From the NCBI GenBank assembly GCA_045863855.1, contig BTVV01000001.1, positions 64,001 to 128,000 of the forward strand: a stretch of 64,000 bases of DNA, written 5' to 3'. This document shows, piece after piece, positions 1-64,000 of this stretch. Both the position numbers and the translations under genes were made by a program. The stretch comes from Planctomycetota bacterium. GTDB taxonomy: Bacteria; Planctomycetota; SZUA-567; H5-PLA8. Numbering within the stretch: position 1 is the first letter of the stretch; every line of letters starts with the position of its first letter. Below the pieces are notes generated by a model that worked only from the letters and a program-made list of their open reading frames with translations, was not told the origin of the DNA and searched no databases.

Positions 1-23
1 GCGGGGGCATTCAAAGTTCATAA

Positions 24-1058
24 CTATTCGGATGGGCTTGGCGCGGGGCGTTCGTCGGGCAGGCCGACGTCGGCGGGGGTCGGGGGTTCGGGGGGCGCGG
101 GGATCTGGACCGGTTCGACGGTTTCGAAGTCGGGCCAGCCGGGGATTTCGGCGACGAGGGCGGCGAACCAATGCAGTTTGCCCTTCGGCGCGGGAAGCGG
201 ATCGGGCAGGCGCAGGGTCACGGCGCCTTCGCGGCCGGCGCCGGCCGGGAGCGGCGTTTCGGGCTCGCTGAGGAATTCGGCGCGATGTACGCATTCGAGG
301 CGTTGGGTGACCGATTTTTGCCACCACTTGGCTTTGGGAAAATAGGCGTCGACGCCCAGCAGGATCACTTTGACGGCCACGCGCGTATCGCGGCGGGCTT
401 CGATCTTCCAGGCCACCCGGACTTCTCCTGCGGCGTTCGCGTGCAGCGGCGTGTGCAGCGCGGCGCGGAGCACCCTGACGGCGAGGTAGCCGTGCATGCA
501 GTTGAGCGCGTGAATGTTGAAGAGCGCGGCGGCGAGCGCGCAGGGGATCGCCACGAAATGCGTGACGGAGCCGCTCCAGAAGACCCCGGCCAGCGCGAGG
601 TCGTAAGCCAGCACGCCGGCGGCGATGGGCAGGGCGTAGCGCGCATTGCGTAAGGGATGGCCGAGGGAGCTCATGCCGGCGGAATCGACCGGGATGTCCT
701 TGCCGAGTTCGGAGAGGCGTTTGCCGAAGGCGGTGGGTTCGGGTTTGCGGGCGTGCCAATATTCGAGGGCGCTCCAGACCAGGAGCATGTAGGCGAAGGA
801 GCCCAGGCCCAGGACCCAAGCGCGGTTGGCGGCGCGGTAGCGTTCGCGTTCTTCTTCGCGCCGGGCTTCGCGGACGGGATCGCGTTCGAGCTGCACGGGG
901 CCGGGCGGTTCGTCGGGCCCGCGTTGCGCGCGTTGGAAAAAGATTCCGGCGGCGACGGCGAGGAAGATACCGGCCAGCATGACGAAGATGCAGCATCCGG
1001 GCGCGCAGCCGTCGGCGGTTTCGGCGGGGGGCGTGGCGGGCGGGGGCGCGTCGGGCAT
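24..1058 (-). CDS. hypothetical membrane protein
   Basis: 344-aa ORF with about four hydrophobic segments and Pro-rich termini; no family recognised. Confidence 0.7.
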   Translation of the reverse strand: MPDAPPPATPPAETADGCAPGCCIFVMLAGIFLAVAAGIFFQRAQRGPDEPPGPVQLERDPVREARREEERERYRAANRAWVLGLGSFAYMLLVWSALEYWHARKPEPTAFGKRLSELGKDIPVDSAGMSSLGHPLRNARYALPIAAGVLAYDLALAGVFWSGSVTHFVAIPCALAAALFNIHALNCMHGYLAVRVLRAALHTPLHANAAGEVRVAWKIEARRDTRVAVKVILLGVDAYFPKAKWWQKSVTQRLECVHRAEFLSEPETPLPAGAGREGAVTLRLPDPLPAPKGKLHWFAALVAEIPGWPDFETVEPVQIPAPPEPPTPADVGLPDERPAPSPSE

Positions 1059-1243
1059 GTTTGGTGCGGTGAGTTTAGCGGCAAAACGGGAACGAATTCA
1101 AAGTTCAAAATTTTAAATTCAAAAAGTGGGGGTCATTGGGCGGCTGCGCAGCATTTTAATGCCACTCGCCGAGGGAATTAACTCTTAGCGGTCTCGCATA
1201 CGTTTCATTCGTTCATGGAGCGCGCTGCGCGCGACTGTTGAGT

Positions 1244-1277
1244 CCACCTCCCCTGCCCCTCCTTGGCAAGGAGGGGA
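1244..1277. repeat. REP-like GC-rich hairpin
   Basis: CCCCTCCTT-GGC-AAGGAGGGG inverted repeat preceded by a C-rich run; same style as the hairpins at 1835 and 3089. Confidence 0.55.
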
Positions 1278-1315
1278 TACGGCCCGTCAAAGGCCAAAGA
1301 ACTCGGCGAGGCCGC

Positions 1316-1579
1316 TTAGCTCCCGGTTTGCTGCTGCTTCTTTTTCTGCTCCTCTTCTTCGCGCATCTTGCGTTCGAGTTCGAAAAGCGCGTCCTTGTCT
1401 TCGGGATCGATCCCGTACATGGCGAGCAGGTGGCTGAGCACTTTGAGGCGCTGGGTCTTGCGGAGCATGTGTTCGGCGGCGCATTTGGGGCAGATGGGGT
1501 GCGCGTCGGCTCCGGCGCCGACTTCCCAGTCGTCGGGGAGCGGGCCTTCGCATTGGGAGCAGGTGCGGACTTGGGCCAT
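1316..1579 (-). CDS. small Zn-ribbon-like protein
   Basis: MAQVRTCSQC...PICPKC (two CxxC motifs) and a charged C-terminal helix; ATG at 1579 has GGAG upstream. Confidence 0.7.
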   Translation of the reverse strand: MAQVRTCSQCEGPLPDDWEVGAGADAHPICPKCAAEHMLRKTQRLKVLSHLLAMYGIDPEDKDALFELERKMREEEEQKKKQQQTGS

Positions 1580-1834
1580 GGCGATACGGAGGACTCCGCG
1601 CCTGAGCAGATTCGATAAGGGTCGGCGCCGGCTGGGCGCTTTTGCGTCGGAGTTCATCTTGCCCCCTTGGGCGCTGGCGTCAATAGGGCTGCGGGCACAG
1701 GTGCGTCGTCGGGACGCGCCGGGGCCTCCTTATATATAGGGGCGGGCGGGGAGAGGAGGGGTTACGGGCGATTTCGGATTGCGAATGGAACGGCGGGGGC
1801 CACCGCGACGGCTACTGCAACGGCGAACAGCTAC

Positions 1835-1965
1835 GGCACCCCCCATCCTGCCTTCCCCCACAGGGGGGGAAGGTTTCATCACGGCGCTGCGCGCCTTGAA
1901 GGGCAACGGATTATTTCGCGCTTACGCGCTGGTACGGCAACGGCTTCGGCGCTTACGCGCTGCTA
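1835..1965 (+). repeat. 131-bp direct repeat, copy 1 (REP-like composite)
   Basis: matches 3089-3219 at 129/131 by manual alignment; contains a CCTTCCCCC...GGGGGAAGG hairpin and CGCGCTTACGCG units. Confidence 0.9.
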
Positions 1966-1983
1966 GGGCAAGGGTTTTGGCGC

Positions 1984-2997
1984 TTAAAGGTCAGGCCGCA
2001 GCGCTCGTTTGGCTTTTTCCAACTTGGATTGGTTCCATCCATACAGGCTCGCGATCAACCGAATCGCTTGCCCCGAGCATTCGGCATCCAGTTGCACGGC
2101 ATCCTCTTGCTTGGTCCATTCGGCAACCGGAAGGCGCACGGGATGGTCGGGGCGGGCTTCGAGCAGAACCTGTTCGGGCGGTCGCTCGAATTCGCCCAGG
2201 GCGATGGTCGTCCAGAAAACGGAGGCAGGCGGGTCGAGCGTGGCTTCGCGGTTGAGCGCCGCCGCGGCTTCCGCGTATCGATCAGTTGCTAAACCTCCTC
2301 CGAATTTAATGTGGTACGGCTCGCCGAGGGCTGCCAGCGCTTCGAGACTGAACCGGCCAGCTTCGCGGTCCGGGCCGATCATCAACCGCGCGCCGTGCGG
2401 ATTGAGTCCGTGGGGCTCGGAATCCACGCATTCGACTTCGCAGGAGGCATTCGTCGCGACAAGTACGAAAGCACCGGGCGGCCGGTCTTCGACGCGAAAA
2501 TGTCGCTCCAGACCGAGCACTTCAAGCGTTTGCATCCAGCGGGCGCGCCGGATCGAGAGATCGCGATGCGCCGGTGAATTCCCTCCGACGTGGAAATAGA
2601 AAAAGCGGGCCGCTTGACGCCGGCCGCAAGCGACCGTAAGCGCGGTGTATTTCACATCGAAACGAGCGGAGGGCGCCAGATCCGAGAGCAGTACCGAAAC
2701 CAGGCACTGATCGAATGGGTTGTAGCACCGATCTTGGATGCGGTTGCAATAGAGCAAACCGTCTGCCGTCGCCGGCACGTGAGCGTCGAGCGAGACGTCC
2801 AGCATCGTGAAGGGCTTCAGGTCAGGTAGTTGCCGACGGTGGAGGTTCAATAGCAACGAATTCTTTTTAGCGTAAATTTTGAACTTAAGCCCTTCGATCC
2901 GGCTGCGCCATTCGGCCAGCGTTTGACTTAGCGCTTCGCGTTCGATGGTAGCCACCGTGAATTCATCAAAGCAGGCTCTCATGCCGCAGCGCTCCAT
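1984..2997 (-). CDS. hypothetical protein, lower GC, between direct repeats
   Basis: 337-aa ORF filling the space between the two repeat copies; visibly more AT-rich at its 5' end. Confidence 0.6.
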   Translation of the reverse strand: MERCGMRACFDEFTVATIEREALSQTLAEWRSRIEGLKFKIYAKKNSLLLNLHRRQLPDLKPFTMLDVSLDAHVPATADGLLYCNRIQDRCYNPFDQCLVSVLLSDLAPSARFDVKYTALTVACGRRQAARFFYFHVGGNSPAHRDLSIRRARWMQTLEVLGLERHFRVEDRPPGAFVLVATNASCEVECVDSEPHGLNPHGARLMIGPDREAGRFSLEALAALGEPYHIKFGGGLATDRYAEAAAALNREATLDPPASVFWTTIALGEFERPPEQVLLEARPDHPVRLPVAEWTKQEDAVQLDAECSGQAIRLIASLYGWNQSKLEKAKRALRPDL

Positions 2998-3088
2998 TTT
3001 CGATAGGCTCTTATGATGCCCATTTGGGCTTGTTCAGGCAAGAGATGACGGTGAGCAGTTAACGGTAAACGGCAACGGCAAGGTCACA

Positions 3089-3251
3089 GGCACCCCCCAT
3101 CCTGCCTTCCCCCACAGGGGGGGAAGGTTTCATCACGGCGCTGCGCGCCTTGAAGGGTAACGGATTATTTCGCGCTTACGCGCTGCTACGGCAACGGCTT
3201 CGGCGCTTACGCGCTGCTACGGCAACGGATTATTCGCGCTTTCGCGCTGCT
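3089..3251 (+). repeat. 131-bp direct repeat, copy 2, plus one extra tandem subunit
   Basis: 3089-3219 matches copy 1; followed by a third GGCAACGGATTATTCGCGCTTTCGCGCTGCT unit. Confidence 0.9.
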
Positions 3252-3276
3252 CACTTCCCACTATCTTGAACGCGCT

Positions 3277-4854
3277 ATGGGTACGCTCCCGCCAAACTCC
3301 GATGCTCCCACTCCGCCCTCAACCCTGGGCCTCGACGACTTGCGCCGCTGCGTGGAACTCTTGGAGCGAATCGTCGCTGACCGGGGACTCTTGGCGGACG
3401 CTCCGCCGGAGTTGCGCCGGGCGCTCTTGATGGCCGCGGGACGCGTCTCGCGGCCGGGTTCGCGCGAGGAACGCAAACTGGCGAAGGCGTTCCGGAAGGG
3501 CGACCGGCGGCGGGTGCGCGAGCGCGACCGAGAGGCTGTGAAGGCGGCGGAGATCCGGGTGGCGCGGGAAGCGCCGGTCTTCGTGGCTCCGGAAGCGCGC
3601 ACGCTGCCGCCAGCGGAAGCCGAAGCTCGGCCGGACTTGCTGACGGCGAAGGATTGCTACGTCTGCAAGCGGGCGTACACGAAGGTGCACTTCTTCTACG
3701 ATTCGATGTGCCCCGACTGCGCCGCGTTCAATTACGCCAAACGCTTCCAGTCGGCGCCGCTGGACGGGCGCGCCGCGCTGGTCACGGGCGCTCGGGTGAA
3801 AATCGGCTTCCAGACGGCGTTGAAACTCTTGCGCGCCGGCGCGAGCGTGGTGGCGACGACGCGCTTCCCGCACGACGCGGCCGAACGCTACTCGCGCGAG
3901 CCGGATTTCGCGGCATGGCGCGAGCGCTTGCAGATCCACGGACTGGACTTGCGGCATTCGCCGAGCGTCGAACTCTTCGCGCGTTATCTCGCTCAGCGCT
4001 TGGGCCGCTTGGATATCCTGATCAACAACGCCTGCCAGACGGTGCGCCGTCCGCCGGGCTTCTACGCGGACTTGATCGAATTAGAGTCGAAAAAGCTGGC
4101 AGAATTGCCGGAGCCGCTGCGCGGGCCGGTGGGCGCGCATCACGAATTGAAGGCCGCTCTGGCGCAAACCGCGCTGGAACAGGGGGGCTCGGCCGACCCG
4201 GCCGGTCTGGCGGCGTGGCACGGCGGCGCGCGCGGCTCGGCGGCGGGGCTGCTGGAGTCGGCGCGCTTGTCGCTGATCCCGTACGCGTACGAGGAAACGG
4301 CTCGGCGGGAGGATCTCTTTCCGGCGGGCCGAACGGACGCGGACCGGCAGCAGGTGGACTTGCGCGCGCAGAACAGTTGGCGGCTCACACTGGCCGAGGT
4401 GCCCACGCCGGAGCTGCTGGAGGTGCATCTCGTCAACGCGGTGTCGCCGTTCATTCTGTGCAGCCGCTTGAAGCCGCTGCTGCTGAAGGATCGTTCGCGC
4501 GCGCGGTACATCGTCAACGTCTCGGCGATGGAGGGCATTTTCTCGCGCGGCACCAAGACCGCTCGGCATCCTCACACGAACATGGCGAAGGCGGCGCTGA
4601 ACATGCTGACGTGCACGTCGGCGCGGGAGTACGAACGCGACGGGATCTACATGACGGCGGTGGATACGGGTTGGGTGACGGACGAGGATCCTGCGGCGCT
4701 TGCCGAACGCAAACGGGAGGAGCTGGATTTTCAGCCGCCGCTGGACATCGTCGACGGGGCCGCTCGCGTGCTGGACCCGATCTTTTCGGGGGAGACGACG
4801 GGCCGGCCGTACTGGGGCGTATTTTTGAAGGATTACGGTCCATCGGCGTGGTGA
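3277..4854 (+). CDS. SDR family NAD(P)-dependent oxidoreductase with N-terminal Cys4 motif
   Basis: LVTGARVKIG Rossmann motif, LDILINNA, IVNVSAMEG, HTNMAKAALN; CYVC...CPDC upstream. Confidence 0.85.
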   Translation: MGTLPPNSDAPTPPSTLGLDDLRRCVELLERIVADRGLLADAPPELRRALLMAAGRVSRPGSREERKLAKAFRKGDRRRVRERDREAVKAAEIRVAREAPVFVAPEARTLPPAEAEARPDLLTAKDCYVCKRAYTKVHFFYDSMCPDCAAFNYAKRFQSAPLDGRAALVTGARVKIGFQTALKLLRAGASVVATTRFPHDAAERYSREPDFAAWRERLQIHGLDLRHSPSVELFARYLAQRLGRLDILINNACQTVRRPPGFYADLIELESKKLAELPEPLRGPVGAHHELKAALAQTALEQGGSADPAGLAAWHGGARGSAAGLLESARLSLIPYAYEETARREDLFPAGRTDADRQQVDLRAQNSWRLTLAEVPTPELLEVHLVNAVSPFILCSRLKPLLLKDRSRARYIVNVSAMEGIFSRGTKTARHPHTNMAKAALNMLTCTSAREYERDGIYMTAVDTGWVTDEDPAALAERKREELDFQPPLDIVDGAARVLDPIFSGETTGRPYWGVFLKDYGPSAW

Positions 4855-5028
4855 CGGTATGGATAACCGGTGCAGAAACCGGTGAAGTACGTGTGCAAAA
4901 CAATTTTTGAGCCCATAATTTTCGATCTTCCTCAAATGCAGGCTTCTCGCAGTGGGTTCGCGGTCTCGGATTGCTAAACTAGGTTCGACTTCTATTCGCT
5001 CAGTCCACGCGATTCCGAGGCCTCTCCC

Positions 5029-8000
5029 ATGCCCGACTTCTGCCATTTGCACTCGCATTCGCAGTATTCGCTGCTCGACGGCGCATCGCGGATCAAGGAT
5101 TTGCTGCAGCGCGCGCGGAAGATGAAGCAGCCGGCGGTGGCGATCACCGATCACGGGAACATGTTCGGGGCGATCGAGTTTTACAAGACGGCGGAGGAGT
5201 TGAACAAGGCGGCGAAGGAGAAGGGCGAGCCGGAGGTGAAGCCGATTCTGGGCATGGAGGCGTACGTCGTGCCCGACGGCGAATCGCGGACGAAGCGCGA
5301 GAAGGTGGACGGGGATTACGACCACCACTGCCTGCTGTGGGCGTCTACGGACGCGGGCTACAAGAATCTGATGAAGCTTTCGAGCAAGGCGTACGCGGAA
5401 GGCTTCTACATGCATCCGCGGATCGACCTGGATCTGCTGGCCGAGTACGGGAAGGGGATCATCGCCAGCAGCGGTTGCCTGGGCAGCGAGGTGCCGAACG
5501 CGATTCTGCACAAGGATTACGAGTCGGCGAAGAAGCTGGCCGGTCGCTACATGGAGATCGTGGGGAAGGAGAATTTCTACTTCGAATTGCAGAATCAATG
5601 CGGCGCGATCGCGGACCAGCATCCGCACGACGAGGAGGTTCAGAACCTTTTCCGTCTTCAGAAGAAAGTGAACGAGGCGGTCATGAAGCTCGCCAAGGAA
5701 CTGGGCGGCAAGGTAATCGCGACGAACGATTCGCACTACACGAGCCGCGACGACGCCGAGGCTCACGACGCGCTGCTGTGCATCGGGACGGGTAAGCTGA
5801 TCGGGGACACGAACCGCTTGAAGTTCGCGTGCAGCGAATTTTACTTGAAATCGAGCGAGGAAATGGCGGTTCTGTTCAAGGACGTTCCGCAGGCGCTGAC
5901 GAACACGCTGGAGATTGCCGAGCGCTGCAACGTGAAGCTGGCGTTCGGGGCTTACCACTTTCCGAAGTTCAAGATACCGGACGGTCGGGACGAGGCGGAG
6001 TATTTCCGCGAGCTGGTCTACGCGGGGTTGAAGAAGCGCTACGGGGCGAAGCTGCCGGCCGAGGTGAAGGCGCGGGCCGAGGAAGAGCTGCGCGTGCTGC
6101 AGAAGATGGGCTTTATCGGTTACCTGCTGATCGTCTGGGACATCGTTCACACGGCTCGCGAGAAGAAGGGGATTCCGGTCGGGCCGGGGCGCGGGAGCGC
6201 GGCGGGATCGATCGCGACGTACGCGCTGGGCATCACGAACCTCGACCCGCTGCGCTACAACCTGCTCTTCGAGCGCTTCGTGAACGAAGGCCGCAACGAG
6301 ATGCCGGATATCGACATCGACTTCTGCCCCGCTCGCCGGGCGGAAGTGATCGATTACGTGCAGGACACGTACGGGCGCGACTGCACAGCGGGGATCATCA
6401 CGTTCAACACGATGGCGGCAAAGGCGAGCGTTCGCGATCTGGGGCGCGTGATGGACTGGCCGCTGCCGGAGGTGGACAAGGTCGCGAAGATGATCCCGAT
6501 GCTGCCCGGGAAAAAGGTGACGCTGCAGCCGCGCAGCGGCGACGACGACGCGGTGCATGTGGTCGACGACGAGCCGGACATGAAGAGCTTGTACGAGACG
6601 GACGACCGGACACGGAAGCTGATCGATCTGGCCCGGCGCATCGAGGGGCTGGCGCGCAATCCGGGGCGGCACGCGGCGGGGATCGTGGTCGCGGACAAGG
6701 ACATCACGGAATATTGCCCGTTGTACAAGGACAAAGACGGCGCGCTGCTGACGCAGTACGAGATGGCTCATATCGACAGCGTGGGGCTGCTGAAGATCGA
6801 CATCTTGGGCCTGCAGAACCTGACGATCCTCGATCTGGCCAAGCATTTCATCAAAGAGCGGCGCGGGATAGACATCGATCTGGACAAGCTGCCGCTGGAC
6901 GACCAGGCGACGTACGCGATGCTGGCGCGCGGCGAGGCGAAGGGGGTCTTTCAGTTCGAGTCGGACGGGATGGTGCGGATGCTGACGGAGGCGCGTCCGG
7001 ACTGCCTCGAGGATCTGATCGCGCTGAACGCGATGTACCGTCCGGGTCCGATGCAGAACATCCCGACGTTCATCAACCGCAAGCACGGGCGGGAGAAACT
7101 GGAGTACCTGGTGCCGGAGCTGGAGCCGATCCTGAAGGACACGTACGGCGTGATCGTGTACCAGGAGCAGGTGATGCAGATCGCGAACTTGCTGGGCGGA
7201 TTCTCGCTGAGCGAAGCGGACAAATTGCGCAAGGCGATGGGCAAGAAAAAGAAGGACATCATGGAGAAGTACGGCCAGCTTTTCGCGGACGGCTGCGCGA
7301 AGAACGGGATCCCGAAGGAGAAGGCGCGGGAGCTGTACGACCTGATCGCGAAGTTCGCGGAGTACGGCTTCAACAAGTCGCACAGCGCGGCGTATGCGTT
7401 CGTGGCGTACCAGACGGCGTATTTGAAGGCCAATTATCCGGCGGAATACATGGCGGCGCTGTTGAGCCTGAACCAGGGCAGCACGGACGACGTGGTGAGT
7501 TACATCGAAGAGGCGCGGCGGATCGGTCTGGAGGTGCTGGGGCCGGACGTGAACGTGAGCGGGGTGCATTTCGGGATCGAGAACGACAAGACGCTGCGCT
7601 TGTCGCTGGCGGCGATGAAGGGGGTGGGGACGAAGGCGGTGGAGGCGCTGGAGGCGGAGCGGAAGGCGAACGGTCCGTTCAAGGATTTGTACGAATTCTG
7701 CGAGCGAATCGACGGTAAATTGGCGAACAAGGGCTGCGTGGAAGGTCTGATCCGTGGCGGCGCGTTCGACAATCTGGCCGAGAGTGGCGGGCGCGCGCAG
7801 CTCGTGGCGGCGCTGGAGGACGCCATGGCCGCGGGCGCTTCGGCGCGGCGCGACCGGGAGAGCGGGCAGAGCAACCTTTTCGGCGGGGGCGAGGAGCTGG
7901 GCGCTGCGAAGCGCAAGCTGCCGGATGTACCGGAGTGGCCGGAGCCGCAGCGCCTGGAGGAAGAGAAGAAGGTGCTGGGCTTCTATTTCTCGGGGCATCC

Positions 8001-8745
8001 GCTGGCGGACGTGCGCGAGATCGTGGCGGGGATTTCGTCGGCGAGCTGCCGGAAGCTGGCGGACCTGGACGACGGGCTGGAGGTGATCCTGGGCGCGTAC
8101 GTGAACGCGGTGCAGCCGAAGCAGACGCGCGCGACGGGGGAGAAGATGGCGGTGCTGGACCTGGAGGACTGGGAGAACGGGAGCATCCAGGCGGTTATTT
8201 TCCCGAAAACGTACACGAAATACCGGGATCTGATTCAGCCGGACCGGATTCTATTTTTCCGCGGGCGCTTGAAGCGCAGCGAGATGGGCGGCGGCGAATT
8301 GACGATCATGGCCGACGAGCTGATGACGGTCGAGGACGCGGTGCGGCGGTTTTTGGGTTCGATCGTGATCACGCTGCGCGAGGACGAAGCGCTGCTTCCG
8401 GCTCAGGCGCAGACACGCGGGCACGGGAAAGCGCCGGGCGCGGCGGCGAAGGGGGAGTCGAAGCAGGCGGCCAAGGCGTTCGCGCAGCGGCTGGAGTCGC
8501 TGGCGGGACTGATTCAGGCGCATCCGGGGCGCAGCGCGGTCTGGTTCCAGGTGGAAGTGGACGTGGAGGGCGGCGGGTCGGCGCAGGTGGTGGTGCAGGC
8601 GGGGGAGGACGTGCGGGTGAAGCCGAGCGCGGAGTTGTTCGCGGGCTTGCGCGAGATCTTGCCGCGCGGGAGTCTGCGCGTGCTGGGCGAGGGGACGAAG
8701 CCGAAGCGTCCGGCGGAGCCGGCGTGGCGGCGCAGGGCGTCGTGA
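5029..8745 (+). CDS. dnaE: DNA polymerase III alpha subunit
   Basis: PHP domain HLHSHSQYSLLDGA/TDHGNM, GPGRGSAAGS, PDIDIDF, GFNKSHSAAY, C-terminal OB fold; 1238 aa. Confidence 0.98.
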   Translation: MPDFCHLHSHSQYSLLDGASRIKDLLQRARKMKQPAVAITDHGNMFGAIEFYKTAEELNKAAKEKGEPEVKPILGMEAYVVPDGESRTKREKVDGDYDHHCLLWASTDAGYKNLMKLSSKAYAEGFYMHPRIDLDLLAEYGKGIIASSGCLGSEVPNAILHKDYESAKKLAGRYMEIVGKENFYFELQNQCGAIADQHPHDEEVQNLFRLQKKVNEAVMKLAKELGGKVIATNDSHYTSRDDAEAHDALLCIGTGKLIGDTNRLKFACSEFYLKSSEEMAVLFKDVPQALTNTLEIAERCNVKLAFGAYHFPKFKIPDGRDEAEYFRELVYAGLKKRYGAKLPAEVKARAEEELRVLQKMGFIGYLLIVWDIVHTAREKKGIPVGPGRGSAAGSIATYALGITNLDPLRYNLLFERFVNEGRNEMPDIDIDFCPARRAEVIDYVQDTYGRDCTAGIITFNTMAAKASVRDLGRVMDWPLPEVDKVAKMIPMLPGKKVTLQPRSGDDDAVHVVDDEPDMKSLYETDDRTRKLIDLARRIEGLARNPGRHAAGIVVADKDITEYCPLYKDKDGALLTQYEMAHIDSVGLLKIDILGLQNLTILDLAKHFIKERRGIDIDLDKLPLDDQATYAMLARGEAKGVFQFESDGMVRMLTEARPDCLEDLIALNAMYRPGPMQNIPTFINRKHGREKLEYLVPELEPILKDTYGVIVYQEQVMQIANLLGGFSLSEADKLRKAMGKKKKDIMEKYGQLFADGCAKNGIPKEKARELYDLIAKFAEYGFNKSHSAAYAFVAYQTAYLKANYPAEYMAALLSLNQGSTDDVVSYIEEARRIGLEVLGPDVNVSGVHFGIENDKTLRLSLAAMKGVGTKAVEALEAERKANGPFKDLYEFCERIDGKLANKGCVEGLIRGGAFDNLAESGGRAQLVAALEDAMAAGASARRDRESGQSNLFGGGEELGAAKRKLPDVPEWPEPQRLEEEKKVLGFYFSGHPLADVREIVAGISSASCRKLADLDDGLEVILGAYVNAVQPKQTRATGEKMAVLDLEDWENGSIQAVIFPKTYTKYRDLIQPDRILFFRGRLKRSEMGGGELTIMADELMTVEDAVRRFLGSIVITLREDEALLPAQAQTRGHGKAPGAAAKGESKQAAKAFAQRLESLAGLIQAHPGRSAVWFQVEVDVEGGGSAQVVVQAGEDVRVKPSAELFAGLREILPRGSLRVLGEGTKPKRPAEPAWRRRAS

Positions 8746-8748
8746 GCT

Positions 8749-8798
8749 AAACGGCAAACGTCAAACGGCAAGAACCGACCCAACAAACATCAAACGGC
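8749..8798 (+). repeat. AAACGGC-type heptamer tandem repeats
   Basis: AAACGGC AAACGTC AAACGGC ... AAACATC AAACGGC between convergent genes. Confidence 0.6.
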
Positions 8799-8808
8799 CA
8801 CGTCGCGG

Positions 8809-10875
8809 TTACCAGGCCACGGTGACGCCGCGGCCGGCGTCCCATCCCTCGGGCAGGATCAGCTCGCGGACCGCTTGCCCGTTGGCGTTCGGCCGGTCGA
8901 GGGCGAGGCGGAGGTTTCCGGATTCTTGCGCGGGTTGGGCGGCGGTGAGGCGCAGGCCGTCCGTGGTTTCGCGTAGCAGGGCCACGCAGGGGCGGTCGGC
9001 TTGGAGGCGCCAGCCGGCGGGGGCGTCGAGCGCGCCGGGCGCGTGGAAGACGGCGGCAAGGAGCTTCGCGCGGGGATCGAAGACGGCTTGGCGTTGCTCC
9101 GTGTTTTCGAGCACGCGCCAGGTCGGACCGGACGCCCACGCGGCGAGGGCGGCGGGTTCGATGCCGGGTCGCACGGCATACGCAAAGCAGACCTCTTGCG
9201 GCGCGACGCCGTGTTCGAGGCAGGCGCCGAAGATTTCGTGCGTGACGGGCCGCGGCGATTTGGCTTCGCTGATGGCCTGCCAGCTTCCGGTCTGGGGTCC
9301 GAGGATCGCGCGCCATGCGGCGGGCGCGAGGGGCACGTAGCCGATGCCGTCGTGCCAGAGCCAGCGCGCGGCGGCGAGGTCGTGTTCGCCGTGGGGCAGC
9401 GCTTGGGCGAGATCGCCGGCGTAGACGGGTCCGCGCAGAAGGCATTGATTGAGGCTGGTGCGGACGGGGTGCGGTTCGGCGCAGGCGAGTCCCGCGCCGA
9501 GGGCGACGAAGCCGTCGTCGAGGAAGACCCACGCGCGCAGTACGCGGAGGCCGCCGCGTTCGAGGCGCAGGGTTGCGACGGCGGATGTTCCGTCGCTGGC
9601 GCCGCCGGCAAAGGGGTTCGTGCCGACGCGCCCGACTTGCTTGGGGTCGAGCGGTTCGGGCGCGTGGAGGGCGGTGACGCCGGGGACGCGCTTCCAATCC
9701 CAGGCGGGGAAGATATCGCGGTACTCTTCGCCGTCGCGCAGGATGAAGGTCGCTCCGTCGGCGAGCAGGTGCGACTGCAAGCCTTCGCCGTTGCAGAGTT
9801 CGGTGTTCTTGGTGCGCGCGGAGTGGGTGCGCGCGGAGGCGTAGAAGGCGGGCCGGTGGTGGACGGTATGGTCGCTGCGCCAGAAGTGTTTGCTTCCGGT
9901 GAGCGGCGGCACTTGGTGATCGCCGGCGAGGCGCGCGGCGAACTGTGCGAATTCGGCCCGGCGGGGCACGTCGAGTTCGGCGATGCGGCGCAGCGCGGGG
10001 AGGAGCGGCAGCGCGTCCTTGCCGGCGCGGGTGAGTTCGCGGCCGGTGACGCCGTAATCGAAGACGCGGCCGCGGACGGTCCACTGCTGTCCGTCGAGGA
10101 TATAGGCGGCGAGGCGGCCGAAGGTTGCGCTCGGCATTTCGAAGCGCGTGCCGTGCGCGAGGAACGCGGCGCGCAGGCCGTCTTGCATGAAGGCGACGCC
10201 GTAGCCGCCCGTGTACAGAAGCGGGCCGTGCTGGTGGAAGCTGAGGTCGGCCTGGAGTCCTTCGGCGCCGAGCGGAGCGACGACGATCTCGGCGTAGAGG
10301 CGCTCGAAGCACGCGGCGACTTTTCCGGCGTCGCGTTCGAGGGCTCCGCCGACGAGCCGGTTGGCGGCCATCCACGAGAGGTTCGCGCCGGTCCAGCGGA
10401 TGGTGCGTTCGCCGACGCGGGTTTCGAAGTGGCTTCGCGCGACGGTGCGCAGCCCCTCGCGGAGGCGTTCGGGATCGAGTTCGCGTCGGAGCAGGACGAG
10501 GGCCTGAGCCATGGCCATCGGCGCACCGATCTGGGTCCACCACCAGTTTGCCGGGTTCTGGAAATCGTGCTCGGTCCAGTAATCGATGGCGCGGCGGGCG
10601 GCCTCGAACCGCGCGGCGCGGCGAACGGGCGCGGAGGCGTCGAAGCGGAGCGCGAAGGCGAGGGCGACCAGGCGGCGCAGATGCGTCTGCGTACTCCAGG
10701 CGACCAAGGAACGGCAGGCGTAGTCGATGTCGCTCCAGGAGCCGTCGGCGGCTTGCGCGGCGGCGGCGGCATCGGCTTCGCGAAAGTGTTCGGCGAGGCG
10801 GTTGGGATCGTCGGGGCGCCACCATTCTTCGAGGCGTACGAGGAGGGTGTCGAGGTCGGCGGCTGGTGCGGCCAT
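8809..10875 (-). CDS. polysaccharide lyase family 8 (chondroitin/hyaluronate lyase-like)
   Basis: NWWWTQIG, TGANLSW, GLQADLSFHQHGPLLYTGGYG, WDWKRVPGVT motifs. Confidence 0.9.
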   Translation of the reverse strand: MAAPAADLDTLLVRLEEWWRPDDPNRLAEHFREADAAAAAQAADGSWSDIDYACRSLVAWSTQTHLRRLVALAFALRFDASAPVRRAARFEAARRAIDYWTEHDFQNPANWWWTQIGAPMAMAQALVLLRRELDPERLREGLRTVARSHFETRVGERTIRWTGANLSWMAANRLVGGALERDAGKVAACFERLYAEIVVAPLGAEGLQADLSFHQHGPLLYTGGYGVAFMQDGLRAAFLAHGTRFEMPSATFGRLAAYILDGQQWTVRGRVFDYGVTGRELTRAGKDALPLLPALRRIAELDVPRRAEFAQFAARLAGDHQVPPLTGSKHFWRSDHTVHHRPAFYASARTHSARTKNTELCNGEGLQSHLLADGATFILRDGEEYRDIFPAWDWKRVPGVTALHAPEPLDPKQVGRVGTNPFAGGASDGTSAVATLRLERGGLRVLRAWVFLDDGFVALGAGLACAEPHPVRTSLNQCLLRGPVYAGDLAQALPHGEHDLAAARWLWHDGIGYVPLAPAAWRAILGPQTGSWQAISEAKSPRPVTHEIFGACLEHGVAPQEVCFAYAVRPGIEPAALAAWASGPTWRVLENTEQRQAVFDPRAKLLAAVFHAPGALDAPAGWRLQADRPCVALLRETTDGLRLTAAQPAQESGNLRLALDRPNANGQAVRELILPEGWDAGRGVTVAW

Positions 10876-10879
10876 GGTT

Positions 10880-11599
10880 TCAGATCCAACCTGCTTTGCG
10901 GTTGCCGAAGGCGGGCGCCGCGCCGGGGACGGGGGCGGCCCAGCGGGCGGCGTTGCAAAGGACGCGGCGCACCTGCGGATGAAAGTAGGTGGGGTAGCTC
11001 TCGTGGCCGGGTCGGAAGTAGAAGATTTTTCCCGCGCCGCGGGTCCAGCAGCAGCCGCTGCGGAAGACTTCGCCGCCGGCGAAGCTGGAGATGAAGATCA
11101 GTTCGTCGGGCTCCGGGATGTCCCAGTATTCCCCGTACATCTCTTCGCGCTCGATGACGAAATGGCCGTCGAGGCCCTGGACGATGGGGTGCTTGGGTTT
11201 GACGATCCAAAGAATCTCTTTTTCTCCGGCGTCGCGCCACTTGAGGCGGCCGGTGGTTCCCATCAAGGCGCGGAAGGGTTTGCTCTCGCAGGCCGAGTGG
11301 AGCACGATCAGGCCCATGCCGTCGAGGACGCGGTTCTGGACGCGGCGCGCGGATTCGTCGGAGACTTCGGCGTGCGCGACGTGGCTCCACCAGACCAGGA
11401 CATCGGTTTCGGCGAGGGCGGCTTCGGAGAGCCCTTGTTCGGGATCGTCGAGGCGCGCGGTTCGGAGCACGGCCGCGGGAACTTCGCTCAGCGCGCTTGC
11501 GAGCGCTCCACCGATGCCTTCGGGGTAGACGCGCCGGACGCGTTCGTCCTTCTGTTCGTGGCGGCCTTCGTTCCAGACGGTGATGCGCAAGTCGGCCAT
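10880..11599 (-). CDS. ThuA-domain (trehalose utilisation) protein
   Basis: ITVWNE..H, VYPEGI, DVLVWWSH, EEMYGE, GGEVFRSG, YFRPGHESYPTY; AGGAG RBS before ATG 11599. Confidence 0.9.
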   Translation of the reverse strand: MADLRITVWNEGRHEQKDERVRRVYPEGIGGALASALSEVPAAVLRTARLDDPEQGLSEAALAETDVLVWWSHVAHAEVSDESARRVQNRVLDGMGLIVLHSACESKPFRALMGTTGRLKWRDAGEKEILWIVKPKHPIVQGLDGHFVIEREEMYGEYWDIPEPDELIFISSFAGGEVFRSGCCWTRGAGKIFYFRPGHESYPTYFHPQVRRVLCNAARWAAPVPGAAPAFGNRKAGWI

Positions 11600-11791
11600 C
11601 GTCGCGCTCCTTCTTGAAATTACGTACTTCGTTGAAGGCACGATACCCGGCCGGGGGCCGCGGGGCTACGGCCGCCGTATACGTTACGTTTTTACTATAA
11701 TGGCTAGCTCTCTCCTATTGTGGATGCTGGGGCGCATGGGGTTAAGTGTCCTCGTGCTTCAACGCTTCCGGTTACGAAAGGAACACCCCCC

Positions 11792-12910
11792 ATGCCCGCC
11801 GCCACGCAACTCGGCCTGCTCGATCCGGCTTCGATCCAGGAGCAGTACACGGCCTTCCCGTTACTCGACGCGGCGCCCAGCGACGAGACGTACCACCGTT
11901 GCAGCGAGGCGAGCAGCGTGGAGCTGCGCGACGGTACGGTGCTGCTCGCGTACGGCCGGCACGCGGGGGCGAGCGATAACGCGGCGGGGCATGTCTGGGG
12001 CCGCACGATCGAAGCCGACGGGACGCCGCGGGCCGACGACCGGATTCTGGTCCGCTCTCCGGAAGGCGGTTTGAACGCGATGAGCCCGGCGCTGCGGCGC
12101 TTGCCCGACGGGCGGCTGGGGATGTTGTACAGCTTCCGCGTGAACGTGAAGACCGCGGAGCGTCATTTCGTGAGTTCGAAGGACGAGGGGCGGACGTGGA
12201 GCGCGCCGGCGGTGGTCGCGACGGGCGGGTACGTGACGGGCTGCCACGACCGTTTCACGGTTCATTCGAGCGGGCGTCTGATCGCTCCGCTGCACGGGAG
12301 CGAGAACTGGGATTACCACTGGCCGCAGACGAGCGTGGCGTACAGCGACGATCTGGGCGCGACGTGGACGCGGAGCGTGTCGAAGATCGAAGGGCCGAAG
12401 CTGCTGCATCCGGGCGGGCGCATCGTGGGCGAAGGCGGGTTCAACGAGCCCGGCACGGCGGAACGCGCGGACGGGAGTTTGCTGATGACGCTGCGCAGCA
12501 GCATGGGGACGCAATTTCGAAGCGAGTCGTTCGACCGCGGCGAGACGTGGAGCAGCCCGCGGAGCATGGAAGTCATGAGCCCGCGCGCGCCGGCGAACCT
12601 CACGCGGGTGCCCGGCACGGACGATCTGCTGCTGATCTATCAGCACAACTTCGACCTGAATCACATGTTCAACGGTCGGCGCCAAACCATCGTGGCGGCG
12701 CTTTCGACGGACGGCGGGCAGTCTTGGCCTTACGCTCGGCGTAAGCTGCTGGTTCACGATCCGGAATGTTCCACGGACTACCCGAGCGTGATGTACAAGG
12801 GCGGCGAGGTCTGGATTTCGATGCGCTGCAGCACGGGGCGGGAGGTGCTGCAAGGCCGGACATCGACGCGGCTGATGCGCGTGCCGCTGGATTGGCTGTA
12901 CGAGGGCTGA
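11792..12910 (+). CDS. sialidase-like BNR/Asp-box protein
   Basis: four Asp-boxes: SKDEGRTWS, SDDLGATW, SFDRGETWS, STDGGQSW; C-terminal DYPS. Confidence 0.85.
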   Translation: MPAATQLGLLDPASIQEQYTAFPLLDAAPSDETYHRCSEASSVELRDGTVLLAYGRHAGASDNAAGHVWGRTIEADGTPRADDRILVRSPEGGLNAMSPALRRLPDGRLGMLYSFRVNVKTAERHFVSSKDEGRTWSAPAVVATGGYVTGCHDRFTVHSSGRLIAPLHGSENWDYHWPQTSVAYSDDLGATWTRSVSKIEGPKLLHPGGRIVGEGGFNEPGTAERADGSLLMTLRSSMGTQFRSESFDRGETWSSPRSMEVMSPRAPANLTRVPGTDDLLLIYQHNFDLNHMFNGRRQTIVAALSTDGGQSWPYARRKLLVHDPECSTDYPSVMYKGGEVWISMRCSTGREVLQGRTSTRLMRVPLDWLYEG

Positions 12911-13077
12911 GGCGTAGATTTCGCCGGCTATGGAGCGCGCCGCGCTTGCGCAAGCGGAGGTGGCTCGGCGTACGTTCACCGCGTCCTTGCGGGACGCGAA
13001 CGGCGAACGGCCACGGCCAATCCAAGATGTGTTCCCTAACAAGCCATGGCAGGGAGGGGAACCGGCCCCAGGGGTGC

Positions 13078-14166
13078 TTACTGGCCGGTGTGCGGGTTTC
13101 CGATCTTATTGACGAGGCTTTCTTTCCGGGAGCGCTCGCGTTCGTCGCGGGTCCAGGTGCCGACTTTCTCGTTGAGCCAGGCGATCCAGACGCCCGGCAG
13201 GCTGCCGATATCTTTCTGCGCGATGACTTTCAGCGCTTCGGCGGGCGGACTGGTGGCGTTCTCGACGGTTCCGATGACGTCGCTGGTGGGCAGATGGATG
13301 GGCATGCGCGTGCCGTGCGGGCCGATGGGCAGATCGACGCGGCGGATTTCGGTGGGACCGTTGCCGGGGTTGGCGGCGTTGACGGTGGGCATGGGGATCA
13401 GGCCGGCGAGGGTCGCGAAGGCGCGGTCGTCGTTGATTTCGCGCAGCGCCAGCGCGGCGGGGGTGCGGTAGCGCGCGTCGTCGCGTACGGCGAACTGCAG
13501 AATCCATTCGACGGCGCGGTCTTCCTTCAAGGCTCGGATGGTGCGCGCGGCTTCGCGGCGGACTTCGGCGTCGGGTTCCATCATCGCGGCCCAGCCGAGC
13601 GTGACGGCGCCTTGGGCGTCGAGGGGCCCCAGATCGGTGAGCGCGCGCAGCGCGCCCATGCGCAGCTCCGGCGGCTGCTTGTTCTCGGGGCGGAGCATGG
13701 CGAGGAGGACGGGGACGGCGCGGAAGCCGAGGTCGTTGGCGCGCTTAAGGGCGGCGGCGCGGAGGTCGCGCTGCGGCGCGCCGAGGTCCTTGAGTTGCGC
13801 GACGAGCGCTTGCAGCTCGTCCGCTTCGGGCGCTTCCTTGACGGGCGGGAAGAGCGGGACGTTTCCGGCCGGCGGGTTGGCCGCGGGCGGTGCGGGCGAT
13901 TGCGGCGCTTCGGCTTTCGGTTCGGCTGCGGGCTGCGCGGCGGGTGCCGCGCCGCGCTTCAAGCTCTTGACGCGGGTCTTGGCGATGCCGCGCTGTTCGC
14001 CGCCTTCGATCGCGACGAAGTAAGCGAACTCGGTCTCGTTGACGATCCGGCCTTCGACGCGCTCGCCGCTCTTCAGTTCCAGGACGTCCGGCGCGGCGGG
14101 CGCTTCTTCGGCGGCGCACGCGCTTACGGCGGCGAGCGCAAGACCCAGTATGAGGATTATTCGCAT
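13078..14166 (-). CDS. exported HEAT-repeat protein
   Basis: signal peptide MRIILILGLALAAVSACAA; VLELKSGERVEGRIV module; HEAT-like repeats (EPDAEVRREAARTI). Confidence 0.75.
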   Translation of the reverse strand: MRIILILGLALAAVSACAAEEAPAAPDVLELKSGERVEGRIVNETEFAYFVAIEGGEQRGIAKTRVKSLKRGAAPAAQPAAEPKAEAPQSPAPPAANPPAGNVPLFPPVKEAPEADELQALVAQLKDLGAPQRDLRAAALKRANDLGFRAVPVLLAMLRPENKQPPELRMGALRALTDLGPLDAQGAVTLGWAAMMEPDAEVRREAARTIRALKEDRAVEWILQFAVRDDARYRTPAALALREINDDRAFATLAGLIPMPTVNAANPGNGPTEIRRVDLPIGPHGTRMPIHLPTSDVIGTVENATSPPAEALKVIAQKDIGSLPGVWIAWLNEKVGTWTRDERERSRKESLVNKIGNPHTGQ

Positions 14167-14279
14167 CGCACCGTCTCCTGAAGCACAGCCTACTCGTTCG
14201 CGTTCTAACGGCCACTGGGCAAGGCTCGTGGCGGCCGAATCTCGACTCCCGGCTTGACCCCCGCGCGTTCGCGGCGGTA

Positions 14280-17200
14280 CTACGGCTTCGTCTTCTTCGC
14301 TTCGCGCTGGATCCGTTCGTGGGCGGCGAGCACGTCCGGGTTCTGGCGGAAGTGCGTGTAGGCCGATTCGATGGTTTCGAGCGCTGCTTTGGTTTGGCCG
14401 GCGGCGAGGAGCGCGTCGGCGAGGGCGATGGTGATTTGGGGGTCCTGTCCGGCGGCGAGCTCCTGGGCTTTGCGCGCGGCGGCGACGGCCTTCGCGGGAT
14501 CGAACCACGCGGCGGCGGGATCGGCGCTGAGGAGTCGCACGAGCAGGAGGCGTATGTCCTGGCGGTCGGGTTTCTTGTCCAGGTAGGCGGCGTAGGCGTC
14601 GATGGCCTGCTGCATCTGGCCCGCAGCGCGGAGGGCGTCGGCGAGTCCGCGCCAAGCTTCGACGTAAGCCGGGGCGCGCTGCTGCAGCGCGCGGAAATCT
14701 TCGACGGCGGCTGCGTGCTGCCCGGCGCGGAGCCGCGATTCGGCGCGGAGGGTCAGGGCTTCGAGCGCCTGGGGGTCGAGGGCGCAGGCTTGGGCGGCGT
14801 CTTCGGCGGCTTCGGCGTGCTTATCCAGCGCCGCGTGGGCGCGCGCGCGGAGCAACCACGCTTCGCTCAGTTTGGGGTCCAGGCGGAGGGCTTCGCCGAA
14901 GGCATCGCTGGCGCTGGCCCAGTCGTTCAGCGCGAGCATGGCGCGGCCGCGCACGAGCCGCAGGCGCGCGTTTTCGGGATCCTGTTTCTGCGCGCGGTCC
15001 AGATCCTTCAGCGCTTCGCGGGGCTGGCCGAGTTCCACGGCGAGCTCGGCGTTCAGGCCCAGCGCCTTCGCGTGCTCGGGATCCAACCGCAGGACCTGGG
15101 TGAGGTCGGCGGCGGCTTCCTTGGGCTGCCCCCTGCTTCGCGCGAGGCGCGCGCGGTCGTACCAGACTTCGGTGAGGTTGCCGTTGTGCCGCAGCGCCTG
15201 GGTGAAGTGATGATGCGCGCGTTCGGGGTCTTCGAGTCCGCAGCCGGGAAATTCGAGTCCGGCGTAGATGGTGCCGGCGATCCAGTGGGCTTCCCAGAGG
15301 AAATCGGCGAGCTGGATCGCTCGCTGCGCGGAGGCGAGAGCCTGTTTGGCCGTCTCTTTGCGAGCGTCGTCCGGTGCGGCATCTTCGGCCAGGCGCCGTC
15401 CGGTGAGTACGGCGGCGAGGGCTCGGCCCAGGAGGCTGTACGCATTGCGCGGATCGACGTCGGCGGCTTTCTGGTAGTAATCGCGGGCGAGGCCGGTGTC
15501 GTAGAGCAAGCGCCAGGCGATATCGCCGCAGTTGAGTAGCGCGCGGGGGTCGCCGCGCGGAGCGAGCTTGTCGGCGGTCTCGAAGGCGATGATCGCTTCC
15601 TTGGCGTCTTCGTTGCTGCCGAGCATGCGGTGGGCTTCGCCGGAAAGGTAGTAGGCGCGCGCGACGACCGGCGAGTGCGGCGGGAGGTTGCCCAGTGCGT
15701 ACTTGAGTTTCTCGAGGGCCACGGCGGGGAGGTTGCGCGCGAGGAGTTCTTCGGCGTCGGTCAGTTGCGGATAGGTCTGGGCGAGTAGCCGCGCTTCCTC
15801 GACGGTGCGCGCTTCGGCCAGGAGCTTGTCTCGTTCGGCCTGGACCTTGGCGGCTTCGGCTTCTCCGCGCTTGCGTTCGGCTTCCAGGGCTTTGGATTCT
15901 TCTGCGCGCAGGCGCTGGACGGCGGCTTCGCGCGCTTCGGCTTCGACGGCGCGTTCGGTGGCGAGGGCTTGCATCCACCAGAGGGCGGTGGCGGCGCCGA
16001 GCGAGATGGTCACGGCGGCGGCGGCGGCGGTGGCGATCAGCGCGCCGTGACGCCGGACGATGCGCGCGGCTCGGTCGAGGAGCGTGTCGCGGCGCGCGCT
16101 GACGGGCTTGTCGTCGAGCACCGCGCGTACGTCCTGCAAAAGCGCCAGGGCGCTGGGGTAGCGTTCGGCGGGGTCGAGGGCCAGGGCTTTCATGACCACG
16201 GCTTTGAGAGGCGCGCCGACTTTGGGGCGCGCGCCGCCGGGCTTGGGCCAGGTCACGGGCTCGGTGGCGATCTTGCGCATCAGGGTGCGCGTGTCGGCTT
16301 CGAGGTGCGGGGGGCGGTAGTTGAGGATCTCGAAGAGGATCACGCCAAGGCTGTAGACGTCGCTGCGCGGCGAGAGGGCCGAGGTTTCGCCGGCGGCCTG
16401 TTCGGGGGCCATGTATTCGGGCGTGCCGGCCACCATACCCGCCGCGGATTCGAGTTCGCGGTCGCGGACGGTCTTGACGCCATCGGCGGTGGAGCGGACG
16501 CGCTTGGGCGGCGTATCGGGCGCGAAGCTCAGGAGCCCCGCCGTTTTCGTCGCCGGGGCGTGGAGCAGCTTGGCGAGGCCCCAGTCCATGACCTGCACTT
16601 CGCCGAAGTCGCCGATCATCACGTTGGAGGGTTTGAGGTCGCGGTGCAGGACGCCGCGCGCGTGGGCGAAGGCCACGGCCTGGCAGATCTCGCAGAAGAT
16701 ACGCAGCAAGCGCGAGAGCGGATACTCGCGCTGCGTGCGCGCTTCGCTCTTGCGCAGGTCCATCAGGATGTCGGAGAGCGCGCGCCCGCGGACGAGCTTC
16801 ATGACGAAGTACGGCCGGCCGCGTTCGTCGGCGCCGATCTCGTGGATCGGGACGATGTTGGGATGTTCGAGCTGGCCGGTGACCTGAGCTTCGGCGACGA
16901 AGCGCAGGCCTTCGCCTTCGGTGGGGAGGGCGGTGCGGATCAGCTTGAGGGCGACTTCGCGGTCGAGATCGACCTGGCGCGCTTTGTAGACGACACCCAT
17001 GCCGCCGCGTCCAATCTCTTCGAGGAGTTCGTAATGCTTGATGCGGCGGGGGAGCGCTTCGTGTTCCGGGCCCTTGGGGGCGGGCCGCTTGCGCGGATCG
17101 CCGGGCGTGGCTTCGGTTTCGTGGGCGCGTTCGACGAGTTTTGCGGCGAGGGCGCCGGGAATCAGCATCTGGCAGTGCGCGCAGACCGATTCCACCTGCG

Positions 17201-17330
17201 CCTCCAGCGTGAGCGGCTGGCGGCACTCCGGGCAAGCCACGGTGGCACGCATAAGCTGCGGCGTAACGCGCTCCCCAGCCCCGGCCGGCGCCTCCGCCGG
17301 AGGCTGCGTCAGTAAGCCCCGTCGAACCAT
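14280..17330 (-). CDS. Ser/Thr protein kinase with N-terminal Zn ribbon, hydrophobic helix and many TPRs
   Basis: GRGGMG, VALK, HRDLKPSN, DWG, GTPEYMAPE; CPEC/CAHC; TPR array; true start may be 17252. Confidence 0.92.
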   Translation of the reverse strand: MVRRGLLTQPPAEAPAGAGERVTPQLMRATVACPECRQPLTLEAQVESVCAHCQMLIPGALAAKLVERAHETEATPGDPRKRPAPKGPEHEALPRRIKHYELLEEIGRGGMGVVYKARQVDLDREVALKLIRTALPTEGEGLRFVAEAQVTGQLEHPNIVPIHEIGADERGRPYFVMKLVRGRALSDILMDLRKSEARTQREYPLSRLLRIFCEICQAVAFAHARGVLHRDLKPSNVMIGDFGEVQVMDWGLAKLLHAPATKTAGLLSFAPDTPPKRVRSTADGVKTVRDRELESAAGMVAGTPEYMAPEQAAGETSALSPRSDVYSLGVILFEILNYRPPHLEADTRTLMRKIATEPVTWPKPGGARPKVGAPLKAVVMKALALDPAERYPSALALLQDVRAVLDDKPVSARRDTLLDRAARIVRRHGALIATAAAAAVTISLGAATALWWMQALATERAVEAEAREAAVQRLRAEESKALEAERKRGEAEAAKVQAERDKLLAEARTVEEARLLAQTYPQLTDAEELLARNLPAVALEKLKYALGNLPPHSPVVARAYYLSGEAHRMLGSNEDAKEAIIAFETADKLAPRGDPRALLNCGDIAWRLLYDTGLARDYYQKAADVDPRNAYSLLGRALAAVLTGRRLAEDAAPDDARKETAKQALASAQRAIQLADFLWEAHWIAGTIYAGLEFPGCGLEDPERAHHHFTQALRHNGNLTEVWYDRARLARSRGQPKEAAADLTQVLRLDPEHAKALGLNAELAVELGQPREALKDLDRAQKQDPENARLRLVRGRAMLALNDWASASDAFGEALRLDPKLSEAWLLRARAHAALDKHAEAAEDAAQACALDPQALEALTLRAESRLRAGQHAAAVEDFRALQQRAPAYVEAWRGLADALRAAGQMQQAIDAYAAYLDKKPDRQDIRLLLVRLLSADPAAAWFDPAKAVAAARKAQELAAGQDPQITIALADALLAAGQTKAALETIESAYTHFRQNPDVLAAHERIQREAKKTKP

Positions 17331-17569
17331 AGCCGCCGCTCACCACCATTAAGGAGACGCGTACGGAGCCCTAACGGACTCCAGACCCGCGCCTATAATG
17401 GGCGAGCCGCACGCCCGCGGCCTTAGAACCAATCGTAAGTGTATGTCAGATCAAGAGAAAGGCAATCCGATAGGTCCGTTGGGAATGGCGGGTGAGCGGG
17501 GTACGAGGTGCGTGATAGGATGCCTTCAAGCGGCGCGGGGCGCGCCGGACCGGGGAGCGACGAGCGAGC

Positions 17570-18139
17570 GTGGGCGCAGCGCAGGCGGAGATATACGTCA
17601 GCACCGACGTCGAGACGGACGGCCCGATCCCGGGACCGTACTCGATGCTGAGCGTGGGGTCGGCGGCGTACGATGCCGCGGGGACGCTGTTGGGGACGTT
17701 CAGCGCGAACCTGGAGACGCTGCCCGGGGCGGGGGCCGACGCGGATACGGCGGCGTGGTGGCGGAAGTTTCCCGAGGCGTGGGCGGCGTGCCGCTCCGAT
17801 TTGCAGAAGCCCGAGGCCGCGCTGCCCGCGTACGCGGCGTGGCTGAAGGCGCTGCCGGGGAAGCCGGTCTTCGTGGCGTATCCGGCGGCGTTCGATTTCA
17901 TGTTCGTGTACTGGTACCTGATCCGCTTCGCGGGGGAGAGCCCGTTCAGCTTCGCGGCGCTGGACATGAAGACGCTGGCGATGGCGGCGCTGGATACGCC
18001 GTTCCACGAGACGAGCAAGCGGACGATGCCGAAAGATTGGTTCGGTCCGAGCAAGCACAGCCATATCGCACTGGAGGACGCGCTGGAGCAGGGGGAGTTG
18101 TTTTTCAGGATGCGGGAGGCGGCGCGGAGGAAGGCGTGA
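17570..18139 (+). CDS. DEDDh-type 3'-5' exonuclease
   Basis: STDVETDGP (ExoI), FDFMF (ExoII), HIALED (ExoIII). Confidence 0.8.
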
Positions 18140-18247
18140 GGCGTAATGACCGGCTCGTTTCCTGTAGCGCTATTCCGAATTCCACGTCACCTGTCGCTTA
18201 CGCGTTCACCGTTGACTCCTGCGGATGACTCTTTACTTTTGCTCACC

Positions 18248-19153
18248 ATGCAACGCATCCCGAAAGACCTTCTCTACTTCGAAACCGGCCCGGACAACCC
18301 GGTCACGCATCGGGTAAAGCTGGGCGAGGCGTTCGAGGTCCAGACGCAGATCAACCGCGGGCCGTGGATCGAGACGCTGCCCGAGGCCGAGCGCGCGCAC
18401 TGGCGCGAGAAGCTCTACGGCGGAAACCCGTCGAGCGGGTGCGTGTACGTCGAGGGCGTGAAGGCGGGGGATCTGTTGAAGGTCGAGATCGGGCCGATCG
18501 AGCTGGACCCGGTGGCGTACACGCGCTTCGGCGGGCAGAACGGCGCGATGCCGGGCTGGCTGGACGTCGGCGCGCACGAGAAGCTGGTCGAGGTGAAGGA
18601 CGGGAAGATCCGCTGGAGCGAGTCGCTGACGCTGGACGCGCGGCCGATGCTGGGCTTCGTGGGGGTTTCGCCCGAGCGCGAGCGCTTCCACAACGGCTGG
18701 GGCGGGACGTGGGGCGGGAACCTCGACGCGCAGGAAGTGACGAGCGGCTGCACGCTGATGCTAAAGGCGAACCTCGACGGCGCGCACCTGCACGTGGGCG
18801 ATATGCACGCGCTGCAAGGCGACGGGGAGATCTGCGGCGCCGGCGGTTTGGAAGCCTCGGGGCGCGTGCGGCTCGTCTGCCGGGCCGCTTCGCCGGCTCC
18901 GGCGGCCATGCGCTGGCCGCGCTTCGAGGACGCGACGCACATCGGCGTGATTACGAATACGCGCCCGGCCGAAGACGCGTTTCGCGCGGCGCTCGTCGAG
19001 TTGCTCCAGTGGCTCGAGGCGGACTATAAGCTCCCGCGCGGCGAGGCGTACATGCTGCTGGGGCAGGTGCTGGAAGCGCGCGTGACGCAGTTCGTGAATC
19101 CGACGTTTACGTACGTGGCGAAGGTGGCGAAGCGGTATTTGGGCGGGACGTAG
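18248..19153 (+). CDS. acetamidase/formamidase family protein
   Basis: VYVEGVKAGDLLKVEI, PMLGFVGV, GGNLD, GDMHALQGDGEICG. Confidence 0.88.
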   Translation: MQRIPKDLLYFETGPDNPVTHRVKLGEAFEVQTQINRGPWIETLPEAERAHWREKLYGGNPSSGCVYVEGVKAGDLLKVEIGPIELDPVAYTRFGGQNGAMPGWLDVGAHEKLVEVKDGKIRWSESLTLDARPMLGFVGVSPERERFHNGWGGTWGGNLDAQEVTSGCTLMLKANLDGAHLHVGDMHALQGDGEICGAGGLEASGRVRLVCRAASPAPAAMRWPRFEDATHIGVITNTRPAEDAFRAALVELLQWLEADYKLPRGEAYMLLGQVLEARVTQFVNPTFTYVAKVAKRYLGGT

Positions 19154-19237
19154 GCGTTCGAAATTCGAATTCGAATTCAAAAGTAAAAAGTAAACAGCAG
19201 GGCGGCGGCTGCGCTTTTTATATTCCGCTTCTTTACC

Positions 19238-20464
19238 TCAAAATTCATCGGGAGCGGTGGCGGGGCGTTCGGGCTTGGCGTTCGGCTCGAGTGCTTCGAA
19301 AAAGGGGCGGTCTTGCGGCAGCTTGCGCAGGGCGGCGGCGACATCGCGGGCTTTGGCGGCTTGATCGGGGCCGGCCTTTTCGGCCCAGGCATCGAGCGCC
19401 GCGGCCAGTTGGGCGTGCCCGCCGTCGTGCAGGTACCACGCGGGACGGCTCAGGGCGTCCAGATCGGCGACGGCGACGTCCGCCGGTAGGGCCGCGAGCA
19501 TGGCCAGCAGCACCTTCAGCGGTCCGGCTTGTGGTTTCGCGCCGGCGGCCTGCGGATCGTGCGGCAACCAGACGCGCGGCGTACCGCGTTCGAGCAGCGC
19601 GAGGCGGTTGCGAAACGGGAATTGGGGATCGAGCAGCAAGGCCGGCACGGCGGCATCTTGGAGCTTCAGATCGGGCGCCAGGATGGCGGCGGCGGCCTCG
19701 ATGCGCGCGCGGTGGATTCCTTCGGGCGTCGCGCCGCGGGCGTGCATGAAGACGGGGAACGGCAGGCCGGGTGCATCGGGCTGCGCGGGCCAGGCTTCGG
19801 CGAGGATCGCGCGGGCGCGGGCTTGTCCGGCCGGCGGATCGAGTTCGGCGCGGAGTTTGAGCGCGTGGGTGAAGAGCTTGAGGCGCTGGGCGTTGGCGTT
19901 GGGTTCCTGCAGCGAGAAGACCATGCGCCCGCCGGCCGGCGGCGGCGCGGGCGGCTGGTGCTTCACGACGTACAGATCGTCGAGGCTCCAGGCGGCGTAA
20001 CGCGCAAGTCGTTCGCGCGCCGGCGCGTCGCCGAGTCGGGCGAGGATTTCCAACGCGTGCGCGTGGCGCGCGGCGGCCGTCGCATCCCAGACGTCTTCGG
20101 GCTTGGCGGCGGGCAGGGGCTGGTCGAGCGCTGCTGCGGCGGCGAGCGCTTCGCGCGCCGCGGCATGTCCGGCCCGCGCCCGCGCGCCGAGGGTCCACAT
20201 TTCGAGTTTCGCGCGCGTTTCGGGCGGAAGCTGCGCCAGCGCCGCGGCCAACTGCGCGCGATCCACGGCGCGCTCGAACGATTCGCCGGTGAGTCCCGCC
20301 GCGTCGAAGCCTTGCACGGGCAGATCGATCAACTTCCAATCGCCGGAGAGTCCCTGCGCGAGCGCGGCTTCGAGTTCGTCGAGCTGCGCGCGGGTCGCTT
20401 CTTCGCTGGCGTGCAGCGGAAGCGCGAGCAGGAGGCTCAGGGTCAGGATCGCGGCGGTGCGCAT
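19238..20464 (-). CDS. hypothetical exported protein
   Basis: signal-like MRTAAILTLSLLLALPLHA; alternative start at 20590 also has a GAGG RBS. Confidence 0.6.
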   Translation of the reverse strand: MRTAAILTLSLLLALPLHASEEATRAQLDELEAALAQGLSGDWKLIDLPVQGFDAAGLTGESFERAVDRAQLAAALAQLPPETRAKLEMWTLGARARAGHAAAREALAAAAALDQPLPAAKPEDVWDATAAARHAHALEILARLGDAPARERLARYAAWSLDDLYVVKHQPPAPPPAGGRMVFSLQEPNANAQRLKLFTHALKLRAELDPPAGQARARAILAEAWPAQPDAPGLPFPVFMHARGATPEGIHRARIEAAAAILAPDLKLQDAAVPALLLDPQFPFRNRLALLERGTPRVWLPHDPQAAGAKPQAGPLKVLLAMLAALPADVAVADLDALSRPAWYLHDGGHAQLAAALDAWAEKAGPDQAAKARDVAAALRKLPQDRPFFEALEPNAKPERPATAPDEF

Positions 20465-20662
20465 GGCGGTGGCTCCGGTGCAGGCGGGTCGGCTTTGGAT
20501 GCTGGAATTCGGATGGGAAGGCATGCGCTGACGCCGAACGAAGGCGTTCGAGGCCCAGGACGCGAACGGAAGCGCGAAGAAGATCGGCATGGTTTCCTCG
20601 CGCTCCCGTTTTCGATCCTGACCGTAGTTGGAATGAGCTGCCGGACCACTCCCAGGCGCGCA

Positions 20663-22123
20663 TCAGCGGCGCGGGGCAGCGCCTTGCGTCACGGGACCGG
20701 GTTGCGGCGCCGGCGCGGGGTTCGCCGCGGCTTCCGGCGCTCTATTGGGATCGGGGACGGGCGCAGTGGTCACGACGGTCTGCGCGCCGCTGCTGACCTC
20801 GACGCGGACGGCTTCGGTGGAGGTGACGACGGCCGAGGCGCCGACCCATTGAGCGTTGACGTTGGGGAGGAACGGGAGCGGGTCACCGGCATCGAGCTGG
20901 ATCTGAAAGGCTCGGACGGGCGCCTCGGAAGACGGATCGCCCTTGATGAAATCGACGGTCTGGAGCGCGCCCAAGGTGGATTCGAGCACTTTGCGTAAAT
21001 CGTCGCGCGGTTCGGTCTGCGCGCGATGGGCGCGAATCCGAGCGAGTATGGCTTCGACGGATTTCGCGGGCGCTGCGGCCTGCGCGGGCTCCGGGTTCGG
21101 GGCGTCGGCGGCGTGGGAGGCTTGCACGGCGAAGACGGCGGCGGCGAGGGCCAGCGCGGTAAGACGTTGACCGGAAGGCATGGCGATGCTCCTTTCGAGC
21201 GGGGGTGCGGGCGGCGGTGCGCGTTCCGGAACAGGGCCGGAAGGCGCGGACGATACGGGTTGCCGCGGGTCGAGGACGGGTTCGGGCGCGGCGGCGCGAA
21301 CGGTTCGGTTTCGATACTCGGCGGGCGCGTAGAGTGCCAGAGGCAGCGCGGCTGCGGCGAGGAGCACGCAGGCGGCGAGCATCGGGGCGCTTAGCTTCGC
21401 GGCGGCGGGTTGGAGCGGGTCGCGCGGGACGTGCTCGCGCGGGACGGGCGACAGTTCGCGGCAAGGCGCACCGGGCAGCGCCGCGTCGAGCCGGACGGCC
21501 AAGGCCGCGGAAGCGGCGGGCGGGGCCTGCGCGGCGAGCTCCGCGGCGATGCCGGATACGGCGAGCGTGACGCCGGCGCGGTTGAGCTCGGCGCGGAGGC
21601 GTTCGAGCGCTCGGCGCAGCCGGCCGTGGAGCGTCTGGCGCGGGAGATCCAGCGTCTCGGCGGCTTCGTGCAGGCGCAAACCTTCGAGGTAGCAGAGGAC
21701 CACGGGCAGGCGCAGCTCGTCGGGCAAATCGTCCACGGCGGCGCGGAGGCGTTCGCGCGTCTGGGCGTCCGGCGGCGCGTGCATGGGGTCTCCTCCGGAA
21801 AGCGCGTCGCCGTTTGCGTGGCGCAGCGCCAGATGGCGGCGTTCGGCGCGGCGTTGTCCGCGCAGCGCGTTGAGGCTGCATTGGAGCGTGGCGCGGTAGA
21901 GCGCCACGCGAAACGCGGCGAGGGATTCGAAGCCGGCCGTCCGCGACATGAGCTTGAGGCACGCTTCCTGGACGGCGTCTTCGGCGGCCGCGCCTTCGTG
22001 GAGCACGCGGTACGCGACGGCGTACGCGCGTTCGCGGTGCAGCTTGAGCAGTTCGCCCAAGGCCGCGCCGTCGCGAGCGTGACGCCAGCGTTCCAAACGG
22101 TCGACGAGATCGGCTTCCGTCAT
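20663..22123 (-). CDS. ECF sigma-70 factor with long C-terminal membrane/extracytoplasmic extension
   Basis: region 2 (AYAVAYRVL, AEDAVQEA), region 4 (LPDELRLPVVLCYLEG, AAETLDLP, RLRRALERLR), then a TM helix. Confidence 0.85.
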   Translation of the reverse strand: MTEADLVDRLERWRHARDGAALGELLKLHRERAYAVAYRVLHEGAAAEDAVQEACLKLMSRTAGFESLAAFRVALYRATLQCSLNALRGQRRAERRHLALRHANGDALSGGDPMHAPPDAQTRERLRAAVDDLPDELRLPVVLCYLEGLRLHEAAETLDLPRQTLHGRLRRALERLRAELNRAGVTLAVSGIAAELAAQAPPAASAALAVRLDAALPGAPCRELSPVPREHVPRDPLQPAAAKLSAPMLAACVLLAAAALPLALYAPAEYRNRTVRAAAPEPVLDPRQPVSSAPSGPVPERAPPPAPPLERSIAMPSGQRLTALALAAAVFAVQASHAADAPNPEPAQAAAPAKSVEAILARIRAHRAQTEPRDDLRKVLESTLGALQTVDFIKGDPSSEAPVRAFQIQLDAGDPLPFLPNVNAQWVGASAVVTSTEAVRVEVSSGAQTVVTTAPVPDPNRAPEAAANPAPAPQPGPVTQGAAPRR

Positions 22124-22221
22124 GGCAGTCTCCGGATGCACACGCCCCACGGGATAGGGATAGGACGGCGAAAAAGGCGAAAAACCGAGCCTAAAGTTCG
22201 CTGCGCAGCGTGCATACCGGG

Positions 22222-22425
22222 GCCGCTGGGGGTTCCGGCGCCGAAGGGCGGGAGGATGCTCAGCGTGTCCCGCTTGAACCGGTGCGCCAGCGGCGGCCTG
22301 TCCGCCGGCGGACGCTTGCCCGGAAGCGGTGCAGCGGCAGCAAGCTGCCGCGGGCACACCAGCTTTCGAAGCGTGATTACCGACGACGGAAGAGCACGGG
22401 GTCAAAACCACGGGCTCGCGGCGTG
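22222..22425. ncRNA. candidate structured RNA (6S-like fold possible)
   Basis: intergenic; GGTGCGCCAGCGGCGGC can pair with GCTGCCGCGGGCACACC; outer TTGAACC/GGGGTCAA partial pairing. Confidence 0.25.
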
Positions 22426-22443
22426 TACGAAAACGCACTCGGC

Positions 22444-23325
22444 TTACGCTTCCGGAAAGTCGATCCGGGCGAAGAGGCCGCGGCTGGCCCAGTCCTGAAA
22501 CCACGCGCCGACGTTTGCGGCGAGGCGTTCGAGGTCGGTCTCGGGCCGGTCGGCGAGGATCTCGAGGGCTTCTTCGAGGGTCTGTCCGTCGCGGAGGGCG
22601 TTCAAGAGTGCGTAGCCTTCGCGATCGAGCTGCAAGCGGTAGACCGAGAATTCTTTGCGGTAGACGGCGACGAAATCGTGCTTCGGCGCGGGGACGGGCG
22701 GGCATTCGCCTTTGCGCACCGCGGCGATGTACTCGTGCGCGGGGTAGCCGCATTCGATCAGGCGCAGCGCCGGGATGGTCTGGACGCGCGCGCCGGCCCA
22801 GCGTTCGGGCGGCACGCCGAGCAGATCGTCAAGCTTGACGGGTTCGGCGCGCCGTTCGTCGAAGACTTCCTCCATCGCCCACTCGATGGCCGCGACGTCG
22901 GCCAGGAAGGCCGGTGCGGGCAACTCCAGATCGCCCGTCTCGTGGCGCAGGAAGCTGCTGAAAGGTATGCCCAGCTTGCCGAGACTCCAATGCTTCGACG
23001 GATGCCTATCGAGGTAGCGTTCGACGATTCCGCGGAAGAGGTCTTTTCCGACCGCGCATTCGACGGTGGGGAAGTCCATCTGCATGATCTCGAGGAGGCG
23101 CCAGAAGTAGGCGTTGGCGTAGACGTCGAGGCGTTCTTTGGCGGAGAGTCGTTTGGAGCGATCGACGACGCACTCGAGCTGTTCGAAGGGCACGTCGATA
23201 TGCTTGCGGGCGGCATCGGATTCGACGCCGGCTTCGACGCCCTTGGGATGGGCGACGACTTCGAACATCCAGCGCTGCAAGGCGCCGAGGTCGAAGGGTT
23301 CGGGGCGCGCGCCGGGGCGGCTCAT
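22444..23325 (-). CDS. DUF2063 MNIO partner protein (BufC/HvfC-like)
   Basis: [14 protein letters not shown]...[25 protein letters not shown] overlap with the DUF692 stop. Confidence 0.85.
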
Positions 23326-24176
23326 GAGTTCACCGCCACGTCCTTGCGGAAGCGTTCGGCGCGCAGCGCTTCGTTGTGGACATCCTGGAAGCTGGGAATC
23401 TTGTCGTCCCATTCGAGCAGCGTGGCGCGCCCGCCGGCGCGTTTCATCACGTCGGCGTAGAGCGCCCAGACGGGATCGATGACCGGGCCGTCGTGCGTAT
23501 CGATGCAGTGCGTGCCTTTGTCGGTGTGTCCGGCGAGGTGAATCTGGACGACGCGGTCGTAGGGGATGCCGTCGAGGAACGCCTGCGGGTCGCCATCGTG
23601 GTTCCGGCAGCTCACGTAGACGTTGTTCACGTCCAGCAGGAGCGCGCAATCGCTGAGTTCGCACAGCCGCGCGATGAATTCCTGTTCGGGCATGGTGGAG
23701 CTGGCGAAAGTGACGTAGGTGCTGGGATTTTCGAGCACCAGGGGGCGTTCGAGGATGTCCTGCACGATGCGGACGCGTTCGGCGACGTGCTCGAGGGAGC
23801 GCTCGTTGGTCGGTATGGGCAGCAGGTCGTGGCTGTTGAGCCCCGCGACGCCGGTCCAGCAGATGTGGTCGCCGACCCAGCGCGCGCCGATGCGGTCGGC
23901 GAGCTTCTTGAGGCGGGCGAGGTAATCGCGGTCGAGCGGATCGGTGCTGCCGATGGAGAGGCTGACGCCGTGCATGGCGATGGGGTAGCGTTCGGCGACC
24001 TGTTCGAGCACGTACAGGGGGCGGCCTTCGGTGTGCATGAAGTTTTCGGAGATGATCTCGAACCAGTCGACGGGCGGCTTCTGTTCGAGGATGTGCGAGA
24101 AGTGGAGCGTGCGCAGTCCGACGCCGATGCCAAGATCGGGCAGTTTCCAGCGGTTGGGAATCGGCATGCGTTTCAC
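23322..24176 (-). CDS. DUF692 multinuclear non-heme iron oxidative enzyme (MNIO, BufB-like)
   Basis: [57 protein letters not shown]. Confidence 0.95.
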
Positions 24177-24186
24177 CTTATTATTA

Positions 24187-24223
24187 ATAAAGCAGGCGCG
24201 CCGGGTATGAATCCCGGCGCGCC
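24187..24223 (-). terminator. leaky terminator / mRNA-stabilising hairpin between precursor and MNIO
   Basis: 11-bp stem GGCGCGCCGGG/CCCGGCGCGCC (24195-24223) followed on the minus strand by TGCTTTATT. Confidence 0.65.
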
Positions 24224-24239
24224 CGATGCGGCGAACCGG

Positions 24240-24632
24240 TTACTTCTCGGTCTTCTTCACAGGCACGGCGCAGCCGCCCTTGCCCTTGCAGCTGTTCTTG
24301 CCGGCGCAACCCGCATCGCCGCTCTTGCAGCCGCCCTGGCCCTTACAGGCGTTGTGGCCCTTGCAGCCGTGTTTCTCGGCCGTGGCGCAGCCGCCCTTGC
24401 CTTTGCATTCGTTCTTGCCCTTACAGGCGTTGGCGTCGGTCTTGCAGCCGCCCTTGCCCTTACAGGCGTTGAGGCCCTTGCAGGCGTTCTTGGCCGCTTC
24501 TTCCTTCTTGGCCTCTTCTTCCGCCATCAGCGGGCGCGCCACGCCGGCTACCACGCCCAGCGCCGCCGCCGCCATCAGCCGCTTGCCGAATTCGCGGCGC
24601 GTCTGGCCGGACTGCTCCTTACGTTCCTGCAT
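24240..24632 (-). CDS. Cys-rich RiPP precursor (BufA2-like bufferin-type) with Tat signal
   Basis: TRREFGK twin-arginine motif plus hydrophobic stretch; four C-K/A-G-x-N-x-C-K-G-x-G-G-C repeats (12 Cys); directly upstream of DUF692. Confidence 0.85.
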   Translation of the reverse strand: MQERKEQSGQTRREFGKRLMAAAALGVVAGVARPLMAEEEAKKEEAAKNACKGLNACKGKGGCKTDANACKGKNECKGKGGCATAEKHGCKGHNACKGQGGCKSGDAGCAGKNSCKGKGGCAVPVKKTEK

Positions 24633-24854
24633 CTGTCTCGCCTCCTATCGATAAGGCACCTCACGTTACGGCTGGCGCACACGCGCCGACCGGGTCTGGA
24701 CCCCGATCAAGCCGATACCGTGCTGACCCACAGACCTCAGATACCTGCTCTGATGTAATGGGGTGTGGTGACTATTCATTTCATTCTGCGGGCCGGAACG
24801 GGCACTGTCCAGTCTTTAGTTGCGCGCGGACGGCGCCGCGCCTCATTCCTAACC

Positions 24855-24882
24855 TAATTCCATAACTCCAGTTATGGAATTA
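24855..24882. other. perfect 28-bp palindrome; dif-like site or operator
   Basis: TAATTCCATAA-CTCCAG-TTATGGAATTA: 11+6+11 layout with CATAA-N6-TTATG core. Confidence 0.5.
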
Positions 24883-24895
24883 ATGAGGACGATGT

Positions 24896-25783
24896 TCAGG
24901 TACGGTTAAGCTCCGCGGTTGCCCCGAACAGATCCCATAATTGAAGCGGAGTCAAGGCTTCGGCGCGCCGTTCGGCGGCGGGATGTCCTTCGGGCAGCGA
25001 GCCTTTCAGCAATCCGCCGATGCGTTTGCGGCGCTGCCGAAAAAGGCGGTGGAGCCAGTCGGAGTACGCGCGGGCCTGCGCCTGCGGCAGCGCGGCTTGG
25101 GGCCACGGGGGCAGTTCGATCTCGAGTACGGCGCTGTGGACTTGGGGCCGCGGCCAGAAGACTTCGGGCCCTACTTTGCGTACGATGCGCGCGCGCCCGC
25201 GCAGCGCGAGGTAGGCCGCGAGCGGCCCGTAGGCCGAGGTTCCGGGGGCGGCGATGAGGCGTTCGGCGAGTTCTTTCTGGATCGTCGCGACGGCGCGTTC
25301 GACGAGGCAGGCGCAAGCCTCGTGCGGTTCGGAAAGGTTCGCGAGCAGCGGCGTGGCGGCGTTGTAGGGCAAATTCGCGCCCAGAACGCGGCGCGGGCGG
25401 CTTTCGGTTTCGGAGATGCGCAGGAGTTCGCCGACCCAGGCCGGGTTGAGGCCGTGCTTGCCTTCCAGGATGTCGCCTTCGACGAGGGTGAGTCGTCCGG
25501 CGCCGAGTTCGGGCGCGAAGACGCCGCGCAGCAGGCGCGCGAGGCCGGTATCGAGTTCGACGGCCAGGACGCGCGCGGCGGGGTGCGCGTCGAGGAGCGC
25601 GCGGGTGAGGGCGCCGGTGCCGGGCCCGGCTTCGAGGACGACGGTTCGTTCGTCGGGCGCGACCTGTCGCGCGATGGCGGCTGCGAAGTTGGGATCGATC
25701 AGGAAGTTCTGGCCGAAGCGCTTCTGCGGGCGCAGGCCGTATTCGGCGAGCTGGTTCTTGAGGCGCTCGAGCGGACCGGACAC
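24896..25783 (-). CDS. rsmA: 16S rRNA (adenine1518/1519-N6)-dimethyltransferase
   Basis: KRFGQNFLID, LEAGPGTGALT, ANLPYN, QKELAERL, FWPRPQVHSAV. Confidence 0.93.
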   Translation of the reverse strand: MSGPLERLKNQLAEYGLRPQKRFGQNFLIDPNFAAAIARQVAPDERTVVLEAGPGTGALTRALLDAHPAARVLAVELDTGLARLLRGVFAPELGAGRLTLVEGDILEGKHGLNPAWVGELLRISETESRPRRVLGANLPYNAATPLLANLSEPHEACACLVERAVATIQKELAERLIAAPGTSAYGPLAAYLALRGRARIVRKVGPEVFWPRPQVHSAVLEIELPPWPQAALPQAQARAYSDWLHRLFRQRRKRIGGLLKGSLPEGHPAAERRAEALTPLQLWDLFGATAELNRT

Positions 25784-25792
25784 AGGAGCGGC

Positions 25793-27070
25793 TTAGCTCT
25801 TCGCGGCCTTCTCGAGGGCATCGAGGGTCGCGGCGGTGGGCCGCACGATGGGGATGCCGCAGCCGCGCGCGTGGACGGCCTGCGCGCAGATGCCCAGGGC
25901 CCGGCTGAGCGCGAAGAGGACCGTGTAGTAGTTCTGTTCGGTGAGCCCGTAGTGGCACAGCAGCGATCCCGAAGCGGCATCGACGTTGGGCCAAGGGTTC
26001 TTGATCTTGGGGTGCTTCTGCAGGACTTTGGGCACGGCCTCGAAGACGTTGAGCACGGTCTTGAAGACCGGGTCTTCCGGGCAGCGCTTCTTGCCGAATT
26101 CGACGAAGCTGGTGAAGCGCGGATCGGTGACGCGCAGCACCGCGTGTCCGTAGCCTGGAATGACGCGCTTGGCGGCGAGGGTTTCGTCGGCGAACTGCGT
26201 GATCTGCTGGACGGTGGGCACGCCGCCGAATTTCTTCATCACGCCCTGGATCCAGGTGAGGCATTCCTGATTGGCCAGCCCGTGAAGCGGTCCGGCGAGT
26301 CCGTTGAGGCCCGCGGAGAGCGAGTAGTAGAGATCGGAGAGCGCGGAGTTGACGGTTGCGGCCGCGTTGGCGCTGACGTTGCCGCCGCCGTGGTCGCTGT
26401 GCAGGACGAGGTAGAGGCGCATCAGTTCGGAGAGCGCGCCGCCGGGATCGGCCAGGCCGAGCTGGTGTACGAATCCGCCGGCCCAGTCCTTCGCGGGATC
26501 GGGCGGGATGCGCGGGCCCTTCTTGAAGCTGCGCCGGTAAATGTACGCGCACAGATCGGGCAGGCGCGCGGTGAGCGTCAGCGCGTCTTCGAAGGTGGCT
26601 TCCCAGTACTGGTCCTTGGGCATCTCGTCTTCGTAGCGCTGGAAGAAGAGCGAATCCTTCTGCATGGCCAGGATGCCGATGCTGAGCACGGTCATGGGAT
26701 GCGTATCGAGCGGGGTGGCGTCGATCACCGGCCAGACGTAAGCAGGCACCTCGCGGCGGGCTTTCCATTCGTCCTGGAGGTCTTTCAACGCGGCGGGATC
26801 GGGAAGTTTGCCGACGAGGAGCAGGTAGAAGACTTCTTCGGGGGAACGTCCGGCGAGATCGCCGATGGGGTAGCCGCGCAGGATCAGGCCCTTTTCGGGC
26901 GGCACGCTGGAGGTATCGCAGAAGAGGCTTTTGATGGAACGGGAACCGCCGAAAATCTGCCCCAGCGTGACCTGATCGACGACCTTTTCCCCGTGGTTGG
27001 CGAGCAGCTTCTTGATGCGCTCGTTTTCCTCGGCCAGGACCTTGCGCAGGGTTTCTTTCAGTGCTCCCAC
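25793..27070 (-). CDS. gltA: citrate (Si)-synthase, eukaryote-type
   Basis: HSDHGGGNVS, LAGPLHGLANQE, PGYGHAVLRVTDPR, NPWPNVDA; GTG start after AAGGAG. Confidence 0.9.
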   Translation of the reverse strand: MGALKETLRKVLAEENERIKKLLANHGEKVVDQVTLGQIFGGSRSIKSLFCDTSSVPPEKGLILRGYPIGDLAGRSPEEVFYLLLVGKLPDPAALKDLQDEWKARREVPAYVWPVIDATPLDTHPMTVLSIGILAMQKDSLFFQRYEDEMPKDQYWEATFEDALTLTARLPDLCAYIYRRSFKKGPRIPPDPAKDWAGGFVHQLGLADPGGALSELMRLYLVLHSDHGGGNVSANAAATVNSALSDLYYSLSAGLNGLAGPLHGLANQECLTWIQGVMKKFGGVPTVQQITQFADETLAAKRVIPGYGHAVLRVTDPRFTSFVEFGKKRCPEDPVFKTVLNVFEAVPKVLQKHPKIKNPWPNVDAASGSLLCHYGLTEQNYYTVLFALSRALGICAQAVHARGCGIPIVRPTAATLDALEKAAKS

Positions 27071-27231
27071 GGATGGCTCCTTCTGCGGCACGTCATGGTT
27101 TCGAAGCGGCGAGCGGAGGAGGGCATACGAGCGAACATCGAGATTCCCCCCGGATGAGCTACAGATTAGTCACGCACGGGGATTCTGCCACGGTAGATTC
27201 GGCGGAAGCGTCCGTTTCGGCTGGAGGAAAG

Positions 27232-28326
27232 CTACCCTTTCAGGTAGGCCTCGATCACTCGGGCGGCGTTGCCCAGCAAAAGGGGATGGGCCAGCTCGAA
27301 GCCGTGCGAGTTGTCGCGTGGCAGGCCGAAGGTGAGGACGCGTCCGGCGAGTCCCGTGGCGAGCACGGCGCCGGCGTCGCTCGCGGCGCTGGGGTAAATG
27401 GCACGCTGGAGCTTCAGCTTGACGCGGGCGGCGGCGGCGTCGAAGCGGGCGGCTTCGCGCAGCGAGTGGGTGGCGGCGCGTTCGCGCATCCACAGCGCGG
27501 GCGTTCCGTCGAGGGCCAGCGGGGATTCGGGGACCGACGGGGAGGTATCGACGCCGACGGCGACTTCGGGTTGCAGGTTCCGGCAGAGTCGCGTGCATCC
27601 GGTGAGCCCGCCTTCCTCGCCCATCGTCGCGCCGAGGTAGATTTCGCCGGGGAGTTTGGCCTTGGCGAGTTTGCGGGCCAGAAGCGTAAGGACGGCCAGC
27701 CCCGCGCGGTCGTCGTAAATGAAGCAGCCGACGCGCGCGCGCGGCCCCGTGCCCGCGCCGAGGCGTTCGACTTTTTTGCGTTCGCGGGCGACGACGGCCC
27801 GGCAGCCCACGCCGATCCCGCGCCGGGCCAGTTCGTCCTTCGAGTATCCGGTTTCGACGCGCACGAGGTCCCAGGTGAGCGCGCGCTTATCTTTCAGTTC
27901 GCCCAGCGGACCCACGCCGGTATGGGTGCTGCCGACGGAGAGGATGCCGCGGACGGTGGGCACGCGGTAATCGTCGCGCTTCGCGGCGGCGGCGTAATCG
28001 GTGGGCGCCAGGAGATCGAGCGGCCCTTCGCCGTACTTCCAGGGCAGCGAACCGCCGAGGTTGGTCAGGCGCAAGCGCCCGTCGGGCTCGACGGCCGTGA
28101 CGAGCATCGAGATCTCGTCGAGATGCGACATCAGGACGAGGCGGGGGCCGGAGCCGCCGGGCTTGCCCAGGCGCGCATAGAGGTTGCCGCCGTCGTCCTC
28201 GACGGGTTCCAATCCGGCCGCGCGCCACAGCCCGCGCACGACGCAACGGACTTCGTCCTCCTGCCCGCCCGGGCCGTGCGCGGAGATGAGCGTTTGAAGC
28301 AGGTCGATGCTTTCGTCTGCGGACAC
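27232..28326 (-). CDS. M42-family metallopeptidase
   Basis: HGPGGQE, SHLDEI, DDRAG, MGEEGG, NSHGFE; GGAGG RBS before GTG. Confidence 0.8.
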   Translation of the reverse strand: MSADESIDLLQTLISAHGPGGQEDEVRCVVRGLWRAAGLEPVEDDGGNLYARLGKPGGSGPRLVLMSHLDEISMLVTAVEPDGRLRLTNLGGSLPWKYGEGPLDLLAPTDYAAAAKRDDYRVPTVRGILSVGSTHTGVGPLGELKDKRALTWDLVRVETGYSKDELARRGIGVGCRAVVARERKKVERLGAGTGPRARVGCFIYDDRAGLAVLTLLARKLAKAKLPGEIYLGATMGEEGGLTGCTRLCRNLQPEVAVGVDTSPSVPESPLALDGTPALWMRERAATHSLREAARFDAAAARVKLKLQRAIYPSAASDAGAVLATGLAGRVLTFGLPRDNSHGFELAHPLLLGNAARVIEAYLKG

Positions 28327-28377
28327 GGGGCCTCCCGGAAGGCTGCGGTTCACACGGCCATCAACGGCACGCCCATG

Positions 28378-29505
28378 CTACAAGTCCACGGGCTTGCCGG
28401 TTTCGGCGGACTGGTACGCGGCGATGACGAGCTTTTGGGTCTCGGCGCCTTCGCCGATGGGCGTGCGCGTCGCGCGGTTCTTCAGGATCGCATGGAGCAG
28501 GTCGAGGTGTTCGCCCAGGTTCGGGCTGCCGCCGGTCTCGAAGGGCTCGGTCTTGAGTTCCTTCCCGTCGGTGATCGTGATCTCGCCGGCGCCGCCGCCC
28601 CAATCGACGGTGAAGCCCTTGGCGACGAGGGTGCTGGGGGCGAGCCACTTTCCGGGGATCGCGCAGTTGGTGCCGGTGATGATGCCCAGCGCGCCGGTCT
28701 CGAAGCGGATCAGCGTCCCGCTCACGTCTTCGACCGTGTAGTTCTCGACGTCGCGGTGCGCGAGGTTCGCCGTGTACGCGAAGACCTGCACGGGCTTGCC
28801 GAGCAGATAGCGGCACAGATCGAACTGGTGAATGATCTGTTCGACGATCTGCCCGCCGGACTTGTCCTTCATGCGCCACCACGGCGAATGCAAGCTGTTG
28901 CAGAAGTAGCGGCCCACGTACTGGATCGCCGGGCCCTTGGCGGCGAGCAATTCCTTGACGCGCTCGATGCCCTTCATGAAGCGCATGTGGAACCCGACCT
29001 GGCTCTTGACGCCGGCCTTCTGCACGGCGGCGGCCATCTGGCCGGCCAGTTCGTTGGTCAGCGCGATGGGTTTCTCGATCAGGATGTGAATCCCGCGCTC
29101 GGCCGCCAGCATCACTTCGTCCTTGTGCGCGAAGGGCGGCATGCAGATCGTGACCGCATCGAGCTTGGCCTGCTCGAACATTACGCGGTAGTCCTCGTAG
29201 ACCGTCCCGTGGCCTTTGCCGTATTCCTTCTGGAAGCGTTCGGCGTTGGCGCGGACGACGTCGCAGTAGGCAACGACGTCGTACTCGGGAATCTGGATCA
29301 GGCTCTTGATGTGCGCGTTAGCAATGCCTCCGCAGCCCAGCAGCCCCATGCGCAGGCGCTTTTCGGGCAACGGCGCGGCCTTGGGCGCGGCGGCGGGCTT
29401 CTTCGCGGCGGCTTTCGGCGCGGGCTTGGGCTTCTGAACGGGCTTGGCTTTGGGGGCCGGCTTGGATTTCGGCTTCGCTTTGGACGGCTTGGACTTCTTG
29501 GCCAT
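28378..29505 (-). CDS. Gfo/Idh/MocA oxidoreductase with Lys/Pro/Ala-rich N-terminal tail
   Basis: GLLGCGGIA, HILIEKP, GGQIVEQIIHQFD. Confidence 0.9.
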   Translation of the reverse strand: MAKKSKPSKAKPKSKPAPKAKPVQKPKPAPKAAAKKPAAAPKAAPLPEKRLRMGLLGCGGIANAHIKSLIQIPEYDVVAYCDVVRANAERFQKEYGKGHGTVYEDYRVMFEQAKLDAVTICMPPFAHKDEVMLAAERGIHILIEKPIALTNELAGQMAAAVQKAGVKSQVGFHMRFMKGIERVKELLAAKGPAIQYVGRYFCNSLHSPWWRMKDKSGGQIVEQIIHQFDLCRYLLGKPVQVFAYTANLAHRDVENYTVEDVSGTLIRFETGALGIITGTNCAIPGKWLAPSTLVAKGFTVDWGGGAGEITITDGKELKTEPFETGGSPNLGEHLDLLHAILKNRATRTPIGEGAETQKLVIAAYQSAETGKPVDL

Positions 29506-29621
29506 GGAGGCGCTCCTCGAAAGGTTCTAACAACGGGAAGCTCAGCATCCTATGTCCGTCGGGCGGGCGCGCTACGGCAGGATTTCGGGGCCGGCGGGAG
29601 GTACGGCGCACGTCCGGGGCG

Positions 29622-29644
29622 GCGGGCGGGATGCCCGCGATACC
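29622..29644. repeat. REP-like palindrome
   Basis: GCGGGC-GGGAT-GCCCGC followed by GATACC (GGTA foot on the minus strand); intergenic. Confidence 0.45.
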
Positions 29645-29668
29645 GAATGGCGGCGGGCGCTGCGAAGG

Positions 29669-30373
29669 CTACTTTTTCGCGGCCTCGGCGGCTATGCGCT
29701 TCTCGTGGCCGGCGATTTCCTTCTCGGGATTATCGAGGAACGCCTGTTTGCAGCCGGTGCAGCAGACGTAGTAGGTCTTGCCCTTGTACTCGACGGCCAT
29801 GGTGCCTTCGCCGCCGGTGACGACGCAGACGTTCGCGTTGGCGTTCTTGCCGAAGCCGCTGCCTTGCTTGGTGGCGCCGACTTCCGCGAGCTTCCCGAAC
29901 TTGTCCGCGCCGCCGGGGAGCTTGCGCTCGTAGAGGACCGTCATGCGCTTGCCGCGGGCGAGCAGGCTGAGCGTGATGCGCGCGGGCTGTCCTTCGCCGG
30001 CTTGCGCGTTGACGAGTTCGAGGTCCTTGAAGCGGTTGATCGCACCGGCGTAGGTCTGCGCCGAACCGTCGGCGGCGGTGGCCGTGAGCGTGAAGGCATC
30101 GGCGGCCTCGCCGGCCACGAGCTTCGCATCCTTGAAGTACTTCCCGTCGGCGGTCTTCATTGCGAGCAGCGCGCGTCCGCCCTCGAACGCCCACGCCCAC
30201 TCGAACGTCTCGCTCCAGGCATCGCCTTGAGCCGGCTTGCCGCCGCCCTTCCATTGGCCGATCAGATCCTGCACCTTGGCCAAGGCGAGTTTGTCCGCTT
30301 CGACACGGTCTTCGCCGGCCTGCACCGCGGCCGCCGCCAGCGCCACCGCCAGGAACATCGCCATTCCACGCAT
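29669..30373 (-). CDS. exported YHS-domain protein
   Basis: signal peptide; C-terminal CVVTGG...VEYKGKTYYVCCTGCKQAF.DNPE. Confidence 0.85.
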   Translation of the reverse strand: MRGMAMFLAVALAAAAVQAGEDRVEADKLALAKVQDLIGQWKGGGKPAQGDAWSETFEWAWAFEGGRALLAMKTADGKYFKDAKLVAGEAADAFTLTATAADGSAQTYAGAINRFKDLELVNAQAGEGQPARITLSLLARGKRMTVLYERKLPGGADKFGKLAEVGATKQGSGFGKNANANVCVVTGGEGTMAVEYKGKTYYVCCTGCKQAFLDNPEKEIAGHEKRIAAEAAKK

Positions 30374-30479
30374 GGTTCGATCCTTTAAATAGGTTCCTGC
30401 CCAGCCCCGACGCACGAACATTCTGGAGATTCGATGCTATCCGCTAGCATGGTCGTGCTCAACGCGCTCGCGGCTGCAT

Positions 30480-30512
30480 AAAAAAGCCGGGCCCGTGGGG
30501 AACGGGCCCGGC
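30480..30512 (-). terminator. rho-independent terminator
   Basis: 11-bp stem GCCGGGCCCGT/ACGGGCCCGGC followed by T6 on the minus strand. Confidence 0.85.
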
Positions 30513-30624
30513 GGGTAGGGAATGGGAACGCGACGTGCGTTTCCACTCGCTAGCGTAGTGACTGTGCGGGCTTACACGAATCGCACGGCGGCGATCCGGT
30601 CCGGAATTGCTCCTGGGGCCGGCT

Positions 30625-31389
30625 CTATTTCGCGGCCTCGCGATGTCCGCTGATGACCTTCAGTTCACCGGCGGGGCGGCCTTTCGCATCCGTCAGCACC
30701 AGCGGTTCGGCGGGCTGAGCCGAGAAATCCAGCACGCCGCTCTTGAGGTTCGTTTCGGCCCACGCCAGGCAGTCGTTTCCGTCGAGCGTCATTTCGCCGA
30801 TGGTCTTCCCGGCCTGATCGCAAAAGCTGACGAGTTGATCCTGCGGGAATTGACCGAGGGTCCAGACGCCGGCGAGGCGCCCGGCGGCGGTTCCGCCGTC
30901 CTTCAACGCGCGCTGGCTCAGGTCCTTCCAGAACGCATCGCTCGCGCTGTCGTCGTCGAAAAGGTACACGTAGGCTTTTTCGCCGTTCAGGATGCGTCGG
31001 GTGAGGGTCAACTTGGCGGGGTTCGGAAAGCCGGGGTCGTCTTGCACGAGCGGCGTGACGTGGACGATTTCGGGTTCGCTCTGGAAGCGCACGAGCAGAA
31101 AGGTATCCGGCGCGCTGGCCAGATCGGCCCATTTCACCGCCGGGGCCGCCGGATCGGCGCGGTATTCGAGGAAGACTTCTTCGGCGATCGACGGTCCCGC
31201 GGACGTGCGGCCGTCGGCGAAGCTGTAGCCCAATCCGACGGCGCCCAAGAGCAGCCCGACGACCAGACCGGTCACCAGCACGACCGTTCGGGAGAGGCCG
31301 CGCGGATGGCGCGAAACAGGCTTAGGTTCGTCCAGGGGCCGGACTTCCACGCGCGGATGTGTCGAGTTGGGTTGCGGTTCGGGCATCAT
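30625..31389 (-). CDS. hypothetical membrane-anchored protein
   Basis: 254 aa, single N-terminal TM helix, GGAGG RBS. Confidence 0.7.
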   Translation of the reverse strand: MMPEPQPNSTHPRVEVRPLDEPKPVSRHPRGLSRTVVLVTGLVVGLLLGAVGLGYSFADGRTSAGPSIAEEVFLEYRADPAAPAVKWADLASAPDTFLLVRFQSEPEIVHVTPLVQDDPGFPNPAKLTLTRRILNGEKAYVYLFDDDSASDAFWKDLSQRALKDGGTAAGRLAGVWTLGQFPQDQLVSFCDQAGKTIGEMTLDGNDCLAWAETNLKSGVLDFSAQPAEPLVLTDAKGRPAGELKVISGHREAAK

Positions 31390-31512
31390 CGTGACCTCCG
31401 GCCAGCGGGTTCACACCGCGGGTTCACACCACGGTAAACATAAGAAAAGGGCCTCGGCTCTTTCGCGGAATCCGGTCGCTCGCCTAACCCACGGGCTGCT
31501 ATACTTCCGGGC

Positions 31513-34092
31513 ATGAACGCGCCCAGCGGTTCTCCCGCGCCCGATGCGCCCCCCGGATCGGCGGCTCCGATGCGCTTGCCGTTGCCGCCCACGCGTCCGT
31601 GGCAGGACTTGTCCGGCGAAGCGTTTCTGGCGCGCGCGCCGCGGGTGCGCGTGGAAGGCTGCCCCGGTCCGGTGCCGTGCCTGGGCGGGATACCGTTGCT
31701 GGCGCGCTTGGGCCAGGGCGGGATGGGCGCCGTCTACTACGGGATTCACCCGCGGCTGGACGTCGAAGTGGCCGTGAAGGTTCTGCCGCCGGAATGGGCC
31801 GAACGTGACGCCGGATTGGTCGGCCGCTTCCTGCGCGAGGCGAAGGTCGCCGCGCGGATCAAGTCGCCGCATCTTGTCGGCGTGCTGGACGTGAACGAAG
31901 AACGCGGCCTGCATTACCTGACGATGGAGTACGTGCGCGGCGAGTCCGCGGGTTCGTACCTGCGCCGCTTGCACGAACAGGGCCAGCCCGGCCTGCCGGA
32001 AGCATTGGCGCTGGATCTGGTGCTGGCGGTGACCGAAGGCCTGAGCGTCGCGCACCGCGAAGGCGTGATCCACCGCGATCTGAAGCCGGACAACATTCTG
32101 CTTCCGGCCAACGCCGCCGGCGAGCTGGACTTCGGCGCGGCGAAGGTGGCCGACCTGGGGCTGGCGCGGAGCGAATCGTACGAACTCTCGCTGACGAACA
32201 ACCAGACGGCGCTGGGCACGCCGGGGTACCTCGCGCCGGAGCAGGCCACCGACGCGAAGAGCGCCGGGAAAGCGGCGGATGTCTTCAGCCTGGGCGCGAC
32301 GCTGTACGCGCTGCTGGCCAAGCGCCCGCCCTTCACGGGCAACTCGCTCTCGAAGGTGCTCTTCGAGACCGTGCACGCGCCGCATCCGCCGCTGCGCCCG
32401 CAGCGTCCGGATATCAGCGATACGACGCTGATGGCGATCAACCGCTGTCTGGCCAAGGATCCGGCGGGGCGCTACGCCGACGCCGCGGCGCTGCGAGCGG
32501 CGTTGCAGGAAGCGCGGGCGCGGCTGAGCGGCGCGGCGAGCGCGCCGGCGACGCCTTTGCCGCAGACGTTGGTCAGCCCTACCCCCGGTATGCAGGGCCC
32601 TACGATGACGACACCGTATCCGTACCCCACCGCGCCCCAACCGCCGAAGCGCAACGTCGCGGTCCTGGCGGTCCTGGGCGGGTTGGCCGCGATCCTGCTG
32701 GTGGTCCTCGGCGCCGTGGGCGTGTACTACGGCTTCGGATCGTTGCGCAAGTCGAATCAAGCCGCGCGCCGCCCGAACCCCGCGCCGCAACCGGCGCCCG
32801 CGCCTGTTCCTGCTCCCGAACCCGTCTTGGATCCGCCGCCGCCCGCCCCCGCGCCTGCGCCGCCCGCGGTTGTCGATCCGAACACGTTGATCGGCACGGC
32901 GCCCAAGCGCCCCGATCCGATAGCGCCCGCTCCGGTCGCGGAAGCGCCGCCGCCCGATCCGGCGCCCGAGCGCTTGATGGAGCACCGCAAGGCCATTCTG
33001 GCGCGCGCGAAAGCGGGCGACCTCTCCGCGGTCGCGGCGATGGTCGAGCACCTGATGTGGGACGAGATGGGCACGTTCACGCAGGCCGAAATCCAGGCGC
33101 TGCTGCCGTGGGGCCGGTCGACGGACCGAATCGGTTCGATGACCGCGCCGCAGCTTTACGCGATCCTGGCGGCGAACTGGGTCGTGCGTCAGCCGGAGTA
33201 TCCTCCGGATAAGCTGAAGGAACTGCTGAGCGCGACGCGCCAGGCGCTGGCCGCGCATCCCATGGACCATCCGATCCTGCTGAGCGAAGCGGGCTGGCTC
33301 TTCGGCGCGGCCGATCCGCCGGATCAGGAACGCAAAGAGCAGTGCATCCGCAAAGCGCTGGAGCTGCTGGAAGCCGAGCCGCTCGAGACGTTCACGCCCT
33401 GGCAGCAAGCCGCGCGCGTCTACCAGCACGGCGTCTGTTTGTGTCCCGAGTACAACGCGATGGGCGACTGGTCGCGCGCGACGCGCTGGTTCGCCGACGC
33501 CGCGCTGCGGGCCGGGAAAGTGGGCGACAGCGCTCTGCAAGGGCTGGCCTTGTACAACCACGCGCGCAGCCTGCAGCCCGACGTGAATCCGACGGGCGAT
33601 TGGGGCCAGGCGATGGCGTTGTACGTCAAGTCGGCGCGCGCGTACGAATCCGCCGGAGATCCGGTTGCGCAAGCCTCCAGCCTGCGCCAGTACGCCTGGT
33701 GCCTGCAGCCCGACCATAACCCCGGCGGCGACTGGTCGCGCGCGGCCGAGATTTACGCGGCCGCCGCGGCTTTGTACGAGAAGCTCAACCGGCCGGTGGA
33801 CCACGCGCTTTCGCTAAGCGACCAGGGCTACTGCCTGAGCCCGCAGCGCAATCCGCGCGGTAACTGGGAGCAGACGGCGAAGCTGTATACGCAGGCGGTG
33901 AGCCTCTACAGTTCGCGCGGGCGCAAGCTCGACATGGCCATCTGCCTGCACGAACAGGCGTACCATCTGGTCAAAGGGCAGAGCGAGAATCTGACGCCGG
34001 CGATTCAGGAACTTTTCAGGCGTTCGGCGGTGCTGCGCCGCGAAGCGGGCGACGAGGAAGGCGCCAAGGTCAGCGAGACCTGGCTGAAGTAG
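31513..34092 (+). CDS. transmembrane Ser/Thr protein kinase with C-terminal TPR-like repeats
   Basis: GQGGMG, VAVK, HRDLKPDN, DLG, GTPGYLAPE; TM helix; Pro-rich linker; PxxNxxGxW repeats. Confidence 0.93.
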   Translation: MNAPSGSPAPDAPPGSAAPMRLPLPPTRPWQDLSGEAFLARAPRVRVEGCPGPVPCLGGIPLLARLGQGGMGAVYYGIHPRLDVEVAVKVLPPEWAERDAGLVGRFLREAKVAARIKSPHLVGVLDVNEERGLHYLTMEYVRGESAGSYLRRLHEQGQPGLPEALALDLVLAVTEGLSVAHREGVIHRDLKPDNILLPANAAGELDFGAAKVADLGLARSESYELSLTNNQTALGTPGYLAPEQATDAKSAGKAADVFSLGATLYALLAKRPPFTGNSLSKVLFETVHAPHPPLRPQRPDISDTTLMAINRCLAKDPAGRYADAAALRAALQEARARLSGAASAPATPLPQTLVSPTPGMQGPTMTTPYPYPTAPQPPKRNVAVLAVLGGLAAILLVVLGAVGVYYGFGSLRKSNQAARRPNPAPQPAPAPVPAPEPVLDPPPPAPAPAPPAVVDPNTLIGTAPKRPDPIAPAPVAEAPPPDPAPERLMEHRKAILARAKAGDLSAVAAMVEHLMWDEMGTFTQAEIQALLPWGRSTDRIGSMTAPQLYAILAANWVVRQPEYPPDKLKELLSATRQALAAHPMDHPILLSEAGWLFGAADPPDQERKEQCIRKALELLEAEPLETFTPWQQAARVYQHGVCLCPEYNAMGDWSRATRWFADAALRAGKVGDSALQGLALYNHARSLQPDVNPTGDWGQAMALYVKSARAYESAGDPVAQASSLRQYAWCLQPDHNPGGDWSRAAEIYAAAAALYEKLNRPVDHALSLSDQGYCLSPQRNPRGNWEQTAKLYTQAVSLYSSRGRKLDMAICLHEQAYHLVKGQSENLTPAIQELFRRSAVLRREAGDEEGAKVSETWLK

Positions 34093-34191
34093 GCGCGTGG
34101 AGTTCGTTCGCGCGCACGCCGCGCGCCGGCATCGTCTATCCGTCCGCGCCAGTCCCAAGCCCGGCGAGGCCAGTCAGCGGCTACGCCGCGG

Positions 34192-34512
34192 CTATGAGGC
34201 CGCGGGGACGCAGATGTCCAGTTCCGGCTCGTGCCGAACCCACAGCCGCGAACCGTCCTCCAAGGCTTCCTGGCGCATGAAGCGGACCGGCAGATGCGCC
34301 GGACCCCTCACGTACAGAAAACGCTGCACCCGCTCGAAGCCCAGGACCGCCGCCCGCTCTTCGCTGACGACCTCCTGATCCTCGTTGAGCAGAAGCCTCG
34401 CAGGGCGTTGCGGCTCGTCCACGAAGCTGACGAGGCGCGTAACGTATGTCGCAGATTGGACCACGATGTCGCCCTCCCCCAGTTCCCCCGCCTTAAACAT
34501 ACGCAATTGCAT
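34192..34512 (-). CDS. hypothetical protein
   Basis: 106-aa ORF with protein-like composition and an AT-rich upstream region. Confidence 0.55.
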   Translation of the reverse strand: MQLRMFKAGELGEGDIVVQSATYVTRLVSFVDEPQRPARLLLNEDQEVVSEERAAVLGFERVQRFLYVRGPAHLPVRFMRQEALEDGSRLWVRHEPELDICVPAAS

Positions 34513-34795
34513 GGCCGAATTTCACCTCTCAAGAGTAAAGACGATGAAGAAATGCCACAATTCTCCAAGAATTCGCTCAAGTCCGGACTTGCACGCGTGA
34601 AAGCGCGCCTAGGCGCTGGAATTGATGCGTCAAAAAGTGTGATAAATTCGGACTGGAGGGTCAAATCGCGGTCGAGCGAACGCTCGATCGTTCAACACTG
34701 TGCAATTTTCGTCACATAGCAACGGGTTAATTCCGGAGGTCTGGACGTTTTTGGGTAAACGGAAGGCGCTCGAATGGAACGCGCCGGCGCGCGAT

Positions 34796-35638
34796 TCAGG
34801 GCTCGGTGGTCCAGTCGAGTTCGGTCTTCAGCTCGGTCTGCACAGCGTCGCCGCGCAGCGAACCGGTGACGGGCGCGGCGCCGCTGGGATAGCGCGCGGC
34901 GGCCAACGGCACGTGGCGGTCGGCGACGGCGAGTCCGCCGGTGGGATCGAAGCCGCGCCAGCCTCCGCCCGGCAGGAAGACCTCGGCCCAGGCGTGCAGG
35001 TAATACGGCCCCGGTTCGGGCACGGGGTGATACCCGCTGACGAAGCGGGCGGCGAGTCCCAGCGCGCGGCAGGCGTCGACGAAGAGCACCGCCTGATCGC
35101 GGCAGGAACCGGAGCCGCGTGCGAGGCATTCTTCGGGGGTGAACGGATAGCCGCTCTCGCGCAATTCGTAGCGCACGGTTCGGCGCAGGCGTTCGGCGAG
35201 GGCGGTGAGGAAGGGGATCGTCCGGTCATCGACGCCGGCGGCGATATCGCGCGCGAGGCGCTGTACGGCGTCGCTGCCTCCGGTGCGCAGTCGGTAGGGG
35301 GCGAGCAACGCCGATTGCGGGCCGCGGGAGGCGTCGAAGATGCGTTCGGCGTTCGCATCCAGCACGAAGTCGAAGGAATTGACGCGGAGGGTTTGCACCG
35401 ACAACTTCGCTTCGATGCGCAGTTCCTCGACCGGTTCGTGAAACCAAACCCGCGTGACGTGGTTGCCTTCCTCGTCGAGCATCTCGGTGCGCATGCCGGG
35501 GGCGGGGGTGACGAGGAGTTCGTGGGCGAGGCAGCGGTGCGCGCCGTCGAGTCGCGGATTCAGGCGCAAATCGTGCGGCTCCAGCGCCACCGGCGCGGAG
35601 AAGGTGTAGTGCGTCAGATGCCGGATCTTAAAACGCAT
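34796..35638 (-). CDS. transglutaminase-like protein
   Basis: IRHLTHYTF N-terminal domain; triad motifs GSCRDQA, LHAWAEV, GFDPT. Confidence 0.92.
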   Translation of the reverse strand: MRFKIRHLTHYTFSAPVALEPHDLRLNPRLDGAHRCLAHELLVTPAPGMRTEMLDEEGNHVTRVWFHEPVEELRIEAKLSVQTLRVNSFDFVLDANAERIFDASRGPQSALLAPYRLRTGGSDAVQRLARDIAAGVDDRTIPFLTALAERLRRTVRYELRESGYPFTPEECLARGSGSCRDQAVLFVDACRALGLAARFVSGYHPVPEPGPYYLHAWAEVFLPGGGWRGFDPTGGLAVADRHVPLAAARYPSGAAPVTGSLRGDAVQTELKTELDWTTEP

Positions 35639-35642
35639 CTCG

Positions 35643-36380
35643 TCAGCTATCCGGCTTGCCTTCGGCGAGTCCGCGCAGCGCCGTATCCATCCAATCGCTG
35701 GGTAGTTTCTGGACCAATTCGCGCAAGCGATCCTGCCACCACGTATTGACGTCGCGCAAGTCGTGGCGCTCGTAGCGGTGTTCGTGCAGGACGCCGTTGG
35801 CGTAGAGGATCACGTCGAGCGGGAAATCCACGTCGGAGGCGCTGATGCGCGTGCTGTCGAAGGCCAGGCAGCCCACCTTCAGCGCGAGGCGCAGCGAATC
35901 CTCGAAGCGCAGCGTACGGTCGAGCACGGGCTTGCCGTACCCGGTCGCGCCGATGATCGCATAAGGCGTTCCCGGCCCGATCTCGACCCAGTTGCCTTGC
36001 GGATAGACGAGGTAAAGCTTCGGTTCTTTATCTTGCGGGAACTGCCCGCCGATGAGGGCGGAGATGCTGAAGCTGAGCCCGCTTTCCTCCAGCGCGTGCT
36101 TGTCCTCGGCGGCGACGCGGCGGAGCTGTTCGGCGAAGGCGTTGACGGCCTTGAACGTGCGCGCAAAGGGTTCGGGCCGGTCTTCCATCAGTTCGGCGAA
36201 GTAGGTGAGCGTTTTGTCTCGCACCGAGCGCAGGCCGGAGGTCATCACGAACAACGAATAGCCTTCGCCGCGGTAAGTGGCGATCTTCCGCGCGGTCAGG
36301 CACTCGTTGCCGCTGATGATGCGCGTATCCGCCAGCCCCACGAGGCCTTCGCGAACGCGCATGCCGAGGCAGAACGTCAT
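35643..36380 (-). CDS. proteasome-type protease (Anbu)
   Basis: N-terminal MTFC (Thr nucleophile), LVGLADTR, LYLVYPQGNW, IGATGYGKPVLDR, FDST. Confidence 0.9.
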   Translation of the reverse strand: MTFCLGMRVREGLVGLADTRIISGNECLTARKIATYRGEGYSLFVMTSGLRSVRDKTLTYFAELMEDRPEPFARTFKAVNAFAEQLRRVAAEDKHALEESGLSFSISALIGGQFPQDKEPKLYLVYPQGNWVEIGPGTPYAIIGATGYGKPVLDRTLRFEDSLRLALKVGCLAFDSTRISASDVDFPLDVILYANGVLHEHRYERHDLRDVNTWWQDRLRELVQKLPSDWMDTALRGLAEGKPDS

Positions 36381-37369
36381 TGCTGGTAAGCTCCCTGGGA
36401 CGGACCGGGCAACGCGGGCACGAAGGTCCGGGCGGTGAAGAAGGTATCGTAGATGCCTTCGCCCACCAGATTAAGCCTTTTTTGCAGATCGTCGATGAAT
36501 TCGTGAAGCCCCTGGTCCACGATTTCCTCGACGCGCCGGAAGGCCAGATCGGAGCGGAGCTGTCCGAGGCGCTGCTCGGCGGTGTTGCAGAACGCGTTGG
36601 GCGGGGAGCCGGAGATGGCGTGCAGGGAGGCTTCGGCCTCGCCGAGGCAGAAAAAGACCGAGCGCGGGAACGAACGGTCGAGCAGCAGGTACTCGACAAC
36701 GCGCGCCGGCACGATGGCGTGGTGCTGCATGCGGAACATCTGCAGCGCGCTGGCCGAGCGGAGCACCGCGGCCCATTGCAGGTCGTCGGCCGGCGTGCCG
36801 ACGTACTGCGGCGACGGGAGCAGCAGGTAGTACTTCACGTCCAGGATGCGCGAGGTTTTGTCGGCGCGTTCGAGCATGCGGCCGGTATGGATGAAATGCC
36901 AGCCTTCGCCGCGCGCGACGGTGGCGTCGAGGATGCCGGCGAGCTTGTGGCAATCGAGCATCACGTCGCGGTACAGGTCGTAGGAGAGTTCGCGGGGCGT
37001 TGCGGCGCTTTCGGAACTGCGGCGCAGGTTGAGGTACAGCTTGTTCAATTCTTCCCAGAATTCGCTGGATAAATTGCCGCGCACGCTGCGCGCGTTGTCG
37101 CGGGCCTGGCTGAGGCAGGAAAGGATCGAATTGGGATTCTGTTCGTCGAACGTCAGGAAGAACTGGACATGCGCCTGCGTGGGACCGGGGTAGCGTTCCT
37201 TGAAGGCCGCTTCGTCGCCGGTGGTGATGACGAGCGGTTCCCACTGCGGGCGTTCGGTGGGCAAGTCGAGCGTGAGGCTGTGATTGACCTGGATGAAGCG
37301 CGCGACATTCTCGGCGCGCTCCACCAGCCGGCTCATCCAGTACAACGCGTACGCGACGCGGCTCAGCAC
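36377..37369 (-). CDS. alpha-E domain protein
   Basis: LSRVAYALYWMSRLVERAEN, ARDNARSVR, GRMLERADKTSRILDVKY, FPRSV. Confidence 0.92.
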   Translation of the reverse strand: MLSRVAYALYWMSRLVERAENVARFIQVNHSLTLDLPTERPQWEPLVITTGDEAAFKERYPGPTQAHVQFFLTFDEQNPNSILSCLSQARDNARSVRGNLSSEFWEELNKLYLNLRRSSESAATPRELSYDLYRDVMLDCHKLAGILDATVARGEGWHFIHTGRMLERADKTSRILDVKYYLLLPSPQYVGTPADDLQWAAVLRSASALQMFRMQHHAIVPARVVEYLLLDRSFPRSVFFCLGEAEASLHAISGSPPNAFCNTAEQRLGQLRSDLAFRRVEEIVDQGLHEFIDDLQKRLNLVGEGIYDTFFTARTFVPALPGPSQGAYQQ

Positions 37370-37371
37370 GG

Positions 37372-38817
37372 CTACGCTTCCCCTTCTTGGGCCAGCACCC
37401 AGGTGTCCTTGCTGCCGCCGCCTTGCGAGCTGTTGACGACGAGGCTGCCGCGCTTCAAGGCGACCCGCGTCAGCCCGCCGGGCAGGACGTACGTCTCGCG
37501 TCCCTGCAGGATGAACGGACGCAGATCGACGTGCCGTCCTTCCAGGCGCCCGTCGACCAGCGCGGGCACGCGGGAAAGCGCCAGCGTGGGCTGCGCGATG
37601 TAGTTGCGGGGCGAAGCTTCGATGCGCCGCGCGAACTCCTCGCGTTCGGACGCGCTGGCATGCGGCCCGATCAGCATCCCGTATCCGCCCGATTCGTTCG
37701 CCGTCTTGACCACCAGCTTGTCGAGGTTCTCCAGCACGTGCCGGCGCTGCTTTTCGATCCAGCAGAGGTACGTGGGCACGTTCGGCAGCAGCGGTTCTTC
37801 GGCCAGGTAGTAGCGGATCATGTCGGGCACGTAGGCGTAGACGACCTTGTCGTCGGCGACGCCCGTGCCCGGCGCGTTGGCCAGCGCGACGCGTCCGGCC
37901 AGGTACACTTCCATCAAGCCGGGCAGCCCCAGCACCGAATCCTTGCGGAAGCAGCGCGGATCGAGGAAATCGTCGTCGATGCGGCGGTAGATCACGTCCA
38001 CGCGCGAGAAGCCGCGGGTCGTGCGCATCCATACGCGCCCCTCGGCGATCACCAGATCCTGCCCTTCGACGAGTTCGACGCCCATCTGCTGCGCCAGGAA
38101 CGCGTGCTCGAAGTACGCGCTGTTCATCAGGCCCGGCGAGAGCACGACGACGACCGGCGAAGGGATGCCGTCGGGCGCCAGGTAGCGCAGCGATTCGAGC
38201 AGCCGCGCGGGGTAGTCGATGACGGGCCGCACGCGCGAGGCCGTGAAGACCTCGGGGAAGGTGCGCTTCATCACTTCGCGGTTTTCGAGCACGTACGAAA
38301 CGCCCGAGGGACAGCGCAGGTTGTCTTCCAGGACATACATCGTGCCGTCCGAGTCGCGGACCAGATCGGTCCCGGTGACGTGGTTCCAGATACCGCGCGG
38401 CGGATTGAGCCCCATGCACTGCGGCCGGAAACTTGCCGCGCTGGAGATCACGTCGCCGGGCACCACGCCGTCCTTGACGATGCGCTGCTCGTGGTAGACG
38501 TCGTTGAGGAACAGGTTGAGCGCCTGGATGCGCTGCTGCAGGCCGCGCTCGAGCTTGGCCCATTCGAGCGCGTCCACGATGCGCGGAATCAGATCGAACG
38601 GAAAGATGCGCTCGGTGCCCGAAGCGTCGCCGTAGACGCGAAAGGTGATGCCCATTTGGAGGAGGGTGCGCTCGGCGGCGGCCTGGCGGCGGCGGAGCTC
38701 GTCGAGGCCGATGGTTGCTATCTTTTGAGCAAGCAGCTCGGAACCGGCCCGCGGCTGCAGGCCGGCCTGGAACATCTCGTCGAAAAACGAGCCGACCTCG
38801 TACCCCGGAAACGACAT
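37372..38817 (-). CDS. circularly permuted type 2 ATP-grasp protein
   Basis: [66 protein letters not shown]. Confidence 0.95.
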
Positions 38818-38920
38818 AAGCTGCACCCCAAGCTGGTTCAGCGACCGTGCTTGGGCGAATCGCAACCCCCCGGCGCGCCTCGCGCGGCCGGCGGCAGCGA
38901 CTCCCCCCTAAGCTATGGTA

Positions 38921-38936
38921 TGCAAAGAGTGTGCCC
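38921..38936 (-). promoter_or_regulatory. sigma-54 (-24/-12) promoter of the ATP-grasp operon
   Basis: minus strand GGGCACACTCTTTGCA = GG-N10-GC with GGCAC and TTGCA, about 100 bp upstream of ATG 38817. Confidence 0.7.
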
Positions 38937-38965
38937 ATACCAGCCGGGTATACGGAGGCAGCGCT

Positions 38966-39274
38966 TCAGCGGCAGACGCGGGAGTAGCTCGAAGCGGGGC
39001 GGGGCAGCCCGCGCATCGCGCCGCGCGTGGGGTTCAAGCGCACCGAGCCTTGCGGCATACGTTCGGCGGGCGCGACGCCGCGGCGCAGCAGCGCCCAGCA
39101 GACCACGACGATCCACGCCGCGATCACGCCGCCGTACAAGAGCGCGAGCGGCAGCCAACTCGTCCAGGCGTTCGGTTCGAGACCCGCCGTGCCCGGCACC
39201 TCGCCGGCCATGTCGTTCGATGCGGCCAGCAGCGCAGCCGCCGCGAAGATCGATAGCTTCTTGAATGCGTACAT
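38966..39274 (-). CDS. small hypothetical membrane protein
   Basis: MYAFKKLSIFAAAALLAA signal-like segment plus one TM helix; short, so uncertain. Confidence 0.45.
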   Translation of the reverse strand: MYAFKKLSIFAAAALLAASNDMAGEVPGTAGLEPNAWTSWLPLALLYGGVIAAWIVVVCWALLRRGVAPAERMPQGSVRLNPTRGAMRGLPRPASSYSRVCR

Positions 39275-39520
39275 CGCAGCACCACCCTTCTGCTTTCTAG
39301 ACGGGTGGGGCGGCACGTACTTCAGGAGTGCACCGGTTGAAACGGGTGCGCGGCTTAGCGCCACTCACAAAACCATCGTCGGTCGTCTGCTTGCGGCGGT
39401 GCTTCGCGGGACGGCATCAGGCTCAGGCGCCGGATGCTCGTCCCGATCCGGCTTCTTCGCCTTCTTGGTCCCGCTTGACCGGCGCGGCGCAGCCGCCTCG
39501 ACGCTGTTTTTGTGAGCGGC

Positions 39521-41038
39521 TTACTTCCGGCGTCCGCGTTCGCGGGGCGGGGAGGGCGGGCCGCCTTCGTCCATGCCTTCGAACATGCTCCCCAGCATGT
39601 CGCGGTAGCGCCCCAGTCCTTCGGTCTCGTCCTTAGCCAGCAGCCGCGACTGGTGCAGCCCTTCAAGGACGAACTCCAGCGCCGCCGGCAGTTCGACGCG
39701 CTCGTCGCCGATGGGTACGTGCTCCCGCGCCAGCGCTTCGAGGCCGTCGACGGACTTCAGCTTGGCCAGCGCCTCGGCGGTGGGCGCGCGGTCGGTCAGT
39801 TCGACGGCGTTGCCCTTGGCGAACCAGTTGATGACGGCCTTGTACGGCCCGAAGCTGGCGTCGTCCTTGTTCTGGCCGTAGGCGTCGGGCAGGTAGCGGT
39901 CGAAGACGTTCTTGAGCCCGCGGCCGACCAGATGCCGCGCGACGTTGGCCGCGCCTTCCTGCTCGCCTTCGTAAACCAGTTCGACCTTGCCCGTCACGGC
40001 GCTGATCGCCGGCTGGAAGTCGACGGGGCGCGCGCAGACGGACGTCTCGCCGTTGAGCAGCGCGCGGCGTTCGGCGTTGGAGATCACGTTCTCGAGCAGC
40101 GTGATCGGCAGCCGCGCGCTTACCCCGCTGCTCTGGTCGAGGAACTCGCTCTTGCGCGCCGCGAACGCGACTTCCTCGACGACTTCCTTCAGGTACGGCG
40201 GGACGAAGACGCGCACGTCGCCGCCGCGGGCGACCCACGCTTCCTGCGCGGTGATGGCGAGCGATTCCTCGAGCTTCGACGGGTAGTGCGTCAGGATCTG
40301 GCTGTCGATGCGGTCCTTCAGCGGCGTGATGATGCTGCCGCGGTTCGTGTAGTCCTCGGGGTTGGCCGTGTAGATCATCAGCACGTCCATCGGCAGGCGC
40401 ACGGGGAAGCCGCGGATCTGGATGTCGCGTTCCTGCATGATGTTCAACAGGCCGACCTGGATGCGGCTGGGCAGGTCGGGGAGTTCGTTGATGCAGAAGA
40501 TGCCGCGGTTGGTGCGCGGGATGATGCCGTAGTGGATCACGTCCTCGCTGGCGTAATCGAGGCGCTTGGTGGCGGCCTTGATCGGATCGATGTCGCCGAT
40601 CAGGTCGGCGATGGTGACGTCGGGCGTGGCGAGCTTCTCGCGGTAGCGTTCGGCGCGGGTGAGCCAGTGGATCTCGGCGGCGTCGCTGTAGGCGGCCAGA
40701 TGCGCGCGCGCGCCGGTGGTGACGGGCGCGAGCGGGTCTTCGTTGAGCGGGAAGCCGGCGAGGACGGGGATCTCGGGGTCGAGCAGATCGGTGAGCTGCC
40801 GCGCGAGGCGCGTCTTGGCCTGCCCGCGCAGGCCCAGCAGGATGAAATCGTGATGCGAGAGGATCGCGTTAATGACCTGCGGGATGACCGTTTTCTCGTA
40901 GCCGACGATGCCGGGAAAGAGCGGCTCGCCGGATTTGAGCTTGGCGACGAGGTTGCGGCGCAGTTCGTCCTTGATCGAACAAGGCTTGTACCCGCTGCGC
41001 TTCAGTTCGCCGACGGTGGTGGGCTTGGGGACTCCCAT
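39521..41038 (-). CDS. magnesium-chelatase-like AAA+ ATPase
   Basis: GLRGQAKT Walker A variant, EKLATPDVTIADLIGDIDPIKA, INELPDL, TANPEDYTNRG; GAAAGGA RBS. Confidence 0.9.
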   Translation of the reverse strand: MGVPKPTTVGELKRSGYKPCSIKDELRRNLVAKLKSGEPLFPGIVGYEKTVIPQVINAILSHHDFILLGLRGQAKTRLARQLTDLLDPEIPVLAGFPLNEDPLAPVTTGARAHLAAYSDAAEIHWLTRAERYREKLATPDVTIADLIGDIDPIKAATKRLDYASEDVIHYGIIPRTNRGIFCINELPDLPSRIQVGLLNIMQERDIQIRGFPVRLPMDVLMIYTANPEDYTNRGSIITPLKDRIDSQILTHYPSKLEESLAITAQEAWVARGGDVRVFVPPYLKEVVEEVAFAARKSEFLDQSSGVSARLPITLLENVISNAERRALLNGETSVCARPVDFQPAISAVTGKVELVYEGEQEGAANVARHLVGRGLKNVFDRYLPDAYGQNKDDASFGPYKAVINWFAKGNAVELTDRAPTAEALAKLKSVDGLEALAREHVPIGDERVELPAALEFVLEGLHQSRLLAKDETEGLGRYRDMLGSMFEGMDEGGPPSPPRERGRRK

Positions 41039-41065
41039 GCGCGTCCTTTCGGTGCGGGCCCGGCC

Positions 41066-41342
41066 TAGCAGCCCGTTGAAAAAGGGTGCTGACCGCGTTG
41101 CGAGGAGCGTTTGAACTGGGCAAGGCGTCGCGCAGGGAGCCGCATCGAGACGATGCGGCGAGCGAAGCGCAACGACGCCCAGTTCAAATGCTCCCGCAAC
41201 CCTTCGGGCAGCCTCGTCTTGTGGCCCGGCTCCGCGTTGCGCTTCGGTCGTCGCATCTGCCTGATGCGCCTCCCTTCGCGCGCCTTGATCCGGACCACAA
41301 ATCCAAGGCTGCGCGGTCGTACCCATTTTCAACGGGCTGCTA
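41066..41342. mobile_element. non-autonomous MITE-like element
   Basis: terminal inverted repeats TAGCAGCCCGTTGAAAAAGGGT / ACCCATTTTCAACGGGCTGCTA (21/22); CTAG/CTAA at the ends; no transposase. Confidence 0.8.
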
Positions 41343-41409
41343 AACGCCGGGACGGCCGTGTATGTATGTACCGAGTGGGGCGGGGGATTCAAACGACGGC
41401 GGGATTCGC

Positions 41410-42645
41410 TTACTTTCCCGCGCCCGGCGTTTCGTATTCCGGTGCCTGCGTTTTTTCGGGCACGGGCGGAATATTCGGCGGCGCGGGCCGCTCTTCGATC
41501 TTCGGCGGCGTGGGACGTTCGGGCGGCGGCGCGGGCACTTCGGGCGGACCGGGCAGCCGGGGCGACGGCTCGAGCGGCAGATCCGGCGCGCGCTCCTTCA
41601 GGCGTTCCGGATCGGGCACCAAGGCCAGGTGCACGTACTTCTCGAGCTTGAAGACATCCTTGCGCCCTTCGACCTGCGCGACCGCGTAGTCTTCGCCCAC
41701 CTGCCCGAAGCGCAGGCGGAAGACCGTCCCGTCGATGAGCGTGATCTTGGTGGTGGCCGCCGGCGGCTGGATGCCCAGCGCTTCGCGCGGCAGGTCGTCG
41801 GCGTAGCTCTTGGCGTTGAGCCACGCGGCGGTGGAGCAGATCGCGCGGACGGTGCCGTCGTTGGCGAGCGCCTCCTCGGGCTCGACGAGCTTCCACACCA
41901 TCTTCGGGCCTTCTTGCCGGGTCTCTTCGCCGCCCGCGCCGGTGCGCGGTTCGGGAGGTTTGGGGAACGAGTCGCCGGGGTTGAGCGGGCCTTTGCCTTC
42001 GACGAAGCGGCGCAGGCGGTAGGACTTGGCGCCCTGTTCGAGCACGATGTCGATCGCGTCGCCGGCTTTGAAGCGCAGCAGCGCGAGGTCGTACCAGTAT
42101 TCCTGCTTCAGCTCGCGGCGTTCGCCTTCCATCTTATGCCCGGCCAGCTCGTCGAAATTGGCGTCGACTTCCAGCACCTTGTCGTCGTCACCGCGCAGCA
42201 CGTAACAGCGTTCGAACTGCGGGGACTTGCCGACGACGAGCTTGGCGAGCGGTTCGGTGCCCGAGCCCATGACGACGACCTCGGTGCGGCGCTTGTCGTC
42301 GAGTTCGAAAAGTTCGTTTTCGCCCAAGCGCGGCTGCACGAAGGTGGCTTTCTTGATGCCCTCCAGCAGCTTCTCCACGCGCGTCCACTGCACGGCACGG
42401 TCGTCGTGGCTGGCGAGCACCCATTCCTTGTCGATCTTGCGGCGCAGCGCGACGGTGCGGCCCTGCTGCACCATCACAATCGCCTGCGCGTCGTCGATGC
42501 GGAAATCGGGGAAGAGCGGCTGGCCCGGATTCAGCTCCAGACCGCGGATGCCTTCCATGTTCGCGGTCGGATTGGGCATCAGGAGCCAGGCCGCGACAAG
42601 CACGGCCAGCGCGGCGCTCAGGACGATCGGCGTCTTCGGGTTCAT
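41410..42645 (-). CDS. DUF4340-domain protein
   Basis: N-terminal TM helix; last gene of the GldA/F/G-like operon; ATGA overlap with the upstream gene. Confidence 0.75.
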   Translation of the reverse strand: MNPKTPIVLSAALAVLVAAWLLMPNPTANMEGIRGLELNPGQPLFPDFRIDDAQAIVMVQQGRTVALRRKIDKEWVLASHDDRAVQWTRVEKLLEGIKKATFVQPRLGENELFELDDKRRTEVVVMGSGTEPLAKLVVGKSPQFERCYVLRGDDDKVLEVDANFDELAGHKMEGERRELKQEYWYDLALLRFKAGDAIDIVLEQGAKSYRLRRFVEGKGPLNPGDSFPKPPEPRTGAGGEETRQEGPKMVWKLVEPEEALANDGTVRAICSTAAWLNAKSYADDLPREALGIQPPAATTKITLIDGTVFRLRFGQVGEDYAVAQVEGRKDVFKLEKYVHLALVPDPERLKERAPDLPLEPSPRLPGPPEVPAPPPERPTPPKIEERPAPPNIPPVPEKTQAPEYETPGAGK

Positions 42646-44375
42646 GGGTTGAAGCTCGAGGGGCCCGTGGTTTCCGCGAAGGTCCGTTCGTAGCGCGTCT
42701 GCGTGCCGCGGCGCAGCGCGAAGCGCACCACGGCAAAAACCGCCAGCAGCAGCGGGACGCCGGCGATCAGGAGCGCCTTCAAGACATTGCGCTTGGTGTC
42801 CTCGCCCTTGCCGTCGAGTTTCACGATCATGCGCGTCTCGTAGCGCTTGCTGCGGAGCTGGCTCAGTTCGCCGCCGACGCTGAAGGCTTCGGCGAGGTTG
42901 TTCAGGATCATCGCGTTGGGCCGGAAGAAGCGGCTCACCTGCGGATCCTGCGCGAAGACGAGCTTGGCGTGGAAGCTGTTGACGCACGACCAGAGCATCA
43001 GCATGCCGGGCTTCTTTTCGATCTGGGCGGCCTGCTGGCTCTCGGGATCGGGCGGCGGCTTGACGCCTTCGTCGTCGCGCGGCCACGCGGGAGCGGGCTT
43101 GCCTTCCCACGGGAACGGGAAGCCGCCCTCCAGCTTGGCCCACAGCGGCAGCTTGGGGTCGAAGGTCTGGCGGTTGGCGAGCTTCTCGGGATCGGGGCGG
43201 TAGACCGGAGCCAGGTCCTCGCGCCAGGAATGTTCGCTGGACGTGGCCAGGATGTCGTAGGTGAGCCCCGCGTCGCGGGTTTTGCCTTCGTGGAGGATCA
43301 GTTCGGCCGGGAACGGCATCGCCAGCGGCGGGAGGAAGCGCAGGAAGACGTGATCCTGATTGAAGTTCTGCGGCAGGACCATCACGAAGGGCGGGAGCAC
43401 TTCTTCCTTCATGTGGCCGGTGAGGCTGTCGCGCGTGGCGAGGCGCACGTTCGAGGCGTCGCAGACGAACTGCTTCCCGAATTCCACGCCCAGGCCCTTG
43501 AAGTAATCCTCGAGCCCCGACGGGCTGTCTTCAAGCTGCCAGCGCAAATCGAGGTTCGCGTGCCAAGGCGCGCCGATGTACAGCACCTTGCCGCCTTGCG
43601 CGAGGTACTTCGTGACTTCGTAGCGCGCGCGCTCGGAAAGCGTGCGCGGATTGATCAGGATCAGCAGCGCCGTCCCTTCGGGGATGCTGCTGGTCTGCGT
43701 AAGGTCGATGTCGCGCACGTCGAACTTCTTGGCGTCTTCCTCGCCGCGCAGGATCCATTCCCAGCCGCCCACCGGCGCGCCGCCCTGCGTGGGCGTCCAG
43801 CCCTGAGTCAAGGCCGGCGGCGCGTGGATCGCCACGATCGGGCGCTTCTCGAGCGTCAGCTCCAGAATCTTGCTCGCCGCGAGGTACTCGATGTCGTCGG
43901 CGTGTTCGATCCACGGGATCAGCACCGACGGCTTGTTCGCGTACGTCACTTCCAGGCTGCTGAAGAGCGTGCTGTAGGTGGTCTTGTCCTTCGCGATCTC
44001 GGGCACGGTGACTTCGACGCCGGCCTGGACGAGCTTGCGCTGCGCCTTTTCGTCCTTCAGGGGATCGACGACGCGCAGCTCGATCTTGCCCTTCCCGAAG
44101 CTGCGGATCTCGTCGAGCTTGTCGAGGATGTCGCGGCGGCGCTGCTGGTACTGGTTCGGCCACGTCTCGCTGACGTAGTACGTGAGTTGCAGCGGCGCTT
44201 TGAGCTTGTCGAGGATGCTGCGGAACGGCGGCGTCAGACTGTAGCGCTGTTCGGCCGTCAGATCCACGCGCGCGAAGGCCCGTTCGGCCACCAGGTTGGC
44301 GAAGACGAGGATGCCCAGCGCGAGCAGGACGGAGAGCGCGGCGTAGAAATCGCGTTGGCTGCGGTCGATGGCCAT
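42642..44375 (-). CDS. GldG-like ABC-type uncharacterised transport system auxiliary protein
   Basis: RVDLTAEQRYSLT, YLAQGGKVL, TM helices at both ends. Confidence 0.85.
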   Translation of the reverse strand: MAIDRSQRDFYAALSVLLALGILVFANLVAERAFARVDLTAEQRYSLTPPFRSILDKLKAPLQLTYYVSETWPNQYQQRRRDILDKLDEIRSFGKGKIELRVVDPLKDEKAQRKLVQAGVEVTVPEIAKDKTTYSTLFSSLEVTYANKPSVLIPWIEHADDIEYLAASKILELTLEKRPIVAIHAPPALTQGWTPTQGGAPVGGWEWILRGEEDAKKFDVRDIDLTQTSSIPEGTALLILINPRTLSERARYEVTKYLAQGGKVLYIGAPWHANLDLRWQLEDSPSGLEDYFKGLGVEFGKQFVCDASNVRLATRDSLTGHMKEEVLPPFVMVLPQNFNQDHVFLRFLPPLAMPFPAELILHEGKTRDAGLTYDILATSSEHSWREDLAPVYRPDPEKLANRQTFDPKLPLWAKLEGGFPFPWEGKPAPAWPRDDEGVKPPPDPESQQAAQIEKKPGMLMLWSCVNSFHAKLVFAQDPQVSRFFRPNAMILNNLAEAFSVGGELSQLRSKRYETRMIVKLDGKGEDTKRNVLKALLIAGVPLLLAVFAVVRFALRRGTQTRYERTFAETTGPSSFNP

Positions 44376-44455
44376 GGGCTAAAGGCCGATTCGCTACACG
44401 TGAGCCCGGCCCACCGCGGCCGCGTCTCATGCTTCGCGCTTCGGAGCCTTCCCTC

Positions 44456-45211
44456 CTATCTGCGGCGTTCGATCACCAGGTGATTCAGGAACAGGAAGAA
44501 CCCGGTGACGGTGAGCGCGTAGACGATATCGCGGGTATCGACGACCCCGCGGGCGATGGAATCGTAGTGGTAGCTGACGCCGAAACGCTGCACGAACTCG
44601 GCCGTCCGCGGGCCCCATTCGCTGCTGAAATCGCGTATCCAGCTCACGAACGGCGGGAAGCCGATCAGGAAGAAGACGCCGTTGAGCGTCGCGCCGATCA
44701 CGAAGGCCACGATCTGGTCGCCCGTCAGGCTCGACGCGAACGCGCCCACCGAAAGGTACACCATGCCCAGCACCAGCGTGCCGAGGTAGCTCCCGATCAC
44801 CGGTCCCCAGTCCAGTCCCGGCTGATTCTCGGGCCGGAGGTACGTATCGAGGACGATGGGCAGGTGCAGCGTGAGCAGCATGGTGAGCGCGAGGAAGAGC
44901 AGCCCGGCCAGGAACTTGCCCAGCACCGCCTGCCACGTCCGCAGGGGAAAGGTGAGCAGCAGCTCCAGCGTGCCCAGCTTGCGGTCTTCGGACCACAGCC
45001 GCATCGAGATCGCCGGAACGAAGATCAGGAAGAAGATCGGAATCCAACTGAAGAATCCGCGCATGTCGGAGACGCCTTCGACGAAGAGCGCGAGGAAGAC
45101 GTAGAAGCTGCAGCTCAGGAGCAGGAAAAAGACGACGAAGACGTAGCCGATGGGCGTATTCAAGTACGCCGCCAGCTCGCGCCGCAGGATGTGGAAGACG
45201 GGTGCGATCAT
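44456..45211 (-). CDS. ABC transporter permease (GldF-like)
   Basis: RRELAAYLNTPIGYV, PAISMRLWSEDRKLGTLELLLT, VLGKFLA. Confidence 0.92.
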   Translation of the reverse strand: MIAPVFHILRRELAAYLNTPIGYVFVVFFLLLSCSFYVFLALFVEGVSDMRGFFSWIPIFFLIFVPAISMRLWSEDRKLGTLELLLTFPLRTWQAVLGKFLAGLLFLALTMLLTLHLPIVLDTYLRPENQPGLDWGPVIGSYLGTLVLGMVYLSVGAFASSLTGDQIVAFVIGATLNGVFFLIGFPPFVSWIRDFSSEWGPRTAEFVQRFGVSYHYDSIARGVVDTRDIVYALTVTGFFLFLNHLVIERRR

Positions 45212-45215
45212 CGGT

Positions 45216-46262
45216 TCAGCCTTGCGCCTTGGTTTGCGCGGGTTCGGCGGCGGAAGCGTCTTGCGCGTCGTCGTCGCGGGGCGCATGCCCGGTCGCCGCC
45301 AGAAACGCGTCTTCGAGGCTCATCCCTTCGCCGTGCAGATCCAGCAGCGGCCAGCCGTGCTCGCGCGCGGCGGCGAAAAAGGCCTCGCCCGCGGCGTTGA
45401 CTTCGCGCGCTTCGGGCCGCTGACCGCCGGCGCCGACGTGGAGCACGCATTCGACGAGGCCCTGGTCGGGCACCGCACGAACGGCGCTCTTGCGCCAGGC
45501 GCTGTTTCCTTCGAGCGCCTTCCGGACGTTCGACGCGTCCACGCCGCGCAGCCGCGCCACCAGCCGCCCGGGGCGCGCCGTCTGCGCCTTCAAGTCGGTG
45601 GGCGAACCGTCGGCGACGAGCCGCCCCTTGTTAATCACGATCGCGCGGGAACAGACCGCTTCCACTTCCTGCATGATGTGCGTGCTGAAGAAGACCGTCT
45701 TCGTCTGGCCGATGACCGCGATCAAGCGGCGGATCTCGACGATCTGGATCGGATCGAGCCCGCTCGTCGGTTCGTCGAGGATCAGCAAGTCGGGATCGTG
45801 CACTACGGCCTGTGCGATGCCGACGCGCTGGCGGTAGCCGCGGCTGAGCGTGCCGATCGGCGCCATGTACTTGGGCTTCAGCCCGCAGTGCTCGACGGCC
45901 CACTCGATCCGTTCCATGCGCCGTGCGCGCGCGTTCAGGCCGCGCATGCGGGCGACGAAATCGAGGAACTCGCGCACGCGCATCTCGGTGTACAGCGGCG
46001 CGTTTTCGGGCAGGTAGCCCAGCCGCCGGCGCACGCCCACGGGGTCGCGTTCGATCGAACAGCCCGCGACGGTGGCGGTGCCTTCGTCCGGCGTGAGGTA
46101 GCAGGTCAGGACCTTCATCAGCGTCGATTTGCCCGCGCCGTTGGCGCCCAGCAGCCCGACGATTTCGCCGCGGCGCACCTGGAAGGTCAACCCGTCCACG
46201 GCGCGCAAGGGGCCGTAGGTTTTGGCCAAGCCTTGGACATCGACGAGCACTTCTGCGGCCAT
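45216..46262 (-). CDS. ABC transporter ATP-binding protein (GldA-like)
   Basis: GANGAGKST, LSRGYRQRVG, LILDEPTSGLDP, STH. Confidence 0.95.
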   Translation of the reverse strand: MAAEVLVDVQGLAKTYGPLRAVDGLTFQVRRGEIVGLLGANGAGKSTLMKVLTCYLTPDEGTATVAGCSIERDPVGVRRRLGYLPENAPLYTEMRVREFLDFVARMRGLNARARRMERIEWAVEHCGLKPKYMAPIGTLSRGYRQRVGIAQAVVHDPDLLILDEPTSGLDPIQIVEIRRLIAVIGQTKTVFFSTHIMQEVEAVCSRAIVINKGRLVADGSPTDLKAQTARPGRLVARLRGVDASNVRKALEGNSAWRKSAVRAVPDQGLVECVLHVGAGGQRPEAREVNAAGEAFFAAAREHGWPLLDLHGEGMSLEDAFLAATGHAPRDDDAQDASAAEPAQTKAQG

Positions 46263-46414
46263 GATAATTCCTGGTCGGACCAAGACTTAGATCGAAGTTG
46301 CAGGGGTGGCACCCTGATTAAGACGCCCAGTCTCCAGGCGCGCTTCGGAAATTCAAGTGGCGTTAAGACGCGAGACTCGGACAAACGCCTCCGGCGGCCT
46401 TCCGGAGCTCCGAT

Positions 46415-47965
46415 TTGCGTTTTGCGGGGTGCGTAAGGCATATTGCCCTACTCGTCTTTGCGGAAGACGACGCCGAACTCGAATCCCTTGGGTGCTTTGT
46501 GCTCGAGAAGGACCTGGACCGGACGATCGATGCCGGGACGGTGGAGCGTGTCTCCACGCGTCTGCCGACGGTCTCGGGCGCCGCGCCCGATTCCTACCGC
46601 GCCATTGTCTATCTGGCCGGCCCGCTGGTGCTCAGCGCCACCGGCTACATGATGATGCAGTTCGTCGATTCGCTCTTCCTGGCCTGGCACAGCGAGGCCG
46701 CGGTCGCGGCGTCGGTGCCCGCCTCGATGACGAACTTCCTGGCCATGTCGCTTTTCATGGGCGTGTCCGGTTACGTCTCGACGTTTGTGGCGCAGTACAC
46801 CGGCGCAAAGCGGCCCGAGCGGGTCAGCGCGGCGGTCTGGCAGGGGCTTTACTTCGCGGTCCTGAGCGGGCTGGGCATCGCGATGCTCGCGCCCTTCGCC
46901 GAGCCGCTCTTCGCGTGGATGGGCCACGCGCCGGAGATCCGCGCGCTGGAGGCCGAATACTTCCGGATCGTCTGCTACGGCGCGCCGGTGGCGCTGTCGT
47001 GTAACGCGCTGGGCGGATTCTTCACCGGCCGCGGCGATACGCGCACGTTCATGCTGGTGCAGCTCGCGGCGGTGCTGCTCAACGCGTTCCTCGACTACGC
47101 GCTGATCTTCGGGGCGTGGGGCTTCCCCGCGTTGGGTATGGCCGGCGCGGCGTGGGCGACGGTGGCGGCTCAGGTTTTCATCGCGGCGGCGCTGGGCGCA
47201 CTCTTCCTGGCCCCCGCGCATCGCCGGGCATTCGCGACCTGGACGAGCCGCGGCTTCGACCGCGCGCTCTTCGCGCGGCTGGCGCGCTTTGGGCTGCCCA
47301 ACGGCGCGCGCATCACGGTCGAGGTCTTCGCCTGGTCGATGTTCCTGACGTTTGTGGGCCGCGTAGGTCCGAGCGAACTGGCGGCGACGGGCATCGCCTG
47401 GCGCATCAACGGAATCGCGTTCTTTCCGCTGATCGGGCTCTCGACGGCGATCGCGACCCTGGTGGGACACGCGCAAGGCGCGGGCGAACCGCAGCGCGCG
47501 GTGAACGTGACGCGCCGCGGCCTGATCGTCGCCGAAGCCTGGATGCTCGCCTCGGCGCTGCTCTTCGTCTGCTGTCCCGAATGGCTCTTCGGGCACTTTC
47601 ACGATCCGCGCACGGTTTCGGCCGAGCAGTTCGCGCCGATCCAGGCGCTGGGCGTGACGATATTGCGCTACGTGGCGCTGTACTGCGTCCTCGATGGCGT
47701 AACCATCGTGATGCTCGGCGCGCTGCAAGGCGCCGGCGACACGCGCTGGACGATGATCGCGGGCGCCATCATGAACGCCACCTTTTACCTGGCGCTGCTG
47801 ATCATGGATACGCAGGGCGCCGGGGTGATCGCGTACTGGATCGCGGCGACGGCTTTCGTCATGCTGCAAGCGCTCGTCTGGCTCGCGCGCTTCGTTGGCG
47901 GAAAGTGGAAGGCCATGCGCGTGATCGAAACCGCGCCGCAGGAAGCCGCGCTGGTTTGCGAATGA
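46415..47965 (+). CDS. MATE family efflux transporter
   Basis: about 12 TM helices, MQFVDSLF, VAQYTGA, GRGDTRT, GMAGAAWAT, GAGDTRW; real start probably near 46540. Confidence 0.9.
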   Translation: MRFAGCVRHIALLVFAEDDAELESLGCFVLEKDLDRTIDAGTVERVSTRLPTVSGAAPDSYRAIVYLAGPLVLSATGYMMMQFVDSLFLAWHSEAAVAASVPASMTNFLAMSLFMGVSGYVSTFVAQYTGAKRPERVSAAVWQGLYFAVLSGLGIAMLAPFAEPLFAWMGHAPEIRALEAEYFRIVCYGAPVALSCNALGGFFTGRGDTRTFMLVQLAAVLLNAFLDYALIFGAWGFPALGMAGAAWATVAAQVFIAAALGALFLAPAHRRAFATWTSRGFDRALFARLARFGLPNGARITVEVFAWSMFLTFVGRVGPSELAATGIAWRINGIAFFPLIGLSTAIATLVGHAQGAGEPQRAVNVTRRGLIVAEAWMLASALLFVCCPEWLFGHFHDPRTVSAEQFAPIQALGVTILRYVALYCVLDGVTIVMLGALQGAGDTRWTMIAGAIMNATFYLALLIMDTQGAGVIAYWIAATAFVMLQALVWLARFVGGKWKAMRVIETAPQEAALVCE

Positions 47966-47983
47966 GCCGCAGCCGCGGCGCGC

Positions 47984-50788
47984 CTACTTCCCGCGCTTCG
48001 CTTCCAGTCCCTGCAGGTAGGTTTTGAGTTCGCTCAGTTCGTGCTGGTGCTCGCGGAAGTCCTTGTCGTTCCGGATCAGCTTGATGGCCGATTCGTAATC
48101 GCCGGCCTTCACGAACGGTTCCGCCTGCTTCTTCAGCCGGTCGGTGATGTCCAGCAGCAGCCCGTATTTTTCGTTTGCGGCCTTGGCTTTCGCCAGGAGC
48201 TCTTGAGCGCCATTCGCGGCGGCCGTGTCCTTGTAGTCGCGCAGGATCTTGTTGCAGAGCACCACGGCGACCTGCAGCGCGTCGCCGCCCTGTTCCATCG
48301 CCTTCTGCGCGCGGTCCAGTTCGCGCGCGGCGGCTTCTTCGTTCGCCTGATTCTTGCCCGAGGCCCGCGCCGCCTCGATTTGCGCCATCGCGTTCTTGAT
48401 GTCGCTCACCTTCGGCGTGTCGGCCCACTTCGAGGCCAGATCGGTCAGCACTTTTTCCACCGCGTCGGCTGCGCCGGCGCCGAACTGCTTCAGCAGCCCC
48501 AACTGGCGTCCCATCTCGTCCTCGTCCTTCTTCCACGCGCTGTCCAAAAGCGAGCGTGCGGCGTCCACCTTCTGCCGGGCTTCGTCGAACTTGCTGCGGA
48601 ACTTCGCGTCGATCTCCTGGCAGCGCCGGAACGCCTGCGACCACTGTTCCTTGCGCATCGCTTCGTCGAGATCCTGCAGCTTTGTCGCCAGAATCTGCTT
48701 CTCGCTGACATTTTCCGGGGCCAGTTCCACCGCCAGTTCGCGGTCGAAGCGGACCTCCACGTAGCGCCGCAGTCCCTCGCGCTTGGTGCTCAGATAAACC
48801 GGGCTCGAAAAGTTGAGGTACAGTTGCGGGCGCTGCCCGATGTTGAAGGTGACGTCCGTGACGCCCTTTTCGCCGCGCGCGTCGGCCGCCTGCAAGCGCT
48901 CCTGCTTGCCGCCGACGCCCAGCTCCACTTCCCCCAGCGCCTGCGCGCCTTCCAGATAGAACGTCAGGCGCGGCTTCCCGGTGCTCCCCGGCTGCGGGTC
49001 GATGGCGAAGCGGACTTCCACGCCTCCCGCGCCGGGATTGGCCTGCACCAGATAGTTCGTCGGGCTCTGCAATTGGAAGTCGTACAGCCGTCCGCGGAAC
49101 GTGGCCTTGCCGCTCTCGTCGGTGATCTGCGGCTGAATCGCGCTCTCCAGGCCCGAGACGATCTTGTCGTCGGTGCTGGCCAGCGCCAGTTGGGCTTCCG
49201 TCAGCGAAGTGACGCCCGAGACCGAGGCGCTGAAGATGCCCGCGCCGCCTTCGAAGTTCACCGCGATTTGCCCGAAGCGCACCGATGGCGTGGCCGGCGC
49301 GCCCGCGCCTTCGGCCAGCTTGAAGTTCAGGTTGTCGAAGCTCGCTTTGCCTTCGCGCCCTTCGGTGAAGACGCTCAAGCGCACGCGGTCGGCCCACGGC
49401 GGCGGGCGGCGGATCGCGCTGCGTTCTTTCCACGGCTGATTGCCCACCAGCACCACCGCGGGCTCGGGCAGCTTGCGGTCGCCTTTCTCCCACTGCAGCC
49501 GCAGTCCCACCAGCCCGTCGCCGTCGTTCTTCAGCCAGCCGCTTACTTCGTAGCTCTTGGCCGGATCGACGGGGCACGTGTCCAGGGTCTCGGCGAAGCT
49601 TCGCGTCGAGGGCGACGTCGCGCCCGACTTGTGGATCACCAGGCCCTTCGCGATCTCCGGCTTGGGCTCCACCGGCGCTTGCGCTTCGGCGTCGACGGTG
49701 ATCCGCACCACGCCCGGCTGGCCCGGCAGCGGCTTCCAGCCGATCGGGTTGCCCTGGTCGTCCACGTCCTTGCTGAAGTCGGCGTTCTCGAGCCGGATCT
49801 CGGCCACCGGCGGGCCGGACGGTGTGATCGGCGTGACGAGCGGATCGACCGGCGGCGGATCGTCCTTGGGCAGGAAGAACACCACCCCCGCCACGATCGC
49901 CAGGAAGATCGCCACCGCCACCGCGCCCAGCACGCCCTGCTTGGGCATCGCGCCGGGTTTCGACGGGCGCTCCGCGATCTGCTGCTCCAGCTTCTCGGGA
50001 TCCAGCACCACCGTCCCGAACAGTTCGTCCTCCGCCTGCGCCTTGCCCACGTTCTTGTATTCGAAGATCGTCTTGCCGATCTTGATCTGCATGCCCACCG
50101 AGAGCGGCGTCTTGACGATCTTCTCGAAGTCCGCCGCGCCGCGCGCCTTCGCGCGCGTCCCGTTCGTCGAACCCAGATCGCTGATCACGTACCCGATCGG
50201 TTCTTTCTTCACTTCGGCGTGGAAGCTGCTCGAGGCTTCGTCGGTGATCTTGATCGTGTTCGACGGTTTGCGCCCGATCGTCAGCGGGTCCAGGCCCAGT
50301 TCGTAGCGCTTCCCCTGGTCGGGGCCCTCGATCACCTCCAGCACGTACTTGGGCTTGTCGGTTTCCTGCCCCTTGGCGTGCTCTTCGGCGAACGCGCGCG
50401 CCTTGCCGGCCGCGTCCTGGTCCAGGTCCACCGTGCCTTCCAGGTCGATCTCGTCGTCCGGCACCGGCGGCGGCTTCGTCGTGTCGATCTTGCGCGCTTC
50501 GCCGGGCCCTTCGAAGCGGAACGTCGTCATTCCGATCCGCAGCACGTCGCCCGGGCAGAGCAGATCCGTCGCCACTTTTTCTTCGTTCAGCCGCGTCCCG
50601 TTCGTCGAACCCAGGTCCACTACGCGGAAGCGTTCGCCATTGCGCTCCACGCGGAAGTGGTTCCGCGAAGACTTTTTGTCGGTGATCTGGATCGTGTTGT
50701 TCGAAGAGCGCCCGATCGTCGTCACGTCGTCGGTCAGTTCGTGTACGCGTTCGGCATCGGTCTCGTCTTTGATGATCAGCTTGGCCAT
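47984..50788 (-). CDS. membrane protein with two FHA domains and a large extracytoplasmic region
   Basis: IGRSSNN..SSRNH..DLGSTNGT and IGRKP..SSFH..DLGSTNGT; TM helix; CBM-like segment (LENADF, YEVSGWLK, FDNL). Confidence 0.88.
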   Translation of the reverse strand: MAKLIIKDETDAERVHELTDDVTTIGRSSNNTIQITDKKSSRNHFRVERNGERFRVVDLGSTNGTRLNEEKVATDLLCPGDVLRIGMTTFRFEGPGEARKIDTTKPPPVPDDEIDLEGTVDLDQDAAGKARAFAEEHAKGQETDKPKYVLEVIEGPDQGKRYELGLDPLTIGRKPSNTIKITDEASSSFHAEVKKEPIGYVISDLGSTNGTRAKARGAADFEKIVKTPLSVGMQIKIGKTIFEYKNVGKAQAEDELFGTVVLDPEKLEQQIAERPSKPGAMPKQGVLGAVAVAIFLAIVAGVVFFLPKDDPPPVDPLVTPITPSGPPVAEIRLENADFSKDVDDQGNPIGWKPLPGQPGVVRITVDAEAQAPVEPKPEIAKGLVIHKSGATSPSTRSFAETLDTCPVDPAKSYEVSGWLKNDGDGLVGLRLQWEKGDRKLPEPAVVLVGNQPWKERSAIRRPPPWADRVRLSVFTEGREGKASFDNLNFKLAEGAGAPATPSVRFGQIAVNFEGGAGIFSASVSGVTSLTEAQLALASTDDKIVSGLESAIQPQITDESGKATFRGRLYDFQLQSPTNYLVQANPGAGGVEVRFAIDPQPGSTGKPRLTFYLEGAQALGEVELGVGGKQERLQAADARGEKGVTDVTFNIGQRPQLYLNFSSPVYLSTKREGLRRYVEVRFDRELAVELAPENVSEKQILATKLQDLDEAMRKEQWSQAFRRCQEIDAKFRSKFDEARQKVDAARSLLDSAWKKDEDEMGRQLGLLKQFGAGAADAVEKVLTDLASKWADTPKVSDIKNAMAQIEAARASGKNQANEEAAARELDRAQKAMEQGGDALQVAVVLCNKILRDYKDTAAANGAQELLAKAKAANEKYGLLLDITDRLKKQAEPFVKAGDYESAIKLIRNDKDFREHQHELSELKTYLQGLEAKRGK

Positions 50789-51089
50789 GCGGGTATCAGC
50801 TCATCGAAGCAGGGGGGCCTATCCGACACGCCCCAATCTGCACCCGGATCGATCTCCAGGCGCGCATGCAACTTTCTTTAAGACACACACTTATAGCGTA
50901 GCCCAGCACACGTGCAACCAACCCTGCACGCGCGCCGATGCTTGGACGGGACAAGCCGCGTTTTCCTGCATGCACCTCGCCGAAAACGTCCGCGTTCGAT
51001 GCATTAATCTTTTAACTGTAAGGAGTTGGATCGATTGTATCAAAGCTTGGAAATAGCCCGCGCACAAACTGCACCGTGCTTTTCTTACC

Positions 51090-51884
51090 TTAATGGTCCG
51101 CTCGCGGCGGCGTAAAGCGCAGCGCCAGGAACGCCACCGCTCCACCCGCCAACCCGAAGATGCCCACCTGCGCCCAGCCCATCGTCGCGCCGCCGGGAAG
51201 CTGGCCTTCCAACTGCCCCACCGTGGCCGTTCCGGGGCTGACGCGCAGCAGCGCGTCCACCCACGTCCGCATCGTCGCGGCTTCGACGCTCGGATTGGCC
51301 GACCAGCCCATGTAGCCGGGCGGCGTCGAACGGAACAGTTCGGCCACCAGATACGCGCCCATCGGAGCGCCGACGGCCCAAAAAAGCGCCACCCCCGGAT
51401 ACGCGCGCGGCCAGCACCCGGCCAGCAGCACCGCCAGCATCGCGCACAACCCCACGCTCGCGCTCGCCCGCATCAAGCCGCCCGCATCCACTGGCGTCAT
51501 GCGCGAAGCGATCAATAAAAAGTATGCGCACGCCGCGGCCTGCCAGCATCCCACGAAGCCCGCGCGGATCAGAAACGCGCGCCGTGTTTCGTTGGCGTGA
51601 GCCGCCTCGCCCCAAGCCGGCGCCAGCAGCAGCGCCAGCGCCACCGCCGTCCCCGCCAGCAGCCCCGGCAACGCAGCCGGTTGCAGCGCCGCGCCGCCCG
51701 GCAACCACGCGGGCGCGCCCAGCGCCGCGGCGCTCACCACCAGCGCCTGGCCCAAAGCCACCGCGCCCAGGCTCCACACCAGCCGCCGCGTGATCAGCGC
51801 GTTCCCGCGCGGCGGCGCCTGCTCCAGTTCGATCGCTTCCGCCGCCATCGTGGGCCGCCTCGATTGGTCCCGCTGCTCTGTCAA
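51090..51884 (-). CDS. hypothetical integral membrane protein
   Basis: about six hydrophobic segments; start uncertain. Confidence 0.7.
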   Translation of the reverse strand: MTEQRDQSRRPTMAAEAIELEQAPPRGNALITRRLVWSLGAVALGQALVVSAAALGAPAWLPGGAALQPAALPGLLAGTAVALALLLAPAWGEAAHANETRRAFLIRAGFVGCWQAAACAYFLLIASRMTPVDAGGLMRASASVGLCAMLAVLLAGCWPRAYPGVALFWAVGAPMGAYLVAELFRSTPPGYMGWSANPSVEAATMRTWVDALLRVSPGTATVGQLEGQLPGGATMGWAQVGIFGLAGGAVAFLALRFTPPRADH

Positions 51885-52196
51885 CGTACCGGCATCCGGC
51901 GCGGTTTAGATCGTTTCAGCTTACGCGCTTTCCACGGCTTCTCCACGAGTCTCTTCACAGCCGCCGCTGCGCCGGCGAGGCCTCCCATGGTCTTACCCGT
52001 TCCGCACTCGATTCTTCCAAGCATGGAGAAACGGTGGAAAACCTGCCGCGCCCGCGCGTCCTTTTTATGGCCGCGTTTTTGACGCCGAAAAATTCTCGCG
52101 TCCTTTTTGCTGCGAAGGGCTTGGAGTCCTTGAGCGTGGCCGCCGCGACCGCTACGCTGGCGCTTGGCTTGGTCGCGTATTTCCAAGGAGCCTGCG

Positions 52197-53483
52197 TTGC
52201 GCATTCCGCGAGTCATCACGGTCATGAATCAGAAGGGCGGCGTCGGCAAGACCACGACGACGCTCAACGTCGGCGCTTCGCTGGCCCACTTGGGCAAGCG
52301 CGTTCTCTTGATCGACCTCGACCCGCAGGCCAACCTGACCCACGGCCTCTCCATGCTCGCGAAGGACCTCTCCGAATCCGTCTACGAGCTGCTGCTCAAT
52401 CCCCACGTCGTCGCCTCGAACCTGATCCAAAGCACGCCTTGGCCGGGGCTGGACATCGTGCCCAGCCACATCGACCTCTCGGGCGCGGAGATCGAACTGG
52501 TCCCGGTGATGGGCCGCGAGACGCGCCTGGCGCGCGCGCTGGCGCCGGTCCGCGACCGGTACGATTACGTCTTCATCGACTGCCTGCCCAGCCTCTCGCT
52601 GCTGACCGTCAACGCCATGGTCGCCGCGAACGAAGCGCTCGTACCGCTGCAAGCGCACCCCTTCGCGCTCGAAGGCTTGGGCAAACTTTTCGAAGTCGTC
52701 GGCATGCTCCGCGAAGCGCTCAACCCCGATCTGCGCGTCAGCGCCGTCCTCGTCACGCTCTTCGACAGCCGCACCAACGTGAACCGCGAGACGCTCAAGC
52801 GCCTGCAGGGCGATCCGCGCCTCGCGCCGCATCTGCTCGGCACGCTGGTCCGGAACAACATCAAGATCGCCGAGAGCCAGAAAGACGGCGTGCCGGTCCT
52901 CCACTACGACGCGGCGTGCGCCGGCGCGAAAGCCTATCTGCGCGTGGCCGAAGAACTCCTCGAGATGGAACGCAGCGGCTGTCTGGCCAGCGAGGCCGCC
53001 AAGCTGCTCGAAAAGCGCGAACGCGCCGAAGGCAAGCCCGCGCAGGGGGAAACGGCCGACGACGACGCGCCGGTGCGCGCCCGCGCCAAGCGCGCTCCGG
53101 CGGGCAAACCCGAGGCGCCAGCGGAAGAACCGGCCCCCGCGCCGGCCGAAGCGTCCGTCGCCGCGCAGGCCGGCCGCGCCATTCACGAAGCGCTGCACGC
53201 CGCCCCGCCGACCGCGCCCGAACCCGTCCCGGCGCCGCACGCCGAGGCCGAAGCTTCGAACCGCTTTCCGCACGCACCGGAAAGCGCCGCGCAACCCGAA
53301 TCGAGCGCGCTGTCCGGAGCCGATGGAGAAGCAGGGAAAGTTGTAGCGGAAAAAGAACCGAACGAGCCCGTCGCCGGGCCGCTCCGCGCGCCCGCCGAAC
53401 GCCTCGGCACGCGCAGTGACGCGTCGCTCCGGCCGCGCCTGCATGCGGTCCCCTACCACGGTACGCGCCCCGTCCGGAAGTAA
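52197..53483 (+). CDS. ParA/Soj family ATPase with long low-complexity C-terminal tail
   Basis: [34 protein letters not shown] before TTG 52197. Confidence 0.9.
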
Positions 53484-53617
53484 ACCGGCCGCTCGGCAAG
53501 GGCCTTTCAATTTTTCAATCAACCCGTGTGCCGTCGGCACACCAGAGTTCGGATTCGTCATCGCCAAGAGCTGAAAGGCTCTTGCCGCTCAGCTTCGCCT
53601 GCGGGCGAAAGGCGCGC

Positions 53618-54808
53618 TTACTCGCCGCCGATCTTGTACAGGTGCGCGTCCCAGGGCTTGAACTCGTCCTTCAGGACGCCGTCCGCCACGTCCACCGTGC
53701 GGTCCTCGCCCAATACCTTCGCCTTAGCCGCGCCGCTCAGACCGGCGATCTTGAACGAGGCCGTCGTGGTTCCGTCGCGCATGCCCACCGCGAAGAGGTA
53801 CGTCGCGCCGCCGTGTCGCTTGACCATGCACTCGACGGGAACTTTCGCGTTCGAGGTCTCGACGCTCGCGCCGTCTTTCACGCTCGGGCTGTTCAGCACC
53901 GGCGCCAGTTCGTGGATCTGTTTGTTGATCTTTGTGATCGCCGCGAGCATCTCCGCGTCGGCCAGCATCCCCGCCTCGACGAACTTCGGTTTGAACTGGT
54001 GGCTGAAGTAAATGAGCCCCTTCGCGCCGCGCACCAGCGCCATCCAGACTTCGCAGCGCACCTGATGCGGCGTCGCCTTCGCATCCGGGTTGCTGATATG
54101 CGTGCATTCGATGCATGTCCAGACCGGCTTTTCGTCCTTCGACCACTCGCGCAAGCGCTTCACGCCGTCGGCGACGAACCAGAGTTTGCCCGCGACTTCC
54201 TTGTTTCCGTGGCAGGCCGGGTAAATATCGAAGCTGACCAAATCGCAGCCCTTCACGTACTCCGGATAGTCTTCGGGCTTGTTGGTGCGCACGCCGCGCC
54301 CGAACCAGTTGTCCCACGCCACGCCCTGGCCGAGGTTCAAGATCACCGGGCGGCTCGGGTCGCGCTCCTTGATCGCCTTGTAGTCTTCCACGATCTTTTC
54401 GGGCGCGATCGGCGGACCGTAGCCTTTGCCCGTGCCCAGCGACTGCGCGTTGTCCGGCTCGTCGCCGTGCATCCAGCCGACGATCGTCGGATCGTCCAGC
54501 CGCGTACGCGCCAGCTCGTTCTGATCGCAGATTACTTTCATCCCGTGCTTCTTGAGTTCGTCGAGCTGCTCGGCGGTCGGGCCTTTCCAGAGCCCCACGT
54601 ACACGTTGATCCCCGCTTCTTTGTACTTAGGCGCGGCGGCCGGAGCTTGCAGCCAGACGCAGACCGGAAAGAAGGAGGGATCCGATGGCGGACCGTTCTT
54701 CCACGCGGCGTACGGATTACCGCCCTGTCCTTCTTCCGCGGACACGCCCAGACTTAAAGCCAGGCCCGTAAGCGCCAGCGCGAACAAGCCTGCGTTCAAC
54801 ATCTGCAT
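53618..54808 (-). CDS. exported glycoside-hydrolase-like protein
   Basis: signal peptide; VGWMHGDEPD, SFDIYP, GAKGLIYF TIM-barrel-like motifs. Confidence 0.7.
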   Translation of the reverse strand: MQMLNAGLFALALTGLALSLGVSAEEGQGGNPYAAWKNGPPSDPSFFPVCVWLQAPAAAPKYKEAGINVYVGLWKGPTAEQLDELKKHGMKVICDQNELARTRLDDPTIVGWMHGDEPDNAQSLGTGKGYGPPIAPEKIVEDYKAIKERDPSRPVILNLGQGVAWDNWFGRGVRTNKPEDYPEYVKGCDLVSFDIYPACHGNKEVAGKLWFVADGVKRLREWSKDEKPVWTCIECTHISNPDAKATPHQVRCEVWMALVRGAKGLIYFSHQFKPKFVEAGMLADAEMLAAITKINKQIHELAPVLNSPSVKDGASVETSNAKVPVECMVKRHGGATYLFAVGMRDGTTTASFKIAGLSGAAKAKVLGEDRTVDVADGVLKDEFKPWDAHLYKIGGE

Positions 54809-55273
54809 GGTGAAGCTCCTTAAATGAACGTTCGCACATCCTGCGTGAGTATTAGCAAAAACTCGGTTCGGTCCACGAGTTCGTACACCGCGACGCGGTG
54901 GTCATAGACTGCTAATATTCGGGCAAGCTGCGCGGTTTCAAGCGCCGCGGCCTTCCTTGCAGGCTTGACCGATAAGCCGCAGGCCTCTTCAAACACGTCT
55001 TCTGCGGAACATTTTTGCGCGCTCGTGCATTCCCCTAAACCACAAAGCGTATGTTGGTTCCCAGGTGCAGGACACTCTTGTGCGCAAGTGCAGCACGGTG
55101 AAAACGGTGCAACAAGGAAGCAGCATCTCGCAATCAACCGTAATCCACGGTAGATTAAAGGGTGTGACGCTCTGCCAAGGCTTTACAGCCGCGTGTGCGA
55201 GACGGGTTCACGGGGTGCACTCGCGGTTGAAGTAAGCTTTCGGAGCCCAGACGGACCTGAAAGGCCCGCCTGA

Positions 55274-56422
55274 ATGTCGACTACTTCGATGTCTCCCGCT
55301 CCGGCCTCTAAGATTCGCGGCCGGCGCAGGCAATTAGGTCCCTACGAGCTTCTTAAAAAGCTCGGCCAGGGCGCCATGGGCGCCGTGTACTTGGCGCGGC
55401 ACGAGCAGACCGGGCAGAAGGTCGCGCTCAAAGTGCTGCCCCCCGACATGGCCGAAGACCACGAATTTCTCGAACGCTTTCGACGCGAAATGCGCGCGAT
55501 GGTCCGCTTGCGCCATCCCAACGTCGTCGCCGCTTACGACGTCGGCGAGGTCGACGGCTTTCATTACATTGCCATGGAGTTCGTCGACGGCGAAGACCTC
55601 GAAGACGGCTTCCGCCACTTCCCCAACAAGCGCTATCCGGCGACCGAGATCATCAAGATCGCGCGCAGCATCGCCCATGCACTGGCCGCGGCCAGCGAAC
55701 TCGGCATCGTCCACCGCGACATCAAGCCCGCGAACATCCTTAAGGACGAGAACGGACACTACAAGCTCACCGACTTGGGCCTCGCCGCCCGCGTTCTCGA
55801 CGACGAACGCGTGACGCAGACGGGTCTCGCCGTGGGCACGCCGTACTACATCTCGCCCGAACAGGCGCAGGGCTACGAGAACGTCGACGTCCGAGCCGAC
55901 ATTTACAGCCTCGGGGCGACGCTGTACCACCTCGCCACCGGGCAGCTTCCGTTCCCCGACGAGAACGCGGTGGTCGTGATGACCCGGCACGTGCAGGAAG
56001 AACTGCGCCCGCCCAGCGAGCTGATCCCCGATCTGCCCAAGCCGATCTGCCGGCTGATCGTCAAGATGATGGCCAAGCGTCCCGCCGACCGGCACAAGGA
56101 CGCCAAGGAACTACTCGCCGATATCGAAGGCATCGCCAAGGGCGAAGTTCCGCACCTCAAGCGTGCGCGCGCCACCAAAGCCGGGACGTCGCTGAATCCC
56201 AGCATGCCGCCCGCGCCGGTCCCGCCGCCACCGGCAGTACCCGCGGCGCCGCGTGCGCCCGAATCGCGCACCGCCGGCGAATTGGGCGCCGCCAGCGGAG
56301 CCACGCCCAGCGGCCGCAAACGCAAACCCCAGCTCGCCCCTTGGAAATGGTACGCCTTCTGGGCCGGCCTCACCGTTTCCGCCATCCTGGTCGGTTTCGC
56401 CGTACGCGCGTTGATGCACTGA
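55274..56422 (+). CDS. Ser/Thr protein kinase, C-terminal TM anchor
   Basis: GQGAMG, VALK, RFRRE, HRDIKPAN, DLG, GTPYYISPE. Confidence 0.95.
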   Translation: MSTTSMSPAPASKIRGRRRQLGPYELLKKLGQGAMGAVYLARHEQTGQKVALKVLPPDMAEDHEFLERFRREMRAMVRLRHPNVVAAYDVGEVDGFHYIAMEFVDGEDLEDGFRHFPNKRYPATEIIKIARSIAHALAAASELGIVHRDIKPANILKDENGHYKLTDLGLAARVLDDERVTQTGLAVGTPYYISPEQAQGYENVDVRADIYSLGATLYHLATGQLPFPDENAVVVMTRHVQEELRPPSELIPDLPKPICRLIVKMMAKRPADRHKDAKELLADIEGIAKGEVPHLKRARATKAGTSLNPSMPPAPVPPPPAVPAAPRAPESRTAGELGAASGATPSGRKRKPQLAPWKWYAFWAGLTVSAILVGFAVRALMH

Positions 56423-56491
56423 CCGCCTTCCGCCGCTGAATCCCCCCGTCTCGGACTTGCCTCGCCGCGGGGATCGCGCGATTATGGACTT

Positions 56492-57085
56492 ATGGCCGAC
56501 GATGAAAAGCAGGGCCGTCCGATCCTGGCCACGATGGTGGGCTGCGCAGGGTTGCTGTTCATCCCGGTGCTGCTGCTGGGCGTGATCGGGTATTCCGGCT
56601 GGAGGCTCTGGGGTCCCCCAAGTGATTCCGGCGCTCCGAAGCCCCCCGCGTCCGGAACGGCCGGCAACGCAGGCCGCTTCAGCGCCGAAGAGGAAATCTA
56701 CGTCCGCGCCCTGATCGAGCGGTTGGGCATCGAAGACCCCGCGGCCAATCGCAAAGCCTGGAGCGACTTGCAGCCGTTTCACCGCCGCGACCGCGACCGC
56801 GTGCGGCAGTTGATGCTCGAAGCCCTCGCGCGCGCCACGAATCCGCTTTTGCTGCGTTCGCTCGTGTGGGGCCTGTGCCGCTACTACGACGAAGCCGGAC
56901 GCGCTGGCATGCTCCAGATCGCCGGGCAGCGCCGTAACCAGCCTCAAGTCATCGATGCCATGCGCTCGGGCATCGTCTCGCTGGCGGATTCGGACGCGGC
57001 GCTGGGCAACCAGATGCTCCAGCGCTTCGACCAGGCCGTCGGCCGCACCGGCGCGCAGCCGGCCGATCCCCGCGACGAGTACTGA
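56492..57085 (+). CDS. hypothetical membrane-anchored protein
   Basis: N-terminal TM helix, helical remainder; co-oriented with both neighbours. Confidence 0.65.
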   Translation: MADDEKQGRPILATMVGCAGLLFIPVLLLGVIGYSGWRLWGPPSDSGAPKPPASGTAGNAGRFSAEEEIYVRALIERLGIEDPAANRKAWSDLQPFHRRDRDRVRQLMLEALARATNPLLLRSLVWGLCRYYDEAGRAGMLQIAGQRRNQPQVIDAMRSGIVSLADSDAALGNQMLQRFDQAVGRTGAQPADPRDEY

Positions 57086-57097
57086 TCGGGAACCCGC

Positions 57098-57907
57098 ATG
57101 CCCGGCCCCAACGACGCCAATCAGCGCTACCACGACCGCGTGGCTCCGCGTTACGACGAGATCTACCGCGGCCCGCGTTGGGACGCTTGGTACGAACTGT
57201 CCTGGGACGGCCTGAAACCCCACATCCCCTCCGACCTCCGCGCCCCCGTCGCCGATCTGGGCTGCGGCACCGGAAAGTACGGCCTGCGTCTGGCCAAAAG
57301 CGGCTACCACGTCACCTTCTCCGATCTCAGCCGCGAGATGCTCGAAGTCACGCTCCGCAAGGCTGCCGAGATCGGCGTCGAGACCGCCTGCGAGTTCATT
57401 CAGGCCGACGTGGTCGATCTGCGCGAACTGCGCGAGAACCACTTTGCGCTCGCCATCGCCCAAGGCGACGTGCTCTCGTTCGCCACCTCGCCGCCCAAGG
57501 CGCTGCGCGAGATCCACCGCCTGCTCCGTCCCGGCGGCATCCTCGTCGCGTCCGTCGATCAGACCTACGCGGCGCTCGCACATTACGCCGAGAAGCTCGA
57601 CCTCGACGGCTTGCAGACGCTGATCCAGCGCGGCGATATGGAATGGCTGGCCCGCGAGAAGCACGAACGCTTTCCCGTGCACACCTTCAGCGCCGAAGAC
57701 CTCCAGCAGCTCCTCGCCAAATGCCGCTTCGAACTGCTGGACCTCTTCGGCAAGACCGTGCTGCCCTTCAAGGCGATGGACGAAGCCTTTGCCGACGAAG
57801 CCCGCGCGCGGCGCATTTTGGCGCTCGAGAAGAAGCTCTGCCGCAAGCCCTCGGCGCTGGGGCTCGCCAGCCACCTTCAGTTTGCCGCCCGCGCGCTGGA
57901 AAAATGA
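57098..57907 (+). CDS. class I SAM-dependent methyltransferase
   Basis: ADLGCGTG, DLSREML, LLRPGG. Confidence 0.92.
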   Translation: MPGPNDANQRYHDRVAPRYDEIYRGPRWDAWYELSWDGLKPHIPSDLRAPVADLGCGTGKYGLRLAKSGYHVTFSDLSREMLEVTLRKAAEIGVETACEFIQADVVDLRELRENHFALAIAQGDVLSFATSPPKALREIHRLLRPGGILVASVDQTYAALAHYAEKLDLDGLQTLIQRGDMEWLAREKHERFPVHTFSAEDLQQLLAKCRFELLDLFGKTVLPFKAMDEAFADEARARRILALEKKLCRKPSALGLASHLQFAARALEK

Positions 57908-58013
57908 GTGCCGATTTATGTCAGCGTGGTGAGCGTTGCTTGGAAGAGTTCACCAGAATACTACAAACATAAACCGAATAAAGCGGTCTAAACTGAAAGT
58001 ATACCGACTATTT

Positions 58014-58040
58014 TTGTCACCAAGGGAATCACGGTGACAA
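58014..58040. promoter_or_regulatory. inverted repeat, candidate transcription-factor site
   Basis: TTGTCACC-N11-GGTGACAA in an AT-rich intergenic region. Confidence 0.5.
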
Positions 58041-58149
58041 TAATTGACTATGTTGTTCCATCGAACAATCGCTAAACTACACCATGTGCAAGACTTACGT
58101 TAATGAGCGCGATTGGGATCGAGTGGCATGCAGGTTGTTATTGACGAAC

Positions 58150-58439
58150 TGCGTAAGCGGACGGTTGAGCGTCCTGATCTTTGACAATAGATTCAGTCGG
58201 CCTTTCAGAAGTGCGCCCCCCACTGATTCTGCAGTTTACGGATCGGCTCTCAAACGGCGGGTCCGTCCTCGAAGTCTCTTCCGCAGTGTGGTAGTTCCCT
58301 CGGGTCTGCTGGCAACAGGCCCCGCTGGCTGAATCGATTGTCCGGTACCCGGCGAAGCCCGAGATTGTACCGGTTACGGTGCAATCCCGGGCTTCAGTCG
58401 TTTCAAGGCGGTCCTTCTTCGGAAGGACCGCCTTTTTTT
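58150..58439 (+). ncRNA. candidate structured small RNA
   Basis: hairpins at 58302-58322 and 58354-58395, own + strand terminator, promoter-like motifs upstream, no convincing ORF. Confidence 0.5.
58405..58439 (+). terminator. rho-independent terminator
   Basis: AAGGCGGTCCTTC-TTCG-GAAGGACCGCCTT ending in a T7 run. Confidence 0.92.
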
Positions 58440-58441
58440 GT

Positions 58442-59641
58442 TTACCGTCCGCGCGGGCGTCGGCCTTTGCGGCCGACGCGCCCCAGACGGCTGTTCGATC
58501 CCGCCGGCTTCATGCGGCCCGAGAGCGGGCGGCGCCGGGCCGGAGCGCTGCCGCCGGGCTTTGTCGTTCCGCCCGCCGCCGCGCCTTGCGCCTTCAGCGT
58601 GACGATCAGCCGGATCGACTCCAGCACCGCCTGCGCGTCGGGAAAGCGCTGGCTTGGATCTTTCGCCAGCAGCCGCACCACCAGCGCCGCCGTCTGCGGC
58701 GTCAGGTCGGGGCGCAGATGCAAAATTTCCGGCACGTCCTCGAAGAGGTGCATGCGCAGCGTCTGTTCGGGCGTCGCGGCCAGAAACGGCGGCCGGCCGG
58801 TGAGGAACTCGTAGAGCATGCAGCCCAGGCTGTACAGATCGCTGCGCGGATCGGGGCGTCCTTCGCCGGCGACGACTTCCGGCGCGGTGTAATCCGGCGT
58901 GCCCCAGAACTCCTGCCGCTCGCCCGGCGCGGCATCCGGGTCGAGCTGCTGCGGCACGGCGATGCCCAGGTCGGTCAGCTTCGCCGCGCCTTCGGGCGAG
59001 AGCAGCACGTTGTCGGGGTTCACGTCGCGGTGTACCAGACCCGCGCGATGCGCGGCGTCCAGCGCCGCGGCCACCTGCGCCGTCAGATGCAGCGCCGCGG
59101 CCTCGTCGAGCATCCCGCCGCTGCGCTCCAGATGCGCGCGCGCCGAACCGCCCGCCACCAGCTCCATGATCACGTAGTACAGCCCTTCCGTGCACGCCAC
59201 ACGCAGCACCTGCACCAGATTGGGGTGCCGCAGCCGCACCGCCGCGCGCGACGACTCCAGGAAGCGCTCCAGGATCTCCGGCTGCGCCGCCAGATCGGGC
59301 GAGAGGATCTTCAGCGCGAAGAGCCGCCCGCTGGGCTGGTGCCGAGCTCGGAAGACCGATCCGGTCGAGCCTTCGCCCAGCGTGTCGAGGAGTTCGTAGC
59401 CGTCGAGGACCGAGATCGTGCGCAGCGGTTCGTTGGGGCCTTCGTGGAGGCTGCGTTCCAGCCCCGCCAGCGCCATCTGGCTCAGCAGGCCGCGTTCGAC
59501 CAGGAAGGCGCCGAAGCCGAACGCCGCTCCGCGCTTCTTCAGTTCGCCGTAAACCACCAGCGCCGCGGTGCCCTTGTCGGGGTCCAGCAGCCCGGAGCGC
59601 ACGCCGGCCCGCAACAGGAGCGCCTCTTCTTCCAGGGCCAA
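58442..59641 (-). CDS. Ser/Thr kinase-like protein with degenerate motifs
   Basis: GEGSTG, FALK, HRDVNPDN, DLG, GTPDYTAPE. Confidence 0.88.
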   Translation of the reverse strand: MALEEEALLLRAGVRSGLLDPDKGTAALVVYGELKKRGAAFGFGAFLVERGLLSQMALAGLERSLHEGPNEPLRTISVLDGYELLDTLGEGSTGSVFRARHQPSGRLFALKILSPDLAAQPEILERFLESSRAAVRLRHPNLVQVLRVACTEGLYYVIMELVAGGSARAHLERSGGMLDEAAALHLTAQVAAALDAAHRAGLVHRDVNPDNVLLSPEGAAKLTDLGIAVPQQLDPDAAPGERQEFWGTPDYTAPEVVAGEGRPDPRSDLYSLGCMLYEFLTGRPPFLAATPEQTLRMHLFEDVPEILHLRPDLTPQTAALVVRLLAKDPSQRFPDAQAVLESIRLIVTLKAQGAAAGGTTKPGGSAPARRRPLSGRMKPAGSNSRLGRVGRKGRRPRGR

Positions 59642-59721
59642 ATCCGCGCTCTCCGTACCGCCCCGCGAACTCGAACGGGTTGCCCGTCACCGCACGCAAG
59701 CACGCCCGCCGGACGGGAAAC

Positions 59722-60984
59722 TCACTCGTCCCAGCTCGGAACCTTGACCCCGCTGCGCAGCACCGTGCCCGGCGGGAGCAGCCGCATGGTGATGGTGCTC
59801 GTCAGCGAAACTTTTTTCTCTTCCTGCTTGGGCGGCTGGTTGTTCTCCTGCGGCACGACCGAGGACGCTTCCATGCGGATCGTGAACGTTTCGGTCTTCT
59901 CCAGTATCCGGCCGCTGGCCACCTGCACCGTCGCGGTGCCCGAACCTTCCAGCGCGTGCAGCAGCCGGTTGCGTTCGCGGAACGACTCGCTAAAGCGGCC
60001 CAGGTATTCCGAAGCGTTCGAATCGAACGCGCCGGCGAAGCGGTATTCCACCACCGCCACCCGGTTGTCGCCTTGCCCGCGGACTTCCCGCAGCCGGCCT
60101 TCCAGGCGCGCATCGAACTGCGTGGGGAGCAGGTTGGCCGCGTCGGGCTGTTCCAGCGGCACGATCACCGGGACGCGGAAAGCCCACGAATCGCCGGGCG
60201 CCACCGCGCGCGCCGAGAAGATCGGAAACAGGTAGTGCGGCGTGTCGTCGTGCAGGATGTGCGGCGTCGGAATCTTCTGCACCGCCTTGACCCGCAGCCG
60301 CGGGAAGATCTGCGTACCCTGCGTCGTCTCGAGCGTCACCGAGTCTTCGTCTTCTTTCGTCTTGATCCCGATGTGGATCCGGCCGTCCTCCAGCAGCACC
60401 AGGTCTTCGCTGCGGTAGGCGATGCGGTTCTGATCGTCGAAGGCGTAGCAGCGCTGCTGGGCCACGAAATCGCTGTTGGGGCCCAGATTCAGAAGCGTAT
60501 CCGTATTGAGCAGGATCGAATCGACGACCTTCTTGTTCTCGTGGATCTCTTTGCGGCTGCGGTCCAGGTAGGTGCGGCGGATCGCGATCCGCGTCATGTT
60601 CTCGGGCGTGCGGTCCATCGCGGCGTAGGTGAGGTAAAAATCGCCCGTCTCGGTGAAGCGGTTCTCGCCGGCCTGGCTGCGCTCGACGCGGACTTCGTAG
60701 ATGTGCACTTTGCCCACGGGCACCCGCGCGCGCAGCGTCACCGCGTCGCCCGATCCCGTCCGCCCTTCCCACGCGGGCATCCGCGGCGCTTCGCCTTTAG
60801 GCTCGGCGGGTTTTTCCGTCTCTCGCTTCTCGGCCTGCTCGCCCGGTTTCTGCTCCGGATCCTCGCGCAGCGCCGCGCCGGCGTCGTTCGATCCGCCCCG
60901 GCAGCCGGACAAGAACGGAGCCGCGCCACACGCCAGCAGCGCGCAAAGCATCCCCACCGTGCACAGGCCCATCCCACGATTCAT
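59722..60984 (-). CDS. hypothetical lipoprotein
   Basis: signal ending in the lipobox-like LSGC; GGGAG RBS; beta-rich remainder. Confidence 0.7.
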   Translation of the reverse strand: MNRGMGLCTVGMLCALLACGAAPFLSGCRGGSNDAGAALREDPEQKPGEQAEKRETEKPAEPKGEAPRMPAWEGRTGSGDAVTLRARVPVGKVHIYEVRVERSQAGENRFTETGDFYLTYAAMDRTPENMTRIAIRRTYLDRSRKEIHENKKVVDSILLNTDTLLNLGPNSDFVAQQRCYAFDDQNRIAYRSEDLVLLEDGRIHIGIKTKEDEDSVTLETTQGTQIFPRLRVKAVQKIPTPHILHDDTPHYLFPIFSARAVAPGDSWAFRVPVIVPLEQPDAANLLPTQFDARLEGRLREVRGQGDNRVAVVEYRFAGAFDSNASEYLGRFSESFRERNRLLHALEGSGTATVQVASGRILEKTETFTIRMEASSVVPQENNQPPKQEEKKVSLTSTITMRLLPPGTVLRSGVKVPSWDE

Positions 60985-61097
60985 GGCGCGACTCCCCTGG
61001 CTCGGAAAAGCCCAATGATTATAGGTGACGCCAGGGACCGTGGCAGCTTCCAAAACTTCTGGCTTCCTGGGGGCGTTCGGCGGGTGGAACGCTCCGG

Positions 61098-62609
61098 CTA
61101 CTTCCGCGCGTCCAGCCGCCGCAGCGAATCCCGCGCATCGGCCGTCTCGGGGGCCTCCACAGCCCCGGCCGCCTGCCGCTCCAGGATCGCGCGCGCCGCC
61201 GGCGAACCGATCCGCTCCAGCGCCTGCTGCGCCCGGATCGCGCGCAGCGACTCGTTCGAGATCGGAACCTCGGCGGCCGCGGCGGCCAGCAGTTCGTTGA
61301 GGCGCGTCTTCAGCTCCAGCGCCGGCTCCGCGGCCAAGGCGGCCTTGAATTCCCCAACGGCCGCCGCACCCCGTTCGCGCAAGTAGCTCATCGCGTTCGC
61401 GCGTACATCGAAGTCGTCGTGATCCAGCTCGGCGATCATCCGGCGGATCTTCACGGCATCGAGTTCGGGCTTCGCGGCGGGCCGCAGGCGCTCCGCCAGC
61501 AGCGCCGCGCCCGCTTCGCCCGCCCGCGTGAACGCAAGCACCGCGCGGTAGGCTTCGGGGGCGTCGTCCCCGGCCAGCGCCTGCCACGCCGCATCCAGCG
61601 CCGCCGCATCCGGCGCTTTCGCGGCCGCCGGCGCCTGCGTCTGCGCCAGATCCCACAAGGCCACGTCGTTATCGCGGCCCGCGCTGAGCAGGTAACGGCC
61701 GTCTTTGGAAAAGTCCACCGCGAGCACCAGATCCTGATGGTGCTTCAAGTAGCCCAGCGACGCACCGGTCCAGGCGTCCCACAATCCTACCGACTGATCC
61801 CAACTTCCGGTCGCGATGCGCCGACCGTCGGGCGAGACGGCGGCCCAACGCACGTGGTTGGTGTGCCCTTCGAGCGTCCCGCAGATTCGCCCGCTGGCGC
61901 GCTCGACCAGCAAGCCCACGTTTTCGCGCAACCCCAGGACCACCGTCCGCCCGTCCGGCGCGAACGCGCAGCCCCAGACCGTGCGGTTCTCGCCCAGCGC
62001 GATCGTCTTCACGCACGCAAAGTTCTGCAAACTCCAGAGCAGGAGCTGGCCGTCGCCCTGTCCTTTGGTCAACAGCACCGACGAGTCCGAGGCGAAGCAG
62101 ACCGGTTCGCACGAGCCGTCCAGTTTGTGAGCGGAAATCGTGCCGTCGAGCGGCGTGAGCAGGACTTCATGCTCCGAACCCGTCGCCAGCCAGCGCCCGT
62201 CCGGAGCACAGGCCAGTTGGAAGACCGTGGCGGTGTGGTCCTTGATCTGCGCCTTCTGCGCCCCGCTGGCGGCATCCCAGAGAATTGCCGTCTTATCGTA
62301 GCTTCCGCTGATGAGCGTTTTGCCGTCGGGCGCAAGCGCCGCGGTGGCCACCTCGCCCGTATGTCCGGCGAAGCGCCGCACTTCCCGGCCGTCGGCCACC
62401 GACCACAAGTACGCCAGTTTTTCGTTGTCCCCGCTGACGATGAACTGCCCGTCTTGCGAGAAGGCCGCGTCGAGCACCGGGCCCTGATGCTTAAAAATCC
62501 GCAGCGGTTTGATCGGCGGCGCTTCCGGCGGCGCTTCGGCATCCGCGCCCGCCGCCGTCCAAGCCAGCAGCGCCAGCATCCCCAACCATCCCTTAAGGTT
62601 GATCCGCAT
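61098..62609 (-). CDS. exported WD40-repeat protein with C-terminal HEAT-like domain
   Basis: signal peptide; GH...WD repeats (GHTGEV..SGSYDKTAILWD); ELDHDDFDVRANA. Confidence 0.92.
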   Translation of the reverse strand: MRINLKGWLGMLALLAWTAAGADAEAPPEAPPIKPLRIFKHQGPVLDAAFSQDGQFIVSGDNEKLAYLWSVADGREVRRFAGHTGEVATAALAPDGKTLISGSYDKTAILWDAASGAQKAQIKDHTATVFQLACAPDGRWLATGSEHEVLLTPLDGTISAHKLDGSCEPVCFASDSSVLLTKGQGDGQLLLWSLQNFACVKTIALGENRTVWGCAFAPDGRTVVLGLRENVGLLVERASGRICGTLEGHTNHVRWAAVSPDGRRIATGSWDQSVGLWDAWTGASLGYLKHHQDLVLAVDFSKDGRYLLSAGRDNDVALWDLAQTQAPAAAKAPDAAALDAAWQALAGDDAPEAYRAVLAFTRAGEAGAALLAERLRPAAKPELDAVKIRRMIAELDHDDFDVRANAMSYLRERGAAAVGEFKAALAAEPALELKTRLNELLAAAAAEVPISNESLRAIRAQQALERIGSPAARAILERQAAGAVEAPETADARDSLRRLDARK

Positions 62610-62719
62610 AAGTCGTCCTTTCAGGTCCGTAACGTTAGACGCTCCCGGCTTCCGCGGCAGGTACAGGAATCCAGACCCCTAAGCGGGCATGCCTGAGCCG
62701 TTGGTCTTTGTCGGACCCG

Positions 62720-63121
62720 TCTCCCATACCCAGCGCTCGGTGGAAGGCGTGGACGGCGGACTGTTCGAGACCGTCGCACAAGCGCCCGTTCAAGGCGGCC
62801 TGGACGCCGCGTTGCGCATGCGGCCGGAAAGAGCGGCGCGCATGTAGAGAAGATCCAACAGCAAGAGCGCGAACGGATCGAACCGTTGCTGTCGGTGGTG
62901 GCGGTGCGCTTGCTGAGTGCGAAGGCGAAGAGCGCGGCCCGACGAGAAGAGCCGCTGCGGCCCGAAGACGCCGATCCTGGCGATCGCAAGCTTGGGCGGA
63001 TGGATTCCGCACGACAAGAAACCCGGCTGGCAAGTCCTCTGGCGCGGCTGGTCTTGCCGCCTGCCGCTCATGCAAGGCTACGAACTCGCGCTCGCACTTA
63101 AAAAGTGTGTGCCATGACGAG
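62720..63121 (+). pseudogene. degenerate IS4-family (IS50/Tn5-like) transposase remnant
   Basis: fragments in different frames: RIEPLLSVVAVRLL and IASLGGW...PGWQVLWRGW...MQGYELA...KCVP*. Confidence 0.7.
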
Positions 63122-63289
63122 TCCTATAAGGAGGGTGCTAGCAACGTCTGGAAGCCCGCTGCGGCGGGCTGAGGTTAATGGCATGAAGCCGAAAGCCCCC
63201 ATGTGTGCTTCAACCTTTCCTTTCCCGCTTTCAGCCCCCGCCGGTTTCGCCGAACGGGTAGAATATAAAGACGGCTTGGCGGAGGCGGC

Positions 63290-63964
63290 ATGGCTCAGAC
63301 GTTGGTGGTCGGCGACATCCATGGGTGTGCGGACGAGTTCGAGGCGCTGCTCGAGCGGGCGGCGCTGGCGTCCGGGGACCGCGTGATCGCCGTTGGCGAT
63401 CTCTTTGCCCGCGGCCCGCGCCCCGAACGGGTCCTGGAACTGTTCCAGCGGCCGACCTACGAATTCACCATGGGGAATCACGACCGCCCCATCCTGGACG
63501 CGCTCCGCGAAGGCGGCCGGACGAAGGATCTGAGTTCCGCGCAGGCTCAAGCGTTGGAACGCATGCGCGGCCAATCGGATCGACTTCTCGATTTGCTCGA
63601 AGGCGCACCGTATGCGATCCACGGCGCGACGGCCGTCGGCACGCGCTCGTGGGTGGTCGTGCACGCGGGGATTCATCCCAAACGCGGGGTGGCCGGCACC
63701 AAGCCCAGAGAGTTCCTGCAGATTCGGCAGGTGGAAGACATGCCAGGGGAGCCCTTCTGGTGGGACGTGTACGCCGGTCCGGAGCTGGTGCTCTTTGGGC
63801 ACACGCCGCGTGAAGACGTGATCCAGGCATTCAAGCAGGGCCGCCGTGTCGCGCTGGGGCTGGACACCGGCTGCGTCTACGGCGGCGATCTGACCGGATA
63901 TCTGCCCGACGCCGACCGCTTCGTGACGGTCAAAGCGCGCAAGGCGTACTTCCGCAAAGGCTGA
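63290..63964 (+). CDS. metallophosphoesterase (PPP/ApaH-like)
   Basis: GDIHG, GDLFARG, GNHD, VHAG, FGHTP, LDTG. Confidence 0.92.
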   Translation: MAQTLVVGDIHGCADEFEALLERAALASGDRVIAVGDLFARGPRPERVLELFQRPTYEFTMGNHDRPILDALREGGRTKDLSSAQAQALERMRGQSDRLLDLLEGAPYAIHGATAVGTRSWVVVHAGIHPKRGVAGTKPREFLQIRQVEDMPGEPFWWDVYAGPELVLFGHTPREDVIQAFKQGRRVALGLDTGCVYGGDLTGYLPDADRFVTVKARKAYFRKG

Positions 63965-64000
63965 GTTGCGGATGCAGCGCGCCCGAATTCCTTTATGCTG

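Follow-up and report, generated by a model that had tools for sequence, protein, structure and literature searches.

The window analyzed here, a 64,000-nt stretch of a Planctomycetota genome, holds a three-gene cluster with an apparently unreported signal of the twin-arginine (Tat) type, found on a branch of Buf2 precursors, and a compact cysteine spacing. By its profile matches, the locus is a Buf2-family bufferin cluster, and apart from the signal and the spacing it is a typical representative of a large family already in print. We consider it fairly probable that a Buf2 subclade spread across five phyla uses Tat to export its RiPP precursors, whether soluble or lipid-anchored, and thereby avoids export before modification. 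For the cluster itself, we lean modestly toward a Buf2 operon in which most cysteines would be converted to copper-binding 5-thiooxazoles in the cytoplasm, after which the peptide would leave by Tat rather than Sec.

The three genes lie on the minus strand, and their positions, the precursor length, and the coupling of the DUF2063 gene are as the earlier note had described them. The bufA2-type precursor gene (24240–24632; 130 aa, 12 Cys; NF050166) has an AGGAGG site 8 nt 5′ of its ATG. It is followed by a bufB-type MNIO (DUF692) gene (23322–24167; 281 aa) and a bufC-type partner gene (22444–23325; 293 aa), which encodes DUF2063 with an RRE-like C terminus and whose ATG overlaps the MNIO stop codon as ATGA. 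The precursor scores 67.3 bits against the NCBIfam BufA2 model NF050166 (cut-off 60), a score summed over two stretches and covering only positions 4–71 of the model's 79; 19 of the 36 proteins scanned, with and without a twin arginine (RR), pass this cut-off. The MNIO reaches 360.9 bits against BufB NF050167 (cut-off 310) and E = 2e-107 against Pfam PF05114. The partner matches DUF2063 (PF09836; E = 3e-16, 59.9 bits, cut-off 27.2), with weak matches to NGO1945_C and PqqD, below cut-off, in its C terminus, and a relative 94% identical to it is labelled Planctomycetes. None of the HvfB, HvfC, ApyH, ChrH, or MbnB cut-offs was reached in an NCBIfam scan of the cluster. The enzyme is the sole MNIO found in the genome and has the aligned His, Asp, and Glu motifs typical of MNIOs. 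Its W-D-D at residues 253–255 lies in LEWDD, whose D254 and D255 align with LERDF of 3BWW; as placed through this 3BWW alignment, D255 is the FonB-Phe250 site, which adjoins the catalytic Asp. An Asp at that site marks Cys-Lys enzymes such as BufB2 (PMC13097082). The BufA2 and BufB scores bear out the earlier reading of an MNIO–DUF2063 RiPP cluster of the bufferin kind. By the same token, because both precursor and enzyme pass those cut-offs, the architecture largely matches one already characterized, an outcome that the earlier note had named as counting against its reading.

The cysteine core (24270–24482, minus strand) consists of two compact six-Cys units with 5-5-6-5-5 spacing, amounting to four C-x5-C-x5-C repeats at precursor residues 51–63, 70–82, 90–102, and 109–121. 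The 12 Cys follow the spacing 5-5-6-5-5-7-5-5-6-5-5, and the repeats and Cys count quoted in the earlier note are exact in the translation. The pattern is not a matter of chance, because the Cys positions are invariant in an alignment of 96 sequences and the spacing 5-5-6-5-5-(6–8)-5-5-6-5-5 is exact in 102 of the 120 homologues listed out of 6765. In L103 and L106, two precursors of the canonical type that span the full BufA2 model, the spacing is 5-5-6-5-12/13, so that the CysV–CysVI distance is 5 in the query precursor versus 12–13 in these. Single six-Cys copies of the compact unit also occur behind non-RR signals (L042 and L088). An Ala follows Cys6 in 106 of 111 cases and Cys12 in 65 of 111, and it follows Cys4 (92/111) and Cys10 (94/111) as well. 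Since the spacing is compact and Ala also follows Cys4 and Cys10, the modified positions are not readable from BufA2. AlphaFold models only the signal helix of the precursor (mean pLDDT 49; 39–48 in the core, values that cannot show disorder either), and our search found no solved structure related to the precursor. For Buf2, a strand/helix fold like that of BufA1, closed by a CysI–CysVI disulfide, would be expected.

Twelve cysteines are not in themselves a novelty. In Buf2, for which BUF_6/12Cys is the family name, 90% of precursors contain 6 Cys and the others 12, as duplicated units (PMC12452194). We therefore rejected the 12-Cys form, which makes up ∼10% of published Buf2, as a distinguishing feature, and the multivalency that the earlier note offered as a new variant is already in print (PMC12452194). 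Its suggestion that the product may be uncharacterized holds insofar as no characterized product with this 12-Cys spacing was found in the bufferin and MNIO literature searched, although the family itself is known.

The main departure from published Buf2 is the signal peptide (residues 1–37; 24522–24632, minus strand), which would be cleaved after A37. Its motif, T-R-R-E-F-G-K (residues 11–17; 24582–24602, minus strand), is present as first quoted and is conserved among relatives. RR stands at residues 12–13, with F15 and K17; an h-region of about residues 20–32 contains G26 and G30, and the c-region has a basic R33 and then P34. RRx[FL] occurs just before the h-region in 87 of the 120 homologues listed of the 6765 that pass E 0.001. 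Among these 87 listed RR homologues, F is invariant, K occupies the last motif position in 65, and the position of the consensus Leu is T, N, A, S, or G in every case. That position is hydrophobic (L, F, or I) in 3 of the 63 precursors of an enzyme-anchored set. Within the host genome, 1674 crudely called proteins have a hydrophobic N terminus; 9 of them, the query included, carry RRxF there, and Leu is present at the consensus position in 6 of the 8 others.

Because the homologue search had been seeded with the signal, we recounted on loci found through the enzyme. Four duplicates among 110 such loci were dropped to leave 106, from which we removed 17 without a recovered precursor, 9 with a different, signal-less Cys protein, and 2 with a broken N terminus. 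The remaining 78 scorable loci comprise 55 RR and 23 non-RR, two of the RR labels having been assigned by hand. RR signals have the less hydrophobic h-regions in this set (medians 1.85 versus 2.23; 53 versus 23 rows) as in the homologue set (1.98 versus 2.28). They are also richer in Gly (0.26 versus 0.14) and poorer in Leu (0.16 versus 0.23) than non-RR signals, and a basic c-region residue is present in 59 of 75 non-lipoprotein RR signals versus 9 of 15 non-RR. Weakly hydrophobic, Gly-rich, Leu-poor h-regions and a basic c-region are what is described for Tat signals, in whose motif only the arginines are essential and F is the next most conserved residue (PMC7317946).

Profile models of Tat signals respond weakly to this branch. 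The query precursor matches neither TIGR01409 nor PF10518 and has a weak match to TIGR02811 (E = 0.07). In one scan, none of 28 RR proteins passed TIGR01409, with 3 matching below its cut-off, and 10 of the 28 matched TIGR02811 weakly; neither model matched any of 8 non-RR proteins. In a second scan, 1 of 6 RR proteins passed TIGR01409, and PF10518 was matched weakly by 4 of 96 sequences. A strict TATFIND-like pattern matched 1 of the 87 RR signals, a result that does no more than restate the polar residue at the Leu position. Such a residue need not break recognition, since in a TatBC–MdoD structure the two arginines and F contact TatC whereas the Leu and Lys positions face lipid (PMC13323110). 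The host genome encodes a tatC and two tatA/B genes, and its TatC keeps the H..E and F......E motifs, as judged by eye. Of the claim of Tat export made in the earlier note, the RRxF element stands as real and conserved, but the TIGR01409 and PF10518 models are not passed. We conclude that RRxF marks what appears to be a real, clade-wide Tat-type signal and that Tat use by the query precursor is likely, judging from its sequence. The signal also appears to be unreported: no mention of Tat or twin arginine was found among the top-ranked matches in the bufferin and MNIO literature, mostly open access, and the spreadsheet supplements of PMC12452194, one of them incomplete, contain no mention of Tat, twin-arginine, TATLIPO, or SignalP.

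The distribution of RR on a tree of the MNIOs (a quick IQ-TREE result with a midpoint root) is clustered, with 4 changes versus a mean of 20 for shuffled labels. All 55 RR rows fall with 4 non-RR rows in one MNIO group (SH-aLRT 83), and the RR-bearing subclade spans Planctomycetota, Acidobacteriota, Verrucomicrobiota, Gammaproteobacteria, and Myxococcota. About three losses after a single gain would fit this pattern, gain and loss not being separable on a tree that lacks a true root. Since there are only 4 changes, the contrasts between RR and non-RR loci in RR itself, hydrophobicity, and Cys number mostly reflect one lineage. TatC does not discriminate, because a match is present in 52 of 55 RR genomes and in 22 of 23 non-RR genomes, the misses falling in incomplete genomes; its near-universal presence made it uninformative as a test of co-variation. 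About 16% of Buf2 precursors are lipoproteins (PMC12452194). At several loci, two RR precursors that differ in Cys number or in anchoring (soluble versus lipobox) lie near one MNIO (L007, L017, L018, L038, L039, L050, L052, and L059).

Several related groups were seen alongside. Apparently degenerate twin-arginine motifs occur on otherwise typical precursors, namely KGAF in L006:262-678, GKDF in L088:2117-2395, and KKGDL in P0010/P0025/P0069-type proteins; these are natural controls for a switch from Tat to Sec. A second RR subfamily with about 9 Cys (L026, L030, L053, L060, L067, L072, L073, L076, L077, and others) has a conserved C-terminal tail and, in L073, the spacing 5-10-5-7-5-5-8-5. 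Its members score 22–31 bits against BufA2, far under the cut-off, and sit in their own MNIO branch (26 rows, SH-aLRT 99), which includes the cultured Blastopirellula marina. A different type of precursor is represented by Cys-rich proteins of about 170–460 aa that show no clear signal peptide and are encoded close to related MNIOs, chiefly in Bacteroidota (L091, L093, L095, L098, L099, L100, L104, L105, and L111).

The strongest competing explanation, which we nonetheless regard as unlikely, is that the precursor is an ordinary Sec-exported Buf2 and that RRxF is a leader element retained by descent, which TatC does not read; it could, for instance, be where the DUF2063/RRE partner binds and masks the signal until modification has finished. 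This would account for the failure against TIGR01409 and PF10518, for the systematic polar residue at the Leu position, and for degenerate forms that lose RR and retain F, as with KGAF in L006 and GKDF in L088. Sec export is indeed described as a hallmark of bufferins, Buf2 included, and the published Buf2 sets described as Sec contain Planctomycetota and Acidobacteriota entries (PMC12452194); preliminary data also place the Buf1 signal peptide within the BufBC recognition sequence (Antoine et al., PMC12452194). A leader element of this kind is, however, hard to square with the finding that modification in co-expression does not depend on the Buf1 signal (Leprevost et al.), or with enzymes of the RR subclade that, among the enzyme-found loci, also occur and work with non-RR precursors. 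Moreover, Tat selects for neighboring arginines followed two residues later by F, together with a weak Gly-rich h-region and a basic c-region, and paired Arg is rare among E. coli Sec signals (PMC7317946). We retain Tat export as the preferred reading of the signal.

Why the branch would use Tat is a separate matter. One answer is that the 12-Cys peptide, once modified, becomes folded or metal-loaded while still in the cytoplasm and, unable to pass Sec, requires Tat; this pathway generally transports folded proteins and turns away most that are unfolded (PMC7317946). In keeping with this, precursors with at least 8 Cys are found at 54 of 55 RR loci versus 6 of 23 non-RR loci. That contrast, however, rests on about one gain of RR (4 tree changes), and there are counterexamples in both directions. 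Four 12-Cys precursors lack RR, two inside the RR group (L006, of the query's own family, and L041) and two outside it (L080 and L086), and RR paralogues with 6 Cys occur at L018, L038, and L039. As the non-RR relatives with 12 Cys show, a core of this kind can do without Tat; a requirement for Tat imposed by high Cys number was rejected as phylogenetically confounded and contradicted by these cases. Bufferin disulfides are, in addition, thought to form in the periplasm (Leprevost et al.), and the core has no confident fold, with the reservation on low pLDDT given above. We therefore judge this folding explanation improbable, and the earlier proposal that the product is folded before export finds no support in a core with pLDDT of 39–48 and in 12-Cys cores that also sit behind non-RR signals.

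Because a 12-Cys core does not require Tat, we favor timing as its role. Tat export is strictly post-translational, and a precursor that avoids Sec could remain in the cytoplasm long enough for the enzyme to finish many modifications. Premature Sec export before modification is complete has been named by the field as an open problem (PMC12452194).

The flanking sequences suggest how such an operon might be expressed. Transcription would start from a sigma70-like promoter candidate, TGGACA-17-CAGAAT (24783–24811, minus strand), whose first hexamer and spacing are conserved in both other genomes of the genus. Between the precursor and enzyme genes, a GC hairpin followed by a U-rich run (24193–24225, minus strand) is more stable than expected (z = −4.1; 0 of 200 shuffles as stable), and a stem of at least 9 pairs occupies its place in 62 of 70 related loci, a count made without a shuffle control. 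It is likely a partial terminator or stabilizer that would keep precursor RNA in excess over enzyme RNA. RNA runs contained at most 0.21 of the sampled words and give no evidence on expression or on the hairpin. About 45 nt upstream of the promoter candidate is a perfect AT-rich palindrome with 13-bp arms (24855–24882). No second copy turned up in the genome when up to 6 mismatches were allowed, and none of 1000 shuffles yielded one of 10 bp. The scan of upstream regions recovered it only in the nearest genome, G066, where the arms are conserved and the surrounding bases differ; G313 lacks it. The palindrome is possibly the site of a regulator, perhaps a metal-responsive one; with no second genomic copy, it was rejected as the site of a regulon.

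The neighbors of the cluster are rsmA/ksgA, citrate synthase, an ECF sigma factor, and an M42 peptidase. The ECF sigma gene (20663–22123, minus strand), which has a long C-terminal extension, lies 320 nt downstream; it had no match at the locus in any other genome, where flanks were short, and was set aside as a dedicated regulator. The citrate synthase gene (25793–27091, minus strand) lies directly upstream of rsmA/ksgA, and its product matches best PRK09569 and the eukaryote-type TIGR01793 (471 bits, below the TIGR01793 cut-off).

After translation, the MNIO and its DUF2063 partner would convert 8–10 Cys to 5-thiooxazoles in the cytoplasm, by analogy with C. vibrioides Buf2, whose mature form shows a loss of 18 Da, with Cys I and VI unmodified and each central Cys changed by −4.03 (Leprevost et al.). 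The modified precursor would then be exported by Tat and, if the C. vibrioides case is a guide, cleaved after A37 to give a 93-residue periplasmic product of 9185.3 Da (unmodified monoisotopic mass), with disulfides forming after export in the periplasm. Transferring the Buf2 pattern to this core would give 8 thiooxazoles and 2 disulfides (−36.3 Da). An alternative with 10 thiooxazoles and 1 disulfide (−42.3 Da) is possible because the spacing of the final Cys in each unit departs from that of canonical-type BufA2. On the same analogy, the mature product would buffer copper; the thiooxazole peptides described in PMC13097082 and PMC12538549 bind Cu. This function is not guaranteed, because the mmr genes of the related Microbulbifer cluster are not copper-induced (PMC12538549). 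A bufferin-like chemistry serving some other metal or stress is nevertheless very improbable, since the lack of a copper gene in the 8 ORFs scanned near the cluster, the Microbulbifer case, and MerC fusions that suggest other metals (PMC12452194) must be set against the copper binding of these thiooxazole peptides and the response of C. vibrioides buf2, which Cu induces whereas Fe, Zn, and Mn do not (Leprevost et al.).

Export by Tat may be relevant in several respects. First, should the RR branch prove to use Tat, a large fraction of the Buf2 precursors from the environment has been assigned the wrong route, and RiPPs would gain a second general export pathway. No natively Tat-exported RiPP was found among the top-ranked matches in the mostly open-access literature searched. 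Second, Tat would explain how a precursor that already bears a signal stays inside the cell until it has been modified, a question of timing that could be tested by a simple signal swap. The switch can be tested directly with natural relatives that have lost RR and retain this 12-Cys core, and a same-family pair with an identical type of 12-Cys core is at hand in the query, which has RR, and G205, which does not. Cultured carriers also exist in Blastopirellula marina and Rubritalea tangerina. Finally, since engineered Tat export for lanthipeptide display was tried without success (PMC5686179), a natural Tat-exported RiPP would be useful.

It is useful to set the cluster beside the systems it most resembles. 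Like bufferin 2 of Caulobacter vibrioides (bufA2B2C2, CCNA_03001-02999), it has three genes, no DoxX, and a putatively cleavable N-terminal signal. A scan of 8 ORFs covering the cluster and its surroundings gave no DoxX match, and the 3 DoxX genes of the genome are all on other contigs. The earlier description of a DoxX-less variant is thus correct but not new: the C. vibrioides buf2 operon lacks bufD, the DoxX gene (Leprevost et al.), and the absence of DoxX was rejected as a novelty. Since 12 Cys and the lack of DoxX are both already in print, neither sets the cluster apart. The published genome table places Buf2 in Pirellula, Planctopirus, Gimesia, and Acidobacteria (PMC12452194). The query precursor shares with this family its N-x-C-K-G motifs and passes the family cut-offs. 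Unlike published, Sec-described Buf2, its signal has RRxF and a Tat-like make-up, and unlike the canonical-type BufA2 of L103 and L106 (5-5-6-5-12/13), its units are compact.

Two further MNIO systems share parts of this design. The captophorins of the Cys-Lys group resemble the cluster in pairing an MNIO with PME1/DUF2063, in multiple Cys-Lys motifs, and in the Asp at the FonB-Phe250 site, whereas the captophorin products fontiphorin, oxazolin, and gonophorin have Lys-Cys EGKCG repeats (PMC13097082); export, signal peptides, and Tat are not discussed in the available text of PMC13097082. Oxazolin (HvfABC) is likewise a repeat-rich exported MNIO substrate with a DUF2063 partner. It differs in that the query precursor has no EGKCG repeats, the query MNIO scores 250.5 against an HvfB cut-off of 360, and the partner 49.1 against an HvfC cut-off of 142. 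Finally, set against bacterial Tat signals (SRRxFLK), the query signal has Gly in place of the consensus Leu and does not pass TIGR01409 or PF10518, but it shares with them RR, F, K, a polar first position, a basic c-region residue, and a weak, Gly-rich h-region, with Gly 13 and 17 residues past RR.
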